Below the pieces are notes generated by a model that had not been told where the DNA came from, made no database searches, and worked only from the letters and a program-made list of their open reading frames with translations. Shown here in pieces: positions 1 through 64,000 of a DNA stretch of 64,000 bases. The stretch lies in the NCBI GenBank assembly GCA_045534635.1, contig JAZSKB010000004.1, positions 617 through 64,616 of the forward strand. Reading direction: 5' to 3'. A program made the position numbers and the translations under genes. Source of the DNA: Bacteroidales bacterium. Lineage in GTDB: Bacteria > Bacteroidota > Bacteroidia > Bacteroidales > WCHB1-69. Within the stretch, counting starts at the first letter, position 1, and each line of letters begins with the position of its first letter.

Positions 1-180
1 GAAATAATAACGTTATACAATTATGACCCTGTTGGCAATGTTACCTATGTATATAGTGAATATCCATGGAAAGGAGCTTTTGATGAATCTTTCTGTTATG
101 ACGAAGCAGACCAACTTACTAATGCTGTTAATGACAAAGATTTTTACAACTTGCAGACACCGAAATCAACCCACAAATAG
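1..180 (+). CDS. RHS/YD-repeat protein, 3' end (partial; 5' end outside window)
   Basis: Frame 1 is open from the window edge to TAG 178-180. The translation EIITLYNYDPVGNVTYVYSE...FCYDEADQLTNAV shows two YD-repeat units. Confidence 0.5.
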   Translation, partial: EIITLYNYDPVGNVTYVYSEYPWKGAFDESFCYDEADQLTNAVNDKDFYNLQTPKSTHK

Positions 181-292
181 GATATACAAAAGATTGGCAT
201 GAGATTACTAAAAGAATTCAACACCAAACAAAAAGCTGTTGATAAAATTGTTTGAAGAGAGATATAAAAATAAAAGAAGAAATCAATAAACT

Positions 293-322
293 AAAAAGGG
301 AACCGATAGGTTCCCTTTTTTT
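293..322. terminator. Bidirectional rho-independent terminator
   Basis: GGGAACC (298-304) / GGTTCCC (309-315) stem with GATA loop. An A-run lies upstream and a T-run (316-322) downstream. It sits between convergent genes. Confidence 0.8.
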
Positions 323-334
323 AGATATAAAGAA

Positions 335-886
335 TTATTTTTTGAAGTAGCGATTAAATAGACCTTCAAATCCTTTACCGTGTCTTGCTTCATCTTTTGC
401 CATTTCGTGAACGGTATCGTGAATAGCGTCTAAATTACGTTCTTTCGCAATACGAGCGATACGCATTTTGTCTTCACAAGCACCGGCTTCAGCGTTCATA
501 CGTTTTTCTAAATTTGTTTTAGTATCCCAAACAACATCGCCAAGTAGTTCAGCAAATTTTGCACAATGTTCGGCTTCTTCCCAAGCATAACGTTTGAATG
601 CTTCAGCAATTTCAGGATAACCTTCTCTATCTGCTTGACGGCTCATTGCTAAATACATACCTACTTCTGTAGCTTCGCCCATGAAGTGAGCATTTAAATC
701 TTTAATCATTTCTTCACCAGAATCTTTTGCGATACCAATAACATGTTCTGTAACAAAGTTTAATTTGTTATTTTCATCTAAAACTTTAAATTTGTCTTTT
801 GGTTGTTTGCATTGAGGACAAAAATCTGGTGCATCATTTCCTTCGTGTACGTACCCACAAACGGTACAAATAAATTTCTTTGTCAT
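335..886 (-). CDS. rbr: Rubrerythrin with N-terminal rubredoxin-like domain (reverse domain order)
   Basis: 183 aa. N-terminal CTVC...CPQC metal site, followed by ferritin-like di-iron helices with ExxH motifs (EEAEH, DEARH). Confidence 0.9.
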
Positions 887-917
887 TTTACTGAATATTT
901 AATGTTAATATTTTAAA

Positions 918-1334
918 TTATTTGTTGTTACAATTTTTACAAACTCCACAATAGTAAATATCAATACTTTGTAATATAAAATCTTTGTCAATAGGAACAT
1001 TTTCATTATCAATATTTAAAGAAGGCATATCAAAAATACAAGAACATTTACAACAACGAAAATGTGCGTGAGGAGTTGTTTCTCCATCATAACGACAAGT
1101 ATTTCCATCAATAGTCAACTCTTTTGTAATTCCTGCATTTACAAACATTTTAAGAGTGTTGTAAACCGTTGTTTTTGAAAGAGTTGGAATAACATTTATC
1201 AAATCTTCGTATATTTGGTCAACGGTAGGGTGTGTTTTGTGCGTTGCCAAATAGTCGTATATCATCAATCTTTGAACAGAAGATTTGATATTGTGTTGCT
1301 CTAAATATTGTTTATGTTTATTTATTGAACTCAT
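918..1334 (-). CDS. Fur-family regulator (PerR-like)
   Basis: The track start (TTG 1373) lies inside the -7 box, so I use the first ATG at 1334 (MSSINKHK...). HAHF and two CxxC pairs (CCKC, CGVC) are present. It lies 31 nt upstream of rbr on the same strand. Confidence 0.8.
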   Translation of the reverse strand: MSSINKHKQYLEQHNIKSSVQRLMIYDYLATHKTHPTVDQIYEDLINVIPTLSKTTVYNTLKMFVNAGITKELTIDGNTCRYDGETTPHAHFRCCKCSCIFDMPSLNIDNENVPIDKDFILQSIDIYYCGVCKNCNNK

Positions 1335-1339
1335 TTTAT

Positions 1340-1358
1340 ATTTGTAATTATTACAAAT
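1340..1358. promoter_or_regulatory. Perfect 9-1-9 palindrome ATTTGTAAT-T-ATTACAAAT, candidate Fur/PerR operator
   Basis: Read directly from the sequence. It lies between the -7 box (1371-1378) and the ATG (1334) of the Fur-family gene. Confidence 0.55.
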
Positions 1359-1370
1359 TTGAAATTTTTG

Positions 1371-1378
1371 CAAAGATA
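1371..1378 (-). promoter_or_regulatory. -7 promoter box TATCTTTG (Fur-family gene/rbr)
   Basis: Matches the Bacteroidetes TAnnTTTG consensus, 37 nt upstream of the ATG. Confidence 0.6.
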
Positions 1379-1440
1379 CAATTTTTTTTTATACAAAAGC
1401 AAAAAAAAGGAAAAAAAATTTTAATAATAATAAAAAAGTG

Positions 1441-1448
1441 TACTTTTG
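1441..1448 (+). promoter_or_regulatory. -7 promoter box TACTTTTG (MFS transporter)
   Basis: TAnnTTTG match 16 nt upstream of ATG 1464. Divergent from the perR promoter. Confidence 0.6.
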
Positions 1449-1463
1449 CCGAAAAATAGAAAT

Positions 1464-2795
1464 ATGATGAATACGAGAAAACAGTCATTAGTGTTTAGTT
1501 TAATAATAATAGCCGTATTGTATTTTATATTTGGCTTTGTAACATGGCTTAATGGTACGTTGATACCATTTTTGAAAACAGCGTGTCAGTTGAACAATTT
1601 TTTAGCCTATTTTGTTACTTTTTCGTTTTATATTGCCTATTTTGTTACGGCATTGCCATCGTCTGTAATACTACAAAAAATAGGGTTCAAAAATGGCATT
1701 GTTTTAGGTTTATTTGTTATGACAATAGGTTCTGCGTTATTTTTACCAGCAGCATATATACGTTCTTATATTTTATTTTTGATAGGATTGTTTGTTATGG
1801 GTACAGGATTATCAATTATGCAAACGGCTGTAAATCCGTATGTAACTATTTTAGGACCCATAGAAAGTGCTGCACGACGTATAAGTATTATGGGAATGTG
1901 CAATAAATTAGCAGGCATTATTGCCCCAATTATTTTAGCAACATTTCTTTTGAAAGGAGCAGAAAATATTTATACAGAAATAAGTACGTGTGTTAATTCT
2001 TTTGAACACAATGCTTTATTAGACGAATTGGCTCTTCGATTAATAAAACCTTATTTGGCAATGACTATTATTTTGGCAGGTTTAACAATTTTAATGTTTT
2101 TTGTTTATTTACCTGAAGTAAATCATGAAGAAGAAAGTAAAACAACATCAACAACAATACTAAATTATCCACATTTATGGTTTGGAGTTGTTGCATTGTT
2201 TTTTTATGTTGGAGTGGAGGTTATAGCAGGAGATACTATTATTCGTTATGGAGAATCGTTGGGTATTGCTATGGAATCGGCACAATATTTTACAAGTATC
2301 ACTTTGATAACTATGTTGATAGGTTATTTTATTGGAATAATTGTTATCCCAAGATTTATCAATCAACGAATTGCATTATTGATATGTTCGATTTTAGGAA
2401 TAATTTTTACTTTATTAGCGATTTTTGTACCGACAGAAGCACAATTTTCGTTTCCATTTATCAATATTACCAATTTTGAATCAATTACAATGACAATACC
2501 ATATACAGTCTTTTTTGTTGCGATGTTAGGATTAGCCAATTCTTTAGTATGGCCAGCGATATGGCCTTTGAGTTTAGATGGTGTTGGACATCATGAAAAA
2601 ATAGGTTCCGCTTTATTGATTATGGCAATAGCTGGAGGAGCTTTGCTACCTTTGGTTTATGGCTATTTTTCAGATATAATGGGAACTCAAAATGCTTATT
2701 TTATTGCTATTATATGTTATATAGTAATAATGGCGTTTGCTTTGTTTGGTTATAAATTAGGAAAAAATAAAAATCATGAAGTGGATAAGAATTAA
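1464..2795 (+). CDS. MFS sugar transporter (glucose/galactose-fucose permease family)
   Basis: Polytopic hydrophobic ORF. The N-terminal FGFVTWLNGTLIPFLK resembles the GluP/FucP signature. The track TTG start overlaps the promoter box, so I use ATG 1464. Confidence 0.75.
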   Translation: MMNTRKQSLVFSLIIIAVLYFIFGFVTWLNGTLIPFLKTACQLNNFLAYFVTFSFYIAYFVTALPSSVILQKIGFKNGIVLGLFVMTIGSALFLPAAYIRSYILFLIGLFVMGTGLSIMQTAVNPYVTILGPIESAARRISIMGMCNKLAGIIAPIILATFLLKGAENIYTEISTCVNSFEHNALLDELALRLIKPYLAMTIILAGLTILMFFVYLPEVNHEEESKTTSTTILNYPHLWFGVVALFFYVGVEVIAGDTIIRYGESLGIAMESAQYFTSITLITMLIGYFIGIIVIPRFINQRIALLICSILGIIFTLLAIFVPTEAQFSFPFINITNFESITMTIPYTVFFVAMLGLANSLVWPAIWPLSLDGVGHHEKIGSALLIMAIAGGALLPLVYGYFSDIMGTQNAYFIAIICYIVIMAFALFGYKLGKNKNHEVDKN

Positions 2796-4038
2796 TTTGT
2801 TTTTTTATATTATTATATTGTTCATCAATACAATATTTGCACAAGATACATTATATACTCGTAAAATTATTAATAAATTGTGTTCAAAATCGTTTTGTGG
2901 AAGGGGATATGCTTTTAAAGGAGATTCTATTGCTGCTCAATTTATAGCAAAACAAATGCAAAATTTTGGATTACTTACATGGTATGATAATTATCAACAG
3001 CCGTATATGATAGGTGTAAATACTATTGGAAAAAATGCACAGTTTGATTTTGGCAAAAGTTATAATGAAAAAATAGAAGGAGATAATTTGAAAATAGACC
3101 CGATGAGTGTTTCCACAAAAGGTAAATATCGTATTATTGAATTAGAAAATTTTTCAAAAGAAAATTCTTCAAAAGTATTAGTGTGTATTGACGCAACAAA
3201 ATATGAAAATGACAAAGAACGTAAATTAGAATTACGTAATTTAATATATAATAATGAATTAGGTGTAAAAGGATATGTTGTTTTAGAAAGTAAACAAAGA
3301 ATGGCATCACCACAAAATGCTTTAAAAAAAGCAAATCATTGTATAGTTTATTTGGTTAAAGATAGTGTAAAAGCACCATTAACAACGGTGAAAATAAATA
3401 TAGATGCAAATTTTAATGATAATTATAAATGTCAAAATGTGGTGGGCTATATCAAAGGGACAAAATATACAGATAGTTGGTACATTATAGGAGCACATTA
3501 CGATCATTTGGGCATGATGGGAAAAAAAGTATTGTATCCGGGAGCCCAAGATAATGCAACAGGAGTTGCTCTTGTGCTTGATTTGGCTCGTTATTTTAGC
3601 GAAGAAAAACATCAACCACAACACAATATTATGTTTGTTGCTTTCGATGGAGAAGAATCAGGACTATTAGGGTCAATGTATCTTGCAAAAAATTTACCAA
3701 TATCACCAAAAAATGTTAAAATGATGATTAATTTAGATATGGTTGGTACTGGTGAAGAAGGATTTAAAATTTTTGGAATAGAAACATTTCCAAATGAATG
3801 GGAAAAAATTCAAAAATTGAATGAAAAAAATAATTATACAAATAACTTAAAAATAGATGGTATGCGTCCCAATAGTGACCATTATCCATTTTATAAAGTT
3901 GGTTGTCCAGCGATATTTATGCTTACTATGGGAAAATCAGGGAAATATCATCATACTGAAGATTTACCTGAAAATGTTACCTTTAGCAATTATTATGGTT
4001 TGTTTAATATGATAGTAGATTATTTAAATTTTGAATAA
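2776..4038 (+). CDS. M28-family metallopeptidase, secreted
   Basis: Signal peptide present. Motifs GAHYDHLG, GAQDNATG, FDGEESGLLGS and NLDMVG are typical M28 metal ligands. Confidence 0.8.
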   Translation: MKWIRINLFFYIIILFINTIFAQDTLYTRKIINKLCSKSFCGRGYAFKGDSIAAQFIAKQMQNFGLLTWYDNYQQPYMIGVNTIGKNAQFDFGKSYNEKIEGDNLKIDPMSVSTKGKYRIIELENFSKENSSKVLVCIDATKYENDKERKLELRNLIYNNELGVKGYVVLESKQRMASPQNALKKANHCIVYLVKDSVKAPLTTVKINIDANFNDNYKCQNVVGYIKGTKYTDSWYIIGAHYDHLGMMGKKVLYPGAQDNATGVALVLDLARYFSEEKHQPQHNIMFVAFDGEESGLLGSMYLAKNLPISPKNVKMMINLDMVGTGEEGFKIFGIETFPNEWEKIQKLNEKNNYTNNLKIDGMRPNSDHYPFYKVGCPAIFMLTMGKSGKYHHTEDLPENVTFSNYYGLFNMIVDYLNFE

Positions 4039-4039
4039 A

Positions 4040-4735
4040 ATGGCAAAACTTATTCTTGTTCCTACGCCTATTGGTAATATGGAAGATATTACTTTACGAG
4101 CATTACGTGTTTTGCAAAAATCGGATATAATTTTAGCAGAAGATACTCGTGTTAGTAAAAAATTGTTGACACATTATAATATTGATAAACCGATTGTGGC
4201 ACATCATCAACATAATGAACACCAACAATTAGAAGCATTTCTTCGTACAATAGAAAAGTATAATCAAGTAGCAGTTGTTACAGATGCAGGGACGCCAGGA
4301 ATATCAGACCCTGGATTTTTGTTGCTGAGAGCTTGTATAGAAAAAGGCATAGAAGTTGAAACTTTGCCAGGACCGACAGCATTTGTGCCAGCACTTGTCA
4401 ATTCGGGGTTACCTTGTGATAGATTTTATTTTTATGGTTTTTTACCACATAAAAAAGGAAGAAAAACGGCTTTGGAATATTTGACCAATGTGCCAGAAAC
4501 TTTTATTTTGTATGAATCTCCTTTTCGTTTAATAAAAACATTGCAACAACTTTATGAATTTGCAGGGGAAAGACAAATTGCTGTTTGTCGAGAACTTACT
4601 AAAATGTTTGAAGAAACATTTCGTGGAAAAATAAGTGAAGCAATTGCTTATTTTTCTCAAAAAGAGGTTAAAGGAGAAATAGTAATTGTTGTACAAGGAA
4701 AAGAACAAAGCGAAAAAACAAAAATGAAAGAATAG
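4040..4735 (+). CDS. rsmI: 16S rRNA 2'-O-ribose C1402 methyltransferase
   Basis: MAKLILVPTPIGN...ILAEDTR; tetrapyrrole-methylase fold pattern. ATG at 4040. Confidence 0.9.
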   Translation: MAKLILVPTPIGNMEDITLRALRVLQKSDIILAEDTRVSKKLLTHYNIDKPIVAHHQHNEHQQLEAFLRTIEKYNQVAVVTDAGTPGISDPGFLLLRACIEKGIEVETLPGPTAFVPALVNSGLPCDRFYFYGFLPHKKGRKTALEYLTNVPETFILYESPFRLIKTLQQLYEFAGERQIAVCRELTKMFEETFRGKISEAIAYFSQKEVKGEIVIVVQGKEQSEKTKMKE

Positions 4736-4738
4736 TTT

Positions 4739-5878
4739 ATGGCTTCAATATATATTCATATTCCTTTTTGTTTTCAGAGATGTGATTATTGTAATTTTTT
4801 TTCTTCAACACGATTACAACAAAAATCTGCGTATTTATTAGCACTAAAAAAGGAATTGATTTTACGAAAAAACTATCTTGAAGCAGAACCTATAGAAAGT
4901 ATTTATTTTGGAGGAGGAACACCTTCTGTACTTACGGCTAATGAAATAGATGATATTATTTCTTGTATTTCAGATAATTATATTGTTTCTTCGTATGCAG
5001 AAATTACTTTAGAAGCAAATCCAAACAATTTATGTGAAGAGTATTTTAAAAACTTGACAACAACCAGAATTAATAGGTTAAGCATTGGAATTCAATCGTT
5101 TAATGCTGATAATCTAAAAATTTTAGGAAGGATACATTCTGGAAAACAAGCAGAAGATTGTTTGCTTTTGGCAGAAAAATACAATTTTAACAATCTTTCC
5201 ATTGATTTAATGTACGGTTATCCTTTATTGACAATACAACAATGGATAGCGAATTTGGAAAAAGTAAAAGATGTAAAGCATCTTTCGTGTTATTGTTTGA
5301 CATTGGAAAAACAATCGGTTTTGTATAAAAGAATAAAAAATCAAAATTTACAACAAGCTACAGAAGATGATATTTTACAACAAATTGAGATTTTAGAAGA
5401 GTTTGCACAACAAAATAATTTTATTCATTACGAAACTTCTAATTTTTGTAAAAAAGATTTTCATTCTCGACACAATACCGCTTATTGGCAAAATAAATCT
5501 TATTTGGGAGTTGGTTGTTCGGCACATTCTTTTAATAAAAATAGTAGGCAATGGAATTTAAGTAATATTGATTTATATATCAATAAATTAAATAAAATTA
5601 AAGATGTGTCGGAATTTGATATTTATGAATATGAAAGTTTAAGTAAAATAATGCAAATCAATGAATATATAATGACATCGTTGCGAACAATTTGGGGGTG
5701 CGATTTAGATTATATAAGCAAATATTTTTCAGAAGAAAAAGCCAATCTGTTGAAAGAAAAATTGACATTAATAGATACAAAAAACTACATATTGAAAAAT
5801 AATATTTTACAACTTTCTCCGCAAGGACAATTATTAGCTGATGCTATTGCTTGTCAATTATTTTTTGAAGAAGAATAG
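4739..5878 (+). CDS. hemW: Radical-SAM heme chaperone HemW (HemN-like)
   Basis: CFQRCDYCNF (CxxxCxxC); 379 aa. Confidence 0.85.
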   Translation: MASIYIHIPFCFQRCDYCNFFSSTRLQQKSAYLLALKKELILRKNYLEAEPIESIYFGGGTPSVLTANEIDDIISCISDNYIVSSYAEITLEANPNNLCEEYFKNLTTTRINRLSIGIQSFNADNLKILGRIHSGKQAEDCLLLAEKYNFNNLSIDLMYGYPLLTIQQWIANLEKVKDVKHLSCYCLTLEKQSVLYKRIKNQNLQQATEDDILQQIEILEEFAQQNNFIHYETSNFCKKDFHSRHNTAYWQNKSYLGVGCSAHSFNKNSRQWNLSNIDLYINKLNKIKDVSEFDIYEYESLSKIMQINEYIMTSLRTIWGCDLDYISKYFSEEKANLLKEKLTLIDTKNYILKNNILQLSPQGQLLADAIACQLFFEEE

Positions 5879-5883
5879 TTTTG

Positions 5884-6531
5884 TTAAAATTTGCTAACTT
5901 TTGGAGCATTCCCAAGAGGAATATGAATAATATATTTTTCGTTGAAATAGGTATCAGAAAACCAATTTTGAATAGGATATTTTATTGTTTTTCGAGGAAC
6001 TTGTTGCAATTCTTGGGTTAAATCTCCTCCTTTGAGATAAAGAATTCCATTGGCAATGGTATTAAAAGAATCTTTACACACACGATGATGAATCCATTTA
6101 AAGAAAATAGGTAATGTTGTAACGGCTCGACTTACAATAAAATCATATTCACAATTTAATTCTTCGGCTCGAATTTGTGTGCATTCTACGTTGTTTAGTT
6201 GCAAACTATCTACAACGGCTTGAGCAACTTTTATTTTTTTTCCTATAGAATCAACTAAATGAAAATGGGCAAAAGGAAACATAATCGCTAAAGGAATTCC
6301 AGGAAAACCTCCTCCTGTGCCGACATCTAAAATTGTAGTTTGATTTTTGAATTGTAATAATTTGGCGATACTCAAAGAGTGTAAAATATGATTAGTGGAA
6401 ATATTTTCAATATCTTTGCGAGAAATAACGTTAATTTGTGCATTCCAAAATTTATACAAATCAGGCAAAGCATTGAATTGTTCCTGTTGTTGTTGAGTCA
6501 ATGTCGGAAAATGTTGTTCTATGATATTCAT
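5884..6531 (-). CDS. rsmG: 16S rRNA m7G527 methyltransferase
   Basis: GTGGGFPGIPLAI SAM motif; 215 aa. Confidence 0.9.
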   Translation of the reverse strand: MNIIEQHFPTLTQQQQEQFNALPDLYKFWNAQINVISRKDIENISTNHILHSLSIAKLLQFKNQTTILDVGTGGGFPGIPLAIMFPFAHFHLVDSIGKKIKVAQAVVDSLQLNNVECTQIRAEELNCEYDFIVSRAVTTLPIFFKWIHHRVCKDSFNTIANGILYLKGGDLTQELQQVPRKTIKYPIQNWFSDTYFNEKYIIHIPLGNAPKVSKF

Positions 6532-6545
6532 TTATTTAGAATTTG

Positions 6546-6976
6546 TTTGCAAAAGTATCATTTTTTTCTATAAAATTATAGGTTTTAAATTCAACTTAGA
6601 AAGAATAGGTTCAATAAAAATATCACCAATAACACCGAAAAAAGCAACATAAATATTTCTTGCTGTAAATCAGCATATTGAAGAAATTTAGAAAAGTTTT
6701 AAATTTCACAAAAAATTTTTTTCATTTTTTTATCAAAAACCGACCACTTTGGCACAATATTTGTTGTGTATAAAATGTTGAATGATAACAATATGCTAAA
6801 AAATGAGAGTTTATAAAAAACATACAAAAAACACTTATAACTGACTGATAGACAGTAGTATTAGTGGATGTTTTATAGTGTATTGTTTTGAGGCTCGTTA
6901 TTACAAGCTACCTGCATTAAATTTAAGTTATAACATCAACTTATAAAGTTATAAAAAAAGTGTTATCTTTGTAAAA
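6546..6976 (-). repeat. Dispersed intergenic repeat, copy A (full length, both promoter arms)
   Basis: Hand-aligned to copies B-G. 6546-6628 is identical to the reverse complement of 36458-36540. It contains -7 boxes at 6550-6557 (minus strand, toward rsmG) and 6964-6971 (plus strand, toward the hydrolase). Confidence 0.9.
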
Positions 6977-7000
6977 TCATTTTTATAATTTTATATAGTG

Positions 7001-8266
7001 ATGAAAAAAATATTTTGTTTCTTTTTCTTTGTCGCATTATCTATAAATTTGTATGCTCAAAAAACCGAATATTGGAAAGGTATTTTAAAAACAGGAACTC
7101 TTGTTGATTTACTTATCACAATAGAAATACACTTTGACACAGATACACTTGCATTTCTCGGTTCTCCTTGTCAAACAGAAGATATTTTTAAAACCTCTAA
7201 AATAGTTTTTCGTAATGATTCTCTTTTATTTTCTGTAAAAATAGAAAATTCTATTGCTCGTTTTCGAGGAAAATATTTATCAGAAGATTCTATTCAAGGA
7301 CTTTTTACACAATCAATTTCTAACATTCCTTTGACACTAACAAAAAATGAAAACAATATTTTTTTCAATCGCCCACAAACACCTAAAAACATTGATTATA
7401 TTTGTGAAGAAGTAAATTTTTTTGTAGATAGTGTCAATTATCAATTTCATGGTACGCTTTCTTATCCAAACGAAGGCGATAATTTTCCAGCAGTAGTATT
7501 GATTTCTGGTTCTGGTCAACAAAACAGAGACGAAGAAATTTTTCATCATAAACCTTTTGCAGTTATTGCCGATTATTTAACAAGAAATGGCATTGCTGTT
7601 TTAAGATACGATGACAGAGGTTATGGAACTTTCGATAGCAGTTTAAGTTCTGCCACCACCTACGATTTTGCCAACGATGCCGAAGCGGCAATGTCATTAT
7701 TAACATCTCACAAAAAAATTAATCCTAACCAAATAGGTTTACTTGGTCACAGCGAAGGTGGAATGATTGCTCCTATTGTTGCCAGCAGAAACAAAAATGT
7801 TGCTTTTATCATTTTATTAGCAGCACCAGGTGTCAATGGATTGGATTTGCTTATCGAACAAAACAAAAAAATAATGAAAGGTTTCGGATATAACAACAAA
7901 GATATTAAAAATCAAATAAATAAACTTAAAAATAAAGACGTTTCTTTAGGAATGAATCTTCCATGGATGAAATATTTTATTGATTTCGAACCTTCTAAAT
8001 ATTTAAAACAATTGACAATTCCTGTACTTGCTCTCAATGGAGAAAAAGATAGTCAAGTGATTTCTTCACAAAATTTACCTGCTATAAAAAAGGCTCTTAA
8101 GAAAGCAAAAAACAAAAATTTTGATATAATTGCACTTCCTAATTTGAATCATTGTTTTCAAGAATGTACCACAGGTTTACCCAATGAATATTTTTTTATA
8201 GAACAAACCATCTCCCCACAAGTTCTACAATTAATAAAAGATTTTATTAAAACATATAATAAATAA
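7001..8266 (+). CDS. Alpha/beta hydrolase, secreted
   Basis: Signal peptide; GHSEGG nucleophile elbow. Confidence 0.75.
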   Translation: MKKIFCFFFFVALSINLYAQKTEYWKGILKTGTLVDLLITIEIHFDTDTLAFLGSPCQTEDIFKTSKIVFRNDSLLFSVKIENSIARFRGKYLSEDSIQGLFTQSISNIPLTLTKNENNIFFNRPQTPKNIDYICEEVNFFVDSVNYQFHGTLSYPNEGDNFPAVVLISGSGQQNRDEEIFHHKPFAVIADYLTRNGIAVLRYDDRGYGTFDSSLSSATTYDFANDAEAAMSLLTSHKKINPNQIGLLGHSEGGMIAPIVASRNKNVAFIILLAAPGVNGLDLLIEQNKKIMKGFGYNNKDIKNQINKLKNKDVSLGMNLPWMKYFIDFEPSKYLKQLTIPVLALNGEKDSQVISSQNLPAIKKALKKAKNKNFDIIALPNLNHCFQECTTGLPNEYFFIEQTISPQVLQLIKDFIKTYNK

Positions 8267-8392
8267 TTGACTTTTTATTTGTAACGAACAAAAATACATT
8301 AAAAATCAACGAATTATATTTTTCTCATTGCGTTTTAAATTTCCATTTTCATAAACCATACAAAATCGTCTATTTATATTCAAAAAAAGTTG

Positions 8393-8400
8393 TATCTTTG
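8393..8400 (+). promoter_or_regulatory. -7 promoter box TATCTTTG
   Basis: TAnnTTTG match. The track start TTG 8398 lies inside it. Confidence 0.6.
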
Positions 8401-8418
8401 CCAAATAAAAAAATTTAT

Positions 8419-9375
8419 ATGCAAGAAGTCATCTATAAAGAGAAAAAAGAAACCCGAGCAGGTTTCGGTGAAGGATTGCTTGAAGCAGGTAAACAAAATG
8501 ATAATGTTCTTGCTTTGTGTGCAGATTTGACAGGTTCTGTTAAAATGGATAGTTTCGCCAAAACATTTCCAGAAAGATTTTTTCAAATAGGAATAGCAGA
8601 ATCTAATATGGTAGGAATGGCAGCAGGTATGGCAATAGCAGGTAAAATACCTTTTGTAGGTTCTTTTGCAAATTTCTGCACAAGCAGAGTTTTAGACCAA
8701 ATCCGTATGGCTGTAGCATATTCCAATACAAATGTAAAAATATGTGGTTCTCACGCAGGAATTACCCTCGGAGAAGATGGAGCAACACACCAAGTTATGG
8801 AAGATTTAGGAATGATAAAATCTCTTCCAAATATGGTAGTAATTAATCCTTGCGACTTTAATCAAACCAAAGCAGCAACTATCGCTATTGCGAAACATGT
8901 TGGTCCTGTTTATTTAAGATTTGGTCGCCCAAAAGTTCCAAATTTTACACCAGAAAATCACGAATTTAAAATAGGCAAAGCCTTAATGATGAACGAAGGC
9001 AACGACGTAAGTATTTTCGCTACAGGTCACATGGTATTTCCTGCATTGCAAGCAGCATATATTTTATCGCAAAAAGGCATCAATGCAGAAGTAATCAACA
9101 TTCACACTATCAAACCATTAGATACAGAACGCATACTCAAATCTGTAAGGAAAACTCGTTGTGTAGTAACAGCCGAAGAACATCTAATCAATGGAGGTTT
9201 AGGTGATAGCATTGCTCAACTATTGGTTCGCAATTTCCCTTGTCCTCAAGAATATGTTGCTGTTGATGACAGATTTGGAGAAAGTGGAACACCTGAACAA
9301 TTACTCAAAGAATACAATCTTACCGATGAGGCTATCGTAGATGCTGCAATGAAAGCAATAATGAGAAAAGGTTAA
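8419..9375 (+). CDS. Transketolase, C-terminal subunit (split type)
   Basis: FQIGIAESNMVGMAAGMA and GEDGATHQ motifs. About 318 aa, corresponding to the pyrimidine-binding plus C-terminal domains only. Confidence 0.85.
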   Translation: MQEVIYKEKKETRAGFGEGLLEAGKQNDNVLALCADLTGSVKMDSFAKTFPERFFQIGIAESNMVGMAAGMAIAGKIPFVGSFANFCTSRVLDQIRMAVAYSNTNVKICGSHAGITLGEDGATHQVMEDLGMIKSLPNMVVINPCDFNQTKAATIAIAKHVGPVYLRFGRPKVPNFTPENHEFKIGKALMMNEGNDVSIFATGHMVFPALQAAYILSQKGINAEVINIHTIKPLDTERILKSVRKTRCVVTAEEHLINGGLGDSIAQLLVRNFPCPQEYVAVDDRFGESGTPEQLLKEYNLTDEAIVDAAMKAIMRKG

Positions 9376-9399
9376 TAAGTAAACAAAAATATAGATATA

Positions 9400-9777
9400 A
9401 TGGCAAAAAAAATTATTCACACAGAAAATGCACCTAAGACAATAGGTCCTTATAGTCAAGCCGTTGAAATCAATGGTATGTTATTTATCTCTGGTCAAAT
9501 TCCAGTTATTCCTTCCACAGGAGAAGTTCCTTCTGGAATTGAGGCTCAAACAGAACAAGTAATGAAAAATATTTCCGCAATACTAAAAGAAGCAGGTTAT
9601 GAATTCAAAGACATTGTTAAAACAACATGTTTATTGAGTGATATCGCTAATTTTGTTCCTATGAACGAAGTATATGCAAAATATTTTCCAACAGAATGTC
9701 CTGCACGTGCAGCATTTGCTGTAAAAGATTTACCCAAAGGTGTTTTAGTAGAAATAGAATCAATCGCTGTAAAATAA
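9400..9777 (+). CDS. ridA: RidA/YjgF family reactive-intermediate deaminase
   Basis: 125 aa; GPYSQAV...GQIP pattern. Confidence 0.9.
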   Translation: MAKKIIHTENAPKTIGPYSQAVEINGMLFISGQIPVIPSTGEVPSGIEAQTEQVMKNISAILKEAGYEFKDIVKTTCLLSDIANFVPMNEVYAKYFPTECPARAAFAVKDLPKGVLVEIESIAVK

Positions 9778-9804
9778 TTTAATAACTTGTTTAATTAATT
9801 TAAT

Positions 9805-11037
9805 ATGAAGAAATTAAGTAGTATCGTTTTGTCTGCATTTTTGATATTCTCATTTGCAGCACAAGCACAAGAAAAGGAAAAAGAAAACAAAGAAGAAGGT
9901 TACATTTTTACAGTAACCAAAGAAATTCCCATTACTCCTGTTAAAAACCAATACAATGCTGGTACATGCTGGTGTTATAGTGGTTTAGGATTAATAGAAG
10001 CAGAATTAATTCGTATGGGTAAAGGCGAACACGATTTATCAGAAATGTATCTCGTTCACCGCACATATACAGATAGAGCAACAGCCGCAATTCGTACTCA
10101 TGGCGATGCTTCTTTCTCTCAAGGTGGTTCTTTTTACGATGTTATTTATGGAATGAAACATTATGGTTTAGTTCCTGACAACATTATGCCTGCAGGTGTT
10201 ATGTATGGAGATACTTTATCTAATCATAGCGAACTTTCTGCTATCGCTGATGCTTGTGTAGAAGCGTTATCTTCTGGAAAAGTAAAAAAATTCCAATCTG
10301 ATACCGCCGGAAATATGTTGTGGCAAAAAGCTATTAGTGCTATTCACGATGTTTATTTAGGCACTTGTCCTGAAGAATTTACTTACAATGGTAAAAAATA
10401 TACTCCAAAATCATTTTATGAATCTTTAGGATTAAATGCTGATGATTATATTTCCATCACCTCTTTTACTCATCATCCTTTTTACGAAAAATTCATTCTT
10501 GAAATTCAAGATAACTGGCGTTGGGGTTCTTCTTACAATGTTCCAATAGATGAATTTATGCAAATTTTTGATTATGCAATAGAAAATGGTTATACTATTG
10601 CTTGGGGTAGTGATGTTAGTGAAGACGGTTTCCGTATTGGAAGAAAAGTTGGTGCTTGTGTTTTACCTGATTTCAATGCTACATCTACTGAGGCTATGGG
10701 TAGTGATATGGCTCATTGGACAGGATTAAGCAAAAGCGAAAAAACAAAAGAAGCAGAAAAACATCCAACTCCTCAACGTTGGGTTTCTCAACAAGAAAGA
10801 CAACTTGCTTACGATAATTGGGAAACAACTGACGACCATGGTATGTTAATTTATGGAACTGCTAAAGACCAAATGGGTAATGAATATTATATGGTTAAAA
10901 ATTCTTGGGGTGACTATGGAACCTATCACGGAATGTTCTATGCAAGCAAAGCTTTTGTTCGTTACAAAACCATGAATATTGTTGTTCATAAAAATGCTAT
11001 TCCAAAAGAAATCAAGAAGAAATTAGGTATTAAATAA
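9805..11037 (+). CDS. C1-family cysteine peptidase (aminopeptidase C/bleomycin-hydrolase-like), secreted
   Basis: Signal peptide; catalytic-Cys motif NAGTCWCYSG; DDHGMLIYG...VKNSWG. Confidence 0.8.
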   Translation: MKKLSSIVLSAFLIFSFAAQAQEKEKENKEEGYIFTVTKEIPITPVKNQYNAGTCWCYSGLGLIEAELIRMGKGEHDLSEMYLVHRTYTDRATAAIRTHGDASFSQGGSFYDVIYGMKHYGLVPDNIMPAGVMYGDTLSNHSELSAIADACVEALSSGKVKKFQSDTAGNMLWQKAISAIHDVYLGTCPEEFTYNGKKYTPKSFYESLGLNADDYISITSFTHHPFYEKFILEIQDNWRWGSSYNVPIDEFMQIFDYAIENGYTIAWGSDVSEDGFRIGRKVGACVLPDFNATSTEAMGSDMAHWTGLSKSEKTKEAEKHPTPQRWVSQQERQLAYDNWETTDDHGMLIYGTAKDQMGNEYYMVKNSWGDYGTYHGMFYASKAFVRYKTMNIVVHKNAIPKEIKKKLGIK

Positions 11038-11060
11038 TTTCTTTCTCTAAAATAAACAAT

Positions 11061-11094
11061 AAAAAAATCCCTCCAAAAAAGGAGGGATTTTTTT
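11061..11094 (+). terminator. Rho-independent terminator
   Basis: ATCCCTCC / GGAGGGAT stem with A6 loop, followed by a T-run. Confidence 0.85.
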
Positions 11095-11102
11095 AAAAAT
11101 GT

Positions 11103-11110
11103 TATCTTTG
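11103..11110 (+). promoter_or_regulatory. -7 promoter box TATCTTTG (lpxH)
   Basis: TAnnTTTG match 17 nt upstream of ATG 11127. Confidence 0.6.
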
Positions 11111-11126
11111 CAAATATTTTGTTTAC

Positions 11127-11891
11127 ATGGAACATATCAACGGCAATGTTTATTTTATCTCCGATTGTCATTTCGGACTTCCCAATTTGCAAGAAAGTGC
11201 AATGAGAGAAAAAAGGGTTGTTTCTTTTCTTGAACACATTTCTAATGATGTTACGCACCTTTTTCTTTTAGGCGATATTTTTGATTATTGGTTTGAATAT
11301 AAATATGTTGTTCCTAAACATAATATCCGTTTTATTGGCAAATTAGCAAACTTGGTTGACAAAGGAGTTAAAATCTATTACGTTCTTGGCAATCACGATA
11401 TGTGGAACTTTGGATATCTTGAACAAGAAATCGGTTTAACAATTTTACGCGGTGTTCACGATTTTGAAATCAATGGAAAAAAAGTTCGGTTAGGACACGG
11501 AGATGGATTAGACCCTGCAGATAAAGGTTATTTGTTCATCAAATGGATATACGCTTCCAAATTTAACCAACGTTGGTTTGCTGCTTTACACCCTCGATGG
11601 TCTTTTGCTTTAGCCAATAAAGTCTCTCTATTAAGCAGAAACGCCCACCTTGAAGAAGATAAAATTTTTGCTGGCGAAGACAAAGAACCTATTATCACAT
11701 ATTGTAAAAATATTCTTAAAAATGAACATTTTGACTATTTCATTTTTGGACACAGACACTATCCTTTAGATTTTCCTTTACAAGAAAATTCTCATTATAT
11801 CAATGCTGGAGACTGGCAAACTCACGATTCGTTTGTGGAAATGAAAAATGAAAATTGTAATTTAAAATATTATCGACAAAATAATCAATAA
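11127..11891 (+). CDS. lpxH: UDP-2,3-diacylglucosamine diphosphatase
   Basis: Metallophosphoesterase motifs ISDCHFG, GDIFDYW, GNHD, GHGD. Confidence 0.8.
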   Translation: MEHINGNVYFISDCHFGLPNLQESAMREKRVVSFLEHISNDVTHLFLLGDIFDYWFEYKYVVPKHNIRFIGKLANLVDKGVKIYYVLGNHDMWNFGYLEQEIGLTILRGVHDFEINGKKVRLGHGDGLDPADKGYLFIKWIYASKFNQRWFAALHPRWSFALANKVSLLSRNAHLEEDKIFAGEDKEPIITYCKNILKNEHFDYFIFGHRHYPLDFPLQENSHYINAGDWQTHDSFVEMKNENCNLKYYRQNNQ

Positions 11892-11892
11892 A

Positions 11893-12576
11893 ATGATAGA
11901 AGAAGAAAAAATGACATTGATTTGTAATCAATTAAATGCAAAAAGTAATTTAAAAATTCTTACTTATTCGCAAACTAAAAACGCATTTGAAATGCTAAAA
12001 AAGGAAGCAAATGCTTTTCCTGAAACATTTAAATCTTTATTCCCTGAATCTGAAGTAATAGTAAAATTTGAAACAAAACAAAATCAATGTTTTAATTTAC
12101 AATACGGTAGCGATGTTTTATTTTGTTATTTACATAGCAACATTTTTGAATTCAATCGCGACCACGAAGTTATGAAAACACCATATATTCGCGAAAACAA
12201 AGACCGTTCTTTTTGTGGTGTTATTTCTATTTATAACTTTCTAACAGATTCTGTTTTATTCGATAGATTAAATGATTCGGGATACCTTATCGGAAGAATT
12301 TTTATTAATTGTGAAGGGCATTGTTACATTGACGGCAAACGCGAAGTAGGACAAATTTACAGCAATTTTAGTTCAACTATTTTTGACGAAAACATTGCAA
12401 AAAATATTATTGAATCTGCTTTGCTATATACCATCAACTTCGATTTATTGGTTCCTCCATACGAAATGATGAAAGAATTAACCGTTCATGAAATGATAGA
12501 ATTGAACAATCAACACAATTTGATAAAGACAGCGAAACGCTTAGGCTTTCGTTTTCAAGCAGATACGAAAGATTAA
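11893..12576 (+). CDS. Hypothetical protein
   Basis: 227-aa ORF tightly coupled to lpxH. I recognise no motif. Confidence 0.6.
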   Translation: MIEEEKMTLICNQLNAKSNLKILTYSQTKNAFEMLKKEANAFPETFKSLFPESEVIVKFETKQNQCFNLQYGSDVLFCYLHSNIFEFNRDHEVMKTPYIRENKDRSFCGVISIYNFLTDSVLFDRLNDSGYLIGRIFINCEGHCYIDGKREVGQIYSNFSSTIFDENIAKNIIESALLYTINFDLLVPPYEMMKELTVHEMIELNNQHNLIKTAKRLGFRFQADTKD

Positions 12577-12617
12577 AAAAAATTTAACAAATTTGCATTT
12601 TGTATTATTTTTTTTTG

Positions 12618-12625
12618 TACTTTTG
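12618..12625 (+). promoter_or_regulatory. -7 promoter box TACTTTTG (tRNA-Glu)
   Basis: TAnnTTTG match 22 nt upstream of the tRNA 5' end. Confidence 0.6.
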
Positions 12626-12647
12626 CATTACCTTTTTTGAGGGACAT

Positions 12648-12719
12648 GGTCAGTTCGTCTAGGGGTTAGGACACAAGGTTTTCATCCTTGCAACAGGGGT
12701 TCGATTCCCCTACTGACTA
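12648..12719 (+). tRNA. tRNA-Glu (anticodon UUC)
   Basis: Cloverleaf folded by hand. Acceptor GGTCAGT/ACTGACT, D arm GTCT-AGGGGTT-AGGA, anticodon stem CAAGG/CCTTG with loop TT-TTC-AT, T arm AGGGG-TTCGATT-CCCCT. Confidence 0.9.
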
Positions 12720-12721
12720 CA

Positions 12722-12749
12722 AAGCCTGTTTGAAACAGGCTTTTTTTTT
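12722..12749 (+). terminator. Rho-independent terminator after tRNA-Glu
   Basis: GCCTGT / ACAGGC stem followed by T9. Confidence 0.8.
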
Positions 12750-12762
12750 AAATAAAATTATC

Positions 12763-14109
12763 ATGAATATCAGCAAACGATACTATATAACTTTTTTATG
12801 GGCGAAATTTGTTCACGATGTTTTATATTATCGTAGAACATACCTCAGAATGAAATCCCCTTATCCCAAACGAGGAACTTCTATGGTAATAGTTTCCAAT
12901 CATCAAAATTCACTCAACGATGCAATGGGAATTATTCTTACCATGCGAGGACAAAAAGTTTGGTTTATGGCTCGTGCTGATGTTTTCAAAAATAAATTTA
13001 TTTCCAAATTGTTGACATTTCTTGGAATAATGCCTGTTTATCGTCAACGCGATGGTCATGCGAATCTAAAAAACAATTTTGATATATTTGGTAAAGCAGA
13101 AGATTTTATATTACAAGGTATTCCTATTTGTCTTTTTCCAGAAGCAAAACATCAAGATAGACATTATTTAGGAAAATTTTATCTTTCTTATACGCGTTTG
13201 GCTTTTGAAGCCGCAGAACGCTCCAATTTTGAAAAAGAAATCTTTATTTTACCTTCTGCCAATCATTATCAAGACTATTTTTCTATACAATCCGATTTAC
13301 TTATTTCTTATGGAAATTGTATTTCTTTGAAACCTTATTACCAACTTTATAAAGAAAATCCAAGAAAAGCACAAGAAATTGTAAATGATATTGTTTACAA
13401 AGAAGTACGTGAAATGATGCTTGATATTCAGGAAGAAGAACATTATCAAGAAATTTACGATATTTTAGGCAATTTTGGTGTTGATTATGCTATCGCTAAC
13501 AAAACGAATCCTTATAAATTGCCCGATAAATTAAAAATAGACCAAACTATTGTCGCAACAATAGAAGCAGAAAAAGAAAAGAATTTTGATAATTTTAAAC
13601 ATATTTGTCAATTAAGTAAAGAATATTCTTTACTTTTAAAGCAAACAAATTTATCTGATATTTGTATAAAAAATACTTATTCTTGGATTTCTTTTGTTTT
13701 AAACTTTTTACTTTTATTATTGCTTTTCCCTCTTTTTGTTTTTGGGTTAGCACATCATATTGTACAATATTTTCTTCCCAAAAGAATTTCTCGAAAATTT
13801 AAAGATAAATTGCTTCGTCCTTCTGTTGATTTAGCAATGGCAATGACAATTACTATTCCTATTACTTATTTCATTTTCATGATTTTATATCCTTCTTTTA
13901 TTCATCCTTTCTGGTTAGGTATTTTGGTTTATCTTTGTGTTCCTTGGACAGGAAGAATTGCTGGATTTTGGATAAGAAAATCAAATTTATACATCAATAT
14001 GGTACGTGCTTTCTACATAAAAAATACCAATAAAAATTTGTGGAATAGTTTGACAAACAAAAGGAAAGAATTGATTAATATAATGTTCTCATTAATGCAA
14101 AAGTCATAA
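12763..14109 (+). CDS. Lysophospholipid (1-acyl-sn-glycerol-3-phosphate) acyltransferase family, membrane-anchored
   Basis: The track ORF starts inside the tRNA, so I use the in-frame ATG 12763 (MNISKRYY). NHQNSLND and FPEAKH acyltransferase motifs; C-terminal TM helices. Confidence 0.75.
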   Translation: MNISKRYYITFLWAKFVHDVLYYRRTYLRMKSPYPKRGTSMVIVSNHQNSLNDAMGIILTMRGQKVWFMARADVFKNKFISKLLTFLGIMPVYRQRDGHANLKNNFDIFGKAEDFILQGIPICLFPEAKHQDRHYLGKFYLSYTRLAFEAAERSNFEKEIFILPSANHYQDYFSIQSDLLISYGNCISLKPYYQLYKENPRKAQEIVNDIVYKEVREMMLDIQEEEHYQEIYDILGNFGVDYAIANKTNPYKLPDKLKIDQTIVATIEAEKEKNFDNFKHICQLSKEYSLLLKQTNLSDICIKNTYSWISFVLNFLLLLLLFPLFVFGLAHHIVQYFLPKRISRKFKDKLLRPSVDLAMAMTITIPITYFIFMILYPSFIHPFWLGILVYLCVPWTGRIAGFWIRKSNLYINMVRAFYIKNTNKNLWNSLTNKRKELINIMFSLMQKS

Positions 14110-14628
14110 TTATTCTTCTTCACACTGTATATTTTCATTATCTGCTTTGTTCAATAAAGCATTTTTTAGTGGTGGAATAAATGTATCTGCACATTTTTTA
14201 CACGGATTATACATCAATGAATTTGATTGTCTTTCTTCGGTAAAAATATATTGTTGCGTATCTATACAATTGATTATATGTAAAATAAATCCAAATAAAA
14301 AAACTATTTTCATCGCTCCAAAAACCAAACCCAATATCTTTTCTAATATATCAGGTAATAAAATATTAAACAAAGATTTCAATATTTTACCTATAAAAAT
14401 AATGACTATTGCAACAACAACAAATGCAATTACCATTGCCAATACATTAGCAAAAGGTTGATTTTCATTTATAAAATTTTCAAGAACAATATCTTTCAAA
14501 TATACTGTTGACCAAGCACCTCCAATAAAGGCTAACAATGAAAACAATTCATCGAAAAATCCTCTCCGAAAACCTTTATATGCAAACCATATTATTAAAA
14601 TAAGAACTACAACATCAAATATCTTCAT
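14110..14628 (-). CDS. cvpA: CvpA-family membrane protein
   Basis: 172 aa with 4 TM helices and a typical CvpA N-terminus (MKIFDVVVLILIIWFAYKGFRRGF). Confidence 0.7.
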   Translation of the reverse strand: MKIFDVVVLILIIWFAYKGFRRGFFDELFSLLAFIGGAWSTVYLKDIVLENFINENQPFANVLAMVIAFVVVAIVIIFIGKILKSLFNILLPDILEKILGLVFGAMKIVFLFGFILHIINCIDTQQYIFTEERQSNSLMYNPCKKCADTFIPPLKNALLNKADNENIQCEEE

Positions 14629-15389
14629 TATTTTGATTTTTGAGCAGCAAACATTGCTTTTGCATATTTAGAAGCATACACAAAATCGTTTATTTCTGTA
14701 TTATTGGTATTTAAAATTTCTTTATTTGAACCTCTCCACCATAATTTTCCTTGATAGATAAAAGAAATAGTATCTCCTATTTCCATTACAGAATTCATAT
14801 CATGCGTATTGATAACTGTTGTAATTTTATACTCTTGTGTTATTTCATGAATCAATTTATCTATTACCAAAGATGTTTTTGGATCAAGTCCTGAATTTGG
14901 TTCATCACAAAATAAATATTTTGGATTGAGGGCTATTGCTCTTGCTATTGCGACTCTTTTTTTCATACCTCCACTTATTTGCGAAGGAAATAAATTGTGT
15001 GCATGCGATAAATTTACTCGCTCTAAACAAAATTCTGCTCGTTTTTCTTTTTCTTTTTCTGACATATTTGTAAGCATTGTCATTGGAAACTTTACATTTT
15101 CTTTGACATTCATCGAGTCAAACAATGCTCCTCCTTGAAACAATACACCCATTTCTTGTAACAATTGTTCATAATATTTTTTTCCAATGTTTTTCAAATC
15201 TCTTCCATTGTACAATATCGCTCCTTTTTCATTGTGGTACAATCCTATAAGACATTTCATTAAAACGGTTTTTCCTGAACCACTTTGACCTATTATCAAA
15301 TTTGTTTTTCCTTCTTCAAAATAGGTGGACACATCGGAAAGTACTTCTCTTCCATCGAAATATTTAAACAAATTTTTTACTTCTATCAT
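14628..15389 (-). CDS. ABC transporter ATP-binding protein (MlaF-like)
   Basis: Walker A GQSGSGKT, signature ISGGMKKR, Walker B LFCDEP. Confidence 0.85.
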   Translation of the reverse strand: MIEVKNLFKYFDGREVLSDVSTYFEEGKTNLIIGQSGSGKTVLMKCLIGLYHNEKGAILYNGRDLKNIGKKYYEQLLQEMGVLFQGGALFDSMNVKENVKFPMTMLTNMSEKEKEKRAEFCLERVNLSHAHNLFPSQISGGMKKRVAIARAIALNPKYLFCDEPNSGLDPKTSLVIDKLIHEITQEYKITTVINTHDMNSVMEIGDTISFIYQGKLWWRGSNKEILNTNNTEINDFVYASKYAKAMFAAQKSK

Positions 15390-15390
15390 T

Positions 15391-16131
15391 TTAACCTAAA
15401 AATATTTTAGTGAGAATAACATTAAATAGTAATAACGCAAAACTACTATTGACTACTCCTTGTGTACTTGCTTGACCAACTTCCAAGGCTCCTCCTTGTG
15501 TTCTATATCCGCAAAAACTTGATACTGATGCTATTATAATGCCAAATACAAATGTTTTTACAAGAGCATACACAATATCATATACTCTAAAAAAACTTTT
15601 TATACCTTCTAAATATTGTTCTGGAGGAATAGTACTCATATATGCACAAGCAAACCAACCACCAAACAAACAAAGAAAAATACTAATAATCACCAATAAT
15701 GGATTGACTATCGAACAGGCTATTATTTTTGGTAATGCCAAATGCGATGCAGAATTTATTCCCATGGTTTCTATGGCATCAATTTGTTCTGTTACTCGCA
15801 TTGTCCCTATTTCGGAGGCTATACTTGAACCTATTTTTCCTGCTAAAAACAAACTTATTATCGTTGGGGAAAATTCCAATACTACCGATTGTCTTACCAC
15901 AAAACCTATTGTCCACGTTGGAATCCAAGGACTTTCTACTTGTAATGCTGTTTGAATCGTAAGTACTGCTCCCATAAACAAGGATATAACTGACACTATC
16001 AGCAACGATTGTATGCCCAAATTGTACATATCTCCTGCCAATTGCTTACGAAAATAAGACATTTTTTTAGGTTTTACCAAAACCCTTTTCATAAACAGAA
16101 GATACTCGCCAATATATTGTAATATTTTCAT
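15391..16131 (-). CDS. ABC transporter permease (MlaE family)
   Basis: 246-aa polytopic protein immediately upstream of the ATPase. A -7 box TAATTTTG lies on the minus strand at 16185-16192. Confidence 0.8.
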   Translation of the reverse strand: MKILQYIGEYLLFMKRVLVKPKKMSYFRKQLAGDMYNLGIQSLLIVSVISLFMGAVLTIQTALQVESPWIPTWTIGFVVRQSVVLEFSPTIISLFLAGKIGSSIASEIGTMRVTEQIDAIETMGINSASHLALPKIIACSIVNPLLVIISIFLCLFGGWFACAYMSTIPPEQYLEGIKSFFRVYDIVYALVKTFVFGIIIASVSSFCGYRTQGGALEVGQASTQGVVNSSFALLLFNVILTKIFLG

Positions 16132-16264
16132 CTTACTTTATTTCGTAAAAACAATGCTCTATTTTATCTTTTATATTCATCTTGCAAAATTACAATTTTT
16201 AAGCCAATAGGACAATATTTTTTTCAAAAAAGTGTTAACTATAATAGATTTTAAAATAAAAATA

Positions 16265-16441
16265 ATGAAAAACAGATATATTTTGTATTTTTCTTTATTG
16301 TTGTCGATAATGTTTTTATCTGCTTGTTCTACAAATAGATACCAGCCAAAAAATGTAAAAAAACATCGTCGATGTGGGGATTGTCCTCGATTTACATCAA
16401 CATACGTTAATTCATTCAACACTGTTGCTTTAAACAATTAA
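16265..16441 (+). CDS. Small lipoprotein (58 aa), unknown function
   Basis: In-frame ATG within the track ORF. Lipobox FLSAC; basic Cys-containing tail HRRCGDCPRF. Confidence 0.45.
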   Translation: MKNRYILYFSLLLSIMFLSACSTNRYQPKNVKKHRRCGDCPRFTSTYVNSFNTVALNN

Positions 16442-16444
16442 GTA

Positions 16445-17080
16445 GTGATTACCAACGATTTAAAAATAAGTTTATCGAAATATTTACCACTTAATTGCAT
16501 TGATGAAATTGTTCTTTTACTTTGCAAGAACAATGTTCATTTAAAATTATCTCGTCCTCGCAAAACAATACAAGGGTCTTTTCAAGTTAGCAAAACAGAA
16601 AAATTTCCTATTATCACTATCAACAACAATTTAAATAAATACCAATTTTTACTTACATTTTTGCACGAATGGGCTCATTTTCTTTGTTACGAACAAAAAA
16701 TAAAAGGACATGGTGTCGTTTGGAAACAAACTTTTGGCAATTTAATCAATGAATATATCCAAAAAGAAGCCTTTCCAAAGGATTTAATTCCTGCTTTGCT
16801 TCATTTTTCAAAACATATCAAATACACAGAATACACTGATATAGAATTGTGTAAAGCTCTTTCAAAATACGATGATGATAAAATAAAATTGCAAAATTGT
16901 GAATTTTTGTCAAATATTCCAGAAAATTCGGTATTTTTGCACAATGGAATCCTAATGGAGAAATTACATCGGTTGAGAAAATATATCGTTTGTAAAAATA
17001 TGAATAACAACAAATTATATAAATGTCACCCGATGATGATGATAAAAGTAGTTAATAATAATAAAACAATGAATCAATAA
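16445..17080 (+). CDS. SprT-like zinc metalloprotease domain protein
   Basis: HEWAHF (HExxH) motif; GTG start. Confidence 0.65.
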   Translation: MITNDLKISLSKYLPLNCIDEIVLLLCKNNVHLKLSRPRKTIQGSFQVSKTEKFPIITINNNLNKYQFLLTFLHEWAHFLCYEQKIKGHGVVWKQTFGNLINEYIQKEAFPKDLIPALLHFSKHIKYTEYTDIELCKALSKYDDDKIKLQNCEFLSNIPENSVFLHNGILMEKLHRLRKYIVCKNMNNNKLYKCHPMMMIKVVNNNKTMNQ

Positions 17081-17082
17081 AT

Positions 17083-18186
17083 ATGAGTCAAATGGATAAT
17101 AACAACTATTGCGTAATTATGGCAGGAGGTGTTGGAGCAAGATTTTGGCCATTGAGCCGAACTTCAAAACCCAAACAATTTATAGATATTTTAGGAGTAG
17201 GTAAATCACTAATACAACTTACCATTGCAAGATTTACACAAATATGTCCTATCGAAAATATTTATATTGTTACCAATGAAATTTATTATGATTTGGTTAA
17301 ACAACAACTTCCACAACTATCTGATGAACAGATAATTTTGGAACCAATGAGACGCAATACCGCACCTTGTATTGCGTATGCTAACGCAAAAATCAAACAT
17401 CGCAATCCTAACGCTAATATTGTGGTAGCACCTTCCGACCATGTAATCTTAAATGAAAATTCATTTATAGAACATATCAAAGCGGCTATGCAATGTACTC
17501 AAGCCAATCCTTGGTTGCTTACTTTGGGAATTAAACCAACTCGTCCTGATACTGGCTATGGATACATTCAATACGATGATAAAACCACTTATGCCGCAGA
17601 ACAACGTATCTGTAAAGTGAAAATTTTTACAGAAAAACCTGAATTAGAATTGGCTAAACAGTTTTTAGAAAGTGGTGATTTTCTATGGAATGCAGGAATT
17701 TTTGTTTGGAAATTGCCTATTATTGAACAAGCTTTTGCTCGTTTTTTACCAGAAGTTTATGAATTGTTTGAAAAATGTGTTCCCGCTATTGGCACTAAAA
17801 ACGAAAAAGAGGCTATTTCTAAAACATACGAACGCTGTACTTCTATCTCTATTGACTATGGTGTTATGGAAAAAGCCGATAATGTTCATGTTTTAGCCTC
17901 CGATTTTGGGTGGTCTGACCTTGGAACTTGGGGTTCTTTGTTTGAACATCTCAAACACGATGAAAACAATAACGCAATAAATTCTCCTAACGATGTTTTT
18001 ACTTACAATGCCAAAAATTGTATTGTCAACACACCAAAAGGAAAAGTTGTTGTAATTCAAGGACTTGAAGATTATATCGTTTCTGAAAGCGAAAATACTC
18101 TTCTTATTTGCAAAAAAAGCGATGAACAACAAATTCGCCAATTTGTTAATGATGTTCAACTTCAAAAAGGTGATAGATATATTTAA
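17083..18186 (+). CDS. Mannose-1-phosphate guanylyltransferase
   Basis: [14 protein letters not shown] nucleotidyltransferase loop; 367 aa. Confidence 0.85.
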
Positions 18187-18197
18187 TAAAATATTGT

Positions 18198-19649
18198 ATG
18201 TCAAAAAATAACGAAAATAATCTTATTGAAAATATCGCCACTAAAGATTATGAATATGGTTTTGATTCTAATATCGAAACCGATTATTTTCCTAAGGGCA
18301 TTAATGAAGATATTGTTAGAAAAATTTCTGAATACAAACAAGAACCTCAATGGTTGCTTGAATTTCGTTTGAATGCTTTTCGCAAATGGCAAACAATGAA
18401 AGAACCTAATTGGGCTCACCTAACAATACCAACTATTGATTATCAAGATATTATATATTTTGCTGTTCCCAAAAAACAACCTCAAAAAAATAGTTTATCC
18501 GAAGTTGACCCAAATGTATTAGAAATGTTCAACAAATTAGGAATTCCTCTTGATGAACAAAAAAGATTGAGCAATGTTGCTATTGATGCCGTTGTAGATT
18601 CAACTTCCGTAAAAACAACATTTAGAGACACTTTAGAAAAACAAGGAATCATTTTTTGCTCTTTTGGAGAAGCCGTAAAAGAATATCCTGATTTAGTTCG
18701 ACAATATTTAGGAAAAGTTGTTCCACCTTCTGATAATTTTTTTGCAGCCCTTAATTCTGCTGTATTTTCTGATGGTTCTTTTTGTTATATTCCTAAAGGT
18801 GTTCGTTGCCCTATGGATTTATCAACGTATTTCCGTATCAATGCAAAAAACACTGGACAATTTGAACGTACACTCATTATTGCTGACGAAGATGCGTATG
18901 TTAGTTATATGGAAGGTTGTACCGCTCCTCAAAGAGATGAAAATCAACTTCACGCCGCTGTTGTTGAAATTTTTGCCATGAAAAACGCAGAAGTTAAATA
19001 TTCTACCGTACAAAATTGGTATCCCGGCGATAAAAATGGCAAAGGAGGAGTGTACAATTTAGTAACCAAACGTGGTATCTGTCAAGGAGATAATTCTAAA
19101 ATTTCTTGGACTCAAGTAGAAACAGGTTCTGCCATTACATGGAAATATCCAAGTTGTATTCTAAAAGGAGATAATTCTACTGGTGAATTTTATTCTGTTG
19201 CTGTTACTAACAACTACCAACAAGCCGATACTGGAACAAAAATGATTCATATCGGAAAAAATACCAAAAGCACCATTATTTCTAAAGGAATTTCTGTTGG
19301 AAAAAGTCAAAATAGTTATAGAGGATTGGTAAAAATTTTGCCAAATGCTCAATATGCCAGAAATTATTCACAATGTGATAGTTTGTTACTTGGTGATAAA
19401 TGTGGAGCACATACATTTCCTGTTTTAGATTGCAAAAATAAAACTGCCATTTTAGAACACGAAGCCTCCACTTCCAAAATTTCAGAAGAACAACTTTTTT
19501 ATTGCAGACAACGAGGTATTAGTACTGAAAATTCTATTGGACTAATTGTCAATGGATATGCTAAAGATATTTTAACTCGATTACCTATGGAATTTGCTGT
19601 TGAAGCCCAAAAATTGCTTTCTATCAGCATTGAAGGTGGTGTTGGCTAA
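18198..19649 (+). CDS. sufB: Fe-S cluster assembly scaffold SufB
   Basis: 483 aa with highly conserved SufB blocks ([26 protein letters not shown]). Confidence 0.95.
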
Positions 19650-19656
19650 AATAAGC

Positions 19657-20799
19657 TTATTGATTTTTTATATTATCCTCATTTACTGTTGTTTCTACTT
19701 TTTGATTCGTGATTTCTGTTACTATATATTCATGGTCTGATAAATGATTATCTGATACTCTATAGTTAAAACTATTCAATGTTTTGTCATATAAAATATA
19801 GTCTATCCTAAAAGATAATATTTTATTTATTTTCATTGTTTTACTAAACCATTTACCACTTTCTACAAAAGCATCTTTTTTATCTTTACTCAATTGTGCA
19901 TAACAATATGACCAAGGAGTATCGTTGAAATCACCACAAATTATAGTTTTATATGGTGATTGTTGAATATGATTTAACAAAACTTGTACTTGCAAAGTTC
20001 TTTTCATCGCTCCATTAATAAATTTTCTTACCAATTGACGACTTCCTTCTTTCAATTCATCAGTAGTAATACTTGATTTATTTATAATTTTATTAGCAAA
20101 AACATAATCTTTATTCGCAAAATGTAAAGATTGCAAATGAACATTATATATTCTTATTGTATCTGCATTAAAAACAATATCTGCATAAATAGCATTATTT
20201 CCTATAGAATTTTCAAAATTTATTTCTCCTTGATTTATAATAGGATACTTACTCATTGTAAGCATTCCATAAGTATGAGGTCCATCTACAACAGAAGTAA
20301 ATTTTTGTAAATATGGTAAGTTTAATTCTTGACGAAGTTGTTCTAAAATAGCATCTTTTCTATCGTAAAATTCTTGCAAACATACAATATCACTATTTTC
20401 TTTTGACAATATTTGTATAATACTATCTTTTGTTGATATTGAATGATTGTCTATACCCATTACATGAACATTGTACGACAATAATTTAAAACTTTCCACT
20501 TTTTCAGGAAGTTTTTCTCCAGACCATTGAAACCATTTGCCTATACTATTGAATCCTATTAAAATAACTATCAATGAAATAAGAGAAAATCTTTTTTGAT
20601 TAAGAAGCCAATAGAACACAAAAATAACATTAACAATCAACAAATAAGGATAAATCAACGATAAAAGGGAAAGATATTTGACTTCTAATGGAGATATTAA
20701 GCTACATAAATAATTTGCCAACAATAATATTGCAAATACTATATTGATAATCAATATTATTGACTTTATAAATGAAATTTTTTCTTTTCCTTTTTTCAT
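19657..20799 (-). CDS. Endonuclease/exonuclease/phosphatase-family membrane protein
   Basis: N-terminal TM helices; EEP motifs LSYNVH, DIVCLQEF, SDHEY. Confidence 0.75.
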   Translation of the reverse strand: MKKGKEKISFIKSIILIINIVFAILLLANYLCSLISPLEVKYLSLLSLIYPYLLIVNVIFVFYWLLNQKRFSLISLIVILIGFNSIGKWFQWSGEKLPEKVESFKLLSYNVHVMGIDNHSISTKDSIIQILSKENSDIVCLQEFYDRKDAILEQLRQELNLPYLQKFTSVVDGPHTYGMLTMSKYPIINQGEINFENSIGNNAIYADIVFNADTIRIYNVHLQSLHFANKDYVFANKIINKSSITTDELKEGSRQLVRKFINGAMKRTLQVQVLLNHIQQSPYKTIICGDFNDTPWSYCYAQLSKDKKDAFVESGKWFSKTMKINKILSFRIDYILYDKTLNSFNYRVSDNHLSDHEYIVTEITNQKVETTVNEDNIKNQ

Positions 20800-20803
20800 G
20801 AAC

Positions 20804-21700
20804 TTACCAATTCTTTTTTTGACTTGTTTTAAATAAAAAATCTTTTTCTTCTTTTGTTAAACTTTGATAACCAGATTTAGCAACCTTATCTAAAATACTA
20901 TCTACATGACGACGATATTCTGCTCTTTCTGCATTATATTGTTCATCTGTTTTTGGTCGCTGACTTTGGAAAGTTGTTTTCGATTGTTTTTCTGTTGAAG
21001 ACTGTATTTTTTGAAAAAATTGAGGACATAAAACATAAGCACAACCAAATAAAACACCTCCTATATGAGCAAAATGACCACCAGAATTTCCATTTGGAAT
21101 ACTCAATATGTCAATAATTAAAAAAAACAACACTATCCATTTTAATTTAACATTGGCAATCCACATATTTATATTCATATTGGGAACTTTACATGCTATT
21201 GCTCCCATAATTGCCATTATCGCTCCGGAGGCTCCTACCGCTACTGAATAATTTTTAACAGACTCAAATACAGGAAAATAATTGTAAGATAAAATATAAA
21301 GTAAATGTCCAACTATTCCTCCTAATAAATAAACAACATAGATTTTTTTGGATTCAAAAAATTGCATAAATATTTGTCCTGCAAAATACAACAATATCAT
21401 ATTAAACAAAATATGAGAAAAATTGGCATGAACAAATAAGCTTGTAATTATTGTCCAAGGACGATATAACAATAATTTCCAATCGGAACTTACTGCTAAA
21501 TAATCCGTTATTGTTTGTATTGAATAAATATTTGTTGCAAACAAAAAATTTAAGATATTTGTCAAAATTCCTACAAACAACAAAACCACATAAACTATTA
21601 TATTTATCGTTATTAATCGACGCAATGGGGTTTTGTATGAAAAAAAATAACGTATTTGTGTTACTATTTCTTTGATAATATTTCCAAAAGTTGATTTCAT
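20804..21700 (-). CDS. Rhomboid-family intramembrane serine protease
   Basis: HANFSHILFNM, GASGAIMA (GxSG) and FAHIGG motifs. Confidence 0.85.
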   Translation of the reverse strand: MKSTFGNIIKEIVTQIRYFFSYKTPLRRLITINIIVYVVLLFVGILTNILNFLFATNIYSIQTITDYLAVSSDWKLLLYRPWTIITSLFVHANFSHILFNMILLYFAGQIFMQFFESKKIYVVYLLGGIVGHLLYILSYNYFPVFESVKNYSVAVGASGAIMAIMGAIACKVPNMNINMWIANVKLKWIVLFFLIIDILSIPNGNSGGHFAHIGGVLFGCAYVLCPQFFQKIQSSTEKQSKTTFQSQRPKTDEQYNAERAEYRRHVDSILDKVAKSGYQSLTKEEKDFLFKTSQKKNW

Positions 21701-21704
21701 CGTT

Positions 21705-22562
21705 TTAATAATAATTTTTTCTTGCTTGTTTTCTCCAATATAATATCAATATCAATCCAAAAATCATTCCTCCAAGATGTGCAAAATGTGCTATACCATC
21801 GGCGGTACCACTAATTCCGTAAAACAATTCTATTGCTCCATAAGCCAATACAAACCATTTCGCTTTTATTGGTATAAAAAAGTATAAGTATATCAAGGTA
21901 TTAGGAAACATCATTCCGTACGCCAACAAAAGACCAAAAACACTTCCTGAGGCTCCTACTATATTTGCATGACTAATATATGCATCTTTATATTCTAATA
22001 AATAACTATTTATATACGATTTAGCATTTGCAACATCTATTCCATTTTGTAATAAGATTACATTTTCTTTAAATCGTTCAAAGCCTTCTTTCATAGTATT
22101 ATTTTCAAAATCTATCATAAACTGATGATTGGCTATAAGATTATTTAATGTTTCGACATCAGGATTTACGATGCAAGCATCTATGTATTTCAAATCGGGT
22201 ATTAACTCCCAAGCTAAAACGCCATAATGCGTCAATGCTGCTCCTATACCTGTCAGAATATAATAAAGCAAAAAACGTTTCGCTCCCCAATAATTTTCTA
22301 TGACAGAACCAAACATCCACAAGGCAAACATATTAAAAAATAAATGTCCGATGTTGCCGTGCATAAACATATATGTAATAAATTGATACGGATAAAATAA
22401 ACTTGATTCAAAATAATGTAATCCCAATAATGTATATAAATCAATGTTAAATTTTTGCATAGCAATTGTTGCCATAAACATTAAAACATTGATAATGATA
22501 ATATTCTTCACTACTGGCGGAAGAATAGAAAACTTCCCTATACTATAATATCCGTTATTCAT
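21705..22562 (-). CDS. Rhomboid-family intramembrane serine protease (paralog)
   Basis: HGNIGHLFFNM, GASGSVFG and FAHLGG motifs. Confidence 0.85.
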   Translation of the reverse strand: MNNGYYSIGKFSILPPVVKNIIIINVLMFMATIAMQKFNIDLYTLLGLHYFESSLFYPYQFITYMFMHGNIGHLFFNMFALWMFGSVIENYWGAKRFLLYYILTGIGAALTHYGVLAWELIPDLKYIDACIVNPDVETLNNLIANHQFMIDFENNTMKEGFERFKENVILLQNGIDVANAKSYINSYLLEYKDAYISHANIVGASGSVFGLLLAYGMMFPNTLIYLYFFIPIKAKWFVLAYGAIELFYGISGTADGIAHFAHLGGMIFGLILILYWRKQARKNYY

Positions 22563-22793
22563 TTTTATACAATTAGTTATTTATTAACGATTGTTTTGCT
22601 TATTATTGTATTTATAAAAAGAAATATTCTATAAAAATTTCATTTTTTGTATTTTTGGAAAAATCAATATCCTGTGAATTTTGATAAATAACTTCAATAC
22701 TTATTTGTTCTTTTTTTTGTTTTGTTTTGTACTTCACATTTTAGGGAAAGAAGCAAAACTTCAAGTTTTTTTCATAATTACAAAAAATTCTTT

Positions 22794-23240
22794 TTAGTTC
22801 ATTTTGAAAAAATAAAAAATTAGTTTAATTGTTTCTTCTTTCTTCTTTCTTAAATAGTGAAAATATGATATTCCTATTAATCCATAATAAAAAAATGGTT
22901 TACAAGGATATATATAATAAAAAATATTTGATTGCTGTTCTTTTGTATAAAAAGAAGATGTTCCTAGAAAATATCTTTCTGGTAAATTAAAGAAATTTAT
23001 AATAATAGGTAATAAAAGAATACTTAATAATACCCATAATTTTATTGGAGGAAGTTTCTTCATATAAAGAAACAACAACAATAATCCAATTATAAGCAAT
23101 AAAAGCAAAATAAGAACTAAATAAATATTTGCTTTTAATAGTAACAATAAACTCGTAATTAAATCACATAAAATATTACAACTTTTAAAAAAAAGAATAT
23201 AAAATAAAATACCATAATAAAAATCAAGATTCTTTTCCAT
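22794..23240 (-). CDS. Hypothetical membrane protein
   Basis: 148-aa Leu/Ile-rich ORF with no recognisable motif. Very AT-rich. Confidence 0.4.
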   Translation of the reverse strand: MEKNLDFYYGILFYILFFKSCNILCDLITSLLLLLKANIYLVLILLLLLIIGLLLLFLYMKKLPPIKLWVLLSILLLPIIINFFNLPERYFLGTSSFYTKEQQSNIFYYIYPCKPFFYYGLIGISYFHYLRKKKEETIKLIFYFFKMN

Positions 23241-23305
23241 TTTTATATAAGATTAAAATAAACGACACTTTTTTTTATTTTGATTTCTTAATTTAATTAT
23301 TTGTT

Positions 23306-23398
23306 CCTCAAAACAATACACTAAAAACAGTCCATAACACTACTGTTTATCAGATAGTTATAATCGATTTTTTTGATATGTTTTTTATAAACTGTCAT
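23306..23398 (+). repeat. Dispersed intergenic repeat, copy D (segment 1 only)
   Basis: CCTCAAAACAATACACTAAAAA...CTACTGTTTATCAGATAG...TTTTTTATAAACTGTCAT aligns to segment 1 of copies A, B, F and G. Confidence 0.85.
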
Positions 23399-23415
23399 AT
23401 ATCGTTATAAAGAAA

Positions 23416-26400
23416 TTATTTTACATTGATACGAATACCTTCGCTATGTGAAGTAAATTCAGGAGCATACATACATTGAATAGTAGTGATACCATTAGAA
23501 AATTGCCCTTTTTGTGTAGCGATAAGAGTATATTCAAAAACATAAGTTCCTTTTGGTAAATATTCAATAAAAAAATTAGTTGCAACATCGCGTGTAGATT
23601 CATAATACATTAAACCTCCTTGATAGCGGTATACAGAAAGAATATTAGTAGGTTCAAAACAAGAGGCTCGCATATCTTTAAGATGAACATATTCCATATC
23701 TCTATCGGTAGAAATAACAATTCTTACTTTTATTTTATCACCAACAGCAATAGTATTATTATTTTTAATTTCAGATAAATGTTCTCCTCTATCGTTAAAA
23801 ATGATTTTATAAAGTTGTTTATTTATTGCTAAAGAAGTTTTTGCAGAAGAAATTTTATCTAAATTTTCAAAATATTGCCAAAAACAACTTCCCCAACTTG
23901 TACCATTATCAATTTGTTGTAAAGAAATATTTCCCATATCGGGTGTTATTTCATCGTTATTCCAAGACATTTTGAAGTATCCTGTTCCACTTTCGATAGA
24001 GGAAATTGTATCACTATAAATAATTTGTTCTCCAATAGTGATTTTAGTTTTGTGCAATTTGCTAAGATTGTTGTTACCACGTAATAGCAAAGCATAACAA
24101 GCAGCGGTTGTTGATTTGGTACTTCCCCAATTTTGAGATTGACGTTGTTTGAGTAACCACAATTGCATTTTTGCAACGCTTTCACTATCTTTGGAAATGG
24201 TTTCAAATGCTTCTATCATTAGGGCTTGACGTTCTATTGGTGCTTCGTACCAATACCAACCTAAACCTTCTTTATGCCACCACATTCCCATTTCATCGGA
24301 ATATTGTGCTTTGGATTTAATGGAAGTGATTATTTTTTCAGCAGTAATTTTATCGCCTGAACGATAAAGACTCAAAGCGATAAGTGTTTGTCCATATAGA
24401 TTTTTTTCTGTCCAATATTTTTGTGCTTGATTTATACAGAAATCAAACATTTTTTTATTTTTTTCTGCTATTGGAAATTGTTCAAAGAAAAAACTTCTTG
24501 CGTAGAGGTATTGTGTAACGTTGTAAGAAAGAAAATTATCGGAAATAGAACGATTTTTTAGCGAATCGTACCATTTTTGCATACTATTATCAATAAATTG
24601 TATTGCTTTTCGAAGAGTATTGGCATTTAGATTTTCGGAAATATTCATTGTTTGAAGATGACCACAACCGCTTACAATATGGCTGGTAATGAAAAAATTG
24701 GAACGATACCCTCCTGAAAACCAAGACCAACCTCCATCGTTTCTTTGTCCTTTTTCTAATGCTTTTTGGGCTTTATTCAATTCGAGATTAATTCTTTTTG
24801 TATCAAATAAATTAGAAATACGTTGTTTATTTTCTTTTTCCGATTGTGCTTCCAAAAGCCAAGGAGAATTTTCAATAGCAATATTTTTCAATTCGCTATT
24901 TTTTTCTAAATTAGACAAAAAAGCATTACTATCTTCTTGTTGCCATTGCATAAAAACAGCTTTAATTTCTGGAGAAGAATTAACAATTGTAGATGCTATT
25001 GTATTGGCATATAGGCGACTAAATATTTGTTCGTAACATTCGTACGGATATTCTATTAGATAAGGAAGCGATTGTAAAGCATACCATAAAGGATTTGCGG
25101 TAAATTCAAAAGTGAATTTGTAATTAGAAAGAGTATTATTACTGTCTGTCAAATGTTTATAGGCTTGTTTAAATTTATCAAAAGTAAAAGTTTTAGTTTG
25201 TCCTTTGTTTACATAAATGGGCATAGTTTCGGTAACTAACATTCGGTTTGATAAAATAGGCAATATTTTTTGTTCTCCGTCGCTATGTATATCGCTAATT
25301 GCCATTGTTTTACAATTAATAGCACCAATTTCATGAGGAATAATGAGTGTAAAACTTACAATATCGCTTTCTCCTTTGGAAAGATTGAAAGTATCTTTGT
25401 TTACTTGATAAATAATATCAAGAGGTTTGTTATCAATGGAATTAGAAATTTGCAATGAAACATGTCCCGCAATTTTTTTTACACTCATATTGACAACTTT
25501 AGCAGTAAAAATTATTGTATCTCCTTCACGTAAGAAACGAGGATAATTAACAACTAACATCAAATCTTTTTGGGTTTGTATAAATTGTTCAAACAAGCCA
25601 TAGTAAAGATTTTGATTATGAGCGATACCATGCATTTTCCATTTAGTAAGAGATTCTGGCATTGTGGCTGAAAATATTATATTGCCATTGCTATCACTTT
25701 GTAAATGAGGATAAAAAAAGGCTGTTTCATTAAAATTAGAACGTAAATTTGGTAGTACTGATTTCGTTATAGATGCTTCTTCTTTAACAGAAACTTCTTC
25801 TTTAACAGATACTATAGAAAGAACATTTTCGTCATCAACCATTCCTATTTTCTTAGCATTTCTTGGTCTAACATTGTTTTTCATTGTTCCCGCACAACAT
25901 ATTGGATATTTAAAACTAATATTAGAAGGTTTATTTATCCATTGGGGAGATAAAATATTTATCAAAGGATTGTGATTTTTTTCAAAAAATCTAGACCTAA
26001 TAGTCTCATGATTAAAATCTTTGTAATCAAAATATGTATAATGAAATCCGTCTATAATAGGAAGAGAAAAATTATAATTGTGTTTGACAAATGCATCCAA
26101 AGAGGCATCGTACATATTGCAAAGCAATTCTGCAACAATAGGTTTACCTTCCGCATTTTTTATTTTGAAATGCCATTGTTCTTTTTCTCCGGGCTGTAAA
26201 TAATTTCTAAATGTAACATATTCAAAATAAATATTTTTATTTGTTTCTTGTACACTTATTTTTTTTGTTTGATTATAAAAATGATTGTGTTGATGAACAA
26301 AAATATTGCAGTGTAAATATCCCAAATGTTCTTTTTTTATTGGAAAATCAAAGTGTATTTGTCCTTTGTTTATCATTTTATGCTCTTGATAGATAATAGA

Positions 26401-29274
26401 ATCGTTGCAAGTAAATTCAAAATGAATAACAACATCTTCCAAATAAGAACCATAAACTATATGTAATGTATCACCAATATAAATGGTTGTTTTATCAACA
26501 TCAAGAAAAATAGGTTCATAACGGGTACAATTGTTAGATTCTGCATCGTTTAATGAAAAAATATGTTGATTGGTAACTTCTTGATTAAAAGTATCTTTTG
26601 CGGTAAGCGTAATACGATAGTACCCTAAATGTTTTTTGTTAAAAATTTTACGTAAATCAAGAAAAGATGTATCATTTGTGAAAAGAGAACCTTCTAATAT
26701 TTTATTTCCTTTCCAATTTTCTGGAAGATGATTATTTTTATAAGAAAGATAAGGGAAGTTTTTGCGATATTCTTTTTCTGTAAAATTCTCTACATCAGGA
26801 ATTGGAAACATATCTCTTGAATGGTAATAAATAGATGGAACTTCCAATCGTTCTATTGAATAATGTACAAGTGTATTTTGATTTTCACCACTTAAATTGG
26901 TAGTTTGCAAAGAAAAAGATTGTTTTGATTGGTGAATATCATTATTTTCTGGAATATCTAAATGAATATATAAACTTTTGCTTCCAACATAAACCGCTGT
27001 TGAACAAGAATGTGTTTCTCCAGAAATATCAGTGACATCTGCAAAAATAATATATTGATAAACAGGGAAATAATTTCTATCTTCTATTGAAGATTCTGCA
27101 ATAAAAGTTAATTCAAATTCACCGTTGTCATTTGTGGTAGTTTCTCCTTGAACTATTTCTTTTGTTGTCATATTGTTCCACCAACGACAATAAGGAAATT
27201 TACTATGCCGAACAATGTGATATGTTACTTTAGCATTATCGATAGCGTAACCAGAGTACGCCGTACATTCTCCTTTAATTGTTATAGATTGGTCTAATTT
27301 AAAGCAAGCTTTAGGTTGATTGATTTTTACTTCAAAATTAGGTCGTTTGTATTCTTCAACAGAAAAATAAGTCCTTTCATAATATCCTTTAGAATTGACA
27401 ATTCCCAAACTAAAAGTGCCTGTATTGCCTGTTGAAGGAAGCGTAAAATTACCAGAAAAAGAACCATATTGATTGGTGGTAACTTTTATAGAATCTATGG
27501 CTTGATAATTTGCATCGTAAAGCATTATTTGATAGTTTGTGTTAGAAAGAACACTATGATTTGAATCAGATTTTACTGCAATACCCTTGAAATACACTTG
27601 CTGACCGGGACGATAAATTTGTCTATCAGTAAAAAAATAAACTTTTTGAAAAGATGAAGTTTTGTCATTATAATTACTATAAAAGTAATCATCAAAAGAA
27701 AATTTTTCATTTTTATAAGAAACATGTATAGTTCCTATTCTACTATATTTCAAGATATTGTTAAAATATGCATATCCATTTTTATCTGTTCTTTTTAATT
27801 GGATAGATTTATTTTTTTGCATTTCAATTTTTATGGTTGCATTTTCTAAAGGATAACCTGTCTGTCTATCAAAAACATAATAAATTAAATCTGCATTTTT
27901 ACTATTATAAACAAAGTCAATGTTATTAACAAGAATTTTTATTATTGCACAAGTACTACCAATTTTCATTGTATCTTGCATTTCAGAAAAAGGACGATTG
28001 GAATACCACATTATATAATGTCCTGATTCCATTGCAGGAAAAATAGCATCAAAAGTTTTGGGACGATAGTCATATTTGTTGTGAGCACAAATTGTAAATG
28101 TTTTTGCAACAGATAATTTTTTGAGAAATTTTATCGGAGAAGTTTTTTTCATTTCATCAAAAGTAGATTCATCTACGGCAAACAATTGAATGTAAATAGA
28201 ATCGCAATTGGTACTAACAAAAGACATTAGCCCTATTTGATTTGGAATATAAGTTTCTGATAATGTTGCAGTTATAGATGATTTTTTTATTTCTTGTATT
28301 TTGTTTTTTGCATTTATCGCAGAATAAGAATTAGGGGCAAACTCAATTGCTTTTTCATACCATTCTATTGCAATTTTATAATCATTGTAATATTCGGGAA
28401 AATTTATAGTATCGTATTTTTCCCCTCTTTTTTGGTAATAATCTCCTAAAACATAACAAATTTGTTCATATCCTTTTTGATTTTGATAGTTATTTTCTAA
28501 ATTATTTAAAGCATTGAAATACAATTCTTTTTTATTTGATAACGTACATTTTGTTTGTAAATAGTTCAATCGTAAAAGTGCGATATATATTTGTAATTCA
28601 GAAGATTGCTCTTGATAAAATGATGTCAATGTTTGTAAAATTTTTAAAGCTTGATAACTAAAAGACAGTGTATCTGATGTATTGATTGATATTTTAGCAA
28701 ATATTTGATTATCAGAAAAAAAACAAGTATCATTTATATCAAAAGGACGAATAGGAATAGGCATTTCGTCTATAGTTTGATTGTAAAATTGTATCGCAAG
28801 ACAAGCCAATGCTTCGTATAAAGAAGAATAGTACATTATAGAAAAACTGTCTAAATGAGTAAATAATTTTTGATATTGTTCATAAGGAATTTGAACAAGA
28901 GAATCCTTGTCTTTTAATGATAGTTCATAGTGCATAACAATTTGTTCTACAATAGTTTGAATATCCCATTCGTGAAGAGATTTTTCCAAAATATTAGTAT
29001 TTTCTATTTTGCTAATAAATAGCATTTTATAAATGTTTTCTTTGTAAAAATTTTCCAAAAACAAAGCCATATAACTATGCCAAAGTGCTTTTTCAGAAAT
29101 ATTTCCTGTATTGATACAATTTTGAATGTAAGAATATGCGGAATCGTAAAAATTATCGTATTTTTTTAGAGAATTAATGTGTTCTTGTTGAGCAAAAATA
29201 TTTTGAGTATTCGATTGAGCAAAAAGACAACTATTGCATACAAATAATATTATGATAAATATAACTTTCTTCAT
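23416..29274 (-). CDS. Alpha-2-macroglobulin family protein with thioester motif
   Basis: About 1950 aa. YPYECYEQ (CxEQ thioester, codons at 25027-25038). I use the start at M12 (ATG 29274) because the track ATG overlaps the -7 box. N-terminal signal peptide. Confidence 0.85.
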   Translation of the reverse strand: MKKVIFIIILFVCNSCLFAQSNTQNIFAQQEHINSLKKYDNFYDSAYSYIQNCINTGNISEKALWHSYMALFLENFYKENIYKMLFISKIENTNILEKSLHEWDIQTIVEQIVMHYELSLKDKDSLVQIPYEQYQKLFTHLDSFSIMYYSSLYEALACLAIQFYNQTIDEMPIPIRPFDINDTCFFSDNQIFAKISINTSDTLSFSYQALKILQTLTSFYQEQSSELQIYIALLRLNYLQTKCTLSNKKELYFNALNNLENNYQNQKGYEQICYVLGDYYQKRGEKYDTINFPEYYNDYKIAIEWYEKAIEFAPNSYSAINAKNKIQEIKKSSITATLSETYIPNQIGLMSFVSTNCDSIYIQLFAVDESTFDEMKKTSPIKFLKKLSVAKTFTICAHNKYDYRPKTFDAIFPAMESGHYIMWYSNRPFSEMQDTMKIGSTCAIIKILVNNIDFVYNSKNADLIYYVFDRQTGYPLENATIKIEMQKNKSIQLKRTDKNGYAYFNNILKYSRIGTIHVSYKNEKFSFDDYFYSNYNDKTSSFQKVYFFTDRQIYRPGQQVYFKGIAVKSDSNHSVLSNTNYQIMLYDANYQAIDSIKVTTNQYGSFSGNFTLPSTGNTGTFSLGIVNSKGYYERTYFSVEEYKRPNFEVKINQPKACFKLDQSITIKGECTAYSGYAIDNAKVTYHIVRHSKFPYCRWWNNMTTKEIVQGETTTNDNGEFELTFIAESSIEDRNYFPVYQYIIFADVTDISGETHSCSTAVYVGSKSLYIHLDIPENNDIHQSKQSFSLQTTNLSGENQNTLVHYSIERLEVPSIYYHSRDMFPIPDVENFTEKEYRKNFPYLSYKNNHLPENWKGNKILEGSLFTNDTSFLDLRKIFNKKHLGYYRITLTAKDTFNQEVTNQHIFSLNDAESNNCTRYEPIFLDVDKTTIYIGDTLHIVYGSYLEDVVIHFEFTCNDSIIYQEHKMINKGQIHFDFPIKKEHLGYLHCNIFVHQHNHFYNQTKKISVQETNKNIYFEYVTFRNYLQPGEKEQWHFKIKNAEGKPIVAELLCNMYDASLDAFVKHNYNFSLPIIDGFHYTYFDYKDFNHETIRSRFFEKNHNPLINILSPQWINKPSNISFKYPICCAGTMKNNVRPRNAKKIGMVDDENVLSIVSVKEEVSVKEEASITKSVLPNLRSNFNETAFFYPHLQSDSNGNIIFSATMPESLTKWKMHGIAHNQNLYYGLFEQFIQTQKDLMLVVNYPRFLREGDTIIFTAKVVNMSVKKIAGHVSLQISNSIDNKPLDIIYQVNKDTFNLSKGESDIVSFTLIIPHEIGAINCKTMAISDIHSDGEQKILPILSNRMLVTETMPIYVNKGQTKTFTFDKFKQAYKHLTDSNNTLSNYKFTFEFTANPLWYALQSLPYLIEYPYECYEQIFSRLYANTIASTIVNSSPEIKAVFMQWQQEDSNAFLSNLEKNSELKNIAIENSPWLLEAQSEKENKQRISNLFDTKRINLELNKAQKALEKGQRNDGGWSWFSGGYRSNFFITSHIVSGCGHLQTMNISENLNANTLRKAIQFIDNSMQKWYDSLKNRSISDNFLSYNVTQYLYARSFFFEQFPIAEKNKKMFDFCINQAQKYWTEKNLYGQTLIALSLYRSGDKITAEKIITSIKSKAQYSDEMGMWWHKEGLGWYWYEAPIERQALMIEAFETISKDSESVAKMQLWLLKQRQSQNWGSTKSTTAACYALLLRGNNNLSKLHKTKITIGEQIIYSDTISSIESGTGYFKMSWNNDEITPDMGNISLQQIDNGTSWGSCFWQYFENLDKISSAKTSLAINKQLYKIIFNDRGEHLSEIKNNNTIAVGDKIKVRIVISTDRDMEYVHLKDMRASCFEPTNILSVYRYQGGLMYYESTRDVATNFFIEYLPKGTYVFEYTLIATQKGQFSNGITTIQCMYAPEFTSHSEGIRINVK

Positions 29275-29295
29275 AAGTATCCTTTTTATTTTTTG

Positions 29296-29303
29296 CAAAA
29301 ATA
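29296..29303 (-). promoter_or_regulatory. -7 promoter box TATTTTTG (A2M)
   Basis: TAnnTTTG match on the minus strand, 22 nt upstream of ATG 29274. Confidence 0.55.
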
Positions 29304-29542
29304 TCATTTTTTACAGAAACCGTAAAATGTTTTGCAAATTTTTTCTTGAAAGCATATCTCCTTTACATGTTTACAACCCACCAAAATCAAAAATATCATA
29401 CTTTTTAGAATAAAATATTACATGGTTTGGTAGTGAATTAGAAATTTATAAATTATATTACGTTTTTTTCGCATATAAATACCTTCAATGCGGGTGGATT
29501 GTATATGAGTAAGATGTGAGCCATGGTTTTTCGTTCATTAAC

Positions 29543-29887
29543 GGGTCTCTGCTGGTAAATGTAGGAGACTTGTTATTACGAGCCTCAAAACAATACACTA
29601 TAAAATATCCATTAATACTACTGTCTATCAGGTAGTTATAAGTATTTTTTGTGTGTTTTTTATAAACTCTCATTTTTTAGCATATTGTTATTATTCAACG
29701 TTTTATACACAACAAATATTGTACCAAAGTGGTCAATTTTTGATAAAAAAATGAAAAAAATTTTTTGTAAAGTTTAAAACTTTCCTGAATTTATTTAATA
29801 TGTTGATTTTCAGTAAGAAAGGTTTGTGTTGTTTTTTCAAGTGTTCATGGTGTGTACTATTAGGTTTCTTTTGATTATAAATTCAAC
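29543..29887 (+). repeat. Dispersed intergenic repeat, copy B (segments 1-3, diverged 4)
   Basis: Aligns with the reverse complement of copy A along its length, and with copy G over about 190 nt (about 11 substitutions plus one 3-nt indel by hand count). Confidence 0.9.
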
Positions 29888-29894
29888 AAAAAAA

Positions 29895-30494
29895 TCATTT
29901 AATATTACAATCGCAAGAAGGAGAAAATAAAATTTTTACATTTGGCAACAATTCTTGCATTGCTTTTTTATGACTATCGTGCATATTGACAACACGTAAA
30001 TCTATCGTTTTCAAATTATTATCAAGTGCAGAAATTTCTTGTGGTAATGTGATAATCAATGTTGACCACATATCTAAGTATTTCAAATTTGTAAGATTTT
30101 TTATCTCTTTAGGCAATTCTGCAATATTGTTTCTATTGATTATTAGTTGTTGCAATTGAGACAATTTCCCAATTTTTGCAGGCAATTCTTTCAAACGATT
30201 GTTGGACAAATCTAAATATGTAAGATTTTGTAATTCAAATATTTGTTCAGGAATTTCTTTAAGATTTACTCCTGAAAGAATCAATTGTTGTAAATTAGGA
30301 AAATTTAGTATTTTTTGAGAAAAATCATTTGGCAATTTACGTTTAAATTTCAAACGGTAAACCTTTTCACAAGCAATAGTATCTGTTTGTTCAAACGAAA
30401 AAAATAAAGTTTGTTGAGCCAAAGAAGCACTATCTAACACTTGAGCCTTTGCAACAAAAGGCAATAAAAACAAAAGCAAAAAACATTTTTTCAT
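29895..30494 (-). CDS. Leucine-rich-repeat protein, secreted
   Basis: Signal peptide MKKCFLLLFLLPFVAKAQ. About 23-residue LRRs (LTYLDLSNNRLKELP, LQQLIINRNNIAELP). The start is trimmed past the promoter box. Confidence 0.8.
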   Translation of the reverse strand: MKKCFLLLFLLPFVAKAQVLDSASLAQQTLFFSFEQTDTIACEKVYRLKFKRKLPNDFSQKILNFPNLQQLILSGVNLKEIPEQIFELQNLTYLDLSNNRLKELPAKIGKLSQLQQLIINRNNIAELPKEIKNLTNLKYLDMWSTLIITLPQEISALDNNLKTIDLRVVNMHDSHKKAMQELLPNVKILFSPSCDCNIK

Positions 30495-30509
30495 TTGTAC
30501 AATTTTTTG

Positions 30510-30517
30510 CAAAAATA
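30510..30517 (-). promoter_or_regulatory. -7 promoter box TATTTTTG (LRR gene)
   Basis: TAnnTTTG match on the minus strand, 16 nt upstream of ATG 30494. Confidence 0.55.
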
Positions 30518-30609
30518 CCAAAAATTTGCCAAATTTTTGAATGTTTTTTATTAAAAAAAAGGTGTTGAAAAGAAATGTCTTTTTTTCTTTTTTATATTCA
30601 ATTGATTTT

Positions 30610-30617
30610 TACTTTTG
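30610..30617 (+). promoter_or_regulatory. -7 promoter box TACTTTTG (TPR gene)
   Basis: TAnnTTTG match 35 nt upstream of ATG 30652. Confidence 0.55.
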
Positions 30618-30651
30618 TGTAATTTTTCACTATACGAAAACATTATTAGTA

Positions 30652-33600
30652 ATGAAAAAAGAGATTTTATTTAAATGGCTTATAATTAGTATATTGGTTT
30701 TGTTTAATGGAAAGATAATTGCTCAACAAAGCCGCCATTATCATTCTCCAGAACATGAATTTACTCGTGCAAAAGAGTTATTCGACAAACAACAATATGG
30801 TTCTGCCAAAAGTTTGTTTACTCAGGTCTATCAAAAGATTGAAGACAATTTTGACACTCGAAAACAAACATCTTTGTTTCATATGGCATTATGTGCAACT
30901 ATTCTTTATCATGATGATGCTGAACAATTAGCCTATTATTTTGCTTCAGAATATCCTCAATATATGGATTTAGACAGAATGTGGTTTCATTTGGGAGAAT
31001 ACTTTTTTACTAAAAAACAATACAAAAAAGCACTTGTCGAATATCAAAAAATCAATCCAAAAATATTGACAGAAGAAGAAAAAGCTTCTTATGAATTTAA
31101 AATGGCTTATGGTTATTTTATTCAAGATATGTATGCAGAAGCAAAACCTTTGTTTTCTTCGGTAATGCAATCGGAAAACGATTACAAAAATAAATCTATT
31201 TTCTATTATTCGCATATCCTTTATACTGAAAAAAGTTATAACGCTGCTTTACAAGGATTTACAAGATTGATAAATGAAGAAACTTATTCTGAAATTGTGC
31301 CTTTTTATGTAGCACATATCTATTTTGGAACAGAGCGATACAATGAAATTATTGCTCAAAAAGACGAACTTTTATCAAAAAGTAGTAAAAAACGTTTGCC
31401 TGAAATCAATGGTATTATTGCACAATCGTATTTCCAAATACAAAAATACAGAGAGGCTATTCCTTATTTTGAAGAACATATCAAAACCAACAGCAATACG
31501 GCTTGTGAAATTTATTATATGATTGGCTATTGTTATTACAAAAACAATCAATATTCCAACGCTATTGATAATCTTACACAATCCATTTGTTCTAACGATA
31601 GCATTAATCAGTATGCATATTATACCCTTGGAGATAGTTATTTGCAAAACAATCAAAAAGAATTTGCCTCACGAGCCTTTTTGTCTGCATACGAAAAAGG
31701 AAACAATGCTCGTATAAAAGAAGATGCTCTTTTTCAATATGCTAAATTGCAATACGAATTGGCAAGCAATCCTTTTCTTTCAGCTATTTCTGCATTTGAA
31801 AAATATTTAAACGAATATGCAAACTCTGCCCGAAGAAACGAAGTCGAAACATTTCTTTCTTCTATTTATCTTACAACAAAAAATTACAAGGCAGCAATTG
31901 TTTCTTTAGAAAAAATCACCAACAAAAGTACAACTTTATTAAAAGCATATCAACGAGTTACTTATTATCGAGGATTGGAATTTTTCAACGAAAACAATTA
32001 CGAAGAAGCGGAACAATATTTCAATATTTCTCTTTCTAACAATTATGATGCCGCTATTTATGCTCAAACATTATTTTGGAAATCTGAAATTGATTATCGT
32101 AGAGAAAATTATAAACAAGCCGCTAATGGTTTCACATTATTTCTCAACAATTCCAAAAGTAAAGAAGTGGTTGAATATCCAATGTGTTTTTACAATTTAG
32201 CATACGCTGAATTTAAACAGAAAAAATATTCTTCTGCAACAACTCGTTTCAAAGAATTTTTATCTTTTAAAAATCAAATTGCCGATTATAGACTTATTGC
32301 AGATGCTTACAATCGTTTGGGAGATTGTGCTTTTATGCAATCACAATTAGAATCTGCTCACGTATATTATTCTCAAGCAGTAGAAATGAATGTTTACGAT
32401 GTTGATTATGCATTATTTCAAAAAGCACAAACCGAAGGTAGTTTACGTCAATATGATACCAAAAACAATACAATGAAAGAATTGATTGAAAGGTATCCTT
32501 CTTCTTATTATATCGCAGATGCTCAATACGAAATTGCAAATACATTTTTTTCTGCAGGAAAAATACAAGAAGCATTGAACGCTTATGACAATTTTATTAC
32601 ACAAAACCCGAAAAATCAATTAGTTAAATCTGCATTGCTAAAAAAAGGTTCTATTTATTATAACAACAATCAAGATGAAAAAGCACTTGAAGTATATAAA
32701 CAAATAGTAGCAAATTATCCTCACACTGACGAAGCAGGAACAGCACTAAAAAGCATAGAAAATATTTATGTTGCCTCTGGAAATGTTGACGATTTTTTCA
32801 ATTACGTTCGGAATGTTTCTTCGGATAAAATTACTGTTTCTTTTCAAGATTCTGTAACTTACAATGCTGCTTCTGAACAATATTTTAGTAAAAATTTTAT
32901 TGAAGCAGAAAAAGGTTTTGAACAATATATCAATCGTTTTCCAGATGGTGTTTTTATTTTAAAAGCCAATTATTACAAAGGAGAATGTGCTCTTCGTAGA
33001 AATGATTTTATTTCTGCTCTTCCTGCTTATGAATATGTTATTCAACATAAAGGAGAAGAACAATTTTTATTTCCTTCATTACAAAACGCTGCTCGTATTC
33101 AACTTGCAGATAGCAATTACAAACAAGCAATTGTTTATTATAAACAATTAAATGAACATGCTCCTCTTACTTCTCAAAAAATAGAAGGTTTACACGGGCA
33201 AACACTTTGTTATTATCATTTAAAAGATTTTAACAACGCTTTAATATTAGCTCAACAATTGTCTGCTGAAGAACATGCTGATTTGTCTCAAAAAGAATTA
33301 GGTCATTTGATTGCTGCCCGTAGTGCTATTGCCATTGATAGTTTTGCTTTAGCAGAAAAAGAATATACTATTTTATCAAAAGGAAATTCTACAGAATCTG
33401 CTTCTGAAGCATTATACTATCTTGCTTATATCAATTATTTGAGCAATGATATGGACAAAACAGAAAAACGAATTTTTGATATGCTTGTCAATATCACTCA
33501 TGATTATTGGTTGGCAAAATCATATATTTTATTGGGAGATGTTTATTTAGCAAAAGGAAATTCATTCCAAGCGAAACATACTTATATGAGTATTATCGAA

Positions 33601-33726
33601 AATTATGATGGTGAAGATTTAAAAACCATTGCAACAGAAAAATACAATGCAATAATTGCTCAAGAACAAAAAAATTCACAAACCAATCAAAATGTGGAGG
33701 ATTCTGAAAATGAAATTATTAAATAA
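30652..33726 (+). CDS. Large tetratricopeptide-repeat protein, secreted
   Basis: Signal peptide at M38 of the track ORF. Many TPR-like A/Y/F-patterned helical repeats across about 1020 aa. Confidence 0.75.
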   Translation: MKKEILFKWLIISILVLFNGKIIAQQSRHYHSPEHEFTRAKELFDKQQYGSAKSLFTQVYQKIEDNFDTRKQTSLFHMALCATILYHDDAEQLAYYFASEYPQYMDLDRMWFHLGEYFFTKKQYKKALVEYQKINPKILTEEEKASYEFKMAYGYFIQDMYAEAKPLFSSVMQSENDYKNKSIFYYSHILYTEKSYNAALQGFTRLINEETYSEIVPFYVAHIYFGTERYNEIIAQKDELLSKSSKKRLPEINGIIAQSYFQIQKYREAIPYFEEHIKTNSNTACEIYYMIGYCYYKNNQYSNAIDNLTQSICSNDSINQYAYYTLGDSYLQNNQKEFASRAFLSAYEKGNNARIKEDALFQYAKLQYELASNPFLSAISAFEKYLNEYANSARRNEVETFLSSIYLTTKNYKAAIVSLEKITNKSTTLLKAYQRVTYYRGLEFFNENNYEEAEQYFNISLSNNYDAAIYAQTLFWKSEIDYRRENYKQAANGFTLFLNNSKSKEVVEYPMCFYNLAYAEFKQKKYSSATTRFKEFLSFKNQIADYRLIADAYNRLGDCAFMQSQLESAHVYYSQAVEMNVYDVDYALFQKAQTEGSLRQYDTKNNTMKELIERYPSSYYIADAQYEIANTFFSAGKIQEALNAYDNFITQNPKNQLVKSALLKKGSIYYNNNQDEKALEVYKQIVANYPHTDEAGTALKSIENIYVASGNVDDFFNYVRNVSSDKITVSFQDSVTYNAASEQYFSKNFIEAEKGFEQYINRFPDGVFILKANYYKGECALRRNDFISALPAYEYVIQHKGEEQFLFPSLQNAARIQLADSNYKQAIVYYKQLNEHAPLTSQKIEGLHGQTLCYYHLKDFNNALILAQQLSAEEHADLSQKELGHLIAARSAIAIDSFALAEKEYTILSKGNSTESASEALYYLAYINYLSNDMDKTEKRIFDMLVNITHDYWLAKSYILLGDVYLAKGNSFQAKHTYMSIIENYDGEDLKTIATEKYNAIIAQEQKNSQTNQNVEDSENEIIK

Positions 33727-35509
33727 AAATATGATTCATTATACAAAGCAGTATCTGCTTATTTTATTAAGTTTTATATTCTTTGTTTCTGTAATGGGAC
33801 AATCTCAATACGATGTGATAGTTAGTTCGACATTTAGTCCTACCATTAGCGACGCTCAAAAGAAAATAGAACAAAAAGCAGAAATAAACGACACGTCAAA
33901 AAATGTTACTGAAGTAACCTATAATATCTCTGTTCCTGCTTATCGTTATCAATTTGAACCAGACCCTATAAATGCTCCTAAAGTAGGAAGAGATAAAATT
34001 CATCGACTTTATCGCAATTATATCAAGTTTGGTTTTGGAAATTATCTTACTCCTTATTTAGATTTTGAAGCAAATTCTCTTCGTTCAACAAAATACGCAT
34101 TTGGAGTAAAAATTTTTCATCATTCTTCTTGGGGAAAAATCAAAACTTATGCTCCCGCAGGATTTAGCGATAGCCGTGTCAATATTTATGGTGAAAGATA
34201 TTTTAAAAATTATATTCTTTCTGCAAGTATGTCTTACAACCATTTATTAGCACATTGTTATGGATTTCAGCCTGATAGCGTTTTTTCTTTTGATAAAACC
34301 AATGAGGAAAACATTAAAATAAATGGAAAAGATATTCTTAGACAATATCATCATGCCAATGGAGAATTGTTTTATAGAAGTAGTGCTGATATTAACAAAC
34401 ACAAATTCAATCAATTGTATGCTATAAAATACAATTTCTTGGCAGATAACAACAAAAATACTTACGAACACGATATTCAAGCATATACAGACTTAAACAA
34501 AGATGTAGAAATAAAGAAATTTACCTATATCAATTTTGGTGGACGTTTAGGTATGGATTATCGTCACAATCGTTGGCAAAATCAACATTTAGCAGATTAT
34601 TGGATAATCAATTTGAATCCACATGCTGCTTTTCAATATAAAGAATATTATCTAAAAGTAGGTTTTGATATGGCTCTTTCTACCGAACCTTCTTGGGGCA
34701 ATGATACAATAAAAACAACACGTTTTCACTTTTTTCCAGATATAGAAGCCCGATTGAATATTGTTCCCAACATCTTTGCAATTTATGCTCGTTTCGATGG
34801 TGGAATTTATCATGATAATTATTACAAAAATATTGAAGAAAATCCTTATTTGTCAAACGAGTTGAGATTAGGATTTATTGACCAAAAATCTCGTTTTTAT
34901 TTAGGTTTACAAACAAGTATTTCTCGTAGTTTAACTATTGGAGCAGGTGCTTCTTTTGCTTTTTATGGAGCTCTTCCTTATTTTATCAACGACACCGCAC
35001 AACTTTTTAATTACAAAGATACTGCTTTGTTCATTGGAAATACTTATACGATTATTTATGATAAAAGCAAAGTATTAAATGCTCATTTCGATATGAATTA
35101 CAAATACAAAGATATGCTCAATCTTGGTTTGAATATTGATTATAATTATTTTATAACAAGTGAAAATTTGTTAAAACCATGGTACAAACCTGCTTTGGAA
35201 ATAAAATTAGATGCTCAATATGTTTTATTGAAAAAATTTGTTTTCAAACTTGGATTTGATATTGATGCTTTTATGTATCGTCCTGAATTTATAGAAAACA
35301 ATGTTGGTTACATTGCTATGACCCCTATTTTTGATTTCGATTTTGGATTTGAATATCTTTGGTCGAAACGTTTTTCTATTTTTGCTAATTTCAATAATTT
35401 TCCTTGCCAACGCAATCTTAACTATTTTAATTATCCTAATCATCGTATCAATGTTTTGTTTGGCTTAAAATATACTTTTGGAGGGGAATCTTTAACAAAA
35501 AAGAAATAA
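33710..35509 (+). CDS. Putative outer-membrane beta-barrel (porin-like) protein
   Basis: Signal peptide; alternating amphipathic strands; aromatic C-terminus (LFGLKYTFG). Overlaps the TPR gene by 17 nt. The start is uncertain (33692, 33710 or 33731). Confidence 0.55.
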   Translation: MKLLNKNMIHYTKQYLLILLSFIFFVSVMGQSQYDVIVSSTFSPTISDAQKKIEQKAEINDTSKNVTEVTYNISVPAYRYQFEPDPINAPKVGRDKIHRLYRNYIKFGFGNYLTPYLDFEANSLRSTKYAFGVKIFHHSSWGKIKTYAPAGFSDSRVNIYGERYFKNYILSASMSYNHLLAHCYGFQPDSVFSFDKTNEENIKINGKDILRQYHHANGELFYRSSADINKHKFNQLYAIKYNFLADNNKNTYEHDIQAYTDLNKDVEIKKFTYINFGGRLGMDYRHNRWQNQHLADYWIINLNPHAAFQYKEYYLKVGFDMALSTEPSWGNDTIKTTRFHFFPDIEARLNIVPNIFAIYARFDGGIYHDNYYKNIEENPYLSNELRLGFIDQKSRFYLGLQTSISRSLTIGAGASFAFYGALPYFINDTAQLFNYKDTALFIGNTYTIIYDKSKVLNAHFDMNYKYKDMLNLGLNIDYNYFITSENLLKPWYKPALEIKLDAQYVLLKKFVFKLGFDIDAFMYRPEFIENNVGYIAMTPIFDFDFGFEYLWSKRFSIFANFNNFPCQRNLNYFNYPNHRINVLFGLKYTFGGESLTKKK

Positions 35510-35558
35510 AAAACAATATTTATATTGTTAACACGTTAAAACAATAAAAATATTTCAA

Positions 35559-36299
35559 ATGAGAAAATTTGTTGCTTTATTTATTATATTGATTTATAAT
35601 GGGTTCGTTTTTGGAAATGATTTTCAAGAAGGAAATGAAGCCTATAATAACAAAGATTTCAAAACTGCAATTAATTTGTATGAAAATTGTGTTAATCAAG
35701 GTGTTGCAAATCCTATTTTGTTTTTCAATTTAGGTAATGCTTATTTCAAAAATGAAAATCTTGGTAAAGCAATTTTATGGTACGAAAGGGCTTTGCGTTT
35801 AGAACCAAATAATGAAGATATTATTCATAATTTGGCTTTTGCAAATACTCAAATTGTTGATAAAGTGAACAATGATGTTTTTTGGATTGAACAATTTTTT
35901 AACAAAATTCTTTTTCTTTTCTCTACACGTTCTTGGGCTTTTCTCTCTATTATTTTTGTATTTTTAACTTGTTTTTGTATTGCTATTTTGCTTATTGCTA
36001 AACAATCTAAAATGAGAATGTTTTTCTTTTTTTCAACAATTACTTTTCTTATTTTATTTATTATCAGTATAATAATTGCTTCTATTAGTTATAAGCAAAC
36101 GACAAATAACGATAAAATTATTGTTACAAAATTGTCTGTTGTTGTCAAAAGTACACCCGATTCTTCGGGTACGACTTTATTTACTGTTCACGAAGGTATC
36201 AAAGGAATAATTACTGATAAAACCGATAAATGGATTGAAGTAAAATTTCCTAACGACGAAAAAGGCTGGATAGAATCTACTTCAGCAGAAATAATTTAA
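35559..36299 (+). CDS. TPR + SH3b membrane protein (BatE-like)
   Basis: N-terminal TPR (LGNAYFKNENLGKAILWYERALRLEPNN), central TM helices, and a C-terminal SH3-like segment. Confidence 0.55.
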   Translation: MRKFVALFIILIYNGFVFGNDFQEGNEAYNNKDFKTAINLYENCVNQGVANPILFFNLGNAYFKNENLGKAILWYERALRLEPNNEDIIHNLAFANTQIVDKVNNDVFWIEQFFNKILFLFSTRSWAFLSIIFVFLTCFCIAILLIAKQSKMRMFFFFSTITFLILFIISIIIASISYKQTTNNDKIIVTKLSVVVKSTPDSSGTTLFTVHEGIKGIITDKTDKWIEVKFPNDEKGWIESTSAEII

Positions 36300-36300
36300 T

Positions 36301-36541
36301 TGTTAATCAATGTTTATATATAGCAAGAATCGTGCCAAAGTGGTCGATTTTTGATAAAAATAAAAAAAAATTTTTTGTAAAATTTAAAATTTTCCTAAAC
36401 TTTCACAATATGTTGATTTTCAGCAAGAAAAGTTTGTATTGCTTTTTTCGGTATTACTGGTGATATTTTTATTGAACCTATTCTTTCTAAGTTGAATTTA
36501 AAACCTATAATTTTATAGAAAAAAATGATACTTTTGCAAAG
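36301..36541 (+). repeat. Dispersed intergenic repeat, copy C (segments 2-4 with left promoter arm)
   Basis: 36458-36540 is 83/83 identical to the reverse complement of 6546-6628. It ends in the -7 box TACTTTTG (36529-36536), which faces kdsA. Confidence 0.9.
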
Positions 36542-36576
36542 TTGTTTCTTCAAATCAATATCAAATAATTTTTTCA

Positions 36577-36584
36577 TAAATTTG
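36577..36584 (+). promoter_or_regulatory. -7 promoter box TAAATTTG (kdsA proximal)
   Basis: TAnnTTTG match 45 nt upstream of GTG 36629. It is a second promoter candidate, downstream of the repeat-borne one. Confidence 0.5.
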
Positions 36585-36628
36585 CAAGAACAATAAAGTA
36601 AGTTTATTTACAAGATTATAAAACAATA

Positions 36629-37447
36629 GTGGAAAGCAAAGATTTATTTAAGAGTATTATTGAGCAATGTCAAGAAAATTTTTTTCTCATAGCCGGTCCT
36701 TGTGTCGTAGAAGACGAAACAATGCCAATGAAGATAGCCTCTCAATTGAAAGAGATTACCACAGCATTGAATATTCCATTTATTTTTAAGGCATCGTATC
36801 GAAAAGCCAATCGTTCGAGTGTAAATTCTTTTACTGGTATCGGAGACGAAAAAGCACTTAAATTAATAGCGGAAGTAAGACAAAAATTGCAGGTTCCCGT
36901 TTTGACAGATATTCATAGTGCTCAAGAAGCAAAAATGGCAGCAGATTATGTTGATGTGTTGCAAATACCTGCTTTTTTGTGCCGACAAACCGATTTGTTG
37001 GTATCCGCGGCACAAACAGGAAAAATAGTCAATGTGAAAAAAGGACAATTTTTATCTCCTGAAGCAATGAAATTTGTCGTAGAAAAAGTACGTTCTTCTG
37101 GAAATGATAAAGTAATGATAGTAGAAAGAGGAACAATGTTTGGATACCAAGATTTGGTTGTAGATTTTCGAGGAGCAACCATAATGCGAGAAAATAATTG
37201 TCCTATAGTGATAGATGTAACGCATTCATTGCAACAACCTAATCAAAGTTCTGGCGTTAGCGGAGGAAGAAGAAATTTAATAGCAACTATTGCCAAAGCA
37301 GGAATTGCTGTTGGGTTCGATGGCGTTTTTATGGAAACACATTATGATGTAACTCATGCAAAATCAGACGCTTCTAATATGATTCCTCTTGATGAAGTAA
37401 AAGCCTTGTTAGAACAACTTGTTAAAATACGAAAAGCTATTTCTTAA
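36629..37447 (+). CDS. kdsA: 3-deoxy-8-phosphooctulonate synthase
   Basis: LIAGPCVVE and FKASYRKANRSS motifs; 272 aa; GTG start. Confidence 0.9.
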   Translation: MESKDLFKSIIEQCQENFFLIAGPCVVEDETMPMKIASQLKEITTALNIPFIFKASYRKANRSSVNSFTGIGDEKALKLIAEVRQKLQVPVLTDIHSAQEAKMAADYVDVLQIPAFLCRQTDLLVSAAQTGKIVNVKKGQFLSPEAMKFVVEKVRSSGNDKVMIVERGTMFGYQDLVVDFRGATIMRENNCPIVIDVTHSLQQPNQSSGVSGGRRNLIATIAKAGIAVGFDGVFMETHYDVTHAKSDASNMIPLDEVKALLEQLVKIRKAIS

Positions 37448-37618
37448 AAATATTTAGAAAAAATTAGTCGTTGTTACGCTTGTCTCATCTCTTATCGTAA
37501 TATGTTTCATAATTGTAATGTATATATAACAACGTCTCAAAAAAAAATGTTGTTATAAAAATATTTTTTATTAAGAAAACATTTATCAAGTGTACAAAAA
37601 AGTCATTAAAAAAAATGC

Positions 37619-37626
37619 TACATTTG
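37619..37626 (+). promoter_or_regulatory. -7 promoter box TACATTTG (lipA)
   Basis: TAnnTTTG match 30 nt upstream of ATG 37656. Confidence 0.55.
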
Positions 37627-37655
37627 CGATTATTGAGAAAATAGAGTAAATAAAA

Positions 37656-38519
37656 ATGGATAGAACAAGAAAACCAGATTGGTTGAAAATAAAATTAGAA
37701 GCGGGAGGCAATTACCCAAAGGTAAAAAAGGTAGTGGAAATGAATAAATTGCACACTATCTGTAGTAGTGGAAAATGCCCAAATATAGGAAAATGTTGGA
37801 ATATGGGAACGGCAACATTTATGATATTAGGAGATATTTGTACACGTAGTTGTAAATTTTGTGCAACGAAAACAGGCAAACCTCTTCCACCAGAAGCACA
37901 AGAACCCGAACGTATAGCAGATAGTGTTCATTTAATGCAACTCAAACATTGTGTAATTACCTCTGTTGATAGAGATGATTTACCAGATAAAGGTGCTCAA
38001 TTTTGGGCAGATACAATAATGGCAATACGTAAAAAAAATCCTGAAACAATTATAGAAGTTTTAACACCTGATTTTGATGGTGTTGAACAATATTTAAATA
38101 TTGTTTTTAATGCCAAACCAGATATTTTCAGTCATAATATAGAAACAGTAAAACGTTTGTCTTCTCAAGTAAGAAGTAGAGCAAAATACGAGTTGAGTTT
38201 AGATGTTTTGCGTCAATCTGCAGCCAAAGGATTAATTACCAAATCGGGAATTATGGTTGGCTTGGGTGAAATCGAAGAAGAAGTAATATCTACTATGAAA
38301 GACATGAAAAATGTTGGTTGTCAAATGCTTACAATTGGACAATATTTGCAACCCACACACGATAATCTTCCTGTAAAAGAATATATTACACCAGAACAAT
38401 TCGATAAATATAAACGTATCGGTTTGGAGTTAGGTTTTGGAAATGTAGAAAGTGCACCATTGGTACGTTCTTCGTATATGGCAGAACGTAGTTTTGTATC
38501 ATCAAATATTTGTAAATAA
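37656..38519 (+). CDS. lipA: Lipoyl synthase
   Basis: CTRSCKFCA radical-SAM cluster plus the N-terminal CPNIGKCW cluster. Confidence 0.95.
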   Translation: MDRTRKPDWLKIKLEAGGNYPKVKKVVEMNKLHTICSSGKCPNIGKCWNMGTATFMILGDICTRSCKFCATKTGKPLPPEAQEPERIADSVHLMQLKHCVITSVDRDDLPDKGAQFWADTIMAIRKKNPETIIEVLTPDFDGVEQYLNIVFNAKPDIFSHNIETVKRLSSQVRSRAKYELSLDVLRQSAAKGLITKSGIMVGLGEIEEEVISTMKDMKNVGCQMLTIGQYLQPTHDNLPVKEYITPEQFDKYKRIGLELGFGNVESAPLVRSSYMAERSFVSSNICK

Positions 38520-39193
38520 TGAACATTCATTTTGAAGATTGGGGAACTATTGATTATGGGCAAGCCTTAAGGCAACAACAAGAAATATTTGATAAAATAG
38601 TTGCTCAAAAAAGTGATTTTAGCAATTTATCGGCATATATACCATATCAACGATTTGTAGTATGTGAACACCCTCACGTATATACGTTGGGCAAACATGG
38701 TCAACAGCAAAATATGCTTATCAGTGAAGATTTTCTAAAAAAAATAAATGCAACGTATTATCAAATAGATAGAGGTGGAGACATTACCTATCATGGTCCT
38801 GGTCAAATAGTTGGATATCCTATATTGGATATAGAAGCCTTGCAATTATCGTTGAAAGAGTATATCTACAATATAGAGGAAGCAATTATTTTGACATTGC
38901 AAACTTATGGAATAACATCTTCTCGTTTACAAGGAGCAACAGGAGTTTGGTTAGATGTAGGCGGAAAAGATACTCGAAAAATATGTGCTATAGGGGTTCG
39001 TTCAAGTCGTTATATTACCATGCATGGTTTTGCTCTAAATGTAAATACCGATTTAAAATATTTTTCGTATATCAATCCATGTGGTTTTATCGATAAAGGA
39101 GTAACTTCTATGGAAAAAGAGTTGCATCAAAAACAAGAAATTTCGATAATAAAATCCCAAATTTACAAAAATTTTTGCAAATTAGTACTCTAA
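38519..39193 (+). CDS. lipB: Octanoyltransferase
   Basis: RGGDITYHGPGQIVGYPIL motif. Start overlaps the lipA stop. Confidence 0.9.
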   Translation: MNIHFEDWGTIDYGQALRQQQEIFDKIVAQKSDFSNLSAYIPYQRFVVCEHPHVYTLGKHGQQQNMLISEDFLKKINATYYQIDRGGDITYHGPGQIVGYPILDIEALQLSLKEYIYNIEEAIILTLQTYGITSSRLQGATGVWLDVGGKDTRKICAIGVRSSRYITMHGFALNVNTDLKYFSYINPCGFIDKGVTSMEKELHQKQEISIIKSQIYKNFCKLVL

Positions 39194-39334
39194 AAAAGAC
39201 GCTTTAAGTAAAAAAACAAGCCATTTTTTCAAAAAAACAGAAAGATAAAAGAACATAATATATTGATAGATAAATATAAATCAAAAAAAAGAAAAAAAAA
39301 TGGCGTAAATTTTTATTCATATTAAAAAAAATTG

Positions 39335-39342
39335 TACTTTTG
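39335..39342 (+). promoter_or_regulatory. -7 promoter box TACTTTTG (tRNA-Gln)
   Basis: TAnnTTTG match 16 nt upstream of the tRNA 5' end. Confidence 0.6.
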
Positions 39343-39358
39343 CAGTGCGTAAGATGAT

Positions 39359-39429
39359 TGACCAATGGTGTAATGGTAGCACTACAGTTTTTGGTACTGT
39401 CTGTCTAGGTTCGAATCCTGGTTGGTCAA
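39359..39429 (+). tRNA. tRNA-Gln (anticodon UUG)
   Basis: Cloverleaf folded by hand. Acceptor TGACCAA/TTGGTCA, anticodon stem ACAGT/ACTGT with loop TT-TTG-GT, T arm CTAGG-TTCGAAT-CCTGG. Confidence 0.9.
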
Positions 39430-39476
39430 CAGTAAATTTCACAGCGTTAATTGTTGTGGGGTTTTGAAAGGAAAAA

Positions 39477-39505
39477 AGGAGGGGGCTTGTGCAACCCTCT
39501 TTTTT
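39477..39505 (+). terminator. Rho-independent terminator after tRNA-Gln
   Basis: GGAGGG...CCCTCT stem followed by T6. Confidence 0.7.
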
Positions 39506-39536
39506 GTTAGTAATATAAAATGAAAGTAAAAATAAA

Positions 39537-39989
39537 ATGGGACGAATTACGGTAGAGTATATCACAAAATTAGTCAATGAACATATTGAGGGAACTGATT
39601 TGTTTGTTGGAGAAATAAAAGTGAAACCAGGAAATATCATCTATGTCTTTTTAGATGGAGACAATGGTGTAACTATTGAAAAATGTGTAGAGGTAAGTCG
39701 TCATATAGAAAAAAGTTTAGATAGAGCAAATGAAGATTTTGAATTAAATGTTTCTTCGTATGGTATAGGTCAGCCGTTGAAATATTTACGACAATATCGT
39801 AATGCAATAGGAAAACAACTTTCGGTAATACTTAATGATGGAACTAAACATGTGGGGAAATTACTTCAAGTAGAAGAATCATCAATTGTTATACAAAAAG
39901 TTGCTACCAAAAAGAAAGATTCTCCAATAGAATTGACTATTGAGTTGAAAGACATAAAGATAGCAAAATTAGATGTAGTATTTAAATAG
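39537..39989 (+). CDS. rimP: Ribosome maturation factor RimP
   Basis: 150 aa in the conserved position upstream of nusA. Confidence 0.85.
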   Translation: MGRITVEYITKLVNEHIEGTDLFVGEIKVKPGNIIYVFLDGDNGVTIEKCVEVSRHIEKSLDRANEDFELNVSSYGIGQPLKYLRQYRNAIGKQLSVILNDGTKHVGKLLQVEESSIVIQKVATKKKDSPIELTIELKDIKIAKLDVVFK

Positions 39990-40014
39990 TAAAATAAAAA
40001 TAACAAATATACAA

Positions 40015-41268
40015 ATGGGCGAAAATCTTAATTTGATAGATACATTTTCCGAATTTAAGGAATTTAAAAGCGTTGACAGAGAAGCGTTAATGCGTATTTT
40101 AGAAGATGTTTTTAAGCAAATGCTGTATAAAAAATATGGACAAGATGCGAATATTAGCGTAATTGTAAACGTTGATAAAGGAGATGTTGAATTTCAACGT
40201 TGGTTAGAAATTGTCGAAGATGGCGAATTGACAAATGAAAGTACGCAAATAGAATTGTCAAAAGCAGTAAAAATAGAACCTGATTTTGAAGTCGGTGAAG
40301 AACTCTGTGAAACAATACATTTAAAAGATTTTGGCAGACGTGATATTTTATCTTTGAGACAAAGTCTATCGGCAAAATTGATGGAATACGAAAAAGATAT
40401 CATTTATCAAAAATATGATAAGAAAAAAGGAGAAATTGTAAATGGTACAGTTGTACACGTTTACAAAAAAGACCTTACTTTTGTTGATGAAGATGGTATT
40501 GAATTACAAATAAAAAGAAGCGAACTTATTCCAAGAGATTTTTATAAAAAAGGAGACCCTATTCGTGCCGTTGTTGTAAAAGCCGAACCAAGAGCCAATT
40601 CTTCTTTTATTATAGAAGCCTCTCGAACTTCTCCATTGTTTTTGGAAAGATTGATGGAAGAAGAAATTCCTGAAATTTATGATGGACTGATTATAATAAA
40701 AAATATTGTCCGTATGCCGGGAGAAAGAGCAAAAGTATCGGTTGAAACTTTTGACGAGAGAATAGACCCTGTTGGTTCTTGTGTTGGTATGAAAGGTTCT
40801 CGTATTCATGGTATTATGCATGAATTGAGAGAAGAAAATATTGATATTGTAAATTACACCTCTAATGCTGAATTGTTTATTGCCAGAGCATTAAATCCAG
40901 CAAAAGTTTCTACTTTGGAAATAGATGAACAAAGTAAAAAAGCCGTTGCTTCTATGAAACCAGACCAAATTTCTTTGGCTATTGGTAAAAATGGTTCCAA
41001 TATCCGTTTGGCAAGTAAACTTACTGGTTATGAAATTGATGTAGTAAGAGAAAATGCTATAGGAACAGAAGATGTCGATATTCAAGAGTTTAATGATGAA
41101 ATCGACCAATGGATACTCGATGTTTTGGTAAGTATTGGTTGCGATACAGGAAAGAGTGTATTAGAATTGGGTCGTGAAGAACTTATCCGTCGTTCTGATT
41201 TGGAAGAAGAAACTGTTGATGAAATCATCAGAATTATTACCAAAGAATTTGAAAGCGACGAAGAATAA
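40015..41268 (+). CDS. nusA: Transcription termination/antitermination factor NusA
   Basis: S1 and KH domain pattern (GSCVGMKGSRI, AIGKNGSNIRLA). Confidence 0.95.
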   Translation: MGENLNLIDTFSEFKEFKSVDREALMRILEDVFKQMLYKKYGQDANISVIVNVDKGDVEFQRWLEIVEDGELTNESTQIELSKAVKIEPDFEVGEELCETIHLKDFGRRDILSLRQSLSAKLMEYEKDIIYQKYDKKKGEIVNGTVVHVYKKDLTFVDEDGIELQIKRSELIPRDFYKKGDPIRAVVVKAEPRANSSFIIEASRTSPLFLERLMEEEIPEIYDGLIIIKNIVRMPGERAKVSVETFDERIDPVGSCVGMKGSRIHGIMHELREENIDIVNYTSNAELFIARALNPAKVSTLEIDEQSKKAVASMKPDQISLAIGKNGSNIRLASKLTGYEIDVVRENAIGTEDVDIQEFNDEIDQWILDVLVSIGCDTGKSVLELGREELIRRSDLEEETVDEIIRIITKEFESDEE

Positions 41269-41308
41269 TCATAAAATTAATTTGAATAAGGTTTAAAAAT
41301 AATATTAG

Positions 41309-44300
41309 ATGTCAGAGGAAGTAAAAAAATTGCCACGTTTAGGTAAAGCTGCCAAAGATTTTAATGTCAGTATTGCCACAATAGTAGAATTTCTATCTCA
41401 AAATGGATTTCCAATAGAAGATGGAGAGCAGTCAGATAAAAAGAAAGAAAATATAAAACTGACTCAAGAAATGTACGATTTGTTGGTAAAAACATATCAA
41501 TCAGACCGTAACACTAAAGAAAAAGCAGCCGAAATAGAAATAGGTGTCGCTACAAAAGCAGCGTTGAAAGCGGAAGCCGCCCAAAAACAAAATAAAGAAA
41601 AGAAAAAAGCAGAAAAAAAGGCTGCAAAAGTAGAAAAAAATGTGGATAATTCAGTAACAATTCCTGAAACTACAATAGAGCAAAACTCTGACCTCGAAAA
41701 TATTGTTGAAGAAATTGATAAAGAAGAAATTGTTGTTGAACCTGTTCTCGAAAAAATTAATATTGTCGAAAAACCTGAAGAAGAAAATTTTTCTTTGGAA
41801 AAACCAAAGATTCAAAAACCGAAAATCCTTGGAAAAGTTGATTTAACAAAAATTGATAAACCAACAAAACCTGTTAAAAAAACAAAATTAGAAAAAGCAA
41901 CTAAAAACAAATCAGAAAAAGTTGCTGAAAGACAGGATAATAAAGAGAATATTGAAGAATCTATTTCTAAAGAAATAAAATTAGAAACAGCATCAAATGT
42001 ATTGACAAATCCAATAATTGAGACAACTTCGGAATCAAAACTTGATGTTGAAATCAAACCAAGTATAGAAGAAAATATAGTAAATGAAAATACTTCTGAA
42101 AAAGTAGAAGCCACAACTTCACAAATAAAGGAAGAAAAGCCAATTGTTGAAGAACCAGCACAACAAATAGTAGAACCTATTAATGTTCAACAAGAAAAAC
42201 CAGAGCCAGAACATATCCGAACCGTAATACCACAATTGCAAGGTATTAAAACAACAGGGAAAATCGACCTTTCTGCAATAAATGATAAAACAAAACCAAA
42301 GAAAAAAAGTAAAGAGGATTTACGCAAAGAAAAAGAAGAGCGTATTCGTGCAGAAAAAATGATTGCAGAACAAATCAGGAGACAGAAAGAACAAGAAAGT
42401 GGTATTGTAAGAGAAACAAAGCCAAAAGAAGATAAAAAAGAAAATAATTTTATAAAAACAAAAGTAGAACGTCTTTCTGGAACAAAAGTTGTTGGAAAAA
42501 TCGACAATGTTGATGATTTGAAAAAAGGACATACCAAAGAAGGTGGTGAAAGAAAAGAAAAAAGAAAACGTATCACCAAATATAGCCCAGATGAAAAAAT
42601 GTCTTTTGAAACAAAAAAACAAGATTTCAAAGAAAGAAGGAAAGAAAGACATAGAGAAAAACGTCCAGATATTAATTTTGAGGAGGTTGAAGACCAAATC
42701 AGAAGGACTATGGCTAAAATGGGTCCTCTTGGAAAAACCAAAGCAGCAAAACATCGACGTGAAAAACGTGAGTTGATACAACAAGAAATGGAACAAGCTC
42801 AACAACGTCAAGCTTTGGAAAGCAATATTTTAAAGGTAACAGAATTTATTACCGCTAACGAATTAGCAACTATGATGAATGTTCCTGTTAACAAAATTAT
42901 TGCTACTTGTATGAGTGTTGGTTTATTTATTTCTATCAATCAACGATTAGAAAAAGATAATATCGAATTGTTGGCAGAAGAATATGGTTTTAAAGTACAA
43001 TTTTCTGATTCAGAACTTGAAGATGAAGTAAATATTAGTCAGGATGATCCAACATTATTAACATCGCGTGCCCCTATTGTAACCGTTATGGGACATGTTG
43101 ACCATGGAAAAACTTCTTTATTGGATTATATTCGCAAAACCAATGTAATAGCTGGAGAAGCAGGTGGTATTACTCAACATATCGGAGCATACGAAGTACA
43201 TTTGCCTGATGGCAGAAAGATTACTTTCTTAGATACTCCAGGACACGAAGCATTTACTGCGATGAGAGCACGTGGTGCAAAAATTACAGATATTGTTATT
43301 ATTGTAATTGCTGCCGATGATAGTGTAATGCCTCAAACAATAGAGGCTATCAATCATGCTCAAGCGGCTGGTGTTCCTATGATATTTGCTATCAATAAAA
43401 TAGATAAACCGGGAGCAGAACCTGACAAAATTCGTACCGCTTTGGCAAATATGAATTTATTAGTAGAAGAATGGGGTGGTAAAATTCAAAGTCAAGAAAT
43501 TTCTGCAAAAAAAGGTATCAATGTAGATATTCTTTTGGAAAAAGTATTGATAGAAGCCGAAATGTTGGAATTGAAAGCCAATCCAACAGGTATTGCCGCT
43601 GGTACCGTTATCGAATCTTCTCTTGATAAAGGTCGTGGTTATATCGCTAAAATGTTGGTTCAAAATGGAACTCTCAAAAAAGGTGATATTGTTGTTGCCG
43701 GAACAAGTTTTGGTAAAATTAAAGCAATGTACAATGAACGTAATCAATTGGTAACAGAAGCAGGACCTTCTACTCCTATATTATTGTTAGGCTTAGATTC
43801 TGCTCCTCAAGCGGGAGATACTTTTAGAGTTTATTCCGAGGAGCGTGAAGCAAAATCTGTTGTTAGCAAACGTCAACAATTGTTGAGAGAACAAGGTATC
43901 CGTGCTCAAAAACATATTACCCTTTCTGAAATTGGAAGAAGAATTGCTATTGGTGATTTCAAAGAATTGAATATTATTATCAAAGGTGACGTAGATGGTT
44001 CAATAGAAGCATTATCCGATTCTGTATTGAAATTATCAACAGAAGATGTTCAAGTGAATGTTATTCATAAATCGGTAGGACAAGTTACAGAATCTGATGT
44101 ATTGTTGGCTTCTGCTTCAAATGCTATTATTTTGGCTTTCCAAGTTAGACCATCGAATGGAGCAAAAAAACTTGCAGAACAAGAACAAATAGACATACGT
44201 ACATATTCTGTTATTTACGATACAATCAACGACTTGAAAGAAGCAATTGCAGGAATGAAAGCACCTGAATTGAAAGAAAATATTGTTTGTAATATAGAAG

Positions 44301-44569
44301 TTAGAGAAACTTTCCACATCTCGAAAGTTGGTACTATTGCAGGTTGTTACGTTCTTGATGGAAAAGTACAACGTACTACAAGAATACGTATTATTAGAGA
44401 TGGTATTGTTATTTATACTGGTCGTTTAGGTTCTCTCAAACGTTTCAAAGATGATGTTCGTGAAGTTACTGCTGGTTATGAATGCGGTTTGAATATCGAA
44501 AGTTTCAATGATGTTCGTATTGGCGATATTATCGAAGGTTTTGAAGAAGTTGAAGTTAAAAAATCTTAA
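41309..44569 (+). CDS. infB: Translation initiation factor IF-2
   Basis: Long K/E-rich N-terminal region. GTPase motifs [17 protein letters not shown]. Confidence 0.95.
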
Positions 44570-44606
44570 TAATTAATATAGTAAAAATCGTAGTAAAATT
44601 GAATTT

Positions 44607-45014
44607 ATGAGTTTTGTAAAAGAGTTTAAAGAATTTGCTGTTAAAGGCAATGTAGTTGATATGGCTGTCGGTGTTATCATTGGTGGTGCTTTTGGAAAAA
44701 TTGTATCTTCTTTGGTAAACGATATTATTATGCCTCCTATTGGTTGGTTGATTGGTGGTATGGATTTTTCAAAATTGAGTCTTACTTTGCCTCAAATTAC
44801 AGAAGGAGACCCTGTAACTTGGAATTATGGTAATTTTTTGCAAGTTACTATTGATTTTTTGATAGTTGCTTTTTGTATTTTTATGCTTATCAAAGGAATT
44901 AATAAATTGACAAAGAAAAAAGAAGAACCAGCAGCATCTCCTGCTCCTCCAACCCCAACAAAAGAAGAAACGTTGTTAACAGAAATAAGAGATATTTTGA
45001 AAGAAAAAAAATAA
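44607..45014 (+). CDS. mscL: Large-conductance mechanosensitive channel
   Basis: [27 protein letters not shown] signature. Confidence 0.95.
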
Positions 45015-45062
45015 ATTTATTCGTTAATTTATCGAGAACATAGTTTTTTATTATTATTTATT

Positions 45063-45098
45063 ACCAAGAGAATAATCAAAAAATTCTCTTGGTTTTTT
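45063..45098. terminator. Bidirectional terminator between mscL and hflX
   Basis: 11-bp stem ACCAAGAGAAT / ATTCTCTTGGT followed by T6. Confidence 0.8.
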
Positions 45099-45143
45099 AT
45101 TTTGCAAAAAATGGATAAAAAATATTGTTTAGTTTGAAAAATA

Positions 45144-46334
45144 TTATTCTTCAGAAGGATAATCCCATAAAAAATTATTGTAAGGATATATTTTTACATG
45201 AAGACGTTTAACTTCTTGATACACCAATTTTTTAAATTGTTCTATATTTGTTTTATCTTTAGCGGAAATAAACAATGTTGGAAATTTACTTTTTGCCATC
45301 CATGTTTGTTTAAGTTCTTCAAGAGAAATATTTTCTTTTGTTGGTTCTGTAAGGTCATCAGGGTCTTTTTCTATCCAAGTATAATTGTCTATCTTGTTGA
45401 AAATAAGTATTGTAGGTTTGTTTTCCGCTCCAATTTCGCAAAGAGTTTGCTCCACAATTTCTATTTGAGATTCAAAATCGGGGTGAGAAATATCTATTAC
45501 ATGTAGTAAAAGGTCGGTTTCTCTTACTTCATCAAGTGTAGATTTAAACGATTCTATTAATCCGTGTGGTAATTTTCTTATAAATCCTACAGTATCAGAA
45601 AGTAAAAAAGGAAGATTATCAAAAACAACTTTACGTACAGTAGTATCTAAAGTTGCAAATAATTTATTTTCTGCAAAAACATTTGATTTGCTTATCAAAT
45701 TCATTATTGTAGATTTACCTACATTGGTATAACCAACCAAAGCCACTCGAACAAATGCTCCGCGATTGCTTCTTTGGGTTGCTTTTTGTCTATCTATTAG
45801 TTTAAGACGTTCTTTTAATAAAGACATTCTTTGTCGGACGATTCTTCTGTCGGTTTCGATTTCTTTTTCTCCAGGACCTCGCATTCCTATACCTCCTCTT
45901 TGTTTTTCAAGGTGTGTCCACATTCTTGTTAAACGGGGTAAAAGATATTCGTATTGTGCCAATTCTACTTGTATTTTAGCGTGTGCTGTATGGGCTCTGG
46001 AGGTAAATATATCTAAAATAAGGCGAGTTCTGTCTATTACTTTGCAAGACGATAAACATTGTTCTATGTTGCGTGTTTGCGAGGGTGACAATTCATCATC
46101 GAAAATAATAGTATGAACATTGTTTTCTTCTACAAAAATGGCAATTTCTTCCAATTTCCCTCGACCAATATATGTTTTGGGATTGGGTTGAGGTAGCGAT
46201 TGTAAAAAACGTTTTATTTCTTTTCCTCCTGCTGTTTCGGCTAAAAAGGATAATTCGTCTAAATATTCATTTGTGCGTTCCTCATCTTGATTTGAATGTA
46301 TCAAACCAACTAAAACTACATTTTCTAATTCCAT
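45144..46334 (-). CDS. hflX: GTPase HflX
   Basis: GYTNVGKST, DTVGF, NKID motifs. The track GTG start (46367) lies in the -7 box, so I use ATG 46334 (MELENVVLVG). Confidence 0.9.
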   Translation of the reverse strand: MELENVVLVGLIHSNQDEERTNEYLDELSFLAETAGGKEIKRFLQSLPQPNPKTYIGRGKLEEIAIFVEENNVHTIIFDDELSPSQTRNIEQCLSSCKVIDRTRLILDIFTSRAHTAHAKIQVELAQYEYLLPRLTRMWTHLEKQRGGIGMRGPGEKEIETDRRIVRQRMSLLKERLKLIDRQKATQRSNRGAFVRVALVGYTNVGKSTIMNLISKSNVFAENKLFATLDTTVRKVVFDNLPFLLSDTVGFIRKLPHGLIESFKSTLDEVRETDLLLHVIDISHPDFESQIEIVEQTLCEIGAENKPTILIFNKIDNYTWIEKDPDDLTEPTKENISLEELKQTWMAKSKFPTLFISAKDKTNIEQFKKLVYQEVKRLHVKIYPYNNFLWDYPSEE

Positions 46335-46348
46335 TACCTTGTTTTCAA

Positions 46349-46461
46349 TATTTTGCAAAGATAACACTTTTTTATAACTTTCTAAGTTGAATTTTTAATC
46401 GCACTCCAAGTAGTCAATTTTTGATAAAAAAATGAAAAAAATTTTTTTTGCAAAGTTTTTG
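46349..46461 (+). repeat. Dispersed intergenic repeat, copy E (right promoter arm plus part of segment 2; segment 1 absent)
   Basis: The reverse complement of 46349-46390 aligns to 6936-6976 with 2 mismatches and 1 indel. 46400-46458 aligns to segment 2. It contains the hflX -7 box (46356-46363, minus strand). Confidence 0.85.
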
Positions 46462-46517
46462 TTGAGAAATTTTGTGAGGTAAAATTGATAATTTTTCGTT
46501 GTTAATTAAAAAAATGC

Positions 46518-46525
46518 TATCTTTG
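46518..46525 (+). promoter_or_regulatory. -7 promoter box TATCTTTG (lpxD)
   Basis: TAnnTTTG match 27 nt upstream of ATG 46552. Confidence 0.6.
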
Positions 46526-46551
46526 CGAAATGGATATAATTGTTAAGCACG

Positions 46552-47598
46552 ATGAAATTTACAATAAAAGAAATTGCACAAGTTATCAATGGAACAATAG
46601 AAGGCAATCCAGATGCGATAATAGATAAATTTTCAAAAATAGAACAAGGCGAAGAAGGAGGATTGTCATTTTTGGCGAATGTAAAATATACACCGCATAT
46701 ATATACAACTAAAGCAACTGCGGTACTGGTTAGCAATACATTTCAACCAACACAACCATTAAAATGTACGCTAATTCGAATAGAAGACCCTTATTTGGCA
46801 TTTGCTCAATTGATGACATTTTATCAAGAAAAACAAAATAAAGTAGGAATATCTTCATTTGCAGCATTTGGAGAAAACGTTAAAATAGGAAAAGATGTTT
46901 ACATTGGAGATTTTGTTTCAATAGCCTCTGGGGTTGTTTTGGGAGATAATGTAAAGATATATCCTCATACTTATATTGGAGAGAATGTAGTTATAGGCAA
47001 CAATACTATTTTGAATCCGGGAGTAAAAATACATCATGATTGTATAATAGGCAATAATTGTACATTGCATGCAGGAGCAATTATTGGAGCAGATGGTTTT
47101 GGATTTGCACCACAAAAAGATAATCAATATATGAAAATTCCACAATTGGGCAATGTTGTCATAGAAGATAATGTTGATATAGGAGCAAATACATGTATTG
47201 ATAGGTCAACAATGGGTTCGACAATAATTCGTAAAGGGGTAAAATTGTGCAATTTTATACAAGTTGCCCACAATTGTGAAATAGGCGAAAATACCGTTAT
47301 GGCAGCTCAATGTGGTATAGCTGGTTCGACAAAAATAGGAAAAAATTGTATTTTCGGAGGACAAGTAGGGGTAAATTGGCATTTGCAAATAGGTGATAAT
47401 GTTCAAGTTGGGGCACAAAGTGCGATTAGTCACAATGTAAAAGACAATGCAGTTTTGTTGGGAACTCCAGCCTTCAACGCAAGTGATTGTGTGAAATCGT
47501 ACACAATGTTCAAATTTCTCCCTTCATACGTCAATCGTATCGCTGATTTAGAAAAACAAGTAAAAGAGTTATCAGAAAAAATAAACACTTCAAAATAA
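46552..47598 (+). CDS. lpxD: UDP-3-O-acylglucosamine N-acyltransferase
   Basis: Left-handed beta-helix hexapeptide repeats; N-terminal MKFTIKEIAQVINGTIEG. Confidence 0.9.
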   Translation: MKFTIKEIAQVINGTIEGNPDAIIDKFSKIEQGEEGGLSFLANVKYTPHIYTTKATAVLVSNTFQPTQPLKCTLIRIEDPYLAFAQLMTFYQEKQNKVGISSFAAFGENVKIGKDVYIGDFVSIASGVVLGDNVKIYPHTYIGENVVIGNNTILNPGVKIHHDCIIGNNCTLHAGAIIGADGFGFAPQKDNQYMKIPQLGNVVIEDNVDIGANTCIDRSTMGSTIIRKGVKLCNFIQVAHNCEIGENTVMAAQCGIAGSTKIGKNCIFGGQVGVNWHLQIGDNVQVGAQSAISHNVKDNAVLLGTPAFNASDCVKSYTMFKFLPSYVNRIADLEKQVKELSEKINTSK

Positions 47599-47603
47599 AT
47601 ATA

Positions 47604-48788
47604 ATGAATATTAGGGAGTTGTTTTTCAATTGTATGGCTCAAACTTCAACAGAGCCTTTAGCAATAACAATAGAAAATGCCCAAGGGGTAAATTTATTTT
47701 CTGAAAAGGGCAAAAAAATTATAGACCTTATTTCAGGAATTTCAGTTAGCAATGTTGGACATTGTCATCCAGAAGTAGTTCAAGCGATAAAAAATCAAGT
47801 GGATAAATATATGCATTTGATGGTTTATGGTGAATTGGTACAATCGCCACAAGTTCTTTTTGCACAAGCACTTACGAATATTTTACCTTCCAACCTCAAT
47901 GCGGTATATTTTGTCAATTCTGGTTCAGAAGCAATAGAAGGAGCAATAAAATTGGCTAGAAGATATACACAACGAACAGAAATACTTTCTTGTTACAATG
48001 CTTATCATGGTTGTACCAATGGAGCAATGAGTGTTATGGGAAGTGAAAATTTTGTTCGTAATTTTCGTCCACTTTTACCAGATTGTAACAAAATTCGTCA
48101 TGGTAATGTTGAGGATATAAATTTAATTACTGATAAAACAGCCGCCGTAATAATAGAAGTAATTCAGGGAGAAGCCGGTGTCCGAACAGCCGATAGTATT
48201 TTTTGGCAAAAATTAAGAGAAAAATGTACACAATGCGGTACTATGCTCATTTTTGATGAGGTACAAACAGGTTTTGGTCGTTCAGGAAAAATGTTTGCTT
48301 TTGAAACTATTGGTGTCATTCCTGATATATTGGTTTTAGCCAAGGCAATGGGAGGAGGTATGCCCGTAGGAGCATTCATTTCAGAAAAATCTATTTTAAA
48401 TTGTTTTACAACAAATCCTGTTCTTGGTCATATTACTACTTTTGGTGGTCATCCAGTATGTTGTGCCGCAGGATTGGCTTCATTACAAATTATTTTTCGA
48501 GAAAAATTGTTTGAAGAAGTAGAAAAAAAAGCTCAATTGTTTGTTAATCAAATCAAAACAATGCAACATGTAAAACAAATTCGTCAAAGTGGATTGATGA
48601 TAGCCGTTGATTTTTTTGATAAAGAATTGAATTTCAAAATAGTAAAGGAATGTCTAAATGCAGGTTTACTCACCGATTGGTTTTTATTTTGTGATACCGC
48701 AATGAGAATATCTCCACCATTGGTTATTCAAGAAACAGAAATAGAAGAAGCCTGTTGTATTTTACGTTCTGTTTTAAAAAATATTTAA
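47604..48788 (+). CDS. Class-III PLP aminotransferase (acetylornithine/GABA aminotransferase family)
   Basis: SGSEAIEGAIKLAR and DEVQTGFGRSGK motifs. Confidence 0.85.
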   Translation: MNIRELFFNCMAQTSTEPLAITIENAQGVNLFSEKGKKIIDLISGISVSNVGHCHPEVVQAIKNQVDKYMHLMVYGELVQSPQVLFAQALTNILPSNLNAVYFVNSGSEAIEGAIKLARRYTQRTEILSCYNAYHGCTNGAMSVMGSENFVRNFRPLLPDCNKIRHGNVEDINLITDKTAAVIIEVIQGEAGVRTADSIFWQKLREKCTQCGTMLIFDEVQTGFGRSGKMFAFETIGVIPDILVLAKAMGGGMPVGAFISEKSILNCFTTNPVLGHITTFGGHPVCCAAGLASLQIIFREKLFEEVEKKAQLFVNQIKTMQHVKQIRQSGLMIAVDFFDKELNFKIVKECLNAGLLTDWFLFCDTAMRISPPLVIQETEIEEACCILRSVLKNI

Positions 48789-48881
48789 AAATTAATAAGC
48801 AATTTTGAAATAAAAATTCCTGATATGACTTCAACCTAAAAAAATATTGAACAATAAACAATAAGAATATAAGTAAAAATG

Positions 48882-48972
48882 ATAGTTCAAAAAAATGACA
48901 CAAAAAAATTGCTTGTAACTACCTGATATACAGTAGCATTATAGGCTTTTTATAGTGTATTGTTTTGAGGCT
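48882..48972 (-). repeat. Dispersed intergenic repeat, copy F (segment 1 only)
   Basis: ...CTACCTGATATACAGTAG...TTTTATAGTGTATTGTTTTGAGGCTG aligns to segment 1 of copy A in the same strand sense. Confidence 0.85.
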
Positions 48973-49125
48973 GTTTTTTTTCATGAACTTTTGGATGAAT
49001 ATTTAAATTACTTCGCAAAAGGTAAGATTACAAATTCATCACCAAAAATTGAGAAAGTATATTATCAAAATCAAGCTTTGCAAAACAAAGAACTTCCACC
49101 TCGTAATGGGAATGACTACCAATAA
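48937..49125 (+). pseudogene. Start-less gene remnant running out of repeat F
   Basis: Open frame with no ATG: ...FIVYCFEAVFFHELLDEYLNYFAKGKITNSSPKIEKVYYQNQALQNKELPPRNGNDYQ*. The first ~12 codons are repeat-derived. Confidence 0.3.
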
Positions 49126-49154
49126 ATTCCAATAACATATAAAATATTAACATT

Positions 49155-49622
49155 ATGAAAATAATTATTAAAAACATGTGTGTCTTTATCGTACTATTAT
49201 ATAATATAAATATATCACTATGTCAGAAAAATATGGATTGTTATTTGCATTTCCAAGATAATCCTTCAGATAGATTTTATATTTCAAATTCAACATTTGT
49301 TACATCTATAGATAGTTGTTTTTGTAGTAAAGATACACTATTTGTTATATTGAAATCACTTGTTAAGATTAAGGTATCATGTCAAGAAAGTACCATTCAA
49401 ATTCGCGACTACAAATCAGATAGCATAGAATATTACCATGCATTTAGGAAAAATAAAAGTAAATATAAGTATAGTTTTTCTTTACTGGATTGTTATTCAA
49501 TGAAAAGTATTTCATACATCATAATTAAAAACTATTACTGCATTCGATATTTTAAGCATAAAAGGAGGAATCTCTATATTCAGGTTGCATCCGAAATTTT
49601 TTCAGATACTAAAAAGTTTTAA
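49155..49622 (+). CDS. Hypothetical small secreted protein
   Basis: 155 aa with an N-terminal hydrophobic signal; Cys- and Tyr-rich; extremely AT-rich. I recognise no motif. Confidence 0.45.
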   Translation: MKIIIKNMCVFIVLLYNINISLCQKNMDCYLHFQDNPSDRFYISNSTFVTSIDSCFCSKDTLFVILKSLVKIKVSCQESTIQIRDYKSDSIEYYHAFRKNKSKYKYSFSLLDCYSMKSISYIIIKNYYCIRYFKHKRRNLYIQVASEIFSDTKKF

Positions 49623-49637
49623 AGAAATATTTTTTTG

Positions 49638-49645
49638 TATCTTTG
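49638..49645 (+). promoter_or_regulatory. -7 promoter box TATCTTTG (glycosyltransferase)
   Basis: TAnnTTTG match 25 nt upstream of the TTG start at 49670. Confidence 0.6.
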
Positions 49646-49669
49646 CAAAATAATTTTTAATTTACAATT

Positions 49670-50845
49670 TTGAAGATAGTTGTATTATTATCAAGGGTTC
49701 CTTATCCGCTGGAAAAAGGCGATAAACTTCGAGCGTTCAATCAATTAAAAGAATTGTCAAAACGACATGAGATTTATCTTTTTGCTCTTAACGAAGGAGC
49801 ATTGCATCCTCAAGCAAAAAGTATTTTAAGTCCGTTTTGCAAACAAATATACATATTAAAATTATGTAAAGCAACAATATTTTTCAATTTGATTAAGTCT
49901 TTATTTCAAAAGATTCCTTTTCAATGTAGTTATTTTTTTAATAAGAAACATTACAAATTTATCAATCAAGAAATTGATAAAATTGCTCCTGATGTTATTT
50001 ATACTCAACTTATTAGAACAACAGAATACGTCAGACATCGCAAAGAAAAGAAAATTTTAGATTATCAAGATGTTTTTTCCAAAGGAATGTTTCGTTTAAT
50101 GGAAAAAGCCCCATTTTATAAAGCGTGGATTTACCGATTGGAATATCGTCGTTTGCTTCGATACGAAGGAGATGTTTTTAAAGATTTTGATTATAAAACA
50201 ATTATAACACAAGTAGATAGAGCTTTGATACATCACCCTAAGGCCGAACAAATTGTAGTTGTTCCCAATGGTGTTGATACACAATATTTTGAACCACAAA
50301 AAGTAGAAAAAATTTACGATATTATATTCACAGGAAATATGTCTTATACTCCGAATGTTTTCGCATGTGAATATCTTGTAAAAGAAATATTGCCAGAATT
50401 GCTTAAATATGAGCCAAATATCAAAATAGTATTATGTGGTGTAAATCCTTCTCCAAGAGTTTGTGCTTTGAAAAGTAAAAATGTAGAAATTACAGGTTGG
50501 GTCAACGATATTAGAAGTTATTATGCTCAATCGAAAATTTTTGTTGCTCCTATGGAATTAGGTACAGGTTTACAAAACAAACTTTTGGAAGCAATGGCTA
50601 TGCAATTACCTTGTATTACCTCTCCATTAGCAAGCAAACCTATCAATGCTGTTCACAATTCAGAAATTATTGTTTGTAATAGTGTTTTGGGTTATGTTGA
50701 TGCTATTATTCATTTATTACATCAACCTGATTTTTACAATCTTGTTGCCAACAATGCTTACCAATTTGTAAAACAAAATTACAATTGGACAGAGACTACA
50801 AAAATTTTGGAAAATTTAATTTTAGAAACAAAAAATACATTTTAA
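49670..50845 (+). CDS. GT-B (family 4-like) glycosyltransferase
   Basis: 391 aa. C-terminal G..NKLLEAMAMQLPCITS (E-x7-E region). TTG start, with no ATG nearby downstream. Confidence 0.7.
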   Translation: MKIVVLLSRVPYPLEKGDKLRAFNQLKELSKRHEIYLFALNEGALHPQAKSILSPFCKQIYILKLCKATIFFNLIKSLFQKIPFQCSYFFNKKHYKFINQEIDKIAPDVIYTQLIRTTEYVRHRKEKKILDYQDVFSKGMFRLMEKAPFYKAWIYRLEYRRLLRYEGDVFKDFDYKTIITQVDRALIHHPKAEQIVVVPNGVDTQYFEPQKVEKIYDIIFTGNMSYTPNVFACEYLVKEILPELLKYEPNIKIVLCGVNPSPRVCALKSKNVEITGWVNDIRSYYAQSKIFVAPMELGTGLQNKLLEAMAMQLPCITSPLASKPINAVHNSEIIVCNSVLGYVDAIIHLLHQPDFYNLVANNAYQFVKQNYNWTETTKILENLILETKNTF

Positions 50846-50879
50846 CAAACTTATTTTTAACTTTTTAACATTTTTTTTT

Positions 50880-52529
50880 ATGAAGAAATATTTCATACCA
50901 ATCAGTTCCGCCTTGTTAGCGATAGTGCTTTGCGTGAGTTGCAACAATAAGCAAGAACAAACAACAACAACAGAAGAAAAATCTATTATGCAACAAAAAG
51001 TAGAAGAATTTGCTATGGTGGATTTAACCACCGATTTAAGTCATCTTTCTGAAAATGAAAGACAAATTATCAGTATCTTTATAGATATTGCTAAAATTAT
51101 GGACGACTTGTTTTGGAAACAAGCATTTGGAGATAAAACTACATTAGATACTATCTCCGATGAATGGACAAAACGTTTTGCCCTTATCAATTATGGTGCT
51201 TGGGATAGATTAGGAGGAATGAAACCTTTTGTTGAAGGTTATGGAGAAAAACCTCTTGGTGCAAATTTCTATCCTGCTGATATGACCAAAGAAGAATTTG
51301 AATCTTTGGATAATCCTGACAAAAATAGCCTCTATACTATTATTCAACGCAATGAAAATGGAGAACTTAATGTTGTTTGGTTCAAAGATTATTACAAAGA
51401 ACAACTTACTGAAGTTTGCCAATTATTACAAAAAGCAATTGATTTATCCGAAAATGAAGGTCTTAAAAATTATTTAATTGAAAGAAAAAAGGCTTTTGAA
51501 ACAGACAATTATTTTGAAAGTGATATGGCTTGGATGGATATGAAAGAAGGACTTATTGATTTTGTAGTTGGTCCTATAGAAAATTATGAAGACCGCTTAT
51601 TTGGAACAAAAGCCGCTTACGAAGCGTTTATCCTTATCAAAGACCAACAATGGAGCAACGATTTGGCTAAATTTACAAAAATGTTGCCCGATTTACAAAA
51701 AGTATTGCCTTGCGAAGATAAATACAAACAAGAAATTCCAGGAACAGAAGCTGACTTAAATGTTTATGATGTAATTTATTATGCTGGCGATTGCAATGCT
51801 GGTAGCAAAACTATTGCTATCAATTTGCCAAACGATGAAAAAGTTCATCTAAAAAAAGGAACTCGCCGTCTTCAACTAAAAAATGCTATGAAAGCAAAAT
51901 TTGATAAAATTCTTTTACCTATTGCTGAAGTTATTTTAGACAAAGAACAATTAAACAATGTAAAATTTGATGCTTTCTTTTCTAATGTTACTTTCCACGA
52001 AGTTGCTCATGGTTTAGGTATTAAAAATACTGTTTCTGGTAAAGGTCCTGTTAGAGAAGTGCTTCAAGCCCAATATAGTGCTTGGGAAGAAGCAAAAGCC
52101 GATATTTTAGGATTATTTATGGTTCAACAACTTATAGAAAATGGTGAAATTAATAATATCACTGTTGAAGACGCTTATATTACTTTCATTGCTGGTATTT
52201 TCCGTTCTGTTCGTTTTGGAAGTTCAAGTGCTCATGGTCAAGCTAATATGATGTGTTTTAATTTCTTTGAAAAGGCAGGTGCTTTTTCTCGTAACAACGA
52301 AGGAATTTATCACATTGATGTTGAAAAAGCAAAAAACGCTATGGTTGAATGGGCTTCTTTAATTTTAAAAGTTGAAGGCGAAGGCGATTTGGAATTCGCT
52401 ACACAATACAATAAAAATAATTCCATAATCTCTGAAAACCTTAAAGCAGATTTACAAAAAATTGCAGAACGCAATATTCCTCGTGATATTTTCTTCAATC
52501 AAGGAAAAGATATTCTTAATTTAAAATAA
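50880..52529 (+). CDS. Zinc metallopeptidase lipoprotein, DPP-III (M49)-like
   Basis: Lipobox LCVSC; HEVAH zinc motif followed by WEEAKAD. Confidence 0.6.
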   Translation: MKKYFIPISSALLAIVLCVSCNNKQEQTTTTEEKSIMQQKVEEFAMVDLTTDLSHLSENERQIISIFIDIAKIMDDLFWKQAFGDKTTLDTISDEWTKRFALINYGAWDRLGGMKPFVEGYGEKPLGANFYPADMTKEEFESLDNPDKNSLYTIIQRNENGELNVVWFKDYYKEQLTEVCQLLQKAIDLSENEGLKNYLIERKKAFETDNYFESDMAWMDMKEGLIDFVVGPIENYEDRLFGTKAAYEAFILIKDQQWSNDLAKFTKMLPDLQKVLPCEDKYKQEIPGTEADLNVYDVIYYAGDCNAGSKTIAINLPNDEKVHLKKGTRRLQLKNAMKAKFDKILLPIAEVILDKEQLNNVKFDAFFSNVTFHEVAHGLGIKNTVSGKGPVREVLQAQYSAWEEAKADILGLFMVQQLIENGEINNITVEDAYITFIAGIFRSVRFGSSSAHGQANMMCFNFFEKAGAFSRNNEGIYHIDVEKAKNAMVEWASLILKVEGEGDLEFATQYNKNNSIISENLKADLQKIAERNIPRDIFFNQGKDILNLK

Positions 52530-52563
52530 AACCTTTTCTTGATTTATTAAATTATTTTAATCT

Positions 52564-52671
52564 TTACCAAGTCCTAAAAAATATTACATTTTTTAGGACT
52601 TGCTGTTTTAAAAATATCAAACAAAAAACTATATTGGTAAAATTACCCACAACATCATAATTGTATAACAT
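52564..52671 (-). pseudogene. RHS/YD-repeat gene fragment
   Basis: The reverse complement of 52636-52681 matches window positions 1-45 at 38/45 nt. The fragment translates (EII)MLYNYDVVGNFTNI... and then runs into the hairpin. Confidence 0.6.
52569..52601. terminator. 14-bp perfect hairpin (bidirectional terminator candidate)
   Basis: AAGTCCTAAAAAAT-ATTAC-ATTTTTTAGGACTT, 40 nt after the M49-like gene stop. Confidence 0.65.
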
Positions 52672-52708
52672 TATTATTTCGTTGTTAATTCTCCTAATTT
52701 CTATTCTG

Positions 52709-52716
52709 CAAAGATA
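52709..52716 (-). promoter_or_regulatory. Orphan -7 promoter box TATCTTTG facing the YD fragment
   Basis: The minus strand reads AAAAAAAGTGTTATCTTTG, the same extended sequence as the hflX and hydrolase promoters. No intact minus-strand gene lies downstream. Confidence 0.5.
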
Positions 52717-52728
52717 ACACTTTTTTTG

Positions 52729-52736
52729 TACTTTTG
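52729..52736 (+). promoter_or_regulatory. -7 promoter box TACTTTTG (island operon)
   Basis: TAnnTTTG match 58 nt upstream of ATG 52794, back-to-back with the orphan box. Confidence 0.55.
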
Positions 52737-52793
52737 CATTTGGATTTCAAAATGAAATCACTTATAGAGTCTAACATTTAAAAATTTGTAATT

Positions 52794-53444
52794 ATGACAG
52801 AAAATTTTGATTTTTTAAAGAATCCATTTAAAGGATTAACTAATGAAAACAAAGAAGAGTTTCAAAACAAATGCTCTGAAATTGCAGAAAACCTATTTAA
52901 CAATTTCTGTATTCAATGTGGTGAAAACGGAGAAGAAAAGTATTACAAGTTCGCAGAAATTGAGTTTTATTATTACAACAAGGAAAATTTAAATCAAAAA
53001 TGGAATGAAAAAACTTATCCGCGAACAAACAAAGATGCTGGAGATTTGTTTTTCCATTATAGTGGTGTAGATATTTGTTTTGACAGCAAGTTTGACAATG
53101 GTATTTTTGGCGGCATTTTGATTAGAAGCTTGAAAGACAATCAGGGGAAATATATTACAGGACCATCTGTATGTATGCTCGAAATTTTGAATGCTTGTTC
53201 AAAATCTGAAAGAATGCCAAAATTAGTTTCACCGAAAAAAGAAAAGTGTGAAATTGGAGAACCTATTGAACGATATGGCATTGAACAAAAGGATGATTTA
53301 CCATTGTGCTTCTACGACAAGAATCTATTTGAAAAATATACAAGCAAAGATAATTGTAAAGAAATATTTGAAAATGCAACTTGGGATTATGCCAAAAAGT
53401 CACCAAAGAAAAAAATAAGGTATTATAAAAGATTTTGCAAATAA
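52794..53444 (+). CDS. Hypothetical protein, possible 3-methyladenine-glycosylase (AAG/Mpg)-like fold
   Basis: 216 aa. FAEIEFYYY, LFFHYSGVDICF and GGILIRS loosely follow the I-x-E-x-E-A-Y / YVY..YG..C.N / AVLIRA pattern of the Mpg family. This is a weak by-eye match. Confidence 0.3.
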   Translation: MTENFDFLKNPFKGLTNENKEEFQNKCSEIAENLFNNFCIQCGENGEEKYYKFAEIEFYYYNKENLNQKWNEKTYPRTNKDAGDLFFHYSGVDICFDSKFDNGIFGGILIRSLKDNQGKYITGPSVCMLEILNACSKSERMPKLVSPKKEKCEIGEPIERYGIEQKDDLPLCFYDKNLFEKYTSKDNCKEIFENATWDYAKKSPKKKIRYYKRFCK

Positions 53445-53498
53445 TCACAGCCAATCGTACCAACAACAATATCCAATAACAACTAAACAAAAAACGCC

Positions 53499-53843
53499 AT
53501 GGAAACCAAAAATCTTGAAATAATATCGCCATTAATGGAAAATGCTTTTTCGGAACCAGTCTTACATAAGGTAGTATTAAGCAAGATTGATTTTGAACTT
53601 CCCGATGAAATATGGAATGCCATTAACGACGGATTCGCTTACTATTGGGATATTGAAGTTGGTTTTGGCAACTATGCGGATTTTGAAGACACATGCCGTT
53701 TCATAAACAAACATCTGGAATCTGCCAATATATTATTTCCATACGAAAAACTGGAGACTATCGTTAATATAATATATGATTTCGTCGAACAAATCCCCGA
53801 TGCTTTTTTAGATGAATCTGCTGTTGTGATACCAGTAAAGTAA
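53499..53843 (+). CDS. Hypothetical small acidic protein
   Basis: 114 aa; D/E-rich; no signal peptide; no recognisable motif. Confidence 0.5.
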   Translation: METKNLEIISPLMENAFSEPVLHKVVLSKIDFELPDEIWNAINDGFAYYWDIEVGFGNYADFEDTCRFINKHLESANILFPYEKLETIVNIIYDFVEQIPDAFLDESAVVIPVK

Positions 53844-53850
53844 GAAGAAA

Positions 53851-54828
53851 ATGAGAATTACATTCGGATTACTAATTGGAATTATTGTCTGTTTAATATC
53901 CACAAAAGCAGCAACTTGTAACGAATTTTATAAAAATAACAACTTAATAAATAAACCTATGTTTGAAATGAAAGACAAGAAACCGAGCAACGAGCAAACC
54001 GTCTATATGTCGGAACTGCTAATGGACAGATACCCCGAAACTTGCAAGAACCTGATTGCCATTCTCGAAAAGCATAATGTGAAATACTCGTTTATTAAAG
54101 GCACTAAAGATATTTGGTGCCGCGACTATATGCCAGTCCAAACCGAATCGGGAAAGTTTATCCAGTTCAGATACGACCCAAGTTATTTGAAAGGCAAAAA
54201 GGAATGGGAAGATTCGCGTTCCGATGTGAAAGAAGTTTGCCGGTTGAATAATATCAACGCTACATTTTCGGACATAAACCTCGATGGTGGAAATATTCTT
54301 ATCTGTGATGGACGAGCAATATTGTCGGACAGGATTTTCTCCGAAAATCCAAATTATGAAAAGGATTCTTTGACAAACGAGTTATCGAAACTGCTGGAAT
54401 GTAAAGAAATTATCATAATTCTTGCACTAAAATCACAAAATGAAGATTTTACAGGACACGCAGATGGAATGGTGAGATTTGTGAACAGGAACACCATTAT
54501 AGGCAACGAAAGATGCCCCAACGAGTACAAATATATGAAAGAAGGATTGCAAAAGGTTATTAATGATTACAATCTTGAGTATATCGACATTCCATTTTTT
54601 GAAGACAAAGACCGCAAACATCCTGACAGTGCAGTCGGAATATATGTGAACTATCTGGAGGTTAATGACTTGATTGTGATGCCGATATTTAATCGGGACG
54701 AGGACAATCAGGCTCTTGAAATCATAAAAAAGACATTTCCAGACAGGAAAATCGAAACAATCGACTACAGCGATGTCGCCAAGGAAGGCGGTTTGCTAAA
54801 TTGTACGACATGGGTGATTCATAACTAA
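53851..54828 (+). CDS. Agmatine/peptidyl-arginine deiminase-family (guanidino-modifying enzyme) protein with N-terminal signal sequence
   Basis: DIWCRDYMP, LDGGNI, TGHADGMVRF and C-terminal GGLLNCTTW (catalytic Cys codon 54802-54804) follow the PAD_porph/AguA motif order. Alternative starts lie at 53959 and 53968. Confidence 0.7.
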   Translation: MRITFGLLIGIIVCLISTKAATCNEFYKNNNLINKPMFEMKDKKPSNEQTVYMSELLMDRYPETCKNLIAILEKHNVKYSFIKGTKDIWCRDYMPVQTESGKFIQFRYDPSYLKGKKEWEDSRSDVKEVCRLNNINATFSDINLDGGNILICDGRAILSDRIFSENPNYEKDSLTNELSKLLECKEIIIILALKSQNEDFTGHADGMVRFVNRNTIIGNERCPNEYKYMKEGLQKVINDYNLEYIDIPFFEDKDRKHPDSAVGIYVNYLEVNDLIVMPIFNRDEDNQALEIIKKTFPDRKIETIDYSDVAKEGGLLNCTTWVIHN

Positions 54829-54853
54829 ATGATTAATTTTTAAAACTATTAAT

Positions 54854-55093
54854 ATGAAAAGAGTTGTTTTATTTTTTGTCTGCGTAACTTTGTTATCGTC
54901 TTGCCGCCAAAGCAAATCGGATATCGTGAAAGATTATATAGATGACATAAATAGTTATGACTCTAAAAAATTGAATCAGTTACTAACTGATAATTTTATG
55001 TATTATGGCAAAGATACTTTAAACAAAACTATCTATATGACAATTATGGATTATGAAAAAAATATTGGTCAAAAAGCGAGTCTCTACTTGTAA
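54854..55093 (+). CDS. Lipoprotein, truncated NTF2/SnoaL-like domain
   Basis: Lipobox LLSSC. At 79 aa it is too short for a full NTF2-like fold. The last 5 codons and the stop lie inside repeat copy G. Confidence 0.45.
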   Translation: MKRVVLFFVCVTLLSSCRQSKSDIVKDYIDDINSYDSKKLNQLLTDNFMYYGKDTLNKTIYMTIMDYEKNIGQKASLYL

Positions 55094-55299
55094 AAACCAG
55101 TGCTTTATAATAACGAGCCTCAAAACAACACACTATAAAATAGCTATTAAAACTACTGTCTATCAGGAAGTTATAAGCAATTTTTTTGGTGTGTTTTTTA
55201 TAAACTCTCATTTTTTAGCATATTGTTGTTATTCAACATTTTATACACAACAAATATTGTTCCAAAGTGGTCAATTTTTGATAAAAAAGTGAAAAAAAT
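55078..55299 (+). repeat. Dispersed intergenic repeat, copy G (segments 1-2)
   Basis: Aligns to copy B 29543-29760. Its start overlaps the 3' end of the preceding ORF. Confidence 0.9.
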
Positions 55300-55424
55300 A
55301 GAATTTTTAACTCTACTTCAAGAAAACCAATCTATTAAAAAAGAAGAAAAAGAAAATATTTTTTTTAACTATAATTGTTAACAACATTTTTTGTTTTTTT
55401 AGCGATGATTAATGATTTTTTTTC

Positions 55425-55432
55425 TATTTTTG
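55425..55432 (+). promoter_or_regulatory. -7 promoter box TATTTTTG (prs)
   Basis: TAnnTTTG match 25 nt upstream of ATG 55457. Confidence 0.55.
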
Positions 55433-55456
55433 TGAAAAATAAAAAAAGAATAAAAA

Positions 55457-56419
55457 ATGGCAGAAGTTAAGATTGTAGCAGGAAGGTGTTCGCAAGCATT
55501 GGCAGCAAAAATTGCTCAAGTGTATGGTCAAAAATTGGTTGAAGTAGAGATAATGCAATTTAGTGATGGAGAATTTCAACCATCGTATTCTGAAACATTG
55601 CGAGGTTGTGAAGTATTTATAGTTCAATCTACAATACCACCAGCAGACAACTTAATGGAGTTGCTTTATATGATAGATGCAGCCAAACGAGCATCTGCTC
55701 ATAAAATTATAGCGGTAATGCCTTATTTTGGTTGTGCTCGACAAGATAGAAAAGATAAACCAAGAGTGCCAATAGGAGCAAAATTGGTGGCTAACTTGTT
55801 AACAGCAGCAGGAGTAGATAGAATAATAACGATGGATTTGCATGCCGATCAAATACAAGGATTTTTCGATGTTCCAGTGGACCATCTTTATGCTTCAAGA
55901 ATATTTTTGCCATATTTGAAACAACGAAATTTTAAAAACCTCTGTATGGCATCTCCTGATACAGGAGGAACACGTAGAGCAGCAATGTACGCCAAATATT
56001 TAGAAGCAGATTTGGCAATAGGATATAAACAACGTCCTCGCCCTAATGTGATAGGTTCTTTGCAAATTATTGGAGATGTAAAAGATAAAGATGTTGTATT
56101 GGTTGACGATATTATAGATACAGCAGGTACTATTTGCAAAGCCGCTGCTGCTATCAAAGAATTGGGAGCTAATTCTGTACGAGCAATGTGTGTACATCCT
56201 GTATTGTCTGGAAAAGCTTACGAAAATTTAGAAAACTCTGTTTTAGAAGAAATTATCACAACAGATACTATTCCATTGAGACAAAAATGTGACAAAATTA
56301 CAGTTTTATCAGTGGACAAATTGTTTGCAACCGTTATTGGAAGTGTTATTTCAAATCGTTCTATCAATACATTATTTGATTTTGACCATTTCCTCAATCT
56401 TAATGATATTACATTGTAA
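55457..56419 (+). CDS. prs: Ribose-phosphate pyrophosphokinase
   Basis: DLHADQIQGFF and VLVDDIIDTAGT PRPP-binding motifs. Confidence 0.95.
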   Translation: MAEVKIVAGRCSQALAAKIAQVYGQKLVEVEIMQFSDGEFQPSYSETLRGCEVFIVQSTIPPADNLMELLYMIDAAKRASAHKIIAVMPYFGCARQDRKDKPRVPIGAKLVANLLTAAGVDRIITMDLHADQIQGFFDVPVDHLYASRIFLPYLKQRNFKNLCMASPDTGGTRRAAMYAKYLEADLAIGYKQRPRPNVIGSLQIIGDVKDKDVVLVDDIIDTAGTICKAAAAIKELGANSVRAMCVHPVLSGKAYENLENSVLEEIITTDTIPLRQKCDKITVLSVDKLFATVIGSVISNRSINTLFDFDHFLNLNDITL

Positions 56420-56442
56420 AACGAAATAAGGAATCTAAAAAA

Positions 56443-57396
56443 ATGAAGATAGTTGCTGTAGAATCAATAGGAATTGATGCAGTAAAATTAAAACAAATTA
56501 GTAAAACTTTTCTTGATTTAGGACACGAATTTGTTTTCTATTCTGATAGACAAGAAGATGAAAACACATTGGTGGACCGAATGAAAGATGCAGATATAGT
56601 AATAGTATCAAATATAAAATTATCAGAAAATGTTCTTTCTAAATGTCCAAAATTAAAAATGTTGTCAATCGCTTTTACAGGTGTTGACCATATTGATTTG
56701 GAATATTGTAAAAAAGCAAATATTGTAGTTTGTAATGCTTCAGGTTATGCTACCGATGCTGTAAGTGAACTTACAGTAGGTTTGATAATAGACCTTTATA
56801 GAAATATTACATTTTTAGATAATAAAACTCGTCAAGGAGGTTCTCGTAATAATTTTTTAGGAAGACAATTGCGAGATAAAGTTGTCGGTATTGTAGGTAC
56901 AGGATCCATTGGTAGTCGTACTGCTTTGTTGTTACAACAATTTGGTTGTAAAGTATTGGCTTGGAGTCGAACAGAAAAAACAGAATTGAAAGAAAAAGGA
57001 ATTCAATATGTTTCTTTAGAGGAATTGCTTTCACAATCGGATATTATTTCTTTGCATGTTCCGCTTACAGAAGAAACACAAAATCTTATCAATAAAAAAA
57101 GATTGGCAATGTGTAAATCTTCAGCGGTACTGATAAATACTGCTCGTGGAAAGGTTGTTGATATAGATGCTTTGGCAGAAGCCTTAGAAAAGAAGCATTT
57201 GGCAGGTGCTGCAATTGATGTTTTTGAAGCAGAACCTCCATTGATGCGTAATCACCCTTTGTTATCTGCTCCCAATTGTTTAGTTGTTCCTCATATTGGA
57301 TTTGCTACCATTGAATCGTTTGAAAAACGAATTGATATTGTTATAAATAATATTTTAGCCTATCTTCAAGGAAAAGTTATCAACAAGATTTTGTAA
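56443..57396 (+). CDS. D-isomer-specific 2-hydroxyacid dehydrogenase family
   Basis: GIVGTGSIGSRTA NAD-binding motif; NTARG...D and PH(I)G catalytic region. Confidence 0.85.
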   Translation: MKIVAVESIGIDAVKLKQISKTFLDLGHEFVFYSDRQEDENTLVDRMKDADIVIVSNIKLSENVLSKCPKLKMLSIAFTGVDHIDLEYCKKANIVVCNASGYATDAVSELTVGLIIDLYRNITFLDNKTRQGGSRNNFLGRQLRDKVVGIVGTGSIGSRTALLLQQFGCKVLAWSRTEKTELKEKGIQYVSLEELLSQSDIISLHVPLTEETQNLINKKRLAMCKSSAVLINTARGKVVDIDALAEALEKKHLAGAAIDVFEAEPPLMRNHPLLSAPNCLVVPHIGFATIESFEKRIDIVINNILAYLQGKVINKIL

Positions 57397-57536
57397 AAAA
57401 GTTAATTTGTAAAATGTAGGTATTCAATAGTTTATATATAATATTAACAGTTTTAACAGTTCTTATATTAACAAAAGTTGTTGATAAGTAAATTTCAATA
57501 TAGTGCAATAGATAAAAAAACTTGTAAAATATATTG

Positions 57537-57544
57537 TATCTTTG
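57537..57544 (+). promoter_or_regulatory. -7 promoter box TATCTTTG, distal to mraZ
   Basis: TAnnTTTG match 188 nt upstream of the mraZ ATG. Confidence 0.5.
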
Positions 57545-57616
57545 TCAGAGAAGAATAAGTAATATTTTTCGTGAAGTTCATTTTTTCATAAATGCCTCTA
57601 AAATAGAAGGTTAAAC

Positions 57617-57660
57617 AACGTAAACGTTTGAAATAACTATTGAGTGTTTGCGTTTTTTTT
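57617..57660 (+). terminator. Terminator-like hairpin in the mraZ upstream region
   Basis: AACGTAAAC (57617-57625) pairs with GTTTGCGTT (57646-57654), 9 bp including one G-U, followed by a T-run to 57660. Confidence 0.45.
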
Positions 57661-57670
57661 AGCCAAAGAT

Positions 57671-57707
57671 TGGGGAAAAAGTGGGAAAAATGAGTAGAAA
57701 AATGGGA
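57671..57707 (+). promoter_or_regulatory. Candidate MraZ operator: phased TGGG(G/A) repeats
   Basis: TGGGG 57671, (AAAG)TGGGA 57682, degenerate TGAGT 57691 and TGGGA 57703. Spacing is about 10-12 nt, ending 25 nt upstream of the mraZ ATG. Confidence 0.55.
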
Positions 57708-57731
57708 TTTTTGTAAAAAAATAAAATTTAA

Positions 57732-58196
57732 ATGGCACTAAAAGGAACAGTAAAAATTGATGACAGAGGGCGGTTCTTGCTACCAACCGATATTTTTCGT
57801 GAAGTCAACGAAAAAGCGGGAGGCAATTATGTTGTCAATAGAAGTACTGACAAGTGTTTGACACTTTATCCTATGCATGTGTGGAATGTTGTAAGTGCTA
57901 AATTGAGTAGAATCAATACTTTCGACCCTAAAAAAAGAGCTTTGGTGCGTTATTTTTTGGGAAGTGCTACAGAAATTAGTCTTGATAGCAAAAATAGATT
58001 GCTTGTTCCTAAAGATTTGAAAGAGTATGCAGGAATTGAAAAAGAGATACTTATCATAAAAATCAATCCTTTTATAGAGTTGTGGAATCCAGTATTGTAT
58101 GATAAACAAATGGAAGAAACTTTGAAGTTTAGTGCAGAAGATTTGTCTATAATTGCCAACGAAATTTTTAGTGATGGAAAAGAGTTCTTACCATAA
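57732..58196 (+). CDS. mraZ: Transcriptional regulator MraZ
   Basis: Two MraZ repeats (DDRGRFLLP, DSKNRLLVP). Confidence 0.95.
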   Translation: MALKGTVKIDDRGRFLLPTDIFREVNEKAGGNYVVNRSTDKCLTLYPMHVWNVVSAKLSRINTFDPKKRALVRYFLGSATEISLDSKNRLLVPKDLKEYAGIEKEILIIKINPFIELWNPVLYDKQMEETLKFSAEDLSIIANEIFSDGKEFLP

Positions 58197-59091
58197 TGCA
58201 GTATTGCTTTCGCAAAGTGTTGAAGGTTTGAATATTAAACCAGATGGCATTTATGTTGATGTTACTTTTGGAGCTGGAGGGCATTCAAGAGCAATATTGA
58301 AACAATTGAATGAAAAAGGAAAATTGTTTGCTTTCGACCAAGACGAAGATAGTTTGGCAAATCGTATAGAAGACTCTCGTTTTGTGTTGATTAACCATAA
58401 TTTTAAATATATAAAAAATTACCTTAAATTATATGGAGTAACACAAGTAGATGGTATTTTAGGAGATTTAGGTGTGTCTTCTCATCAATTTGATAGTGAA
58501 CAAAGAGGATTTTCTATTCGTTTCGATTGTGATTTGGATATGAGAATGGATGTTCGCAAAAATATGAAAGCGGCAGATATTCTCAATACTTATTCTGAAA
58601 TAGATTTGCGAAATTTATTTTATCGTTATGCGGAGGTAAATAATGCAAACAAATTAGCAAATATTATTGTTAAAGAAAGGATAAATTCTCCTTTTGGACG
58701 TTCATTGGATTTTCGTTCTCGTATAACAGAATGTATCCCCAAAGGAAAAGAAAACAAATATTTAGCTCAAGTATATCAGGCTTTGCGAATAGAAGTAAAT
58801 GAAGAATTAGAAGTATTGCAAACGCTATTGTGTCAAACACCAACATTGATAAAACCAGGTGGTCGATTGGTGATTATTTCTTATCATTCTTTGGAAGATA
58901 GATTGACCAAAATATTTATGCGAAGTGGCAATTTTGAAGACAAAATAGAAAAAGATTTTTATGGTAATATTTTGGCTCCTTTTGTTCCAATCAATCGAAA
59001 AGCAATAGTGCCAAGCGAGGAAGAATTGGCAAATAATAATCGTAGTCGTAGTGCAAAATTAAGAATTGCAGAAAGGAGAATAAATGGATAA
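58174..59091 (+). CDS. rsmH: 16S rRNA m4C1402 methyltransferase
   Basis: HNAVLL...DVTFGAGGHS motif. ATG 58174 overlaps the mraZ 3' end; the track TTG 58153 is also possible. Confidence 0.9.
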   Translation: MEKSSYHNAVLLSQSVEGLNIKPDGIYVDVTFGAGGHSRAILKQLNEKGKLFAFDQDEDSLANRIEDSRFVLINHNFKYIKNYLKLYGVTQVDGILGDLGVSSHQFDSEQRGFSIRFDCDLDMRMDVRKNMKAADILNTYSEIDLRNLFYRYAEVNNANKLANIIVKERINSPFGRSLDFRSRITECIPKGKENKYLAQVYQALRIEVNEELEVLQTLLCQTPTLIKPGGRLVIISYHSLEDRLTKIFMRSGNFEDKIEKDFYGNILAPFVPINRKAIVPSEEELANNNRSRSAKLRIAERRING

Positions 59092-59467
59092 CTCTGCTAC
59101 AATCAACAAAAAACACACAAAGTGGACATCAAAAGTAAAAAAAGAGATTCGCTATGTGATGAATGGAAAAATTTTGCAACGAATAAATTGGAAAGAAAAT
59201 TGGATATTTATTGTATATATTTTTGTTTTAATTATTATCTTAATATACAGAAATTTAAGTTATAGCAACAAAATTGACATCATCGAAAAGTACAACAAAG
59301 AAATTATGCTTTGTCGAGATAAAGCAATGGATATAAAAGAAGAAAATTATAATATCGGTTTAAGTATAGAAAAATCACTTTTGGAAATGGCAGAAGAAAA
59401 TAATTTCAATACAAGTGGCTATTTACCATTTGTGATACAACCAATAGAGAAAGGAGAAAAAGATTAA
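59084..59467 (+). CDS. ftsL: FtsL-like cell-division protein
   Basis: 127 aa with a single TM helix, in the conserved dcw position between rsmH and ftsI. Confidence 0.6.
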   Translation: MDNSATINKKHTKWTSKVKKEIRYVMNGKILQRINWKENWIFIVYIFVLIIILIYRNLSYSNKIDIIEKYNKEIMLCRDKAMDIKEENYNIGLSIEKSLLEMAEENNFNTSGYLPFVIQPIEKGEKD

Positions 59468-61710
59468 TGAGCGAAAAACCCAAAAAAAATAAAGTTTTTG
59501 CTTTAAAAATCAAGATTATATATTTTATACTCTTGATTTTAGGGATTTTTGCTATGTGGAGAATGGTTTCACTTAAAATCAATTTGGGAAAATATTACAA
59601 TGGATTGGCTATTCCTCAAGATAGTAGTGTTACCATAGAAAATAGAACTTTTGCTTTTGAATATTCAAGCGAAAATGGGAAAAGAGGAAATATTTGTTCA
59701 GAAGATGGAACTATTTTATTGACAGATATTTATATTTACGATTTGTATTGGTTTCCTTCAAATGTAATAGGAAAAGATTCTGCAAGATTTATGGAAAAAG
59801 CAGATTCTTTGATAGATATATTTTGTCAAATCAATCCAAAATATAAGAGAGAATATTATGTTAAAAATATCAAAGAGAGATATATACAATTTCGTAAAGA
59901 ATGGAATTCAGCCAACGAAAAAGAAAAAAGTAAAGATAAACAAGTTGCTCAAATAGGAAAATTAGAAAAACAACGTCTCAATAAAGAAAAAGTTTTAATA
60001 TTGGTATCAAATATAGGAAAACCAAATAAATGGGTTCGACAAAAACATATTAATGCAATAGATTCTCTTTTTGTAATATGGCATGGGGATAAACGATTTA
60101 AAGGAGGTTGTCAAAAAGATATTCGTTATGTAAGACGTCAACTTTCAGGAGATTTTCCCTCTTCTATTTTGGGAAGAATGGGAACAAAAATTAGTTCTGT
60201 CGGCATTGATAGTATGGTATTCAACAATGGAATGGAAGGTTATTTCGATGAAGAATTATCAGGAGAATGTATGCCAAAACGTATTTTGAAAGTGAATGGA
60301 TATACAATTCGTTTGCGAGAAAATAAAAACTTACAACCTAAAAGTGGAAAACATATAATAACCACAATAAATACAGATATTCAACGTGTTACAAAATCAG
60401 CATTGAATCGTTATCTCGCATTAGCAGAAGCTAAAAATGGTTGTGCAATAGTAATGGAAGTAAAAACAGGAGCAATAAAAGCAATTGTAAATTTAGACCG
60501 AGATGAAATTACTGGAAAATATATAGAACGAAGTGACCATACTATTATAGAACGATTTGAACCAGGTTCTACATTTAAATTAATAACCCTTTTGGCTGTA
60601 TTAGAAACAGGAAAAATAGATACAGGTGATTTGGTAGAATGTGAAAAAGGTAAATATTCTTTAGCCAGAGCATTTGAAATATCAGATAATGAAGGATTAT
60701 TCAATGCGGCTCGTATTGCTTTTGGTGATATTAATAAATTTGGGTTAGGAGTAGAAAAAATGGGATTACAAACAAATTTAGATATTGAAATAAAAGGAGC
60801 AAAACAACCATTGCTAAGAAGTGTAACAACTTCATTAGCAGACTTTAAAAATATCACTCATGGATATAGTGTGAGTGTGCCTCCTATGTATATGTTGGCT
60901 TATTATAATGCAATAGCAAACAATGGAGTGTATGTTAAACCACATTTGTTGAAAGCAATGATAGACCCAAATTATGAAAACAAAAATAGAGAAGATTATG
61001 AATCTATTGTAATTAATAAAAAGATTTGTACACAACGGACTATCAATAGAGCAAAAAAATGTATGGAAGGAGTTGTTGCTCATGGAACAGCACGCCGTAT
61101 TCGTGATGAAAGATATTTTATGCAATTGAAAGATAGTACAATAAATGCAATTCCACTTATTGCAGGAAAAACAGGAACGGCATTTATTTATGATGAAACA
61201 ACAAAAACTTATAGTTCAACTTTGAAAAATTCATCATTTATAGGTTATTTTCCATCAGAAGCACCAAAATATACTTGTATGGTGCTCATCAAAGGAACAA
61301 CATTAGATGCAAGTCGTTGTGCGGCTCCTGCATGTAAAGAAATTGCAGAAAAATTGATTACCAATCTCAATGAGTTTGATATTAGTAGTCAAGAAGGGAA
61401 AACATTGTTGCCTAATTGTAGTATCGGCAATAAAGAAGATATTGCTCAAATATATCAAACAATGGGAATAGATATTTATTACAAAGGCAATAGTGATTAT
61501 GTTCGTGTGAACACAGAAGCAAATTCTGTCAAAACAACACCTATACAGATAGAAAATATACCATTATCTTCATTTTTAAAAGGTTGCAATGCTAAAGATG
61601 CAGTATATTTATTACAAAAAAAAGGTTATCAGGTAATAGTCAATGGAAGAGGAAAAGTGGTTAATTATTCTATACAAGGTAAAACAATAAATTTATATTT
61701 AACAAATTGA
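59467..61710 (+). CDS. ftsI: Penicillin-binding protein (FtsI/PBP3-type transpeptidase)
   Basis: STFK, SDN and KTGT motifs; N-terminal TM anchor. Confidence 0.9.
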   Translation: MSEKPKKNKVFALKIKIIYFILLILGIFAMWRMVSLKINLGKYYNGLAIPQDSSVTIENRTFAFEYSSENGKRGNICSEDGTILLTDIYIYDLYWFPSNVIGKDSARFMEKADSLIDIFCQINPKYKREYYVKNIKERYIQFRKEWNSANEKEKSKDKQVAQIGKLEKQRLNKEKVLILVSNIGKPNKWVRQKHINAIDSLFVIWHGDKRFKGGCQKDIRYVRRQLSGDFPSSILGRMGTKISSVGIDSMVFNNGMEGYFDEELSGECMPKRILKVNGYTIRLRENKNLQPKSGKHIITTINTDIQRVTKSALNRYLALAEAKNGCAIVMEVKTGAIKAIVNLDRDEITGKYIERSDHTIIERFEPGSTFKLITLLAVLETGKIDTGDLVECEKGKYSLARAFEISDNEGLFNAARIAFGDINKFGLGVEKMGLQTNLDIEIKGAKQPLLRSVTTSLADFKNITHGYSVSVPPMYMLAYYNAIANNGVYVKPHLLKAMIDPNYENKNREDYESIVINKKICTQRTINRAKKCMEGVVAHGTARRIRDERYFMQLKDSTINAIPLIAGKTGTAFIYDETTKTYSSTLKNSSFIGYFPSEAPKYTCMVLIKGTTLDASRCAAPACKEIAEKLITNLNEFDISSQEGKTLLPNCSIGNKEDIAQIYQTMGIDIYYKGNSDYVRVNTEANSVKTTPIQIENIPLSSFLKGCNAKDAVYLLQKKGYQVIVNGRGKVVNYSIQGKTINLYLTN

Positions 61711-61717
61711 ATTAGCA

Positions 61718-63178
61718 ATGAAAACATGGCAAGATATAATTAAAGGGATAAATATCAAACAATTGATAGGAAAGATACCACAAAAAGTATCTGCAATATG
61801 TTTTGATACACGTCAAGTGGTAAAAGATAGTGTATTTGTTGCACAAAAAGGAACCAAAGTAGATGGTCATCAATTTGTAAATCAGGCAATTGATGCAGGT
61901 GCAATTTGTGTTGTTGTAGAAGTAATACCTGAAAATATTCGAGAAAATGTTTGTTATATACAAGTTGAAAATTCTTCTTTAGTATTGGCAATCATGGCAG
62001 ATAATTTTTATGACCACCCATCGCAAAAGTTACGTTTAGTAGGAATTACAGGGACAAATGGCAAAACGACAACAGTTACTTTATTGTATAGATTGTTTTT
62101 GTCAATGGGTAAAAAAGTAGGTTTATTGAGTACAATAGAAAATAGAATCAATGAAGAAGTAATACCCAGTACACATACAACACCAGATAGTGTGAAAATT
62201 AATGAAATGCTTGCGAAAATGGTTGATGCTGGTTGTGAATATTGTTTTATGGAGGTTAGTTCTCATGCTATTGTACAAAATAGAATAAGTGGATTGCATT
62301 TTACAGGAGCTTTGTTTAGCAATATTACACACGACCATTTAGATTATCATAAAACTTTTGCTCAATATAGAGATGCGAAAAAATTATTTTTTGATAATCT
62401 TCCTGCGACAGCATTTGCATTGACTAATTTAGATGATGCCAATGGTATTGTTATGCTACAAAATACTGTTGCCAAAAAATATACATATAGTTTGAATAAT
62501 GCAGCATGTGATTTTAAAGCAAAAATTATTGAATGTAATATTGAAGGAACGCAATTGAGAATTGCAGGAGATGATGTTTGGTTTAGATTAGTAGGAAAAT
62601 TTAATTCGTATAATTTGTTGGCAATTTATGCTACAAGTGTACTTTTGGGAATAGATAAACATTTGGTATTGCTTAAAATGAGTCTTCTTGAAGCTGCCGA
62701 AGGGCGTTTCTTTACTATGCGAGGAAAAAATGTTACGGTAATAGTAGATTATGCTCATACTCCCGATGCTTTGCAAAATGTTTTGGAAACAATCAATGCA
62801 GTGAGCAAACCAGAACAAGAAATAATTACAGTAGTTGGTTGTGGTGGAGATAGAGATAAAACCAAACGTCCAGAAATGGCTAAAATAGCGTGCAAATTGA
62901 GCAATCGTGTGGTCCTTACTTCTGATAATCCACGAACAGAAGACCCTAATGAAATATTGACAGATATGGAAAAAGGAGTAAGTACCGCTTATGAACCAAC
63001 AACACTTGTTATTCCTGATAGAAAACAAGCAATTAAATCTGCAATTGTGCAAGCAAAAAACAATAGTATTGTTTTGATTGCTGGCAAAGGACACGAAAAA
63101 TATCAAGATATAAATGGAGTAAAACATCATTTTGATGATGTTGAAGAAGCACAGAAATATATTAAAGAATATGATTAA
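61718..63178 (+). CDS. murE: UDP-N-acetylmuramoyl-tripeptide synthetase (meso-DAP/Lys adding)
   Basis: GITGTNGKTT P-loop; DNPR motif (SDNPRTEDP). Confidence 0.95.
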   Translation: MKTWQDIIKGINIKQLIGKIPQKVSAICFDTRQVVKDSVFVAQKGTKVDGHQFVNQAIDAGAICVVVEVIPENIRENVCYIQVENSSLVLAIMADNFYDHPSQKLRLVGITGTNGKTTTVTLLYRLFLSMGKKVGLLSTIENRINEEVIPSTHTTPDSVKINEMLAKMVDAGCEYCFMEVSSHAIVQNRISGLHFTGALFSNITHDHLDYHKTFAQYRDAKKLFFDNLPATAFALTNLDDANGIVMLQNTVAKKYTYSLNNAACDFKAKIIECNIEGTQLRIAGDDVWFRLVGKFNSYNLLAIYATSVLLGIDKHLVLLKMSLLEAAEGRFFTMRGKNVTVIVDYAHTPDALQNVLETINAVSKPEQEIITVVGCGGDRDKTKRPEMAKIACKLSNRVVLTSDNPRTEDPNEILTDMEKGVSTAYEPTTLVIPDRKQAIKSAIVQAKNNSIVLIAGKGHEKYQDINGVKHHFDDVEEAQKYIKEYD

Positions 63179-63235
63179 TATTTGATAATAAATTTATTAA
63201 CAATAAATTAAATTAATATTTAACAATTTTGTATT

Positions 63236-64000
63236 ATGCTTTATTATTTTTTTGATTGGTTAGACCAACATTTTGATTTACCGGGAATAGGTGTTTTTCA
63301 TTATATTTCGTTTCGTACCGCTATGGCGGCGATGTTATCATTGTTTTTATCGCTTATCATTGGTAAATATGTGATAAAATTGTTACAAAAAAATCAAATT
63401 GGAGAAAGTATTCGAGACCTTGGTTTGCAAGGACAAATGGAGAAAAAAGGTACTCCAACGATGGGAGGTATAATTATTTTGTTTAGTATATTGTTATCGG
63501 TAATACTTTTCAATAAATTGGACAATATTTACATTATCTTAATGATTGTTACAACAATTTGGTTAGGGTTACTTGGTTTTTTAGATGATTATATAAAGGT
63601 AAAAAAGAAGAAAAAAGAAGGTCTTCCTGCAAAATTGAAATTGATAGGACAATCATTATTAGGGTTGTTTGTTGGTTTAGTATTGTTTTTTCATCCAGAA
63701 GTAGTAATAAAAGAAAAATGTAGTAACCCTAATTATGTTAGTACAGAAAATGTTTTTAGAGTAGAAAACAATCCAGATGAAGGAACAACAGGCTATGAAT
63801 GTATTCAAGCACAAAAATCTACCAAAACTACAATACCATTTTTTAAAAACAACGAATTAGATTATGCATTGTTGCTCAAATGGTTGGGAGATGGTTATGA
63901 AAAATGGGCTTGGTTGATTTATATTCCAATTATTATTTTTATAATTGTTGCGGTAAGCAATGGAGCAAATCTCACAGATGGATTAGATGGTTTAGCCATT
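63236..64000 (+). CDS. mraY: Phospho-N-acetylmuramoyl-pentapeptide transferase (partial, 3' end outside window)
   Basis: Not in the ORF track because no stop falls in the window. ATG 63236, open for 255 codons. MLYYFFDWL...KKGTPTMGGIIIL...NLTDGLDGLA. Confidence 0.9.
   Translation, partial: MLYYFFDWLDQHFDLPGIGVFHYISFRTAMAAMLSLFLSLIIGKYVIKLLQKNQIGESIRDLGLQGQMEKKGTPTMGGIIILFSILLSVILFNKLDNIYIILMIVTTIWLGLLGFLDDYIKVKKKKKEGLPAKLKLIGQSLLGLFVGLVLFFHPEVVIKEKCSNPNYVSTENVFRVENNPDEGTTGYECIQAQKSTKTTIPFFKNNELDYALLLKWLGDGYEKWAWLIYIPIIIFIIVAVSNGANLTDGLDGLAI

What the first reader, a model, noticed from the sequence alone, without database searches (positions are those of the whole stretch)
6546..6976. Seven-copy modular repeat family confined to intergenic gaps
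Hand alignment finds the same sequence in seven gaps. They are A 6546-6976 (-), D 23306-23398 (+), B 29543-29887 (+), C 36301-36541 (+), E 46349-46461 (+), F 48882-48972 (-) and G 55078-55299 (+). Here + means GAGCCTCAAAACAATACACTATAAAA reads on the top strand. The copies are mosaics. A ~95-nt segment 1 occurs in A, B, D, F and G. A segment 2 containing CCAAAGTGGTCAATTTTTGATAAAAAAATGAAAAAAATTTTTTG occurs in A, B, C, E and G. Segments 3-4 occur in A, B and C. B versus G shows about 11 substitutions plus one 3-nt indel over ~190 nt by my count. I see no transposase, integrase, clean terminal inverted repeats or target-site duplications, and no ORF is conserved in all copies. Seven copies in 64 kb of otherwise housekeeping DNA implies a genome-wide family. 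It could be a non-autonomous element, a structured RNA or a regulatory cassette. I cannot place it in any named family from memory.
Basis: seen in the sequence. Interest (0 to 1): 0.75.

Follow-up and report, generated by a model that had tools for sequence, protein, structure and literature searches.

The report
Relics of compact Rhs toxin genes
The seven repeats are real, but they are decayed front ends (upstream leader, a 26-codon head and the conserved Rhs "core-end") of a scattered family of small Rhs-type toxin genes, not a new mobile element or RNA.

Summary
All seven copies exist at or near the stated coordinates, and none is expected by chance. The window comes from an uncultured rumen Bacteroidales lineage with about 30% GC.

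On the opposite strand it is an ORF beginning MRVYKKHT...IVYCFEARYY.... From residue 27 onward this ORF is the C-terminal end of the Rhs repeat-associated core domain (TIGR03696 on a sister copy; hhalign 99.5%; 2,463 library hits, every Rhs hit among the 150 listed starting at about residue 27).

Intact relatives of 282 and 288 aa carry the same head and core-end followed by toxin domains, one of them CHAP. The same CHAP toxin also occurs behind a different head in another assembly, which shows toxin-tip swapping at the core-end.

In the window every copy has lost its toxin:
- A, D and F carry stops or frameshifts.
- B and G are short stubs.
- C and E keep only the upstream leader.
- F keeps a toxin C-terminal tail, followed by a possible immunity gene.

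I found no Rfam hit, no covariation, no terminal inverted repeats beyond the genome's ordinary promoter consensus, and no empty sites.

Verdict: a lineage-specific member of a known kind (orphan Rhs polymorphic-toxin cassettes), mostly pseudogenised. Modest interest.

The parts
6546..6976 (+). Copy A, the most complete. Read on the + strand (Rhs sense) it runs: outward promoter box for rsmG (6550-6557, on the - strand); non-coding leader (segments 4-3-2, about 6558-6802); head ORF from ATG 6803 with an in-frame stop at codon 14; Rhs core-end homology about 6878-6913 (FEARYYKLPA); then a 3' piece with an outward promoter box at 6964-6971 for the esterase gene at 6998.
29450..29887 (-). Copy B. 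Leader 29674-29887. Intact 62-aa ORF 29673..29488 (identical to P0001), MRVYKKHTKNTYNYLIDSSINGYFIVYCFEARNNKSPTFTSRDPLMNEKPWLTSYSYTIHPH. Rhs core-end homology 29598..29503, continuing after a frameshift to about 29450. No toxin domain follows.
36300..36541 (-). Copy C. Leader only (segments 2-4). It starts immediately after the stop codon of the TPR gene. Its last 54 nt, including promoter box 36529-36536(+) facing kdsA, are identical to copy A.
23306..23427 (-). Copy D. Head only (MTVYKKHIKKIDYNYLINSS...), frameshifted, ending two codons into the Rhs homology (..CFE). It starts right after the alpha-2-macroglobulin stop codon.
46349..46461 (-). Copy E. Segment-2 core (46408-46458) fused directly to the 3' promoter piece (46350-46398) that faces hflX. 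The head and stub are deleted. A sister contig, L091, keeps the head next to the same segment-2 and segment-3 variant.
48857..49125 (+). Copy F. Frameshifted head (48857-48972) fused in frame after ..CFEA to a 50-codon tail (48973-49122 plus stop). The tail is homologous to the last 54 residues of the toxin domain of a 592-aa Rhs protein, P0157 (50% identity, E 6e-11).
55065..55299 (-). Copy G. Part of segment 2 plus an open 55-aa head ORF (55211..55047) with about 15 codons of Rhs core-end (FEARYYKALVFTSRDSL). Its far end overlaps the last codons of a 79-aa lipoprotein ORF (54854-55093, + strand).
49155..49622 (+). 155-aa ORF with no Pfam match, directly downstream of the toxin tail of copy F. 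Candidate cognate immunity gene, inferred from position only.
52567..52760 (-). Relic of a second head type. Promoter box at 52709-52716, then (M->I)EIRRINN..., homologous to the MEIRRINN heads of intact 259-296-aa toxins (P0016-P0018) and of P0004. Its promoter piece resembles the 3' promoter piece of copies A and E.
1..177 (+). Truncated ORF fragment (EIITLYNYDPVGNVTYV...) homologous to the N-terminal regions of Rhs-core proteins P0157, P0140, P0090 and P0069 (45-59% identity). Another Rhs gene relic.

Best explanation
**What it is**
The repeat is the constant 5' region of a dispersed family of compact Rhs-type polymorphic-toxin ('orphan' or mini-Rhs) genes. In that orientation one unit contains:
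- about 250-300 nt of conserved AT-rich upstream leader (segments 4-3-2);
- a start codon and a family-specific 26-residue head (MRVYKKHT...);
- the last roughly 50 codons of the Rhs repeat-associated core (..FEARYY..SRDPL..PW.TPYHYCSNNP..DPxG).

In intact genes a variable toxin domain of about 200 aa follows, and presumably an immunity gene.

**How it works**
The core-end is the homology handle at which toxin tips are exchanged between Rhs genes by recombination (C-terminal displacement).

**State in this window**
Every copy is a relic that has lost its toxin. Deletions removed different amounts, which produces the 'mosaic of modules':
- leader only (C, E);
- head only (D);
- head plus short stub (A, G);
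- head plus long decayed stub (B);
- head fused to a toxin tail (F).

**Shown versus inferred**
- Shown: the homology to the Rhs core-end, the existence of intact head-plus-toxin relatives, tip swapping between head types, and the pseudogene state of the window copies.
- Inferred: that segments 2-4 are the promoter and leader of the toxin gene; that the retained pieces now serve mainly as spacer and as promoters for neighbouring genes; and that the copies act as recombination substrates.
For: 1. **ORF on the opposite strand.** Translation of the opposite strand of segment 1 gives the same ORF in all five copies. It is open in B and G and broken in A, D and F.
2. **Rhs core-end homology.**
   - Sister copy P0003 (locus L089) passes TIGR03696 Rhs_assc_core at 40 bits against a cut-off of 32.5.
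   - hhalign of the repeat ORFs against bona fide Rhs core-ends gives 99.5% probability, E 4e-23, aligned from FIVYCFEAR onward.
   - Rhs proteins hit B, G and A by tblastn.
   - phmmer against 1.84 billion representatives gives 2,463 hits. Among the 150 listed, every Rhs hit starts at about query residue 27, and only the family's own members (P0014, P0015, P0059, P0008) cover residues 1-26.
3. **Intact relatives.** P0014 (282 aa) and P0015 (288 aa) carry the same head and core-end plus a C-terminal domain. The domain in P0015 is CHAP. Both are recorded on a contig of 240,775 bp, possibly the same one.
4. **Tip swapping.** P0160 has the same CHAP toxin, and identical sequence from FEARYY onward, behind a different head and a longer Rhs core. 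P0161 and P0016 show the same pattern. MEIRRINN-head proteins carry other toxin domains, for example Toxin-JAB1.
5. **Toxin remnant in F.** F's tail matches the toxin C-terminus of Rhs protein P0157.
6. **Deletion series.** The Rhs part retained after 'FE' is 0 codons in D, 1 in F, about 10 in A, about 15 in G, about 50 in B, and complete in L089.
7. **Classical orphan in a relative.** L107 has an immunity-like ORF, a promoter, a short head, the core-end and then toxin-like sequence.
8. **Literature.** Orphan Rhs fragments with core homology, and C-terminal displacement, are described in PMC5727410.
Against: - No window copy retains an intact toxin domain or an identifiable immunity gene.
- Individually, the B, G and A-type ORFs (P0001, the G ORF and P0008, the A-type ORF from contig L106) give no NCBIfam hit.
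- The copies are single and scattered between housekeeping genes, not arrayed downstream of a full-length rhs gene.
- I could not see the DNA upstream of the intact genes P0014 and P0015. That the leader (segments 2-4) belongs to intact genes therefore rests on L089 and the window copies only.
- How the unit reached so many loci is unexplained.
- The recurrence of the same 3' promoter piece in front of different genes (esterase, hflX, and possibly a 4Fe-4S gene in L106) is not predicted by simple decay.
- Residues 1-26 of the head have no detectable Rhs homology.
Confidence: 0.75

Rival explanations
1. A non-autonomous mobile element (MITE-like) that carries outward-facing promoters at both ends and once captured, or inserted into, an Rhs core-end. 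It would spread by transposition using a transposase encoded elsewhere in the genome.
For: - Many copies lie in intergenic gaps, and assemblies break at them.
- Copy A folds with long-range pairing of its two ends, z -2.4 and -3.7.
- A and C share an identical 54-nt end. A, E and L106 share the other end in front of different genes.
- The A-type junction (..KLPALNLSY) is seen in three contigs (A, L091, L106).
- G overlaps the end of a lipoprotein ORF, and an open frame in the same phase follows the element.
Against: - The end-to-end similarity scores 20-21. This is no higher than between unrelated promoters of this genome, which score 15-23.
- No target-site duplications are visible.
- No transposase is present in the window.
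- Internal and outer boundaries vary from copy to copy.
- Every copy that has segment 1 also has the first Rhs codons, so no 'pure' element end exists.
- The G and B junctions are conserved in strains up to about 11% diverged, and no empty site was found.
- L106 is a 1.9x-coverage contig with a chimeric-looking tail.
Confidence: 0.12
2. A family of structured small RNAs or cis-regulatory RNA leaders transcribed from the first reader's strand, using the promoter-like TTTG-N18-TTTTTTG in segment 2 and the hairpin plus T-run in segment 3.
For: - Segment 2 has a loose match to the Bacteroidetes -33/-7 promoter layout.
- Segment 3 has a 5-bp stem followed by a T-run. In B the two arm changes keep pairing as G-U (sequence reading).
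Against: - No Rfam match at gathering or at E<=10.
- Folding z-scores for B are -1.25 and -0.38.
- RNAalifold gives -7.8 kcal/mol with a covariation term of 0.
- The terminator scan finds nothing.
- Between-strain divergence in the leader is 1-5% against about 1% in flanking coding DNA (small counts).
Confidence: 0.05
3. The relics have been co-opted. The retained ends are kept by selection as portable promoter and spacer modules that now drive rsmG, kdsA, hflX, the esterase gene and others. This does not exclude the best explanation.
For: - TAnnTTTG boxes at the copy ends lie 19-27 nt from the rsmG and esterase starts, the usual distance in this window.
- The 54 nt at the rsmG and kdsA ends are 100% identical, while the rest of A versus C differs by about 13%.
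- Copies fill the gaps exactly up to neighbouring stop codons.
Against: - kdsA has a second, closer box of its own at 36577-36584.
- The identity could reflect recent gene conversion rather than selection.
- There are no expression data.
Confidence: 0.2

Closest known systems
Orphan Rhs toxin (rhs-CT) fragments and C-terminal displacement in Rhs/YD polymorphic-toxin loci (E. coli Rhs elements, Salmonella, Serratia, Snodgrassella alvi; PMC5727410, citing Jackson 2009 and Koskiniemi 2014)
   Same: - A short piece of the conserved core end (..ARYY..DPxG) precedes variable toxin domains.
- The same toxin is found behind different N-terminal contexts (P0015 versus P0160).
- Pseudogenised remnants accumulate.
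- The repeated core DNA can act as a recombination substrate.
   Different: - The copies here are single and scattered between housekeeping genes, not arrayed behind a full-length rhs gene.
- They share a family-specific 26-aa head with its own start codon and about 300 nt of conserved upstream leader.
- All copies in this window have lost the toxin.
Short 'RHS repeat-associated core domain-containing proteins' (about 250-500 aa) that are widely annotated in Bacteroidota
   Same: A compact layout of little or no YD-repeat shell, then the core-end, then a toxin domain. Most of the 150 listed hits to P0003 are 240-500 aa, with the core-end 20-300 residues from the start.
   Different: Among the 150 best hits, the MRVYKK head was seen only in this lineage's proteins (P0001-3, P0008, P0014, P0015, and distantly P0059).
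Promoter-bearing intergenic repeats (Neisseria Correia elements; mosaic BOX and BIME repeats; outward promoters of Bacteroides IS elements). Compared from my own knowledge.
   Same: Multi-copy, intergenic, apparently modular, with outward promoter boxes at the ends.
   Different: - No terminal inverted repeats beyond the promoter consensus.
- No palindromic units and no target-site duplication.
- The core of the repeat is a protein-gene fragment.

Membership tests
Rhs/YD polymorphic-toxin orphan cassette | Sequence homologous to the C-terminal end of the Rhs repeat-associated core domain (TIGR03696), up to the DPxG motif | tested here: met
   - P0003 (sister copy L089) scores 40 bits against a cut-off of 32.5.
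- hhalign gives 99.5% probability.
- tblastn of Rhs proteins hits B, G and A.
- 2,463 hits; every Rhs hit among the 150 listed starts at about residue 27.
- The B, G and A-type ORFs, tested alone, give no HMM hit.
Rhs/YD polymorphic-toxin orphan cassette | A variable C-terminal toxin domain follows the core-end | tested here: met
   Met for intact relatives: P0014; P0015, which carries CHAP at E 1e-7. Not met for any copy in the window. Only F keeps a 50-codon toxin tail.
Rhs/YD polymorphic-toxin orphan cassette | Cognate immunity gene immediately downstream | tested here: inconclusive
   A 155-aa ORF with no Pfam match follows F (49155-49622). No context was available for P0014 or P0015 because contig look-ups were exhausted.
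Rhs/YD polymorphic-toxin orphan cassette | Lies in an array downstream of a full-length rhs gene | tested here: not met
   The copies sit at seven separate gaps. There is no full-length rhs gene in the 64 kb, only relic fragments at 1-177 and 52567-52760.
Rhs/YD polymorphic-toxin orphan cassette | Exchange of toxin tips by recombination in the core-end | tested here: met
   P0015 and P0160, and likewise P0016 and P0161, share the same toxin and core-end behind different N-termini.
MITE / non-autonomous transposon | Terminal inverted repeats | tested here: not met
   End-to-end similarity scores 20-21, within the 15-23 range seen for unrelated promoters of this genome.
MITE / non-autonomous transposon | Target-site duplications and empty sites in related strains | tested here: inconclusive
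   - No duplication is visible at the A, C, E or G junctions.
- The G and B junctions are conserved in other strains.
- The nearest GTDB relatives share no synteny, so no empty site could be examined.
Rfam structured RNA | Match to a covariance model, or covariation-supported structure | tested here: not met

The most novel reading that the evidence does not exclude
The whole unit (leader, head, core-end, toxin and immunity, bounded by outward promoters) could be a self-contained toxin cassette that moves or is copied between chromosomal sites. Its toxin-less relics would then have been domesticated as promoter and spacer modules for essential genes, and would act as breakpoints for strain-level genome rearrangement in an AT-rich, heavily rearranged rumen Bacteroidales lineage.
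Probability: 0.15. Interest if true: 0.55.

Novelty: new member of a known kind. Interest (0 to 1): 0.3.

Why it matters
- It turns an apparently unclassifiable intergenic repeat into something explicable: debris from Rhs toxin-cassette turnover.
- The density is high. Seven head or leader relics plus two other Rhs relics lie in 64 kb of an AT-rich, uncultured rumen Bacteroidales genome.
- For genome annotation, reading both strands and chaining through less-decayed sister copies was what revealed the origin.
- For biology, the lineage once carried a large arsenal of compact Rhs toxins with two head types and has been losing it.
- The leftover repeats fragment short-read assemblies and coincide with strain-level rearrangement breakpoints.
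- No new mechanism is established.

Tried and rejected
- **Pattern scans.** Exact-pattern scans for segment 1 found nothing in GTDB genomes, IMG/VR or JGI metagenomes. A segment-2 pattern in JGI metagenomes gave nine hits that are chance matches of the pattern alone.
- **Related genomes.** None of 80 related Bacteroidales loci carries the repeat, and they share no synteny with the window.
- **RNA.** Rfam at gathering and at E<=10 gave only tRNAs and noise. RNA folding and RNAalifold gave no support.
- **Other collections.** blastn against plasmids and phages found nothing.
- **Promoter and terminator scans.** The sigma-70 and terminator scans were at or below the shuffle expectation.
- **Terminal inverted repeats.** Rejected as promoter consensus.
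- **Coding potential of segments 2-4.** No ORF is conserved.
- **Empty site for G.** A search for an intact homologue of the 79-aa lipoprotein found only 79-aa forms.
- **YD-repeat fragments.** The putative fragments at 1-177 and 52.7 kb gave no Pfam or NCBIfam hit. Their Rhs origin rests on tblastn to Rhs proteins.
- **Selection in the leader.** Between-strain divergence counts were too small to show selection.
- **Failed runs.** One Python folding script timed out. One Pfam call failed on wrong coordinates.

Full report
**1.

Dinucleotide shuffles give 0.
- blastn with copy A or B as query recovers all seven copies, E from 1e-92 down to 1e-9. The repeat finder and MAFFT give the same picture.
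- Corrections to the stated coordinates:
  - D reaches 23427.
  - F reaches 48857.
  - Segment 4 is in A and C only.
  - E is two short pieces fused together.

**2. Context**

- The window is about 30% GC.
- HflX is 84% identical to rumen Bacteroidales MAGs such as UBA1205 and RGIG8187. These have 37-42% GC, carry no copy of the repeat and share no gene order around hflX.
- Neighbours of the copies include housekeeping genes: rsmG, kdsA, hflX, lpxD and an aminotransferase.
- Other neighbours are accessory genes: an LRR protein, a 1,963-aa alpha-2-macroglobulin and TPR proteins.
- Public short-read contigs carrying rsmG all end 32-53 nt upstream of it, at or just inside copy A. This is expected for a multi-copy sequence.

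**3. The key result: segment 1 is a gene fragment on the other strand**

  - It is open in B (62 aa) and G (55 aa).
  - It has a stop in A and frameshifts in D and F.
- B's ORF exists as a called protein, P0001. Sister ORFs come from other assemblies (P0002, P0003, P0008, P0010).
- P0003, from contig L089, is a copy at a locus not present in this window. It passes NCBIfam TIGR03696 (Rhs repeat-associated core domain) at 40 bits against a cut-off of 32.5, matching residues 27-71.
- A profile of the repeat ORFs aligns to a profile of bona fide Rhs core-ends at 99.5% probability, E 4e-23, from FIVYCFEAR onward. Two of those Rhs proteins, P0004 and P0005, score 59 and 65 bits on TIGR03696.
- Those Rhs proteins hit B at 29598..29503 (E 5e-12 to 3e-9), G at 55124..55065 and A at 6878..6913.
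- An exhaustive phmmer search with P0003 gives 2,463 hits at E<=1e-3.
  - Among the 150 listed, every Rhs hit begins at about query residue 27.
  - Only the family's own members cover residues 1-26: P0014, P0015, P0059 and P0008.

**4. Intact relatives and tip swapping**

- P0014 (282 aa) and P0015 (288 aa) have the head, the core-end up to DPTG/DPSG, and then about 210 further residues.
  - The C-terminal domain in P0015 is CHAP.
  - Each is recorded on a 240,775-bp ENA contig, possibly the same one.
- P0160 carries the same CHAP toxin, and identical sequence from FEARYY onward, but behind a different head (MKIRRIN...) and a longer piece of Rhs core. P0161 and P0016 show the same relationship.
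- This is the signature of C-terminal displacement, in which toxin tips are exchanged by recombination in the conserved core-end. It is described for Rhs loci in PMC5727410.
- A second head type, MEIRRINN, is attached to other toxins. P0017 carries Toxin-JAB1 at E 3e-17.
- A 34%-GC relative, L107, shows a classical orphan layout: an immunity-like ORF, a promoter, a short head, the core-end, then toxin-like sequence.

**5. What the window copies are**

They are toxin-less relics forming a deletion series.

| Copy | What remains after the 'FE' of FEAR |
|---|---|
| D | 0 Rhs codons |
| F | 1 codon, then in frame a 50-codon tail |
| A | about 10 codons |
| G | about 15 codons |
| B | about 50 codons, with a frameshift |
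| L089 (sister copy) | the complete core-end |
| C, E | no head at all, only the upstream leader |

- F's tail is 50% identical to the last 54 residues of the toxin of Rhs protein P0157, E 6e-11. A 155-aa ORF with no family match follows it, in the position of an immunity gene.
- The same window holds two more Rhs relics:
  - A fragment at 1-177 is homologous to the N-terminal regions of P0157 and other Rhs-core proteins.
  - At 52567-52760 there is a MEIRRINN-type head with its start codon mutated to ATA.

**6. The non-coding part (segments 2-4)**

- It has no conserved ORF and no Rfam match, even at E<=10.
- It shows no significant folding (z -1.25 and -0.38 for B) and no covariation.
- It lies upstream of the head in A, B, G, L087-L089, L091 and L106.
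- My inference is that it is the promoter and leader of the toxin gene. This is not shown.

**7. The ends of the unit**

- Copy A's two ends pair in silico, z -2.4 and -3.7.
- Both ends are instances of this genome's ordinary promoter, roughly AAAAAAA-N-TG-N-TAnCTTTGCAAA. The same motif sits 15-30 nt upstream of many genes and both tRNAs.
- The similarity between A's two ends scores 20-21, within the 15-23 range for unrelated promoters. There are therefore no real terminal inverted repeats.
- The 54 nt at the rsmG end of A and the kdsA end of C are identical, while the rest of A versus C differs by about 13%.
- The opposite end recurs in front of the esterase gene (A), hflX (E) and a 4Fe-4S gene (L106, a low-coverage contig).
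- This could mean that the promoters are carried by the unit, that there was recent gene conversion, or that the pieces have been co-opted. I cannot separate these.

**8. Age and stability**

- The G junction is identical in a strain whose flanking genes are about 11% diverged (L095). B is conserved in three strains. The copies are therefore old and fixed, and no empty site was found.
- Contig L087 differs from the window by a rearrangement whose breakpoint lies inside segment 2 of copy B. This is within about 6 nt of where copy G ends. L086 has a breakpoint at the alpha-2-macroglobulin promoter.
- This fits repeats acting as recombination substrates, but it rests on short metagenomic contigs.

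**9. Verdict**

- The repeat is real but is not a new kind of element or RNA. It is the constant front end of a lineage-specific family of compact Rhs polymorphic-toxin genes, present here only as pseudogenised remnants.
- What remains unexplained is how single units came to lie in so many separate gaps, and whether their promoter-bearing ends are now functional.

Noticed in passing
window 1-177 (+): The window opens inside a truncated ORF (EIITLYNYDPVGNVTYVYSEYPWKGAFDESFCYDEADQL...). It is 45-59% identical to N-terminal regions of Rhs-core proteins P0157, P0140, P0090 and P0069. It has no Pfam or NCBIfam hit on its own.
   Followed up: partly
window 52567-52760 (-): Relic of a second mini-Rhs head type: a promoter, then (ATA)EIRRINN... 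and a YD-like motif. The head is homologous to the MEIRRINN heads of P0004 and P0016-18. The first 51 nt of the window are an 82% inverted match to 52630-52680.
   Followed up: partly
window 48973-49125 and 49155-49622 (+): A toxin C-terminal tail is fused in frame to the head of copy F. It is followed by a 155-aa ORF with no family match, a candidate orphan immunity gene.
   Followed up: partly
whole window, e.g. 11103-11110, 37619-37626, 46518-46525, 49638-49645, 55425-55432: There is a strong shared promoter consensus, roughly AAAAAAA-N-TG-N-TAnCTTTGCAAA. It lies 15-30 nt upstream of many start codons and of both tRNA genes (12648, 39359). It mimics inverted repeats wherever genes diverge.
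   Followed up: partly
L087:3560-3700 and L086:1280-1350: Strain-level rearrangements. In L087, copy B is cut inside segment 2 and joined to a strong hairpin terminator and an ABC-transporter gene. In L086 the alpha-2-macroglobulin gene is replaced by a YitT-family gene, with the junction at the promoter box.
   Followed up: partly
L090:509-835: In a 31%-GC contig, a MEIRRINN-head mini-Rhs ORF lies directly upstream of a MobV-type relaxase fragment (Pfam Mob_Pre, E 5e-18). This hints that such cassettes can sit on mobilisable DNA.
   Followed up: no
L091:260-800: An E-type copy that still has its head is followed by two direct repeats (AAACGAAATGTACA.TAAG) and a Peptidase_S24 (repressor-like) gene. 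This may be the edge of an integrated element.
   Followed up: no
window 54854-55093 and 55280-55381 (+): A 79-aa lipoprotein ORF ends inside copy G. A 33-codon open frame in the same phase follows the copy, so G may interrupt an older, longer gene. All database homologues are also 79 aa.
   Followed up: partly
window 29272-29307 (-): The first ATG of the 1,963-aa alpha-2-macroglobulin ORF lies inside its own promoter box. The real start is probably the ATGAAGAAAG about 30 nt downstream.
   Followed up: no
L095 versus window 53965-55134: Between these strains the divergence is about 11% in the upstream gene and in the signal-peptide part of the lipoprotein. It is 0% across the start of copy G. 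This suggests recombination between strains or conversion at the repeat.
   Followed up: no

What the first reader, a model, noticed from the sequence alone, without database searches (positions are those of the whole stretch)
29571..29673. Segment 1 behaves as an independent ~95-nt module with a conserved hairpin and a decaying small ORF
Segment 1 occurs alone (D, F), nested (A, B, G) or absent (E). All five copies keep an imperfect palindrome: CTACTGTCTATCAGGTAG (29618-35) in B, with counterparts at 6841-58, 23340-57, 48919-36 and 55153-70. It can fold as a 6-bp stem with one bulge and a 5-nt loop. The substitutions I see (A-U to G-U, C-G to U-G) remain pairing-compatible in three variants, but copy G has a U-U mismatch. 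On the opposite strand, a reading frame starting MRVYKKHTKN...LIDSS...YFIVYCFEAR is intact in B (62 aa, 29485-29673) and G (55 aa, ATG 55211). In those two copies a 3-nt indel preserves the frame and FTSRD is shared further on. The frame is broken by a stop in A (codon 14) and D (codon 26) and by frameshifts in F. It is undecided whether this is a DNA or RNA hairpin element, or a dying micro-gene family.
Basis: partly seen in the sequence, partly recalled or inferred. Interest (0 to 1): 0.55.

Follow-up and report, generated by a model that had tools for sequence, protein, structure and literature searches.

The report
Decayed RHS toxin cassette stubs
The repeated ~100-base "segment 1" is the worn-down front end of toxin–immunity gene cassettes of the RHS type, scattered between housekeeping genes of an uncultured, AT-rich Bacteroidales bacterium, and there is no sign that it acts as a hairpin element or encodes a small protein.

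Summary
Five copies of segment 1 exist at the stated coordinates, each with the 18-nt palindrome, and the ORFs, stops and frameshifts are as described. The interpretation changes.

On the ORF strand, each copy has 76 nt of unrelated sequence beginning at the ATG. This is followed by TGTATTGTTTTGAGG, where homology to the 3' tip of RHS/YD-repeat toxin genes begins (…MYYFEARYY…SRDPL…NNPxxxxDPxG). The extent of RHS tip retained varies:
- D and F keep about 5 codons.
- A keeps about 15, G about 19 and B about 30.
- A metagenomic copy reaches DPTG and passes the curated TIGR03696 cutoff.

In F the same frame runs on into the last 50 codons of a toxin domain. The intact 155-aa gene downstream is 52% identical to the gene that follows that toxin in another bacterium, so it is a candidate orphan immunity gene.

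The hairpin shows no compensatory changes and is thermodynamically marginal. The ORF shows no codon-position bias, and 3 of 9 copies are broken. Between strains, segment 1 diverges as fast as unique spacer DNA.

Verdict: these are neutral relics of orphan rhs-CT/immunity cassettes that share a ~300-nt non-coding leader. The dispersed, leader-linked arrangement is unusual, and how the copies spread is unknown.

The parts
29598..29673 (-). Copy B, 76-nt non-RHS part of segment 1. It runs from the ATG at 29673 and contains the palindrome at 29618-29635, which encodes YLIDSS.
   Evidence: It has no detectable similarity to RHS sequence upstream of MYYFEARYY.
29509..29597 (-). Copy B, decayed RHS-tip remnant (VYCFEARNNKSPTFTSRDPLMNEKPWLTSYSY). 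The ORF runs on to its stop at 29485.
   Evidence: 72% nt identity over 89 nt to the RHS tip of L095. 70% aa identity to P0004, E 3e-15.
29681..29852 (-). Copy B, non-coding leader (segments 2 and 3), upstream of the ATG in ORF orientation
   Evidence: 88% identical to A over 295 nt and 82% to E
6546..6925 (+). Copy A, the fullest composite in the window. Its parts are: a leader carrying an outward TAnnTTTG -7 box facing rsmG (segment 3 and segment 2); segment 1 (ATG 6803, stop at codon 14); and an RHS-derived remnant at 6879-6923 (FEARYYKLPA...).
23301..23404 (-). Copy D, segment 1 alone (ATG 23398, stop at codon 26). Only 15 nt of RHS-derived sequence are kept (23306-23320). It lies between the stop of the alpha-2-macroglobulin gene and a 148-aa membrane-protein gene.
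   Evidence: Logan contigs of near-identical strains end inside it.
48857..48972 (+). Copy F, about 20 nt of segment 2 plus segment 1 (ATG 48879, frameshifted). The RHS-derived junction is at 48956-48970.
48971..49125 (+). Copy F, the last ~50 codons of an RHS-linked C-terminal toxin domain (AVFFHELLDEYLNYF...PRNGNDYQ*), in the same frame as ...FIVYCFEA. The deletion junction lies at a shared GCT.
   Evidence: There are 34 hits; the best is 71% identical (E 3e-15). In 31 of the 34 the match ends within two residues of the hit protein's C-terminus, and each of the six sequences retrieved either carries a recognisable RHS tip or starts downstream of where it would lie.
49155..49622 (+). Intact 155-aa gene with a signal-peptide-like N-terminus; candidate orphan immunity gene of the deleted toxin
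   Evidence: 52% identity, E 1e-45, to the 139-aa gene immediately downstream of toxin P0011 in L100 and L101
55077..55299 (-). Copy G: RHS-tip remnant at 55077-55132 (FEARYYKALVFTSRDSL), segment 1 at 55133-55211, and segment 2 to 55299. The remnant overlaps the 3' end of a truncated 79-aa lipoprotein ORF on the + strand.
   Evidence: Logan contigs break at 55268-55274.
36313..36540 (-). Copy E, leader only (segments 2 and 3, no segment 1). It shares with A the promoter-proximal stretch, here upstream of kdsA.
   Evidence: 89-90% identity to A over 185-229 nt
46408..46458 (-). Copy H, a fragment of segment 2 only. It belongs to the same sub-family as the L099 copy.

Best explanation
Segment 1 is the front part of a chimeric unit that was formed once and then copied.

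Read on the ORF strand, the unit has three parts in order:
1. A ~300-nt non-coding leader (segment 3, then segment 2).
2. 76 nt of unrelated sequence that supplies an ATG.
3. From TGTAYTRYTTTGAGG onward, the last ~45 codons of an RHS/YD-repeat toxin core (MYYFEARYY...SRDPL...NNPxxxxDPxG). In the ancestral state this was followed by a C-terminal toxin domain and its immunity gene.

This is the layout of an orphan rhs-CT/immunity cassette. The window's copies are such cassettes after deletional decay from the toxin side. L014 keeps the whole tip, B about 30 codons, G about 19, A about 15, and D and F about 5. E and H keep only the leader.

In F a microhomology (GCT) deletion removed most of the toxin but left its last 50 codons. 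The immunity gene stayed intact and presumably still protects against that toxin (inferred).

The 18-nt palindrome is a by-product of the sequence that reads YLIDSS. The short ORFs are what remains of the toxin genes' 5' ends. Neither shows signs of selection.

What the copies plausibly do now is passive, and this is inferred:
- They provide dispersed homology for gene conversion and rearrangement.
- In A and E, an outward-facing promoter box sits in front of rsmG and kdsA.

How the cassettes reached separate intergenic sites is not shown.
For: **RHS origin**
- P0003, the ORF of copy L014, hits TIGR03696 at E 4e-10 and 40 bits, above the 32.5 cutoff. Residues 27-71 match profile positions 30-75 of 76.
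- The L014 DNA is almost identical over the ~136 nt from TGTACTAC to the DPTG codons (87.7% over the whole 162-column alignment) to the tip of a bona fide RHS-tip gene in L095, which has the same ~31% GC.
- B is 70% identical to P0004 and G 62% identical to P0006. P0004, P0006 and P0022 pass TIGR03696.
- Homology starts at the same nucleotide motif in all five window copies. The 76 nt upstream of that motif show no similarity to RHS sequence.

**Toxin and immunity**
- F's in-frame 50-codon tail matches the C-terminal ends of 34 proteins, the best at 71% identity. The six retrieved sequences carry a recognisable RHS tip or start downstream of it.
- The next gene in the window is 52% identical (E 1e-45) to the gene that follows that toxin in L100 and L101.

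**No coding constraint on segment 1**
- Substitutions by codon position are 11, 14 and 16 over 31 sites each.
- Non-synonymous to synonymous codon differences run at about 3:1.
- 3 of 9 copies are disrupted.
- Two searches of 5.8 billion proteins returned only ORFs of 85 aa or less that begin with this leader.

**No structural constraint**
-.

**Neutral rate between strains (window versus L013)**
- Segment 1 2.2%, RHS remnant 2.9%, segment 2 3.5%, segment 3 6.9%.
- Unique spacer 2.3%; third codon positions of the neighbouring gene 1.6%.

**Multicopy, recombining DNA**
- Short-read contigs from many samples end inside the copies.
- The D orthologue has 8 differences within 62 nt, in a strain that is 99.4% identical over 10.5 kb.
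Against: - There is no full-length rhs gene, type VI secretion gene, recombinase or transposase anywhere in the 64-kb window. All neighbours are housekeeping genes. Known orphan modules lie in tandem behind an rhs gene, so this dispersed arrangement is unexplained.
- No intact example of leader, tip, toxin and immunity together was recovered. The ancestral state is therefore reconstructed, not observed.
- Only F has direct toxin and immunity evidence. The 148-aa gene after D has homologues only in this lineage.
- Only 9-11 copies could be collected, because the rest of the genome is not in the searchable collections. The selection and covariation tests therefore have low power.
- The + strand of segment 1 folds somewhat better than shuffles in every copy tested (z -1.1 to -2.9). 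A weak structural role cannot be excluded.
Confidence: 0.72

Rival explanations
1. Segment 1, or the whole leader, is the recognition site of a cassette-moving system. On this view it is an imperfect-palindrome recombination site, comparable to integron attC sites or to the repetitive intergenic sequences of Bacteroidales rAID-1 arrays. A recombinase encoded elsewhere would use it to insert toxin/immunity cassettes at scattered chromosomal sites.
For: - It sits exactly at the 5' boundary of toxin/immunity cassette remnants.
- The + strand of segment 1 can form a ~75-nt imperfect hairpin, with z -2.6 in B and -2.9 in G and negative z in all copies.
- D and F end within 2 nt of each other, at GAGG and GAGGCT.
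- The copies are dispersed singly in core-genome spacers, which calls for some insertion mechanism.
- rAID-1 arrays are reported to have integron-like repeated intergenic sequences (10.1101/471110).
Against: - No recombinase gene lies in 64 kb.
- Copy ends are otherwise variable on both sides.
- There is one covarying pair at most, and 85% of cells pair against 84% in shuffles.
- The consensus fold is only -2.2 kcal/mol.
- The z-scores are inflated because an A-rich half faces a T-rich half.
- No target-site duplication was seen at D by eye, and no orthologous empty site could be recovered.
- The F junction is a microhomology deletion inside the toxin gene, not a site-specific joint.
Confidence: 0.12
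2. Segment 1 is a non-autonomous transposable element (a MITE, REP, RPE or IS200/IS605-end-like hairpin repeat). It happens to have landed once in an RHS gene and carries flanking RHS sequence along when it moves.
For: - There are five copies in 64 kb.
- Some copies are solo and others nested.
- Variable lengths of the same flank (5 to more than 60 RHS codons) resemble read-through mobilisation of adjacent DNA.
Against: - No terminal inverted repeats or target duplications were found (and inspection of junctions).
- There is no transposase in the window or in the fetched loci of this organism.
- There are no matches in plasmids or phages, in 185,579 species genomes, or in JGI metagenomes.
- The short hairpin is marginal.
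- The upstream end also varies: D starts 10 nt before the ATG, F about 20-40 nt before it, and the others include segments 2-3.
Confidence: 0.08
3. Segment 1 encodes a structured RNA, such as a small RNA, a 5' leader or a terminator hairpin.
For: - On the ORF-sense strand, 97% of stem cells pair, and three stem positions change only to wobble pairs.
- The + strand hairpin is followed by a U-run.
Against: - There are no compensatory double changes.
- About four independent transitions all falling wobble-compatible on one strand has roughly a 1 in 8 chance (my estimate).
- There is no Rfam match, even at E up to 1.
- No terminator-like site is scored.
- The orientation relative to neighbouring genes is inconsistent across copies.
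- The divergence rate between strains is neutral.
Confidence: 0.05
4. The ORF MRVYKKHTKN... is a functional small protein.
For: - It is intact in B, G, L014 and L098.
- A 3-nt indel preserves the frame.
Against: - The ORF is broken in A, D, F and L099.
- L013's ORF is cut short after the RHS-derived part.
- There is no third-position excess (11, 14, 16).
- Non-synonymous changes dominate at about 3:1.
- The C-terminal halves differ in length because they are RHS remnants of different extent.
- There is no canonical TAnnTTTG promoter upstream (inspection of the sequence).
- Only 10 related ORFs exist among 5.8 billion proteins, all from this lineage or true RHS tips.
Confidence: 0.03

Closest known systems
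Orphan rhs-CT/rhsI toxin-immunity modules ('silent cassettes') of Rhs loci (Poole et al. 2011, PMC3150448; Koskiniemi et al. 2014, PMC3967940)
   Same: - A retained piece of the rhs core 3' end, up to the DPxG motif, often with in-frame stops.
- A following C-terminal toxin sequence.
- A small downstream immunity gene that stays intact.
   Different: - Known orphans lie in tandem directly behind a full-length rhs gene. Here single remnants sit in at least five separate spacers between housekeeping genes.
- Each remnant is fused at the same nucleotide to an unrelated 76-nt ATG-bearing stretch and a ~300-nt shared non-coding leader.
- Most copies have lost the toxin entirely.
Acquired interbacterial defence islands of gut Bacteroidales, especially recombinase-associated rAID-1 arrays (Ross et al., 10.1101/471110)
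   Same: - The host order is Bacteroidales.
- Orphan immunity genes persist, while their toxin genes are missing or reduced to fragments.
- Repeated intergenic sequences lie between cassettes.
   Different: - rAID-1 is a contiguous array next to a XerD-family recombinase.
- Here there is no recombinase and no array in 64 kb.
- The repeat is a long leader of ~87% mean identity rather than a short motif.
Rhs elements of E. coli as rearrangement hot spots (established knowledge; the name is explained in PMC3150448)
   Same: Dispersed RHS-derived homology coincides with synteny differences and with clustered sequence exchange between strains.
   Different: - E. coli Rhs elements are multi-kilobase and largely intact genes.
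- Here only 15-190 nt of RHS sequence survive per site.
- The strain differences seen here could partly be assembly chimeras.
Modular intergenic repeats such as pneumococcal BOX (boxA/B/C) or enterobacterial BIME mosaics (from my own knowledge)
   Same: - A mosaic of sub-segments occurs in different combinations.
- They lie in intergenic spacers and have some hairpin potential.
   Different: - Those repeats have defined sub-unit ends and strong palindromes.
- Here the sub-segment ends vary.
- The pattern fits nested deletion of one ancestral unit that contains recognisable gene debris.

Membership tests
Orphan rhs-CT/rhsI module | Retains a fragment of the rhs core 3' end (TIGR03696 region ending in DPxG) | tested here: met
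   - The L014 copy scores 40 bits against a cutoff of 32.5 and includes NNPVGRIDPTG.
- B is 70% and G 62% identical to RHS tips.
- A keeps about 15 codons, and D and F only 15-17 nt.
Orphan rhs-CT/rhsI module | A C-terminal toxin-coding sequence follows the core fragment | tested here: inconclusive
   This is seen only in F, as the last 50 codons of a toxin family linked to RHS tips. It is absent or unrecognisable in A, B, D and G.
Orphan rhs-CT/rhsI module | A small cognate immunity gene lies immediately downstream | tested here: met
   - For F, the 155-aa gene is 52% identical (E 1e-45) to the gene that follows the homologous toxin in L100 and L101.
- The immunity function itself was not tested.
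- D's 148-aa neighbour is unresolved.
Orphan rhs-CT/rhsI module | Located in tandem downstream of a full-length rhs gene | tested here: not met
   No rhs gene lies next to any copy, and the neighbours are housekeeping genes. The only other RHS sequences are debris at 1-178 and 52630-52747.
MITE / REP / IS200-IS605-end type hairpin repeat | Fixed termini (inverted repeats or subterminal hairpins) with target-site duplication, and a cognate transposase somewhere | tested here: not met
   - The ends vary on both sides.
- No inverted-repeat termini were found.
- No transposase lies in the window or in this organism's fetched loci.
- The rest of the genome could not be searched.
MITE / REP / IS200-IS605-end type hairpin repeat | A stable, conserved stem-loop | tested here: not met
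   - The 18-mer folds at -1.2 to -2.1 kcal/mol.
- The consensus fold is -2.2 kcal/mol with a covariation term of -0.05.
- There are 0 compensatory pairs.
Integron attC / rAID-1 intergenic repeat | Adjacent tyrosine recombinase and a tandem cassette array | tested here: not met
   No recombinase or array lies in the 64-kb window.
Integron attC / rAID-1 intergenic repeat | Structure conserved while sequence varies | tested here: inconclusive
   - The copies are 87% identical on average, so there is little variation to test.
- In the extended fold, 85% of cells pair against 84% in shuffles.
Known RNA family (Rfam 15) | Match to a covariance model | tested here: not met
   Only two tRNAs match in the window. 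Nothing matches at E up to 1 in 29300-29900.
Small protein-coding gene | ORF intact across copies and under purifying selection | tested here: not met
   - 3 of 9 copies are disrupted.
- Changes by codon position are 11, 14 and 16.
- The non-synonymous to synonymous ratio is about 3:1.

The most novel reading that the evidence does not exclude
The ~300-nt leader plus segment 1 is the business end of an undescribed cassette-dissemination system in an AT-rich, uncultured Bacteroidales lineage. On this reading it captures RHS-tip toxin/immunity pairs at a fixed junction. It then plants them singly in core-genome spacers, bringing an outward promoter with it. A recombinase encoded elsewhere would use the imperfect palindrome as its site. 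This would be a dispersed, array-free counterpart of integrons or rAID-1 islands.
Probability: 0.12. Interest if true: 0.65.

Novelty: new variant of a known kind. Interest (0 to 1): 0.35.

Why it matters
It settles an undecided call. A repeat that looked like a hairpin element or a micro-gene family is recognisable gene debris from polymorphic-toxin cassettes.

Three points may interest specialists:
- Orphan RHS cassettes can occur as single, dispersed relics fused to a common non-coding leader, rather than only in arrays behind an rhs gene.
- An apparently intact orphan immunity gene (49155-49622) persists beside a toxin reduced to 50 codons. It pairs with a toxin C-terminal family that has no Pfam or NCBIfam model.
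- Two unrelated housekeeping genes, rsmG and kdsA, share ~185-229 nt of upstream sequence, including the promoter box. Such relics may therefore rewire promoters.

For genome-scan practice, short conserved ORFs in spacers should be checked against RHS/YD core-tip profiles before they are called new genes or RNA elements.

Tried and rejected
**Searches for more copies**
- An exact-pattern scan for segment 1 (CCTCAAAACAAYACACTAWAAA) in 185,579 species genomes found 0 hits. The same scan in JGI metagenomes also found 0. The lineage is not represented there, so a genome-wide copy census was impossible.
- blastn of the composite against plasmids and phages gave no match.
- Rfam at gathering thresholds and at E up to 1 found nothing but tRNAs.
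- The nearest species genomes by PRPP synthetase (at most 76% aa identity, 44.6% GC) carry no copy.

**Searches for orthologous empty sites**
- Exact-protein look-ups for the neighbours of F and D were not on record.
- The look-up that did work returned contigs ending inside the repeat.

**Ideas tested and dropped**
- That the 1,963-aa neighbour is the parent RHS gene: it is an alpha-2-macroglobulin.
- That the genes after D and F are paralogues: they are not.
- That the first 76 nt of segment 1 are diverged RHS sequence: they are no better than shuffles.
- That the shared 'promoter module' (for example 6945-6977, 46368-46398, 52703-52734) shows common descent: it looks like the organism's promoter consensus (A-run plus GTATCTTTGCAAAA), which also occurs at unrelated genes (I18, I20, I21).
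- That clustered differences in D's segment 1 prove conversion from paralogues: this was weakened because a second cluster lies in the adjacent gene.

**Promoter and terminator scans**
- The sigma-70-type scan was uninformative for a Bacteroidota genome.
- The TTTG-N17-23-TAnnTTTG scan placed no site in the repeats.
Full report
**Setting**

The window has about 30% GC. It carries Bacteroidota-type promoter boxes (TAnnTTTG, e.g. GTATCTTTGCAAAA) and encodes only housekeeping functions. These include rsmG, kdsA, lpxD, hflX, prs, nusA, infB, sufB, the mraZ-murE cluster and an alpha-2-macroglobulin. The nearest species genome by PRPP synthetase is an uncultured Bacteroidales MAG at 76% amino-acid identity and 44.6% GC. 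The organism is therefore an unrepresented, AT-rich lineage. Near-identical strains occur in many ENA and Logan metagenome assemblies.

**Checking the observation**

- The 18-nt motif occurs five times at exactly the stated coordinates, against 0.02 expected.
- A profile of segment 1 finds the same five copies (E 1e-26 to 1e-31) and nothing else.
- All copies are intergenic. Seven of the 21 spacers of at least 50 nt carry parts of one composite.
- On the + strand of B the order is: RHS-derived stretch, segment 1, segment 2, segment 3. A, B and G have segment 1 nested. D has it alone. F has it with a little of segment 2. E, H and strain locus L001 have segments 2/3 without it.

**What the ORF strand really encodes**

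A protein search with B's 62-aa ORF found only three relatives. One of them, P0003, comes from a different and fuller copy on a 679-nt metagenome contig (L014). It reads MRVYKNYTKKIAYNYLIDSGVKGCFIVYYFEARYYRAPTFISRDPLMNEKPWLTPYHYCSNNPVGRIDPTG..., and it passes the curated cutoff of NCBIfam TIGR03696, the RHS repeat-associated core domain (40 bits against 32.5, E 4e-10; residues 27-71 match profile positions 30-75 of 76).

A search with P0003 recovered true RHS tips. One example is P0004...IPKYSFNAKELDEETGMYYFEARYYRAPTFISRDPLMNEKPWLTPYHYCSNNPVGRIDPTGMMDD.... Its contig, L095, has 31% GC.

- At the DNA level, L014 and L095 are nearly identical from TGTACTACTTTGAGG to the DPTG codons and unrelated upstream of that point.
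- All five window copies contain this junction motif as TGT[AG]TTGTTTTGAGG.
- The 76 nt between the ATG and the junction show no similarity to RHS sequence, at either the DNA or protein level.
- B's ORF residues 26-58 are 70% identical to P0004. G's residues 30-55 are 62% identical to P0006.

The amount of RHS tip retained forms a series:
- L014 keeps the full tip.
- B keeps about 30 codons.
- G keeps about 19 codons.
- A, and the metagenomic copies L098 and L099, keep about 15 codons (about 45 nt).
- D and F keep about 5 codons.

The FTSRD peptide shared by B and G is part of the RHS motif F(T/I)SRDPL.

**Copy F shows the rest of the cassette**

After ...FIVYCFEA the same frame stays open for 50 codons in 30%-GC DNA: VFFHELLDEYLNYFAKGKITNSSPKIEKVYYQNQALQNKELPPRNGNDYQ*.

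- An exhaustive HMMER search of 1.84 billion representative proteins gave 34 hits. The best is 71% identical (E 3e-15). In 31 of the 34 the match ends within two residues of the hit protein's C-terminus, most of these proteins being 180-360 aa long.
- The six retrieved sequences either carry an RHS tip followed by a ~200-aa domain ending in this motif or start downstream of where the tip would lie. Examples are P0011 (...SVDPLADKYPNLSSYTYCAGNPV...) and P0022 (...YTFTGKEKDTETGYHYFGARYY...DPDG...).
- The junction in F lies at a GCT shared by FEA|R and by (S)A|VFFHELL, so it looks like a microhomology deletion.
- In L100 and L101, from a different Bacteroidota with 38% GC, P0011 lies in a typical orphan toxin/immunity array and is followed by a 139-aa gene.
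- That gene is 52% identical (E 1e-45) to the intact 155-aa gene directly downstream of F, at 49155-49622.

F is therefore an rhs-CT/immunity cassette whose toxin has been deleted and whose putative immunity gene survives. This matches what is described for orphan modules (PMC3150448).

*Hairpin*
- On the + strand every stem change breaks a pair.
- On the ORF-sense strand, 64 of 66 cells pair and three positions change only to wobble pairs, but no pair changes on both sides.
- About four independent transitions all falling wobble-compatible on one strand has roughly a 1 in 8 chance (my estimate).
- The 18-mers fold at -1.2 to -2.1 kcal/mol.
- RNAalifold gives -2.2 kcal/mol with no covariation.
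- A longer ~75-nt fold of the + strand has z -2.6 in B and -2.9 in G, and -1.1 to -1.5 in the others. It pairs an A-rich half with a T-rich half, and 85% of its cells pair against 84% in shuffles.

*Coding*
- Changes by codon position are 11, 14 and 16.
- Non-synonymous codon differences outnumber synonymous ones by about 3:1.
- 3 of 9 copies are disrupted.

*Constraint between strains (window versus L013, 98.7% identical overall)*
- Segment 1 differs by 2.2%, the RHS remnant by 2.9%, segment 2 by 3.5% and segment 3 by 6.9%.
- Unique spacer differs by 2.3%, and third codon positions of the adjacent gene by 1.6%.
- The counts are small, but nothing indicates purifying selection.

**Behaviour as repeated DNA**

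- Logan contigs from nine samples start at 55268-55274, inside segment 2 of G. Four start at 23361-23384, inside segment 1 of D. This is what assembly of multicopy sequence produces.
- Strains differ in what flanks copies B and G (L001, L011, L012). Misassembly at repeats cannot be excluded.
- The D orthologue in a strain 99.4% identical over 10.5 kb has 8 differences within 62 nt of segment 1. A second cluster of differences lies in the neighbouring gene, so this indicates recombination patches rather than proving conversion from paralogues.

**Interpretation**

The simplest account is a single chimeric ancestor made of leader, 76-nt ATG stretch, RHS tip, toxin and immunity gene. Its copies now lie in several core-genome spacers and have been eroded by deletions of different extent. 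Segment 1 looks like an independent module only because it lies in the middle of that unit and survives most often.

What is shown:
- the RHS origin of the sequence from the junction onward;
- the common junction in all copies;
- the toxin tail in F and the conserved pairing of that toxin family with the downstream gene;
- the lack of coding or structural signal in segment 1.

What is inferred:
- the ancestral full cassette;
- immunity function of the 155-aa protein;
- promoter donation to rsmG and kdsA by the leader. A and E share 185-229 nt at 89-90% identity, including a TACTTTTG box;
- a role in rearrangement.

What is unknown is how the copies were dispersed. No recombinase, transposase, rhs gene or type VI secretion gene lies in the window.

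**Comparison with known systems**

It works like, and partly qualifies as, an orphan rhs-CT/rhsI module. However, it fails the feature of lying in tandem behind a full-length rhs gene, and it adds a shared non-coding leader. It recalls the Bacteroidales AID/rAID-1 islands, which combine orphan immunity genes with repeated intergenic sequences (10.1101/471110), but it lacks their array and recombinase. It is not a MITE, REP or IS200/IS605-type element by the features that could be tested, and it matches no Rfam family.

**Verdict**

The copies are relics of RHS toxin cassettes that evolve neutrally. This is a new variant of a known kind, of moderate-to-low interest. A small residual chance remains that the leader and palindrome mark a cassette-dissemination mechanism.

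Noticed in passing
window 1-178 (+) and 52630-52747 (-): Two further pieces of RHS debris from the 5' end of an rhs gene.
- 1-51 reads EIITLYNYDPVGNVTYV. The reverse complement of 52630-52680 reads EIIMLYNYDVVGNFTNI (a YD-repeat motif; 82% nt identity, I9).
- 52680-52747(-) also carries a promoter box plus ATA-GAAATTAGGAGAATTAACAAC. This is about 90% identical to the promoter and start (MEIRRINN) of the RHS-tip gene in L095, with the ATG mutated.
- The Pfam RHS_repeat hit is only E 0.12.
   Followed up: partly
window 6546-6774 versus 36313-36540: The unrelated housekeeping genes rsmG (5884-6531, -) and kdsA (36629-37447, +) share 185-229 nt of upstream sequence at 89-90% identity. This includes the TACTTTTG -7 box, so the repeat may supply their promoter.
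   Followed up: partly
window 54854-55093 (+): A 79-aa ORF with a lipoprotein signal (MKRVVLFFVCVTLLSSC...). It ends inside the RHS-derived part of copy G on the opposite strand, so it looks like a gene truncated when the repeat arrived.
   Followed up: no
window 48971-49622; P0011-P0044; L100 5001-6249: The toxin C-terminal family ending ...VFFHELLDE(Y/F)LN...YYQN.AL.NK.L.PRDG.DHQ has no Pfam model, and in NCBIfam only the RHS core model matches. Its partner family, the 155-aa and 139-aa proteins with a signal peptide, has no Pfam or NCBIfam match for the 155-aa member. Together they form an unannotated toxin/immunity pair.
   Followed up: partly
L095 (836-nt contig, 31% GC): A 'mini-RHS' gene in which the rhs start (MEIRRINNG) is joined after about 20 codons to the core tip and a 27-aa tail. 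It is followed by a 5'-truncated Mob_Pre relaxase ORF (Pfam E 5e-18, profile positions 78-146). This is more gene debris in the same lineage.
   Followed up: partly
window 29385-29429 versus L001 7216-7260: A further 45-nt repeat (AAAAATATCATACTTTTTAGAATAAAATATTACATGGTTTGG, 93% identity). It lies in the 'unique' spacer left of copy B and recurs in a different context in another strain.
   Followed up: no
window 23129-23194 (5' part of the 148-aa gene 22794-23240, -): Among strains 99.4% identical over 10.5 kb, 13 differences cluster in 66 nt (23129-23194) of this membrane-protein gene, and indels lie further on (22845-22851, 22726-22730). The protein has homologues only in this lineage.
   Followed up: partly
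L001 7640-7700; L011 1286-1318; L012 3570-3700: Other strains have different genes next to copies G and B.
- In L001 a 119-aa gene replaces segment 1 upstream of prs.
- In L011 a YitT-family gene replaces the alpha-2-macroglobulin gene.
- In L012 an ABC ATPase gene replaces segment 3 and the LRR gene.

These may be real rearrangements at the repeats or assembly chimeras.
   Followed up: partly
whole window versus L015: The window has ~30% GC, while the closest available relative has 44.6% GC and only 76% PRPP-synthetase identity. Together with the abundant gene debris, this hints at a host-restricted or otherwise drifting lineage.
   Followed up: no

What the first reader, a model, noticed from the sequence alone, without database searches (positions are those of the whole stretch)
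36458..36540. 83-nt stretch identical between two copies, ending at an outward-facing promoter
36458-36540 is 83/83 identical to the reverse complement of 6546-6628; I checked this base by base. In both copies the identity ends 4 nt after a TACTTTTG -7 box, roughly where transcription should start. The box fires outward, toward kdsA in copy C and toward rsmG in copy A. Perfect identity over 83 nt of non-coding AT-rich DNA contrasts with about 90% identity in the rest of the element. That suggests recent copying, gene conversion or strong constraint. It looks like a portable promoter module supplying transcription to unrelated housekeeping genes. kdsA also has its own proximal TAAATTTG box at 36577-36584.
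Basis: partly seen in the sequence, partly recalled or inferred. Interest (0 to 1): 0.6.

Follow-up and report, generated by a model that had tools for sequence, protein, structure and literature searches.

The report
Rhs-relic repeat ending in outward promoter
The 83 identical bases are the promoter-bearing end piece of a patchwork repeat, built around decayed Rhs toxin-gene fragments, that litters the DNA between genes in this gut-type Bacteroidales genome. Their perfect identity most likely reflects recent copying between two loci, which is real but a fairly ordinary kind of event.

Summary
36458-36540 is 83/83 identical to the reverse complement of 6546-6628, and the identity ends at position -1 of a TACTTTTG -7 box that faces rsmG at one locus and kdsA at the other.

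The stretch is not a stand-alone element. It is the outermost module of a lineage-specific, mosaic repeat family with 8 copies or fragments in 64 kb, all intergenic. On the opposite strand, the family's core is a decayed end of an Rhs repeat-associated core domain (TIGR03696).

Left of the boundary the two copies differ at 24 of 147 columns. Right of it they differ at 0 of 83 (permutation P = 3e-4). That is a recombination breakpoint. Selection is an unlikely cause of the identity, because another strain carries two substitutions in the module and still keeps TAnnTTTG.

The promoter call is good in silico:
- The flanking context resembles the gene-proximal boxes of this genome.
- The core matches the native promoter of the alpha-2-macroglobulin-family (A2M) gene at 20 of 21 bases.
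- It is the only box upstream of rsmG, 19 nt from the ATG.

At kdsA the repeat sits where an ancestral upstream gene was lost. I found no terminal inverted repeats (TIRs), target-site duplications (TSDs) or transposase.

"Portable promoter" is therefore only partly supported: there are two copies, probably homogenised by gene conversion, and promoter activity is untested.

The parts
36458..36540 (+). Module 3, copy C: the 83-nt stretch. Its first 5 nt (TGGTG) still belong to module 2. It carries a 14-bp palindrome CTATAATTTTATAG, an A-run and the -7 box.
6546..6628 (-). Module 3, copy A, identical to copy C
36529..36536 (+). TACTTTTG -7 box. Predicted +1 is at 36541, 88 nt before the kdsA GTG.
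6550..6557 (-). TACTTTTG -7 box. Predicted +1 is at 6545, 14 nt before the rsmG ATG (6531). It is the only TAnnTTTG box on the rsmG strand in the 466-nt spacer upstream of rsmG (6532-6997).
36300..36457 (+). Copy C: tail of module 1 plus module 2. It is 84% identical to A and 82% to B, and starts right after the stop codon of the TPR/SH3 gene.
6629..6918 (-). Copy A: module 2 (6624-6774) and module 1 (6775-6918)
6803..6913 (+). Decayed Rhs core-end relic on the strand opposite to the repeat orientation used here (..YCFEARYYKLP..)
6928..6977 (+). Module 0: a second repeated promoter segment (TATCTTTG at 6964-6971) facing the alpha/beta-hydrolase gene at 6998. It is 88% identical to 46350-46398.
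29503..29852 (+). Copy B: modules 1 and 2, no module 3. Homology to A stops at 29852, which is 5 nt into the 83-nt stretch. The Rhs relic is on the - strand at 29673-29503.
55065..55299 (+). Copy E: module 1 and the first third of module 2. The Rhs relic is on the - strand at 55211-55065.
23306..23398 (+). Copy F: a module 1 fragment
48857..48972 (-). Copy G: a module 1 fragment
46350..46458 (+). Copy D: module 0 (its promoter faces hflX on the - strand), then 17 nt of module 3 (CTTTCTAAGTTGAATTT, 46378-46394), then the module 2 core (46408-46458)
52630..52747 (-). Copy H: decayed start of an orphan rhs gene. It has the promoter TATCTTTG, a MEIRRINN-like start with ATG mutated to ATA, and a YD repeat like window 1-51.
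36541..36628 (+). Non-repeated spacer upstream of kdsA. About 36550-36628 is a relic of the 3' end of a T9SS C-terminal-domain gene that abuts kdsA in a relative. It contains the proximal box TAAATTTG at 36577-36584.
5884..6531 (-). rsmG (GidB)
36629..37447 (+). kdsA

Best explanation
The 83 nt are the outermost module of a lineage-specific, mosaic intergenic repeat family. The conserved core of that family is the decayed 5' flank and core-end of orphan Rhs (YD-repeat) toxin cassettes.

The module ends in a canonical Bacteroidota sigma-A promoter (A-run, TG, TACTTTTG, CA) that fires out of the repeat. The repeat/unique junction lies at -1.

Copies A and C, inverted and 30 kb apart, were recently homogenised over this module by non-reciprocal recombination (ectopic gene conversion), with a breakpoint at 36457/36458. 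That event, not selection, explains 83/83 identity next to about 84%.

Functionally, the promoter is most likely the working promoter of rsmG. It is probably an extra upstream promoter for kdsA, which lost its ancestral upstream gene in a rearrangement at this site.

Shown: the repeat anatomy, the Rhs origin, the breakpoint, the promoter-like sequence, and the lost upstream gene.
Inferred: gene conversion as the mechanism, and promoter activity.
For: Mosaic family:
- There are 8 intergenic copies or fragments sharing different sub-segments.
- Module 3 is found only in A and C.

Rhs origin:
- A further copy from another metagenome (P0123 on L014) reaches TIGR03696 Rhs_assc_core at 40 bits against a cut-off of 32.5, E = 4e-10.
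- Independent Rhs core-end proteins, one of them named as such by NCBI, hit the antisense strand of copies B (E = 5e-12), E (3e-5) and A (0.02).

Breakpoint:
- Differences are 24/147 on the left and 0/83 on the right, P = 2.8e-4.
- It lies within 5 nt of the point where copy B's homology ends.
- Module 2 is about equally diverged among A, B and C, at 82-87%.

Identity is not held by constraint:
- Strain L019 has 2 substitutions in 39 nt of module 3 but keeps TAnnTTTG.
- In three strain variants of the C locus, positions just left of the boundary carry the state of paralogue A.

Promoter:
- The context score of 2.8 lies inside the range of 16 gene-proximal boxes and beats 131 of 137 other boxes.
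- 20 of 21 bases are identical to the native promoter 21 nt upstream of the signal-peptide start of the A2M gene.
- It is the only TAnnTTTG box on the rsmG strand in the spacer upstream of rsmG.

Rearrangement at C:
- In an 89%-identical kdsA relative, a T9SS-CTD gene abuts kdsA with no spacer. About 80 nt of that gene's 3' end survive at 36550-36628.
Against: - There is no transcript data, so promoter activity and use are unproven.
- There is no clear -33 TTTG at the usual spacing.
- With only two copies, the right-hand end of the module is defined only by where A and C diverge. A one-off copy of native rsmG promoter DNA to the kdsA locus fits equally well.
- The strain variants next to the boundary alternate A-like and C-like states. 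That pattern is not a single clean conversion tract.
- The rest of the genome could not be searched, so further copies of module 3 may exist.
Confidence: 0.55

Rival explanations
1. One-off capture. The 83 nt are native rsmG promoter DNA. They were copied once to the kdsA locus when a break in the gene upstream of kdsA was repaired from copy A, with synthesis running out of the shared module 2 into A's unique flank.
For: - Module 3 occurs only at A and C.
- kdsA has its own proximal box, so the extra promoter looks like a passenger.
- The C locus is a rearrangement junction.
- At A the box sits at a normal distance, 19 nt, from the ATG.
Against: - Copy D carries 17 nt of module 3 in another arrangement.
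- L014 continues about 15 nt into module 3.
- Both observations suggest the module is older than a single A-to-C event.
- Module 2 of C is not A-like (84%), so one event cannot have copied both modules.
Confidence: 0.22
2. Active non-autonomous mobile element (MITE or IS-derived). It carries an outward promoter at its terminus and inserts upstream of genes, as IS elements do in Bacteroides.
For: - The family is dispersed and intergenic, at about 1 copy per 8 kb.
- Copy A has outward -7 boxes at both ends, which gives it an imperfect inverted-repeat look.
- Synteny differs at the repeats between assemblies.
Against: - No two copies share both ends. Copies are truncated at different points.
- There is no target-site duplication or inverted terminal repeat at C. 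I checked the flanks of 36300 and 36540 by eye.
- There is no transposase in the window.
- There are no hits in PLSDB or IMG/VR.
- The family core is an Rhs coding relic.
Confidence: 0.13
3. The identity is kept by purifying selection. The 83 nt would be a regulatory region (for example the palindrome as an operator) or would encode a small RNA or peptide.
For: - There is a perfect 14-bp palindrome, CTATAATTTTATAG, in the -39 to -26 region.
- TAnnTTTG is retained in the variant strain.
Against: - There are two substitutions in 39 nt in a strain that differs by only 0.65% overall.
- Rfam gives no match.
- Fold z-scores are -1.0 and -0.8.
- The antisense ORF has no relatives other than its own locus among 1.8 billion representative proteins.
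- No promoter needs 83 invariant bases.
Confidence: 0.05
4. Assembly artefact: a collapsed or chimeric repeat in a metagenome-assembled genome.
For: The window appears to come from a metagenome-assembled contig. L011 and L012 diverge from it at another repeat copy.
Against: An independent contig spans the C locus identically. Unitigs from at least 10 runs contain both junctions, module 3 to the rsmG flank and module 3 to the kdsA flank.
Confidence: 0.03

Closest known systems
Rhs elements as repeated 'rearrangement hot spots', and orphan rhs-CT cassettes (E. coli, Salmonella, Serratia; e.g. PMC7043789, PMC10539506, found but not read; the rest is my own knowledge)
   Same: - They are fragments that keep only the end of the Rhs core (TIGR03696) without the YD-repeat body.
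- They are present in several copies.
- They provide homology for recombination.
- Orphans can have their own promoters. L015 shows one in this lineage.
   Different: - Here the fragments are decayed, with stops and frameshifts.
- They have no toxin tip or immunity ORF behind them.
- They lie singly between housekeeping genes rather than in an array after a main rhs gene.
- They are fused to AT-rich non-coding modules that carry outward promoters.
Outward-facing promoters of insertion sequences in Bacteroides (IS1186, IS942, IS4351 and others, which activate cfiA, cepA and ermF; my own knowledge, not checked here)
   Same: Repeated DNA whose terminus carries a -7 TAnnTTTG promoter reading into the adjacent gene.
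   Different: There is no transposase, no terminal inverted repeats and no target-site duplication. Only two copies of the promoter module are known.
Small intergenic repeats that bring promoters, such as the Neisseria Correia elements (my own knowledge)
   Same: Short, dispersed, non-coding repeats next to genes. They can supply transcription signals and serve as recombination substrates.
   Different: Correia elements have defined TIRs and a TA duplication. This family has neither, and it has a coding-relic origin.
Ectopic gene conversion between dispersed or inverted repeats (for example tufA/tufB and rRNA operons; my own knowledge)
   Same: There is a sharp switch from diverged to identical sequence between paralogous copies on one chromosome, and the boundary is polymorphic between strains.
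   Different: Here the converted DNA is non-coding and only 83 nt long. Conversion is inferred, not observed.

Membership tests
Rhs repeat-associated core domain (TIGR03696) relic | Sequence match to the TIGR03696 profile above its curated cut-off | tested here: met
   P0123, the translation of a family copy on L014, scores 40 bits against a cut-off of 32.5, E = 4e-10, over profile positions 30-75 of 76. The in-window copy B (P0121) does not reach the profile on its own. It is hit by Rhs core-end proteins in tblastn at E = 5e-12.
Rhs repeat-associated core domain (TIGR03696) relic | A YD-repeat body upstream in the same reading frame (a full-length Rhs protein) | tested here: not met
   Upstream of the FEARYY motif there are only short ORFs of 22-62 aa and AT-rich non-coding sequence.
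Orphan rhs-CT / immunity cassette | A variable C-terminal toxin domain and an immunity gene downstream of the core end | tested here: not met
   In A, B and E the relic stops within 10-35 codons of the motif and is followed by unrelated genes. A related intact-looking orphan exists only on L015.
Bacteroidota sigma-A promoter | TAnnTTTG at -12 to -5 | tested here: met
   TACTTTTG is present. Its flanking context scores like the gene-proximal boxes of this window and better than 131 of 137 other boxes. The motif position is taken from PMC9723704.
Bacteroidota sigma-A promoter | A -33 TTTG about 19 bp upstream | tested here: inconclusive
   By eye there is no TTTG at that spacing, only a TTG 37 nt upstream. 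The -33 motif was not recovered in F. johnsoniae either (PMC7366714).
Bacteroidota sigma-A promoter | A mapped transcription start | not testable with these tools
   No transcript data are available.
MITE / IS-derived mobile element | Terminal inverted repeats and target-site duplication | tested here: not met
   The repeat finder inverted-repeat list has no arms flanking a single copy. Flanks at C were inspected. Copies end at different internal points.
MITE / IS-derived mobile element | A cognate transposase or full-length parent element | tested here: not met
   None was found among the window proteins scanned. There are no PLSDB or IMG/VR matches.
Known structured RNA (Rfam) | A covariance-model match | tested here: not met
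   At gathering thresholds only 2 tRNAs were found in the window. No match with E up to 1 was found in 6500-7000.

The most novel reading that the evidence does not exclude
Relics of Rhs cassettes have been co-opted as recombination-spread 'promoter patches'. Homology in the relic lets non-reciprocal recombination carry an adjacent outward promoter to new loci. Genes orphaned by rearrangements, here kdsA, are thereby re-armed without any transposase. That would be a transposon-independent route of promoter mobility in a repeat-rich gut Bacteroidales lineage.
Probability: 0.12. Interest if true: 0.55.

Novelty: new member of a known kind. Interest (0 to 1): 0.3.

Why it matters
If the promoter is active, this is a clear small example of repeated DNA rewiring transcription of essential genes after a rearrangement: kdsA for LPS synthesis and rsmG for 16S rRNA methylation. 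The repeated DNA here comes from decayed toxin-gene cassettes, not from a transposon.

It also gives a practical warning. In this lineage the repeats break short-read assemblies and mark points where contigs from different samples diverge. Synteny around them in metagenome-assembled genomes should therefore be treated with care.

Conceptually it adds little. Rhs sequences as recombination substrates, repeat-borne outward promoters and gene conversion between repeats are all established.

Tried and rejected
- **Structured RNA.** Rfam at gathering thresholds over the whole window, and with E up to 1 on 6500-7000, found nothing relevant. Folding 36313-36540 on both strands gave z = -1.0 and -0.8. 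Rejected.
- **Coding element.** Short ORFs in the repeat are not conserved as proteins. The antisense 60-aa ORF over module 3 finds only its own locus among 1.8 billion representatives.
- **Intrinsic terminator in module 2 (AGCAA..TTGCT plus a T-run).** The scan tool does not call it, and its position is not consistent between copies.
- **Copies elsewhere.** These searches found nothing:
  - the module 2 core and module 1 core patterns in GTDB species genomes;
  - the module 1 core in JGI metagenomes;
  - module 3 in IMG/VR;
  - the whole A element in PLSDB.
- **rsmG relatives in JGI metagenomes.** None were found, so the ancestral rsmG upstream region could not be examined.
- **Exact look-up of the 43-aa antisense ORF at copy A.** It is not on record.
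- **What worked.** Searching with a spurious ORF translated from the repeat led to the Rhs link.
- **MITE reading.** Rejected for lack of TIRs, TSDs and constant ends.

Full report
**1. The observation**

36458-36540 is identical at 83 of 83 positions to the reverse complement of 6546-6628 (independently).

The window is 30% G+C. It comes from a Bacteroidales-type organism. The best named kdsA relatives are Bacteroidales metagenome-assembled genomes, and the exact kdsA protein is on record in NCBI, ENA and Logan on contigs of up to 86,941 nt.

TACTTTTG lies at 36529-36536 (+) and 6557-6550 (-). In flavobacteria the sigma-A box TAnnTTTG occupies -12 to -5 (PMC9723704; consensus also in PMC7366714). 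On that basis the last identical base is -1 and the first divergent base (36541 / 6545) is the predicted start.

The box faces kdsA and rsmG:
- 36629-37447 is kdsA. It has the DAHP_synth_1 domain and its homologues are named KDO-8-P synthase.
- 5884-6531(-) is rsmG, with a GidB match at 3e-35.

The proximal kdsA box at 36577-36584 is also there.

Outside the 83 nt, the A/C alignment has 24 differences in 147 columns, which is 84% identity.

**2. More than chance, and not an artefact**

If the 24 differences are placed at random in the 230 columns, a run of 83 or more appears in 0.028% of trials. No other pair of copies shares more than 39 exact bases.

An independent ENA scaffold (L024, 99.7% identical to the window over 4 kb) is identical to the window over the 350 nt compared (36288-36637).

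Logan contigs carrying kdsA all begin 111 nt upstream of it. Those carrying rsmG begin 32-53 nt upstream of it. In both cases the start lies inside module 3, as expected when a de Bruijn graph branches at a repeat edge. This holds in more than ten sequencing runs.

**3. What the 83 nt belong to**

A self-comparison shows a family of repeated intergenic DNA:

| Copy | Coordinates | Strand |
|---|---|---|
| A | 6546-6977 | - |
| B | 29503-29852 | + |
| C | 36300-36540 | + |
| D | 46350-46458 | |
| E | 55065-55299 | + |
| F | 23306-23398 | + |
| G | 48857-48972 | - |
| H | 52630-52747 | |

The copies are mosaics. Taking copy A, read towards rsmG, as the reference:

| Module | Length | Present in |
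|---|---|---|
| 0 | 50 nt | A, D and partly H |
| 1 | about 145 nt | A, B, E, F, G |
| 2 | about 150 nt | A, B, C, and in part D and E |
| 3 | 78 nt | A and C only |

Module 0 holds a TATCTTTG box on the other strand.

Copy B's homology to A stops at 29852. That is 5 nt into the 83-nt stretch, so the block of perfect identity coincides with a module junction.

A sensitive search with module 3 finds only three things in the window:
- the two full copies;
- a 17-nt piece in D;
- a 21-nt promoter-core match at 29312-29292.

**4. Origin of the family**

No ORF in the repeat is conserved as a protein. However, the 62-aa ORF on the opposite strand of module 1 in copy B found three database entries.

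One of them, P0123, comes from a 679-nt ENA contig (L014) that carries a further, better preserved copy. It reads ..YYFEARYYRAPTFISRDPLMNEKPWLTPYHYCSNNPVGRIDPTG.. It matches NCBIfam TIGR03696, the Rhs repeat-associated core domain, at 40 bits against a cut-off of 32.5 (E = 4e-10).

Searching with P0123 returned short Rhs core-end proteins, one of them named as such by NCBI. In tblastn these hit the antisense strand of copy B (E = 5e-12), copy E (3e-5) and copy A (0.02).

Contig L015 shows what an intact relative looks like. It has a promoter (TATCTTTG), a short leader (MEIRRINN...), the core end, and a variable tail followed by another ORF. That is an orphan rhs-CT cassette with its own promoter. 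Copy H in the window is a decayed homologue of that promoter and start, joined to a YD repeat like the one at window 1-51.

The repeat family is therefore built around decayed orphan-Rhs cassettes. In the rhs sense direction, modules 2 and 3 are the DNA upstream of the relic. Module 3 is the far end, and its promoter points away from the relic.

The family core patterns are absent from 185,579 GTDB species genomes and from JGI metagenomes. Module 3 is absent from IMG/VR, and the whole copy-A element is absent from PLSDB. So the family is lineage-specific as far as these collections show.

**5. Is the box a promoter?**

Sixteen TAnnTTTG boxes that lie 15-190 nt upstream of genes or tRNAs in this window share a stereotyped context: an A/T run, TG, the box, then CA.

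I scored context only, leaving out the invariant box letters:
- The module 3 box scores 2.8.
- The gene-proximal boxes score -8.8 to 17.5 in leave-one-out scoring.
- The median of the other 137 boxes in the window is -15.2, and only 6 of them reach 2.8.

The last 21 nt of module 3 match, at 20 of 21 positions, the sequence around a TATTTTTG box (29303-29296). That box lies 21 nt upstream of the ATG at 29274, which opens the signal peptide MKKVIFII... of the large alpha-2-macroglobulin-family (A2M) gene.

Upstream of rsmG this is the only TAnnTTTG box on the rsmG strand in the 466-nt spacer, 19 nt from the ATG.

There is no clear -33 TTTG. No transcript data exist. Activity is inferred.

**6. 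Why perfect identity**

Module 2 is about equally diverged among A, B and C, at 82-87%. The divergence continues right up to 36457, with 7 differences in the last 38 nt (my count from the alignment). It then drops to zero. That is a recombination breakpoint, not a gradient of constraint.

Constraint is also contradicted by strain data:
- In Logan contig L019, which is 99.35% identical to the window over 3.7 kb, the rsmG copy of module 3 has two substitutions in 39 nt (ATGTTACCTTTG). Both leave TAnnTTTG intact.
- Because that unitig reaches further into the module than the others, the other copy in that strain probably does not share these substitutions. This is an inference, not a direct observation.
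- Three strain variants of the antisense ORF at the C locus differ from the window just left of the boundary. At two of the three variable residues they carry the state of paralogue A (V40I and I46T).

So the edge of the A=C identity is itself polymorphic. Recent, possibly recurrent, ectopic gene conversion between the two inverted copies is the simplest reading. The A-like and C-like states alternate in two of the variants, so this is not one clean tract.

**7. The kdsA locus**

In a relative with 89% identical KdsA (L007), a gene for a protein with a T9SS-type C-terminal tail ends on the kdsA start codon, leaving no spacer. A 74% relative (L008) has the same arrangement.

In the window, about 36550-36628 still aligns with the 3' end of that gene (relic ...KFIYKIIKQ*). 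The rest of the gene is gone. The repeat, followed by a TPR/SH3 gene, takes its place.

So the repeat sits at a rearrangement junction, and kdsA lost whatever transcription came from upstream. The proximal TAAATTTG box lies inside the relic.

Contigs L011 and L012, from the same species at 97-99.6% identity, also diverge from the window at or inside copy B. This is either real rearrangement or chimeric assembly at the repeat.

**8. Mechanism and rivals**

Best reading (0.55): a promoter-bearing end module of an Rhs-relic repeat, homogenised between two loci by gene conversion. It acts as the rsmG promoter and as an added upstream promoter for kdsA.

Rivals:
- A one-off copy of native rsmG promoter DNA into the kdsA locus during repair (0.22).
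- A true mobile element with an outward promoter (0.13). This is weakened by the lack of TIRs, TSDs, constant ends or a transposase.
- Selection on a regulatory or RNA function (0.05).
- An assembly artefact (0.03).

**9. Comparison with the known, and verdict**

The family resembles three known things:
- Rhs orphan fragments, and Rhs as "rearrangement hot spots".
- Bacteroides IS elements and Neisseria Correia elements, in supplying outward promoters.
- Classic gene conversion between dispersed repeats.

It fails the membership tests for an intact Rhs or orphan cassette: there is no YD body, toxin tip or immunity gene. It also fails those for a MITE or IS.

I rate it a new, lineage-specific member of known kinds: a dispersed repeat derived from a coding relic, carrying a promoter. 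Interest is 0.3.

Noticed in passing
window 1-177 (+): The window opens inside a YD-repeat (Rhs) reading frame (EIITLYNYDPVGNVTYV...FCYDEADQLTNA...) that stops at 177 without a core end. It is a truncated rhs fragment next to a rubrerythrin gene and a Fur-family gene. Its first 51 nt are 82% complementary to 52630-52680.
   Followed up: partly
window 29272-29307 (-): The longest ORF of the 1963-aa alpha-2-macroglobulin-family gene starts at 29307. The signal peptide (MKKVIFIIILFVCNSC...) starts at the ATG at 29274. The stretch between holds a TATTTTTG promoter box (29303-29296), so the real start is probably 29274.
   Followed up: partly
L011:1286-3865 and L012:1-3700, compared with window 29294 and 29766: Two ENA contigs of the same species (99.6% and 96.9% identical) leave the window's gene order next to or inside repeat copy B. 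L011 departs about 210 nt beyond its Rhs-relic end, at the start of the A2M gene, and goes on to a YitT-family membrane gene. L012 departs inside module 2 and goes on to an ABC-transporter gene and a methylmalonyl-CoA mutase gene. This is either strain rearrangement at the repeat or chimeric assembly.
   Followed up: partly
window 54854-55093 (+): A 79-aa lipoprotein-like ORF (MKRVVLFFVCVTLLSSC...) has no Pfam match. Its 3' end runs into the Rhs relic of copy E on the opposite strand, so it may have been truncated by the repeat.
   Followed up: no
window 36594-36629 (+), L007:560-717: kdsA starts with GTG, overlapping a TAG stop of the relic frame (TA[G]TG). In the relative the intact upstream gene ends TA[A]TG on an ATG start. 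So the start-codon change goes with the loss of the upstream gene.
   Followed up: partly
window 52568-52602: A 35-nt near-perfect palindrome (AAGTCCTAAAAAATATTACATTTTTTAGGACTT) lies just downstream of the M49-peptidase gene. It is probably its terminator hairpin.
   Followed up: no
window 48973-49154 (+): Beyond the Rhs-homologous end of repeat fragment G, an open frame reads ELLDEYLNYFAKGKITNSSPKIEKVYYQNQALQNKELPPRNGNDYQ*. It looks like a coding relic of unknown origin upstream of a 155-aa ORF that has no Pfam match.
   Followed up: no
window 1378, 6964, 8393, 11103, 46518, 49638 and others: Promoters in this genome are unusually stereotyped (A/T run, TG, TA[TC][CT]TTTG, CA). Short 17-21-nt matches between unrelated upstream regions are therefore expected and should not be read as repeat copies.
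   Followed up: yes
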